DNA of 41,122 bases, taken from assembly GCA_002633005.1 (NCBI GenBank), contig NMRA01001034.1, positions 25,459 to 66,580 on the forward strand. Direction: 5' to 3'. The notes below the pieces were generated by a model. The model searched no databases, was not told the DNA's origin, and saw nothing but the letters and a program-made list of their open reading frames with translations. Each line of letters begins with the position of its first letter. The first letter of the stretch is position 1. The translations under genes were made by a program, and so were the position numbers. Source of the DNA: Phoronis australis. Lineage: Eukaryota; Animalia; Phoronida. Positions 1 to 41,122 of this stretch are shown here, one piece after another.

Positions 1-1540
1 CCATATATCCTCTTTCTCATTTTCAGTGACTCTTGCAAATACTGTAGTCCCGAGACATGATCCCTTGAATTATAGTATGCACTGCCAACGTGACTTAAAG
101 AAGACGCAATGTCGGGATGGTCAACGTCGCCATATATCCTCTTTCTCATTTTCAGTGAGTCTTGCAAATACTGTAGTGCCGAGACATGATCACTAGAATT
201 GTTGTATGCCCTGCCAACGTTAGTTAAAGAAGACGCAATGTCGGGATGGTCAACGTCGCCATATATCCTCTTTCTCATTTTCAGTGAGTCTTGCAAATAC
301 TGTAGTGCCGAGACATGATCACATGAATTGTTGTATGCAGTGCCAACGTCACTTAAACAAAACGCAATATCGGGATGGTCAATGTCGCCATATATCCTCT
401 TTCTCATTTTCAGTGAATCTTGCAAATACTGTAGTGCCGAGACATGATCCCTTGAATTGTTGTATACACTACCAATGTCACTTAAAGAAGACGCAATGTA
501 GAGATTGTCAACGTCGCCAAACATCCTCTTTCTCATTTTCATTGAGTCTTGCAAATACTGTAGTGCCGAGACATGATCACTTGAATTGTTGTATGCACCG
601 CCAACGTTACTTAAAGAAGACGCAATGTCGGGATGGTCAACGTCGCCATATATCCTCTTTCTCATTTCCAGTGACTCTTGATAATACTCCAGTGCCGAGT
701 CATAATATTTTGATTTGTTGTATGCAGTGCCAACGTAACTTAAAGAAGACGCAATATCGGCATGATCAACGTTACCATATATCCTCTTTCTCATTTTCAG
801 AGAGTCTTGAACATACTGTAGCGCCGAGACATGATCACTCGAATTGATGTATGCACGGCCAACGTCATTTAAACAAGACGCAATGTCGGGATGGTCAACG
901 TCGCCATGTATCCTCTTTCTCATTTTCAGTGAGTCTTGCAAGTACTGTAGTTCAGAGACATGATCACTTGAATTCTTGTATGCACCGGCAAAGTTACTTA
1001 AAGAAGACGCAATGTCGGGATGATCAACGTCGCCATATATCCTCTTTCTCATTTCCAATGACTCTTGACAATAGTGTAATGCCGAAGGATGATCCTTTGA
1101 GTTGTTGTATGCATCCCCAACGTCACTTAAACAAGTCGCAATGTCGGGATGGTCAACGTCGCCATATATCCTCTTTGCCATTTCCAGTGACTCTTGATAA
1201 TAATGTAGTGCCGATACATAATCTCTTGACATGTTGTATGCAATGCCAACGTCACTTAAAGAAGACGCAATGTCGGGATGGTCAACGTCGCCATATATCC
1301 GTTTTCTCATTTTCAGTGACTCTTGATAATACTGTAGTGCCGAGACATGATCACTAGAGTCGTTGTATGCACTGCCAACGTTACTTAAACATGACGCAAT
1401 ATCGGGATGGTCAATGTCGACATACATCTTCCTTGTCATTCTCAATGACCTTTTATGGTACTGTAATTCTCTATCATGCTTTCTCATTTTACCGTAGATT
1501 GACCCTACATGACCCAATGTCTTTGCAATACTCGGATTGT
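1..1540 (-). repeat. Coding tandem repeat, 129-bp (43-aa) TPR unit; 11 highly similar copies plus 1 diverged, continuing off-window
   Basis: ccatatatcc recurs at 1, 130, 259 etc. Consensus peptide HPDIASSLSxVGxAYNNSxDHVSALQYLQDSLKMRKRIYGDVD (kinesin-light-chain/TPR_10-12 type). Confidence 0.95.
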
Positions 1541-3703
1541 CATTGTTTAAATGGATTTTCCTACTTAACCTTTCTGCATCTTCGGCTGCATCTGTTGCTT
1601 TATTGTTTTCTCCCATCGCACAATGCACCCTAGCAAGGAGACATTTAACTGAAACGGTATCATCTTGTTCGCCTTCTTTCAAAAGTTTCAGTGTTTTAAT
1701 CGATGATAAACACCATTTCAAGGAATGTTCGTAGTTTCCATGATTATAGTACGCCATGGCTATCAGCTGCTTCAGTCTGGCTATTGTTCGGAGATATGAG
1801 TCCTCGTTCATATTCATTGATTCAATGGAAAATTCTTGAAAAAATGGTTCTCTGCTTAGCGCTTTCTTGAGATCTTCAAGTAACTGGTTTGATAGTCTCA
1901 TTCCAACCTCTTCCTGCTTCTTCGTAATTTCTAATGCTTGCATGTAAAAATTAATTGCAGAAGCATTTTGTCCTTTAAGGAAATACGCTTCCCCTATTAA
2001 CTGAAGACAATGACATACAGATCTGTCTTCGTGGTCACAGAAAACATCATGTCCCTTGTAGTGCACCACTATGTCTTCTGTCTGTGTGTGTGGCGATTTC
2101 TTCTCCCAAACGTTTTCAATGTGTGTGAAAAATGTCTCTAACGCGTTGTCATAGCGAAAGCAGCAAAGCTCTATGCAACCCTCGTAAAAATAATTTTTCT
2201 CAAAAAATGACGCCCCAATCGTTTTTGTTATGAATGCAAGAACGAATGACCCATCTGTAATACATTTAACTAACGGGTAGATAGAATAATAGTATCGGAC
2301 TATCAAATGTTTGAAATCGCCATACGGCTTACCTAGCAACACAACGTCTTCCATTTGTCTACGCTGACTGCAATACTGTACAAATCTGAATAGACTGACA
2401 AATGAGACTATAAAGAGTAAGTTGTGCCTACCATCAGGTGACAAAATGGCCATGGATTTCATTTCATCAATGAGATCCCAAGTGTTGTCCTTAGTCAAAT
2501 TGAAAATAGCTTTAAATAAGGTGAGGACCAAGGTGGGCAGTCTGTACATTTCCTTTTTTATGTCATGAACATTTCCTGGCTTGTTGTGGAAGCTAAGCTC
2601 ATACAAGAACTCGTCCACAACATTGCGTATGTCACTGAAATATTTCATCCGTGCTTCTTCCTCCTTCTGGTGACGCGCTCGCTCTTGCCTGAATTCCTTC
2701 AGCAAGGATTCGTCTCCGTCAAGTTGCATTGTTGACATAAGAACGCGATCGAAGTTATACCCCTCTTTAATTGCCTGTCTGACTTCACACATTTCAGCCA
2801 TGTGTTTTGGTGTCTTGATTAATTCTATTCCGGCTTTACCTGGTCTATCAGGTCGCCCAAGTGGTGTCTTGCATGCGAATGGTACTGCACTATCAAATTC
2901 AAACCCACGAGCTACCACGTCATCAACAAACCAATTTCTACCTGGTGTGTCGTAGTCATTAAGTGACTTGATATGCATACTCTTAAGGTTTGTCTCCCGA
3001 ATATTTAAGACAAACAAGTGCATAAGTCTAGTCATATCTCTGAAGTACTCAAGATCTTGCTCGTCATTCTTTACCAAAATGGCCCATTCCAAGTCCGAAT
3101 AGGGTGTTACCTCTCCCCTTCCCAAAGAGCCCATGGCAAACGCTGCGTAGTCCTGTGGGGGTGGGCCTAAAATTTCTCTGCATTTTGAGAGAAGGTATTT
3201 ATTGAAACATTGCATGTGTGAGCACAAGGTCCGAAATATTGTTCTAGTTTCTTCAACAAATACTGCTTCTAATTTTATTCGCTCACTATCCGGTGCTTTT
3301 AAGTTGAGTTCACTAGCAAAAGTGCGCAGTAGCTCATCGGCTCCTGGAGAGGTCTGGATTCTGACATTTCTCAATTTTTCTACCACTTCGGACCTAAAAT
3401 CCATTGGTATTTTGCTACCAGACAGACAAAGCGTGGTACAGAATGCCGTTTCATTGTCTCTTATTAAGATCTCCAACTCCTCAGTCATTTCAGTTTCAAC
3501 TCTCAGTATAGCGGCGTTATATAAGGCTGAAGCAGTAACGAAGTGTTGAGTACATTTTTGTAATAGCCCTCGCTTTTTGTAAATATCACCCATCTTTTGA
3601 AGGATTTTTCCACCTGACTCTGATTTTCTGTCATCCTTGCTTAGTTTTTTAAGCTTGGATGCTAATGAGACTTCTTCTTTGTCCAGCTGTGATGACACTT
3701 CAT
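1..3703 (-). CDS. Giant exon (3' end beyond window) of a nucleotidyltransferase (DUF294/GlnD-GlnE-like) + helical + TPR-array protein, >=1234 codons
   Basis: Hand translation gives an uninterrupted minus frame from acceptor ttgcag|AT GAA (3703) to position 1. N-terminal part LQKMGDIYKKRG...ASALYNAAILR; NTase signature LGPPPQDYAAFAMGSLGRGEVTPYSDLEWAIL (G-x11-D-x-E at 3087-3131); RGFEFDSAVPFACKTPLGR (~2855-2909); helical region HDIKKEMYRLPTLVL...LLFIVSFVSLFRFVQY (~2375-2567); about 3 diverged TPRs (~1560-2040), then 43-aa TPR repeats. Confidence 0.9.
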
Positions 3704-4736
3704 CTGCAATTATGTTGAACTGTTAATTGAAATAAGACTGTACAGGCATTAAATGTATCCCACTACCACTCTAATAGGTATGAGTTTTTAGTTTTGAGTG
3801 TTCTTAGCTAGGTCTTGTCGTCCAAGTACATGTATTTGACCTACAAGACACTGGACTAACAATGACAAAAGCAAAAATGTATCAAAATTTGGTAATGAAA
3901 TATTTTGAAAGAAATCAGCCCATCTCTTCAGTATTTTTACTTTTTAAAGTGACTTTTTTTCAGAGACAACACACGTGTCAAAACATTGAAGTAATGAAAT
4001 GGACTGGCGGAGGAGGCGGGGTCTTGAATCTTTTCAGATTGGCAGTTCTGCATTCTACAAAAATTGTGTGGTTTAACCACGTGCCTTATTTATTTTGTGT
4101 TGTCATGATTACACCTCACCAAGTCTTAAAGTCTAACATTAACGGAATTTTGTTATTTTAGGTGTATATGGCTAACCAGCTAGTCCTACGCCCTTCTAAA
4201 TAATAGGTGAATCTGCCTTTTTGTACCATGTTGTATTTTCAGGTGTTACTGTTCAAGGTAGGCTTTAGGACTTAAATTTTCAGCACCCAATTCACAGAAG
4301 AAGACATGAAATAACTTATGAACACACACGTGCCATCGATGATTTTGGACATTTTAAGATGTATACTTTACAGGATTGTATTATGCCATACGAACATGGC
4401 TTGAACTTAGACACATGGTTAATGATTTATTGACCAAAATAAAGCTCATCACTTCTTTATAACCACTATAATGTCGATTGTATTCCACAAAGTTAGGATA
4501 TTTTTTATATGAATTGCGCATGCTTGTTTTTGGAAAAAACCATACTACAAATTGGAAGCGTGTTCTGAACAAGACAATCTTGTCTGATTTCATGGCATTT
4601 TGTTTCCCCATTAGAACGAGAATCAATCTCATTGATCTATGGTCAAAATATACATGCAATTATGCCGCCTCTATAAAATCACCCCAAATTCGATTTTCCA
4701 CAACATTGCAACACGATTGCTTTCTTTTCGTTATAC

Positions 4737-4895
4737 CTGACACGTCTGTTGCTTCACCCTCGTCGGCCTGTTTATCGCTGTCTGATGAAGGACAGCCTGA
4801 TGATGGTCCATGTGCCGGCTCCTGCGCTTCCTTCCCTGACGTAGTACAGACCTCATCTACAGACCTGTCTTCTGTGTTCTTCATGTCGTCACATT
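4737..4895 (-). CDS. Duplicated symmetric (phase 1-1) 159-nt exon, copy 1; acidic Ser-rich disordered peptide
   Basis: tgcag|AA TGT GAC...GTG TCA G|gtataa; ECDDMKNTEDRSVDEVCTTSGKEAQEPAHGPSSGCPSSDSDKQADEGEATDVS; phase matches the acceptor at 3703. Confidence 0.7.
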
Positions 4896-5715
4896 CTGCA
4901 TACACATTCAATGACTGCAGTTATGTTGAACTGTTATGTAAACAAGACTACAAAATTTAAATGTATCGTACACTCTATTTCTACCCACTTTAATAATGGT
5001 TTGAAATTTTAATATTTATCTTATCGTCCCAGCGCTTGATCAGCTAGTCACTTGATTTATAATGACACAAGCAAAATGTATCAACATCAGGTATTAAGAT
5101 ATCTTGTAGGAAACCAGTCGGCGTTTACAATAATTTTTAAACTCATTTTATATTTGAAAATGTAGCCAGAAACAATAAATGTATCATAGCAGGAAGGAAT
5201 TTTCTTCCGGTTTGAAGACTGAATAAAAAAATCATATTAGTAGATTACTTCATGGGGGTGCTTAAATGGGGGACTGGAATTTCATGTCGTGATCAGATGT
5301 AGCGATAACAACCAAAACTAAATCAGGCATGTGGTCAACCCACGGCCACACTATTTTTGTAGAACGCAGAGATTCCGAAAAAGGATGAAACTACCGCTTC
5401 CGCCGCCAGTGCTTCTCATAACTAAATACGAACGTGGCCTGAAATTAGACCCATGTTTAATGACGTATACATCAAAATAAAAGTATATCACCTCCGATCA
5501 ACCACGCCAAAACATTCGAAATTTGAAGCATGTTTCGCTCAAAACAAGTTTCCTTTTAGAACTATAGTCAATTTCAATAAAATGAGATAATACAACAAAA
5601 ACGACAAAAATCGTCCAAATGCATTGTGCAAGTACTACACGTCTTTTCAATATGATATGATGTTTAGTTGATCAAATTGTTACACCGCAACTTGATTGGT
5701 TTCCTGTGGTTATAC

Positions 5716-5874
5716 CTGACACGTCTGTTGCTTCACCTTCGTCGACCTTTTTATCACTGTCTAATGAAAAAGAGCGTGAAGATGGTCCATGTGCCAGCCG
5801 CTGCGCTTTCTTCCCAGATTTGGTGCAGACCTCATCTATACACCTGTCTTCGGGGTTCTTGCTGTTATCACATT
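5716..5874 (-). CDS. Duplicated symmetric 159-nt exon, copy 2
   Basis: tgcag|AA TGT GAT...TCA G|gtataa; ECDNSKNPEDRCIDEVCTKSGKKAQRLAHGPSSRSFSLDSDKKVDEGEATDVS. Confidence 0.7.
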
Positions 5875-7701
5875 CTGCATGCATATTGAACGACTGTCTT
5901 GGTTATGGAGAAATTGCTTTCAATTGCACAAAAATTGCTTGCATATTTCGCAAACCTAAAGTGTATGGGTGTTAAGGGTAAAATGACCAACTTGATCCAA
6001 ATTTCCAACTTCAGAGACTGTGTCTTTCAATCATTCTGCTTGTTACAACCACGTCATTGTTAATTTATTGAAATACACGTTTATTCGCAGCCAGTGTGTG
6101 TGGCTTGAGATTTTTGTGTCCGTGGCCTCATTTTATATGATGGCTAGGAGAGGACATTTTATGATTATAAATTCAGAAACTAATTCACGTGGTGGCGCTA
6201 TAACCAAGCCAGTAGGTCAGTAACGCTAAGAAATCGCTATAAAGAAAGACTTCGCAAAATTACGTGGGATATTGCCGTGTATTTTAAATGGAAGACACGT
6301 GATTTTAGCGGGGTTTGAGCTAGGTCCTAGAGTAGGTCATAGCGTTAATTGATGAACTCTACCCATCACAGACGGAAATTGCCGTTCAGTAACAAGTGAA
6401 CGATCAATTAGTGTTTTGTTTTAAGTCCAAGCATTTACTCAAGGTCTTTGGCACACTGTCGTAGCGAGAGGTTTTCAGATGGTGAAGTCAAATTTGGCAA
6501 CCAATTAATCGACCGTCCGGGCTTGTTGAAAAATAGTCAAGTTATCCATTATCTACAAATGCGCTGAAAGCTCCTTTTTTAGCAGTGGGCCATGGCTACC
6601 TTATGCCCCGCCGTAGAGTACGCCTCTAGGTGGACCATGGCCTATGATTTGGCACCAACATTTCACCTCACTTCTTTCAACTGAGAGTAGCTTATACCTT
6701 TTTGCACAAAAAATATAATGCCATTTGTGCATGAAATCCAAGTCTATTTGTCACTGTTACCACGAATCCGTACCTAAAAAAATTCGCAAAGTTATGTGAG
6801 ATATTGCCGTGTATTTTAAATGAAGCCACGTGATTTAGCTGGATTTGAGCGAGATCTTAGCGTAGGTCCTAGAGTTACTGAACTCTACCCGGTCGTCCGT
6901 CTTTCCGACTCACCGCCGGAAATTAGTGTTTTGGTGCAAGTCCAAACATTAATGATTTGCTAAATGCCTATGGCACACTGGCGTGCTGAAGAATATTTAA
7001 GTGACCCAAGCTATACACTCTCGCCGAAAAAATCTTTTCGGGACTGAGAAGGTGGGACATGGACCCCTTATGCCCCGCCGTAGAGTGCACCTCTAGGTGG
7101 ACCATGGCCTATGCTTTTGCACCAACATTTCACTTCACTTATTGCAACTGAGAGAAGCTTATACCTTTTTGCACAATAATTATAATTCCATTCAATGTGC
7201 AAGCAATCCTAATCCATTTGAAACAAGACTGTGTCAAATTTTAAAAATTCACTTAAATAAAGTAGTGAGTTTTCAATATTAAGCCTACACCGCCTCTCAT
7301 CACAAAATATAACGGTGACTTGGACTTAGATCTATTTTTCATGACCTATATTACAAAATGTAAATATATCACCTCCACACAATCACCCTAAATTCGATTT
7401 TCTACAACGTTAGGGAGTTTTTGATAGTTTTGAGATGAAAAGGCGTTTTTTTTTTCGTAAACAACTCCACTAAATTTGAAGCGTGCTTTGAACAAGACAA
7501 TTTCGTCTCATTTACTGACATTTTTTCATCTCATTAGGACATGAGTGAATCTCATTGACATGAGGTGACAATATCGAAACAACAAAAACCGCTCAAATAC
7601 TGTACATCTTTTGCAGGCACTATGATTACTGTTTTATCTGATTATGAGTTTTGTTGATCAAATTGTTACATTACAAGCTGATTGCTTTCCTGACATCATA
7701 C

Positions 7702-7848
7702 CTGACACGTCTGTTGCTTCACCCTCGTCGACCTGTTTATCGGTGTCTAATGAAAGAGAGCTTGATGATGGTCCATGTCCCGGCCCTTGCGCTTCCTTCT
7801 CAGATTCGATAAGGACATCATCTATAGACCTCTCGCTGTTGACAGATT
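7702..7848 (-). CDS. Duplicated symmetric 147-nt exon, copy 3
   Basis: tgcag|AA TCT GTC...TCA G|gtatga; ESVNSERSIDDVLIESEKEAQGPGHGPSSSSLSLDTDKQVDEGEATDVS; 12 nt shorter than the other copies, frame preserved. Confidence 0.7.
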
Positions 7849-8564
7849 CTGCATGCATATTGAATAACTCTCCTGGTTATGAAGGAACTGTTTTGAATTG
7901 TGCACAAAAAGCGCACATGTTTTAAACCAACAGTGCTCGTGTGTGTGTGTTAAGGGTAAAATGGCCAATTTGATGCAAATTCGCACAATTTCCAATTTCA
8001 GAGATCTTGTTTTTTCAATCGTTTTGCTTGTTACATTCACTGCATCACTAATTCATCAAAATACACGTTTAATCGAGGGATGAGTTCTTAACAATAAACC
8101 TCCACTGCCTCTCATCTCTAACATGACTTGAACCAAGATCTATGTTACATGACTTATATTTTCGTATTCAATAACCGAAAATTCGATTTTCCACAACGTT
8201 AGGGAATTATGGTCGTTTTGATATGAAAAGCGTAATTTTTCCTAAACAACCCCATTAAAAATTGGAAGCGTGTTTTGAACAAGACAAATTCGTCTTATTT
8301 AATGACATTTTGTCTTCTCACTAGGACATGAGTAAATCTCATTGAAATGAGGCGATACTACCAAAACAACGAAAAACAAACGATCAAAGACATGCCTTGC
8401 AGGTACCATGAGCCCTATGAATCCTATTATTATTTACATCCCTTCTAGACCTTTGCCGGTTGCGAAACGGACCCACTCCCAAATTACTCGGGTGACTGTT
8501 GATAATGCCAAAACTACAGTTGTTGTTGAATTTGGTTGGTCAACTTGTTACATTACAACCTGAT

Positions 8565-8594
8565 TGTCTTCGGGGTTCTTGCTGTCGTCACATT
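8565..8594 (-). pseudogene. Truncated fourth copy of the mini-exon (pseudo-exon, donor site deleted)
   Basis: Acceptor and first ~10 codons (ECDDSKNPED) match copy 2, then the sequence jumps to intron sequence (tgattg|tcttcgggg), losing ~145 bp including the donor. Confidence 0.6.
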
Positions 8595-11500
8595 CTGCAT
8601 GCATATTGAACGACTGTCTTGGTTATGGAGAAATTGCTTTCAATTGCACAAAAATTGCTTGCATATTTCGCAAACCTAAAGTGTATGGGTGTTAAGGGTA
8701 AAATGACCAATTTGATCCAAGTTCGCACAATTTCCGAGACTTCTGCTTGTTACACCCACTTCATCATTTATTTATCAAAATACACATTTATTCGCAGCCA
8801 TTTTGTGTGACGTGAGATTTTTGTGGCTGTGGTGTCATTTTGTATGATGGACAGGAAGGACGGATATTTTAGGATGATTAATTCCGAAACTAATCACGTG
8901 GTGGCTCTGTGACCCAGTCATACCGGGATAGAGTCTAGTAAAGGTAAGACCTCGCTAAAAAGCTAGACTTCGCGAGATAACGTGAGGTGTTGCCGTGTAT
9001 TTCAAATGAGGACACGGGATTTTAGCTAGATTTGAGCAAGGTCCTAGCGTAAGTACCGGTAAAGCAACACGTTTAATTTTCAAAAATAGTACCCCCACCC
9101 AAATTTTTGCCAAGGTTTCTCACTTATAAAATGACTTTGACCCCAAAACCTAAAATAGCAGAATTATTTTCGAGTACAAGGCTATTTCTTGGTTACCATA
9201 ACAAATGCACATACTCAAGCTAGACAACCCCCTAAGTTTCCTTGAAGGGAGTCACTATAAATACTTTGACGTGACTTTGCTATCACACTCAAATTTGCTG
9301 ATGTTAAGCGACTGACCGTTAGAAACCATCAAAATTAACTATACAGAAAATACAACCACACTTTCACAACCAAGACATTTAACTAAACATTAAGAAGCAG
9401 TGAGCCAAAATCATGATGTCTATGGTAACATCTTGTTCGCATCCGCCAATGCAGAATAAGAAAAAAAGGTTATCGATTATTTCTTATTGATTATAATCCT
9501 CAATATATCCAAAATTCATTTGACATTTATGTTTGCAACTGAGTTAGAGCCAACGGCGTCAGATGGCGTGAAATCTCGGAACTCTCAATTTCAGAATTGA
9601 ATAGCTTTAGTGCGGGGGTCATCAAGTGCAAACTAGAATCAGGCAGACATCCACCTAAATCATTACATGCTTTAAATTCCTTAAAAACCCAAAATCACCT
9701 CTCAGGAGCAATTTGAGACCAAATTCATAAAGGCAAATGTGTTTAAATCAATGCATTTTTGATGTTTGGAAATGCTATTTCTGCTTTAAAAACTTTCTCT
9801 CTTTGTCATCCGGGTGGAAAATATTACCAGCCAGGAAGAACACATTTCCACCCGGGTTAGAAATATTGCCATACAGGTGGAACTGTTTTACACGTGGAAG
9901 GTAATTTTTGTACTTGCATTGTAATATTTCCACCCGGTTATCAAAGAGCAAAAAGGTTTCAAAATAAGACAATTTGTACATGTCTGAAAAAATGACCGCC
10001 ATTTTCAGCCATCGTAGAAAGGTGAAAACATTCTTTTTTTCTTAGTACATGTTTTTGACAAGACAAGATGCGAAAATCTAGTAATGCGTTTTGCCACATC
10101 TTACGTATTAATCTTTGTACTTACTCGACAAACCTTTACCATGCTCAGACGTATCTTCAGGGTCAGCCATTTTCGAAATCTAAAAATAAAAACAGTTTAG
10201 GGCATGCATTCTTGGTGGTAGTCATTCAGACTCTGAGATCTTTTTCTCCCTTGGAAACCGAGAGAGCCAGAGTATGATAACGCACGTTTAGACTGGGCTC
10301 CATTGCGGCACATTTTTCAACAGCTTATGCTGAAGGCCAATCAATAACAGAGAAGCGGACATAAAAATTCCATTGTTTGATAAAAAGTTTTGATTGCGTT
10401 GTATCCTTGTGCAGATTTCCGAGTCAGCTTTGATTTTGAAACTGAAAATCGAAACCATAAGCAGGTCCCTATTTCCTAGAACCAGACCTAGACACTGTTT
10501 TGATTGCGTGTAAAGCAGCATAACACAATGACGCTATTGGGGGTGCTGCTCATACGGTTATAGCCTGGAGCGACACTGGGTTGGCCAATACAAATGCAGT
10601 CCACGAAAAAATACACGGCTTCAAGTAAGCCAGACCACACACTGACGCGAATGACGTACTGACAACTTTCAACCAATCAAATTGTTCTTAAGATTGTAGC
10701 GGTTTACTGGTTGTACTGTTCTTTGAAATCATGGAGCAGCAAATCAATTAAATAAATTTATGTCTCAAAAAATTTTAAAATTTTTACAACCTGGAAATAT
10801 TGAAATATTCAAATTAGACCTTAGAATAGTGCAGGAAATGTCTGGTAAAATGGTCTCGATTTCGAGTAATTTCCTAGACAGTAGGGGACACAGAACAGTT
10901 CTCACAGGGGTCGGTCTATCAGAACACACGTCAATGCAGTCCTCAACCTTTCTTACCTCTGTCAAAAACTGCATGCAAAGAAAGAAAAGTTTTGAGTCAT
11001 TTTACGTCACAAGCCCTACAGATGCGCATAGAAATTGTATTCCCTCTGGTATTTTTGACCCTTTCACTCCTACTGAAAGCCAAGCTAGACTAAGAAAAAT
11101 AGGGGGCAAAGAACGCAAAATCGGCACTTGTCACCCCAGCAAAACCACCCGCTTCCCTGCCGAGTGCTCGACTAAATCCAACACGGGATTTCGACAGAAA
11201 ATCTCCTACCGGCTCCAAGAATGTGGTCCAAAAGTACTGTGAACCAACTAGTTTTTTCGGGAGGGGGCGGTAGGGAGAAAGGGGGGCGGGAGGGTGGGAG
11301 GAGAGAGATAATTAACGAGTTTATTCTGTTAATTGTCCCTAATGCTCCGACTATGATTAAGCACCGGGTGTTCAATCATTATTACCATTATTTCAGAGCG
11401 GGGGTTTGAACACAAATTTTTCAACTGTGTTGATGCCGATCTCAGTCATTGTTGGTAGTTGTCTCTATTCCCTTGTAAAGTAAACGTTTGTAATTTATCG

Positions 11501-12261
11501 GACATTCACAAAATTCGGAGTCTACATGTGTGTGTTCGTAATGAGTAATAAAAGCGATATTTGATGAAACGTTGATGAAGATCACGAAAGTGATTTTGCT
11601 TATCATTTCTGTGTAAATTTACGAAATTCAAGTTAACCCTTAACACTTATGTCGTTGTTATGCAAAGAAATAATAAATGTTCATGGAATTTACCTTAAAA
11701 GTTGCCTTTATGAATCCATGATCAGTAGAATCGATTCGACTTGTACGTTAGAAGAAGCCTTCATAACTCAGTCCCAGCCGACAACTCTTATGTTATGCTG
11801 TCACTGTAGGACCCGGCGCAACAAAACACCTCAACTTAAAGTTTTGTATTGGTTCAGGCTAATTGCCAATTTCCACTCTTTTGATTAAAGTGAAAGATAA
11901 ACACGACGGTATATCAGCGGTTCTTTAACTGACGTAAACACATTGCAATCAAATGGTTTCGTAGCATAACACTCACCGACACTGATTGAAAAAAAGCAGG
12001 ACAATAACTTATATTTTATTTAGTTACATAGCACAAGTAGCAGCCAAATTTGTGTTTGGCTTGTGCATGACGGTTGTCAGTCTAAACAAGAAGCGACATT
12101 GCAACACGCAAATGGCCTTCTTTTAATGAGGCGCGTCTATAAATTTACACCGTCAAATCATTCACGTCAGAATCTTACTTATCAACCAACTAGTTCGATG
12201 AGCACACAATGAGCTCGCAAGCCAGACAGCGCGTGCCGCGCGGTCCTGCATATAGGTAGGG

Positions 12262-12520
12262 CGAAGAAATGGAAACAAAAGCGCACCGCGTTATAGGGAG
12301 GCTGGGGAATTTCCAGAATAGAATTGGAAATTTTAAATACTAGAGAGGTTGTAAAACATTGTCAAAACAAAGCAATATATACCAGTGACCCGCGCACTGC
12401 TTAAACGTGATCATATAAGTCAGTGCACAGACAAATTTCCCAATGCTTTGGCTGGAATTTTCTGCTGCTGCGGTCTGTGAGGACCCGGCCGGTTCATGTC
12501 GAAAAGACTGAAAATTTCAC
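12262..12520. promoter_or_regulatory. Candidate NF-kB/IRF motif cluster 5' of the NTase-TPR gene
   Basis: GGGAATTTCC at 12305-12314, GAAATGGAAAC at 12266-12276, and partial kB-like sites near 12326, 12433, 12455 in a locally CpG-richer patch. Confidence 0.35.
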
Positions 12521-12639
12521 CAAAATGTAAGCATTTTAAAAATTTTGGAAATTATTGGTTACCTGTATGAGAAACTAGATTCATTGACTTTTTTCATCTT
12601 CATAATTTTTATAGTTTTGTAGAATTTAACAGAAAAGAC

Positions 12640-13830
12640 TACCAGCAGTCATGGGAACACTCGCCACTGAACCACTGCATATCCGAAGTTTTTAGATCGG
12701 GCTTGTAGGGGAACTTATTTTCTGTCAGCGTTGGTCCATAGTGCAAGTATACACAATTAAAGATCCAAGGCTTCATGTAAATTTTATGAACTCTCCCCCT
12801 ACCTGGATCCCAGTTAATGGACTAGAATTTAGAACACATTGCTTGGATCATAGAATATACACAACTATAGCCTGTCTTGGACGATCGAAGCCGGAGGATG
12901 AAGTAAGCAACAGGACGCACCTAATTTCCCGCAAACTGATTGGAATTGTCTATTTCAGGTTGTGGCAAGGGAAAACAATTCCATCTAAATGTAGACAATT
13001 TTCACTTATAAATCTCGTGTAGGAGTGCCCAGGTAGACGTTACTTTTGCGTTGCGCTCTATTTTATTACTCTCTGGTGCTTGTCCCGGCACCAAATTTAT
13101 TTTATCGTGGAGAACTAATTTTGTATATTTTAAAACTTCATGATCTCAGAATTCAAATGGTTGGGCCACAGATCCTGTTGCCAAAACCTCCAGTGATTGG
13201 ATCATGGGATGCACGTAAATTGGTGAACCCGGAATTTTAAAAAGGTGTCCGCAATATTACTTTTAATACCAATCAATGTACCCGTTAGTTCCGAACATGG
13301 TGTCAAGAATCGCAGTATTTATTCATTAATAAGAAGCACACACTTAGTTCTGAAGGGACGTTCACAAGAAGATGCAACAACAGAAACATTACAACAAGAT
13401 GCATCACCTCAAACAAAATACCCCATCATACAGTAAAACACACACAAGTGAGATATGTGGACGAGGTTACTGTCCTGGTACATGCACCCCAATTCAGAAA
13501 AGTGGGATTTCATCCAACTCGAATTAAATTGCTCGATTCAGTTGGAACTGACTTTTTAGTGGTACACAGTTCTGACATAAATATTTGAGTGCAATCTTGC
13601 AATTGGCAACACCCTGTCGCAATAAGAATAGGACACAAATCAATGGTCGTCACTCTATCTACGTCCGCGTCCTACATGCAGCAAACCCAGACATTATTAC
13701 AGTGTAAGTACTAGAAGAAACCCGTCTTACACAAACAAGGCTGACTAGAAAATGTTACATTTTGCCCCAAGACAGTTGCAGATTGGAATAGTTTGCTGGG
13801 GTACATAATACCTGTCCCAATTCTTTAGAT
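12640..13830 (+). mobile_element. Heavily decayed non-LTR retrotransposon (LINE, CR1/L2/Jockey-like) reverse transcriptase remnant
   Basis: Degenerate RT motifs in the correct order: SPLNHCISEVF (12661; cf. PISLTSCISKVFE), IACLGRSKPEDEV (~12867; cf. FLDxSKAFDxV), GVP (13022; cf. GVPQGS), CPKTVADWNSL (13763-13795; cf. FPRTxxxWNSLP); many stops and frameshifts. Confidence 0.6.
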
Positions 13831-14700
13831 ACTACAGCAGCAAGTTGTCTGCCTTCTGGCCTTTTCTCAATGACCTGGTTATATCAATCAATCTTCGAAG
13901 TCATGTCCACTTCGTAAAATATACTATTCATCTTATAATCATTTGTTTTTGTGTTTCGTTATACAACAAGATAATATCGTGGACAGACTATGATCACTAA
14001 ATTCTTATAATGAAGATCAAGTTAGAAGGCACGAATGTTTCTATTGAACGACCTCCAAGAATAACACATCATAACGTTTATCCAAGGCATGGGTAAACAA
14101 TGCAGCATAAAAGTTGTTACAATTGTTACAGCTCAAAAGGTAAGCAAGGCTTTTAAACACAAACTGCCAACCTATTAAAGCCATATTCAACACATTTTTG
14201 TTGTTGATGTTTTTTTAATAAAAGTAATCTGATTACAAGTGTAGACTACCGATTATGTCAACAAATGGCATACATAGCAAAATGCTAACACTAAGAATTA
14301 AAGTAAATTTCATGTTGACTTATGTAAGCTACTCGGTTGCAGAATGGAGAGCAAAGTTTTTTAACATCGATTGAAGGGGGCGCAACTGTTTTGATTTCTT
14401 TCAATTGGAAGGTTAACGCTCACATCCATACACAGCTGTTCTAGGGACCAAATACAGTAGAACAATTGTTTCTGCGATCGCATTACATCCCGTAAAATCA
14501 ATTTTCAAATCTCGTTAAGTCAAAAAATTACATCATTGGTCCTGGGTCCGAGGTCTAATCTTTCTAGTCGAAATCAAACTTGAAAATATTTTTGGCGTTT
14601 TCTGCTCTGCTTTAATACAAACTCAAAATAACTGTCAGACTCAATAATCCTGACCTCGAGTAGGTTAGGATTTTCGTGGATGACGGTGTAATAACACTTT

Positions 14701-14793
14701 TTTGCACTTGTTGACCCTAGTATTAAAGCTATGAGTTCGAGTCCAGACTTTTGAGTTGTTACTCGAATTATAGCTGGGGTCATCAAGTGCAAA
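14701..14793. repeat. Imperfect inverted repeat; one arm recurs at ~9601-9632
   Basis: tttgcacttgttgaccc...agctatgagttcgagt pairs with actcgaattatagct-ggggtcatcaagtgcaaa; ggggtcatcaagtgcaaa also at ~9615. Confidence 0.6.
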
Positions 14794-16243
14794 TCTTGAC
14801 TAGAAACTCGTTCGCGTAAAGTATAATGTGTTCGAGTATAATTATCTGGAATTTTTATTCAAAGCGGACCGAAAAGTATTAATAATAAGTTTAAGTTCAA
14901 TTTCTATTCAAAGCAGAACCAAAAGTGGCAATAATGAGTTCGAGTTCAATTTCAGTACAAAAATTAGACCCAGGATTGTTTCATAAACCAGCGCCTCCTT
15001 CACTTTTTACAGGAAAAAGATCCCGACGCATTTCATCCGACATCAGACCATGCTGGGAAAAGGATAACGACCCATTTCAGTTGGCTTTTTCTACTGGACA
15101 ACTAAACACTCGCACACCACCACATCAGTTTTCAACTGAAATAGTACAGACTAAAACCATGTGCTATTTTGTTCGCGGCTGAATAACGCAGTATGCAACA
15201 TGATTCGGTGGAGAGTCCAGCACCGATCTATTAGACACAAGTTTACTTCCTTGACTGTTAGAGTAAAATGTTCGCAGTGTTGTGTATTCTTTTTAGTTTA
15301 TTCCTATCGCAGGCGAACACATCCTCTGATACCCACGTCAACATCTCTTCAATTAGTTTAGTTTGGTTAAATCTAAAATCACATACTAGTAAATCTCCAC
15401 GGGTCGAACGTTTAAAAATAAAAGGATAATTTTGACAGCTAATGTCGAACCTCAAGAAAGTTACTAAATAGTAACTAGACCAATTAGAATCCCCATGCAA
15501 GACACTTACCGGATAGAAATTGGACCCATGTTATGATATGCGAATTCTGTGGCTGAGAGGTGCGTTTAATATGCAAATCCGCGCTGAGAATGTTCCAAAA
15601 TACGCTATTTTAGTGGTCTAAAGGTTAAAGTGAAACCAATAAAAATGTAAAATGTAATTTGCGTCCCCGGAATTGCCAAGTGTGGGATTTAGTAGGTAAA
15701 AGACACCTCATACAATGAACCAGGCCAATTGTTCCTCTTGGCTCCTCCAAAAGACGGCGTTCCTGTCACACTAGTAATTGGCCACTTACAACAACTCAAC
15801 CAAGTCAAAATAGTCATCGTCAATTCCGTAGTGTGTTTCAGCAGCATTGTTCTTCAAGTGAAGTAGGTCGCTGCTGCCACATTTTGCCTGTACGCTTTAC
15901 ACTTTTTTTCTGAACAGAGGAGATTGAACTGGAAAACAATTGCATTCAAAACTCTTTCCAATGAAGAACTCCTCGGCTGAGATAAAAATGTGTAGGACTC
16001 AAGGTGATGGCGCCACGAGTTCGCTGTTGTTCTTCAACTTCTCCACAGCATTAAATAGTTTTTCCACATTTATAACTGACCAAGACAAAAGGAAAAGGCC
16101 AAAAAATGAGGCAGGTCTGGTCGACTTGTTTTGACGGGACAGGGCACTCTGTTGGTAAACAAGACAACGTAGAAAATATATCTGAAACTAAATAAGGCGA
16201 TCCAGATCCTCCCAAGGATACTATTGTTTCATGAAATGAAGAA

Positions 16244-16528
16244 TATAAATCGGTAAATAAAACAACAAGAATGGATTAACTGAAATTTGAAATTTTCGGA
16301 GGTAACAACTTCCTTTATCAACAAAAATACAGTAAAAAAGTTAAAGGTAACAACTTCCTTTATCAAAAAAAAACAGAAATAAAGTAAAATCAAACACAAA
16401 ATGACAATGATTTTCATTTTGTGTTTGATTTTACTTTATTTCTGTTTTTGTTGATAAAGGAAGTTGTTACCTCCGAAAATTTCAAATTTCAGTTGATCCA
16501 TTCTTGTTGTTTTATTTACCGATTTATA
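16244..16528. mobile_element. Foldback/MITE-like near-perfect palindrome
   Basis: ~115-bp arms (tataaatcggtaaataaaacaacaagaatgga...caaacacaaaatga) around a ~10-nt loop, 1 substitution plus a ~45-bp duplication in the left arm; both ends TATA (possible TA/TATA target duplication). Confidence 0.75.
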
Positions 16529-19500
16529 AACAAGACAAGAAATGTATCCGTCTAGAGAGTGAATGTGTTAAAAACAACACACTATCAACGAGACTGAATT
16601 AATGAATAAATAACTCTTTGAACAATGCTCTTTTTAACACATTAAAATACGAGTACTTTTCAATATCCACTGTAAATGGACCACTCCTATGCATGATAAG
16701 AAGCGTGACAAGCAACAAACGACTTGTCTGTGAGAGACACTAGTGTGAAAAGGCTTATAACTATAACCACGTAGAGAAAGAAACTAATTCAAGATGAAAC
16801 AAAGAGTTTATTTACAAATGAGTCTCCAAAAATGTCCATATTTATACAAAAACAAATACAAGAGTACAGAGGAAAACATTCTTGTTCTATACAACTGAGA
16901 AGTCTCTGAACTTAGCAATTACGAATCCGCAACTTTATGCCATGTGGGTGGGGATTCTTCAGTGATGTGGGTGGGTGCCGTTTTGGCATCAAAACGAGTA
17001 TGGTCTTCGTCGAATTTGTTATCGAAATAAGTACATCGTAGCTTTAGCAAAGATGTGGACCTATTTTTCAGCAATCCGTGAATATTCTAGAGGCAGTCTC
17101 GAAAGAGTAGCGCCAACTCGTTTTTCTTTTAAAACAGGTATGACCATATTCTGGGCCAAGGACTACTCTGTTTTCAGTGAAGACTCTTAATGGGTCTTTT
17201 TTCTTTGAGGTTTGGAATGTCACTTTTTGTGTCAAATAGTGAAGTGACCAAATCTTTGAATTGAAACAGGTCACTTCTTGAGTCTGGAATTGAAATGGGT
17301 ACAAGCATTTCAAGATTTGCACTGATATGGGTGACTATTTTCCCGATTCGTAGGTACTGAAATGGGTACATAATGGGTACATAATTTGACTTGATGAAAG
17401 TACGTCTGTATTAGTCTTCTCAATAACACCCCACGACGTTAGCCAAGACACAACGTTTGCTGTTTCGCACTGCCAGTTCAATCACCACAAAGTTCGGCCA
17501 TCGCCAACCAGAACCTTCATCTTGACCTTTATGAATCTTGTTAACAAACTGCAATTCAGAATCAACTTTGAACGAATACGGTCTTTCCTCCGATGACCCC
17601 AAGACTAAAAAGACGATTAGTTCACTCACGATCCACCAGGCGGGGCTAAGAAAACATATTCACACACACGCACACACACGTACACACAAACACGCGCGCG
17701 CTGAGTTCACATACAGCTTCATGAGATTCTACAGCTCCATTCATAGATTGACTTTTTAATGAATAAATAAACTTATCACTCCACAGAACTTGTCATAATT
17801 CAAGAATACTCAAACTGAAAAACCAAACAAGGCATAAAAATATAGCAAAGACTGTCTTAAGCAAACACAGGCGTGATCCCAAACAGTTGGGATCGCGGGG
17901 TTCCACATTTTGCCTGTTATTCAGTCTTGCTTGACACAAGCTGAGCCACTGAAACTGTCGGTCACCTCATAAAATGTTACAGTACAACACACAGTGCATG
18001 GAACCTCCTCCATCATTCCAGCACCACTGTCGTCCATAAATCCCCACCAGCAGGCTCAAAACAAAAAGCTGAATGACAAGAAAACGAGGTGACTTTACAT
18101 CTCACAAATCATACAAGTCTAGTAAAACACTCCACTGTACAAGTAAGGTTAAGCTAGGTTATACTCAGCACCAAACAGGGTTAACACACAGCAGACCTCA
18201 TCAATAAACACTGTGCTCATATGACAAGTACATTTTCAACTCCACACAGTTCAAGCAGAAATAGCCAAGATCTGCCTCAGAGAGATTAGTTCCTGCAACC
18301 CACAATTCAGCTGAAGTTTAACAGCTGATTAATTCAAAGTTAACGTCCATTGTGTGACAATGAAACAATGTCTGCCCGCTCAACTAAAGCAGCTATAAAC
18401 CTGTGCTGCATCGGAGGAGAGAACTTTTGATATAGTTCACTTATTGCCACAAAATTGAACTCAACTTGAGTTCCTTGTTCTGATGAGAAGTGACATTTGG
18501 TGTTGCGAAGAAGTGACTATTCGTTATTCCTTGAGATTATGCTCAGTGCTCAAGATGACAAACTGTGATGTGACAACTTGTAGTGCATGGTCTCAAACAA
18601 TAACACACTGTCAGTTCTTTCCAAACCCTAAAATTGTCTCCAATTTGATTAAGGAATAATTTGATATTAATTTCCTAATAGTAAGTAGTAAAAATCAGAA
18701 GATGGAAGGCCTGTTTATTGACTTCCAAATTACACTGATTGTAAAACCACCCACCCAGTGACAAAAATAGAGGGTTGGTAGTTAAGCTGGCACTTATAGA
18801 CGAACAGTGACCATGAGGTGACAATGTTGGGACAGCTCTTGGCTATGGACAAATGTTATACTTATAATATCAACAATTGGAAATGTAAATTCTCCCTTCG
18901 CTCTAATACTGGAACTACTTAATTCTGATAACAATAATGCATTCTGCAAGGTTTGCAATGCAAGAATTTTGTTGTTTACATGGCATATAAAATAGACCGC
19001 TATGTTACGCATCGCAGTACTTGCATGCTAAGCAAAAGTTCTAGAAGTTTCAAATATTTTACAGTCAACAAATCAGATACACTAAATACTTTTGTACTCG
19101 TAAAACATTTTCATGCAAAGCTAAATTTAACATTTAATGTGTTGGCGAGCAACTACCAACAGCAGAATGTTAAAAGAAAACCTAGAGACTATTTAGTACA
19201 TGAAATAGTTTGTATAAACCCAGCAAAGACAAAAAAACAGTGCAACCTCACTGTTGCCATGGCTACCACACAAAATCATTTTTTAGTGAAAATGAGTTTT
19301 CTGGGAAGTAATTTTCATTTTCCCAAAAAATAAAATGTAGATGCTCAGTAATTTTTGTTAACAGTTGTTGTCCAGTATAATCTAATGCAAGAACTCTCGA
19401 TGTGACTCCTAAAACGATGGTTTCAGTTGAGTTATAGAATTTTCCACGAGCCATGAGTTTGTCATAAGCTATTATCCTTTTTTTATTTTCCAAGACTTTT

Positions 19501-21051
19501 CCCTGAAAAGAGGAGCCATGACTTTGTGTTTGTACAGAGAGACAAACTATTTCCATGTATTGTACAGACATTTCACTTAGACAAATACTGGTACAAGTCA
19601 TCCTAACAATTTGGCAAGAATTGAAAACTTATGAAATACAGTTAAAAAAAGAAACTATATAAAAGTTCACCATAACAAATATTTCGGAAGCAGTTTGTCT
19701 GTGGCAACCGCCATCAAAGGCAAGAGACGATGTTGCTATAACAAACATTCAAATTAACCATTGCCATGCCTGACCCTTGTCTTTGCCAGTGTCAACAAAC
19801 CCCTGGTACAGCACTTGACCAAACTTGTAACACACTATTCCTTCAGTAAGTGATCATCGTTTTGGCAAAACCGAAGAAGTAGTATTTGTAGCTCTCAAAG
19901 AGTTTACAACTAATTCCCACAATGCTGTGCGGCCACATGTGGCTGCTGTGAGAGTTAGTCCACGCACCTACCTATCTGACAGTGTACACTGTCTCCACAA
20001 GAGGGCAGCGTGTATTCTACTCCACGAAGAGTTCTGTGCGATCTTTCTGACCTCCTATTGAGGACGTGGCGCAAGTTGATTTTGATTTGGAAACTTTGCA
20101 TAAACGAACACCACAATGGTTTAAAATGAACAACAGTTTAGCGTCTGTTAAATTCCTTGAAAGTCAACAAACAAACAGTTATTGAGCTATGTACAGAAAA
20201 AAATGGTTTGAATTCCATGAAAGAAATCAAGGTCTAAAGCAGGAGCAACATTTAAAGTAGAGATTGACCAAAAATAAGAGATTATAAACAACCGCAAACA
20301 AAATATAAAGTAGACAGATAAATCAAGAGCATGCATAAAGAAACACCAAGTATGAGACAGTAAACAGCAAACAACGAGAAGCTTGAAAATTACAGAGTCT
20401 TGTTCGGACAACTGAGTGCACGGCGGTCCATTGGAGGAGAAAAATGCTTGAAATAATTTGTTTTTGTCTGACAATGATTCCTACAGTGTCCTGCAGCAAT
20501 GTACTTTCTAAATGAATTGTTCGAAAGCAACTGCATACGACACCACCGCATCAAATATTTTCACATATATTCCGTGAAACCCATGGGAAGAAGAGATTCA
20601 CAAGGCGGGACCTCGTTTAAAGTTCAATAACACGCATAAGCACAACCCTGACAAAATCACAAAAATGGAAGAATTAAATCACTTAACAGTGGGAGGCAAC
20701 ACTTCTCATAGAGCGTGTGCTGGTTCTAAATGCAGTCTTTACACCTCCCCTGTAAGGAGAGTAGGCTTCATCACAATGACGTCATCACAATCTCATCATT
20801 TCTCTTCAAAAGAGTCTCCAAAAGCCTTTCTGTTCAATAACTTTATGCAGACAACAGCAGTGGTCATTTTATCACATTCAACTTATGTCTGCAGCCAAAT
20901 TTCTCTCAAAGAGTCTTGGCTTGCAATGTCACAAAGTAGCAGTCCACTATCTGCGTAGATCTTCGAATTATCACCAATAATTCCCCAAAATATAGATGCA
21001 CCATCAACTCAGCTCATTGGTTTTCAATACGCTCTATCCTCTTGCACGGTG

Positions 21052-37883
<16,832 letters not shown>

Positions 37884-37907
37884 CTGAAAGCATAAACAAT
37901 AGATGCG

Positions 37908-38098
37908 TTATTACAATTATTATCATCATAATCAATATCATTACCAAAACTATAACTGTCATAATTACTATTATTACTATTATTACTATCCCTACAATTG
38001 TTATCCTCATCATATCAATGACAATGTCTTTGCTGATGCTACTATTATTTTTATAATTATTCTTTTTTATATTTATTATCATTATTGTTATTATTATC
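37908..38098. repeat. Degenerate (TAT/CAT)n microsatellite
   Basis: Runs of tattattac/catcat just 5' of the TM-exon acceptor. Confidence 0.85.
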
Positions 38099-38387
38099 CT
38101 TTTGGGGGCAAGTGCCTTACTCAATGAACAGATTTCCAGGAGGGCCCAAACAGGTATATATCAGCAACAGGAACAGGAAATATTACAGACAGTTGAAATG
38201 GATGTTTTGAGTTATCTACACCAAGTCCATTAAGAACCCCACCGGAGTGATAAACATAAAACAGGTGTGACTGACTTAATGATGGTGAAGGTTGTGATGA
38301 GCTGCACCTGCTCAAATGGTAATTACAGGTGACTGCTCTTAAAAATAGGAGAGTGGTTTCAGTATAACTTCACCCCACTGCACTGCA

Positions 38388-38455
38388 ATGCATTACAGAG
38401 GAGAAACTGTTAAGGTTAGGGATGCATTACAGAGGAGAAACTGCTAAGGTTAGGG
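38388..38455. repeat. 34-bp direct duplication
   Basis: atgcattacagaggagaaactg(t/c)taaggttaggg x2. Confidence 0.9.
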
Positions 38456-41122
38456 ACAACCATATCAACAAGTCTGTACAGTTACCAAAATATCACACAG
38501 ACTACGGCTGTCAACTCGCTAAAGGTATATAACTCCGAAAGTGGGAAGCCTGTAGAACTTGACCTTTTTATCAGTGTATCATTAATTTGGTCACATGACC
38601 ACCGTGTCTTTTTTGTAATTTCCGTGTCTTTTTTTGTAAAATTACGGATGCTCAGTTCGTTAAGTCAATTGCGGTTTACAAGGTAATGCCCCCCCCCCAG
38701 ACATCTATAACTCCACAAGACTGTAGAGTTCAACATTAATGACAAATTGTGCTGGTAGTAATTCTCCTTTTGAATTCAACATGGCAATTAAGATGAACAT
38801 GATTGCTACATTAAGTGCACCTAACACAATTAGGTCACTGATCACATGGTCGTTTTTACAACACAGTAGCTGTTGAACAGGCTGACAATAGAAACATACA
38901 GGCTAGTTCAGAATATTGCATTAGATGGTGGACACCCAAAGGTCTAGAGTACAACTCTGAAGGCTGGTTGATGAGTGGCTCCTGGGCGGCAGCTGCCTGT
39001 CCCCCATTGTCCTCTACACATTTGCTTAAGTTTTAATAGGAAATATTGCACTGGGAGAAGATTTACCAGTTATTTGCCTGAACTAAAAACCCGGAAATTT
39101 TACCAATAAATTTCCATGGTTTGTTTACTCAATTAAAAGTACTTAGTATAATGTCAATGCCTGCCAACAGAGCGAGAAAAAGGCCAGTATTCTGAAGTCA
39201 GTAAGAATACTTGGAGACACCGACAGTAATTTTTCCCAGACAAATTTCAGGGATTTCAAAATCCATGAGAACACAGCTAATGCTTATAGTGCTACATGAC
39301 ATGATACAGCTCTTTAACTACTTAATGACTACAGACATTATGTCTCTAGCAATAAACACTAAGTATTAGTCCATGCCAGCTGAAGCAAACAACATAATTA
39401 TCTTCACAAACACAGAAAATTCCCTCCACCCCAACAAGAACATATCCAGGAATATACAAAGTTTTTAGGGCACAGGTTTTATAATCCAATTCATAAGGAA
39501 AAACATGCTTTTGTCCAAATTTTATATTTTAGAAACTACTAAAGAAAGGAAAAGCAATTCAAAATAATAAAGACATCGAAATTATAGATTTGCGAAGCTG
39601 TCTCAAGGTTTCAACAAGTATTTCAGTTCATGGAACAAGTTATTATCCAAAATCTTTGCAGAACACTTTTTAGTTTTGGTTGAACCATCTTGCCAGCTTT
39701 ATAGGTACCAGTTAAATGGAGACATATGATAACTCAAAAAAGAGAACTGTTCATTTGTCAGTAGTATAAGTGGGGTGCTCATGTGACAAGTTCTGACCAG
39801 CATAACTGGTGCTGTAAACACTATCCCAGCAAGAGACGAGCTATATTTAGCAAGAATAATTAAATTGATCCCCTTACCAACTAGGAATCAATATGTGTTA
39901 TGAACTGACATCTCTACATTACATGCTCTCCACAGAGCACCATCCACAACTCATATAGATATTGATGAACGTCAGAAACTCTTGGAAATAACTGATTAAC
40001 TGACTATCGAAGGAAGACTTCATCTAATTTCTGTTTAGTTCACAAGAGGCAATTAGAAGGGGGGATTTTTTAATCCGCTAGATATCAGATATAAGCTATC
40101 TTACTATCTTGTTGCATAGCAACTGAAAAACCATGACCAAGAGATCCCAAGTGCAAGAAAATTTCTAAACTTCATGGCAAATAAACATTCATTATTAGCA
40201 GAGCCCGATAAAATCTCACTAATTTTCGACAAAACAATTATTTGCTAAAATTGCGCAGTTTGAAAGATTCAAGATCTTGTAAAACTGTTGAGAATGGATA
40301 CAATTCTTCAAAATAATGTCTGGTGGTTGCCATGGTACCGGACTCGGACAAAGAAAAGTACTGATACTACATTATCTTGATGGCTAAAATGAGAGAATAA
40401 AACTTCACTTGTGTCCCTCCCATATTGTGCCACCGTGTGTAGATTTTATCATAAAGCGCTTTCAAAATAAAGTGCCATGTAGACATATTTGAACCGTTTT
40501 TAAAAAATACGCAAATTTTCAGGAGCATGTCCGAACTCCAGTTACCAGAAACCAAAGATTCTACGTCAAAGTCTTCTAGTTTATACCACAGCAATTTGTA
40601 ATTATAGACTGTTAACGTGAGTCAACGTGGGAAGCTAAATACAACGCAGAAAGTGACATTATCTCATTTTAATTACCTATATTACAAATCTAAATATCCC
40701 TGTAAATTAATCAGTTTGGACACCGTGATCAAACAGTGTCACTTAATCGTTTATGAATATGACCTTTAAATGTTAAGAAAATAATTAAATTTTCAACACC
40801 TGATAGAAGGATATTTACAGTACATATTAAAAGAATTGCCATTGAGGCTCACATATAAACCCTAACATGTTATACACTGTTTTCAAGACAGTCACCTTAA
40901 AAGCAAGGTTTTACCATAAGACCACCATCATTTCCCCTATAAGACCCTGTCATTCCATATGTTCCTTGCATACAAGACCAAATATCAGTCTTGAAGTAGG
41001 ATTTCATCCTGTTGGCGGCTAATAGATGAAAATCGAATTAGACCTTTTAATCTCATAAAATCGGTCTCATAACATACCCTGCCACTTCAGTTAATATCGA
41101 GAACATAAGAACCAAGCAATTT

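Follow-up and report, generated by a model that had tools for sequence, protein, structure and literature searches.

Gene organisation at the locus

The window (the whole stretch of Phoronis australis DNA that was analysed, 41 122 nt) is animal-type DNA of ~38–40 % GC with minisatellites. An open frame on the minus strand, at 3..3722, runs for 1240 codons without a stop and is truncated by the left window edge. The encoded protein has, in order, helical hairpins at its N-terminus, a nucleotidyltransferase (NTase) of DUF294 type, degenerate TPRs, one diverged TPR unit and 11 homogeneous units. The features of this predicted NTase-TPR gene are as follows.

3–1409, minus strand: homogenised array of 11 TPR_10-type units of 129 nt each (TRF, Pfam, AlphaFold); the rest of the gene lies past the window edge
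1410–1538, minus strand: diverged first array unit (unit alignment)
1539–2160, bounds approximate, minus strand: helical linker with degenerate TPR-like repeats (Pfam TPR_1/2/8 at residues 573–601)
2240–3422, bounds approximate, minus strand: GlnE/DrrA-fold nucleotidyltransferase with C-terminal helical bundle (Pfam DUF294, E 1e-7; AlphaFold, fold search)
3087–3131, minus strand: catalytic motif G198-X11-D210-X-E212 in open-frame numbering (invariant in 60/60 alignment rows)
3423–3703, minus strand: N-terminal TPR-like helical hairpins (model), where the predicted large last exon begins
4737–4895, minus strand: predicted 159 nt phase 1-1 exon encoding an acidic low-complexity linker, copy 3 (AG/GT ends, open frame)
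5716–5874, minus strand: predicted 159 nt phase 1-1 exon, copy 2 of the duplicated exon (sequence)
7702–7848, minus strand: predicted 147 nt phase 1-1 exon, copy 1 of the duplicated exon (sequence)
10140–10170, minus strand: candidate first coding exon with ATG, 31 nt and a phase 1 donor (found by eye; RNA depth zero in this bin)

A TPR_MalT match, under the Pfam cut-off, covers residues 575–734 of the helical linker. The predicted last exon would start at an AG acceptor in phase 1 at 3703, and all of the upstream candidates (three linker exons and the ATG exon) have AG/GT ends and compatible phases. These signals in the sequence suggest a multi-exon gene; no junction reads for it are present among the RNA rows listed. 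The linker exon with its intron flanks is tandemly tripled across 4737–8594, the copies being 68–82 % identical, and a shortened fourth copy lies near 8562–8594, the end of which would be out of phase. This duplication is a second level of repeat expansion within the gene. No Rfam match was found in the window.

Several other features share the window. Exons of a DPP4-family peptidase are located at 24654–34651, upstream of the NTase-TPR gene and on the same (minus) strand; DPPIV_N and Peptidase_S9 matches were found in 4 of the 40 short frames scanned, and the gene is multi-exon. A near-perfect, MITE-like palindrome of 285 nt is located at 16244–16528, with 84 nt arms that are 99 % complementary and inner arms of 43 nt. 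Two unrelated 31 nt minisatellites (33 copies at 21517–22526 and 8 copies at 32805–33060) and a 36/72 nt array (23006–23336) are also evident. High-copy dispersed repeats at ~4130–4270, 6250–6890, 8940–9040 and 10900–11260 are abundant in DNA reads and transcribed from both strands. A weak match to the Anth_Ig receptor domain (15261–15530, minus strand; E 0.001, under the curated cut-off) may be due to chance.

The nucleotidyltransferase domain

For residues 1–517, AlphaFold gave a model (pLDDT 90, pTM 0.90) with a polymerase-beta core followed by a C-terminal helical bundle. It matched the AMPylase domain of DrrA (Foldseek E 4e-8; Z 25.3, rmsd 3.8, 320 residues aligned) and two domains of GlnE (Z 24.9 and 23.5), in alignments spanning 305–320 residues; other than DrrA and GlnE, no fold scored above Z 10.1 among the matches listed. 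Sequence identity to the DrrA, GlnE and GlnD nucleotidyltransferases is 11–15 %. The motif given for this class in PMC8097203 is G-X11-[DE]-X-[DE], and G198, D210 and E212 fit it as G-X11-D-X-E, all three being invariant in 60/60 aligned relatives. D277, also invariant in the 60 rows, is possibly the third carboxylate. As modelled, the enzyme is an intact GlnE/DrrA-fold nucleotidyltransferase with predicted activity. A fold match alone is the same for AMP or UMP and for adding or removing a nucleotide, and the removal domain of GlnE (Z 24.9) ties with DrrA.

The original prediction had placed an NTase where a NACHT or NB-ARC domain might be expected, and this is upheld by the GlnE/DrrA fold and by Pfam, which gave no NACHT or NB-ARC match in the 1240 residues within the window. 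The upstream exons encode short acidic linkers. Judged on the part within the window, the product does not belong to the NLRs.

A homogenised TPR array

The array comprises 11 tandem units of 43 codons (TRF: period 129, 11.2 copies, 85 % matches), with 39 codons of unit 11 visible before the window edge, and is contained entirely within one open frame, free of introns. Pairwise, the units are 80–95 % identical in DNA (mean 87 %) and 75 % identical in protein, which bears out the homogenised array of 11 units that had been proposed. The same proposal described the scaffold as near invariant, often to the codon; the high identity between units agrees with this, but the claim for codons was overstated, as 15/43 columns are invariant in protein and only 6/43 in codon. 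Homogeneity is specific to this array, since over 36 columns its units are 73 % identical to one another, and none of 85 other arrays examined exceeds 43 % identity to them. Identity to the majority residue averages 85 % (range 72–93 % over 11 units, protein), and thus reaches, at the borderline, the fungal-type level of ~85 % internal identity over at least 100 residues, by a measure other than T-REKS. Over the whole array piN/piS is 0.81, and changes at conserved core positions are present in single units.

The AlphaFold model of 120..1538 shows regular helix pairs (pLDDT 93.6). In a modelled unit, helix A occupies positions −2 to 13, a loop positions 14–16, and helix B follows; the unit numbering agrees with both the consensus TPR and this model. 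Across the units, column 6 reads NDDNDYNDDNH and column 9 SIDGRTGSTRS, exactly the residues first quoted for them. Sequence searches of solved structures returned TPR proteins only among the matches listed. Assembly collapse or error was considered as a source of the array and seems unlikely: the units, in their presumed order, differ by 5–20 % but have no indels, and variants of this kind are seen again among the RNA reads.

Reshuffling of repeats had also been proposed. Informative site pairs within the array are frequently incompatible (44/91), but a PHI-like test was significant for one of four window sizes (p = 0.57, 0.20, 0.09 and 0.007). Exchange between units in this array is thus only hinted at. 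Repeat exchange may be the cause of its homogeneity. The distance between units shows no trend with array position (rho −0.07, p 0.62).

Variation and tests for selection at groove positions

In the co-crystals described in PMC1261162, the ligand is contacted by TPR positions 2, 5, 6, 9, 12 and 13, the groove positions originally named, and the model places positions 2–13 in helix A. These six positions vary more than random six-site sets (permutation p 0.008). Variable sites fall on the concave face, as assigned from TPR numbering (PMC1261162 and the model) rather than from coordinates, with the exceptions of position 15, in the loop, and position 24, in helix B. The groove bias originally described is therefore real for the set as a whole, but at positions 15 and 24, outside the groove, variation equals or exceeds that at position 6. 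Unlike in the homologous family arrays, position 6 varies here and position 2 is fairly fixed.

Codon models were fitted with our own code under two frequency models. A positively selected class was not supported over the whole array (M1a–M2a p 0.30–0.38, M7–M8 p 0.14–0.22, M8a–M8 p 0.12–0.15). In fixed-site tests against omega 1 on the codon-aligned units, position 9 gave omega 3.7 (p 0.006, which fails correction for 43 sites), position 15 omega 2.7 (p 0.06), position 24 omega 2.3 (p 0.19), position 6 omega 1.8 (p 0.36) and the groove set of six omega 1.5 (p 0.18). Exposed helix-B positions gave omega 0.78 and core TPR positions omega 0.65; the core value is not significantly below 1, and the core is no more tightly constrained than the rest of the array. 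The diversifying selection that had been suggested for the array is therefore supported at position 9 alone, as a single site, and neither at position 6 nor in the array-wide tests; the site-wise dN/dS that was to decide the matter exceeds 1 significantly at position 9 before correction and not at position 6.

A tree-free count against 16 four-fold sites divided the two positions similarly (position 9, p 0.007–0.027; position 6, p ~0.4). The position-9 statistic was matched by a neutral site in 0/179 simulations without and 4/182 with recombination, the simulated arrays being less diverged than the data (91 % versus 87 % identity). A column with at least six residues arose somewhere in the 43 codons in 122/400 simulations without positive selection. 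A single-site test of position 9 is reasonable because the family data, below, also single out column 9. A CpG hot spot was rejected as a source of the variation at positions 6 and 9: the first codon base of site 6 and the second codon base of site 9 each take all four letters, mostly in non-CpG context. Selection for new groove residues may have acted on the array, with support at position 9 only, and the array variation could represent different recognition specificities.

Arrays in homologous proteins

Arrays of at least five units were found in 86/205 family proteins. Besides that of the window, 24 are at least 65 % identical internally, of which 15 are named amphioxus paralogues and hence non-independent cases. 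Arrays of 10–18 units at 70–80 % identity are present in amphioxus. The groove was compared with six helix-B positions that we chose as exposed ones on the basis of general TPR structure. Heterozygosity was greater in the groove in 24/24 of these arrays (0.59 versus 0.20), and in 59/59 when the identity threshold was lowered to 50 %. Among the five most variable columns of each of the 24 arrays, position 9 occurred in 19, position 2 in 18, position 31 in 16, position 13 in 15 and position 12 in 14. Position 6 occurred in none, and is Asn in 243/270 family units. Position 31, at the end of helix B, is nearly fixed in the window array. The family thus shows the groove-biased pattern more clearly than the window array does.

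At the DNA level, arrays in or beside NTase genes were taken from 9 of the 95 loci retrieved and formed four partly overlapping sets, several of the arrays being in another open frame than the enzyme motif. Across the four sets, groove omega ranged over 0.77–1.13 and in none of them exceeded 1 significantly; for helix B the range was 0.24–0.45, below 1 in all four. The groove thus escapes the constraint acting on other exposed sites. Position 9 was significantly above 1 in one of the four sets, which is bacterial (omega 7.0, p 0.0045; 20 tests).

Transcription and read variation

DNA reads that contain the region came from one sample, and raw RNA reads from three samples with the same species label. 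RNA depth on the unique coding part is 0–4×. Reads over one unit numbered 108, 84 and 261 in the three samples, nearly all in the expected orientation if the libraries were of the usual stranded type. The NTase-TPR gene is therefore transcribed at a low level and from the correct strand. Unit reads pool all units and paralogues, so that variants are not assignable to this gene or to its alleles; 8 of the 40 variant rows listed are absent from the 11 units of the window, and variants fall on both helices. Outside the array, the 16 coding rows listed comprise 8 synonymous and 8 non-synonymous differences and no stop. Summed contig depth is ~1700–3600 on the unit and 60–160 on most unique bins, a contrast that is not a copy number but hints at many more units in the genome.

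Distribution of the family

A search with the enzyme region returned 60 relatives of 26–47 % identity, most of them named Branchiostoma and one a soft coral. Cluster representatives of all origins numbered 1538 at E 0.001 or better and 1057 at E 1e-10 or better; those named among 20 representatives are from amphioxus, the annelid Owenia, the hemichordate Saccoglossus and the amoeba symbiont Jidaibacter. In amphioxus the family has undergone expansion. Additional domains in the 14 relatives scanned are CARD in two amphioxus proteins, IRF in one, OTU in one annelid protein and F-box in two others. UniRef labels members automatically as PII-uridylyltransferase-like. The animal family appears to be undescribed in the main text of open-licence papers and preprints, and domain tables in supplements may list it.

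Scanning prokaryotic genomes yielded 17 loci labelled chlamydial, gammaproteobacterial or uncultured bacteria. Seven are of chlamydial lineage, or nine when Holosporaceae and Midichloriaceae are included. All five bacterial genomes searched, four of them labelled intracellular, have 8–19 matches, which are not copy numbers. On one Midichloriaceae contig (G001:C17:14891-41957) seven NTase matches are clustered within 27 kb. None of 45 pattern matches in the viral collection was confirmed. In a midpoint-rooted FastTree, which is approximate, covers 132 of 284 domains and has no true root, the window NTase domain falls together with metagenome loci and a protein of Owenia, at a support of 0.93.

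The Owenia protein P0145 has the order OTU-DUF294-TPR, as do some chlamydial NEX2 members, and may reflect gene transfer or contamination of the assembly by a symbiont. The large relatives P0062, P0063, P0064 and P0065 each have two or three stretches matching the enzyme query, which suggests tandem NTase modules in a single chain.

Possible function and alternative explanations

The preferred explanation, to which we give about an even chance of being correct, is a defence protein that joins variable target binding to an AMPylase-like enzyme and works like the fungal NLR sensors of high internal conservation. The groove of its TPR array would likely bind a variable protein, probably one that is foreign or altered by a parasite. 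Transfer of a nucleotide (most likely AMP) by the NTase, to the bound target or to a downstream host protein, would follow as the defence response. Family expansion, the CARD, IRF and OTU fusions and the relatives in intracellular bacteria are among the points in its favour; the reaction, the bound protein and the part played in defence are each presumptive.

Much of the same evidence may be read as ordinary tandem-repeat turnover, in which the groove is merely unconstrained, the host target is fixed and the variation drifts. The non-significant array-wide tests, the groove omega of about 1 in related arrays, the frequency of six-residue columns in simulations without positive selection and the spread of RNA variants across helix B too all accord with drift. 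Drift alone, however, sits poorly with the constraint on exposed helix-B sites in related arrays where the groove has none, with the recurrence of the same groove columns between arrays, with position 9 exceeding 1 both here and in one bacterial set, and with gene expansion and CARD/IRF fusions; we consider it unlikely. It is improbable that relaxed selection acts on the gene as a paralogue that is young or in decay, in which case its array pattern would say little on function: the piN/piS of the array, a core omega not significantly below 1, single units altered at conserved core positions and low RNA depth over the enzyme region would all fit, yet the 1240 codons are free of stops, the motif is intact, the differences listed outside the array are balanced and include no stop, in-frame upstream exon candidates are present and the gene is transcribed.

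The enzyme itself permits other roles. It may remove nucleotides, as the N-terminal domain of GlnE does, or act as a decoy, in either case reversing what effectors of intracellular bacteria have modified, with the groove tracking effectors or their targets. The tie between the GlnE removal domain and DrrA, and the close relatives in intracellular bacteria together with the NEX2 proteins of PMC4209131, lend this some appeal, but no result favours removal and, of the three best-scoring folds, two belong to transferases, leaving it a small chance. Synthesis of a small nucleotide messenger upon ligand binding by the TPRs, instead of protein modification, would make the protein a cGAS-like receptor. 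The two enzymes belong to the same polymerase-beta superfamily, and PMC8195603 describes an oyster protein with a cGAS-like domain followed by TPRs; DrrA and GlnE are nevertheless the only strong folds, and neither Mab-21/cGAS nor OAS appears among the Pfam and fold matches listed, so that of all these explanations this one seems the most remote.

A wider proposal may also be made, which we consider less likely than not. Marine invertebrates would possess a class of innate immune receptor-enzymes that is as yet undescribed, has expanded repeatedly and is common to them and the effectors of intracellular bacteria. It would be a third kind of animal AMPylase, the specificity of which is reprogrammed by shuffling homogenised TPR units without the ATPase switch of NLRs. 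If true, the homogenised-yet-hypervariable sensor strategy best known in fungal NLRs would extend to ATPase-free animal enzymes and be linked to putative effectors of intracellular bacteria. The family in any case supplies many AMPylase candidates with an intact GlnE/DrrA-type site, beyond Fic and SelO in animals. Repeats with this pattern are already known in themselves; most of the news lies in the enzyme and in where it occurs.

Comparison with known systems

The enzyme is of a kind that has otherwise been studied in bacteria. It resembles DrrA/SidM, GlnE (GS-ATase) and GlnD in fold (Z 23.5–25.3) and in its G-X11-D-X-E motif, and differs from them in being encoded by an animal, fused to a TPR array and only 11–15 % identical. 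According to a 2021 review (PMC8097203), the AMPylases of animals are Fic and SelO only, with more expected.

In Ectocarpus, the repeat modules of NB-ARC-TPR and ROCO-LRR candidate receptors are likewise proposed to be fast-evolving ligand sensors, but there the repeat-encoding exons are shuffled (PMC3341825), whereas the window array is intron-free. The TPR-CHAT and glycosyltransferase-TPR proteins of corals (PMC12314368) also join an enzyme to TPRs without NACHT and are expanded in marine animals, the enzyme being other than the NTase found here.

A similar domain order is that of Neochlamydia NEX2, described in PMC4209131 as putative host-directed effectors with the arrangement F-box-(OTU)-DUF294-TPR, the F-box being N-terminal and present in most members. 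Both have DUF294 in mid-protein followed by C-terminal TPRs, and NEX2 genes are expanded within the genome. By comparison with this description, rather than with NEX2 sequences, the window gene differs in being animal-type and, by its predicted exons, intron-bearing, with a highly homogenised array; no F-box or OTU match was found by Pfam in the part seen. The bacterial relatives identified here, which are chlamydial and otherwise intracellular and include one with an F-box, resemble NEX2.

High internal conservation is described for the TPR, ANK and WD40 repeats of fungal NLRs, as are positive selection and length polymorphism (PMC4986451, PMC13449251). Such highly conserved repeats are reported in 0.8 % of metazoan repeat proteins (PMC4986451) and in 5.59 % of ATPase-free repeat proteins (PMC13449251). 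The part of the window protein seen here is set apart from the fungal NLRs by having no NACHT/NB-ARC ATPase. The analogy between the arrays that was drawn originally is nonetheless supported (PMC4986451), as the window array shares with them near-identical repeats, variation on the concave face and a KLC-like type of TPR.
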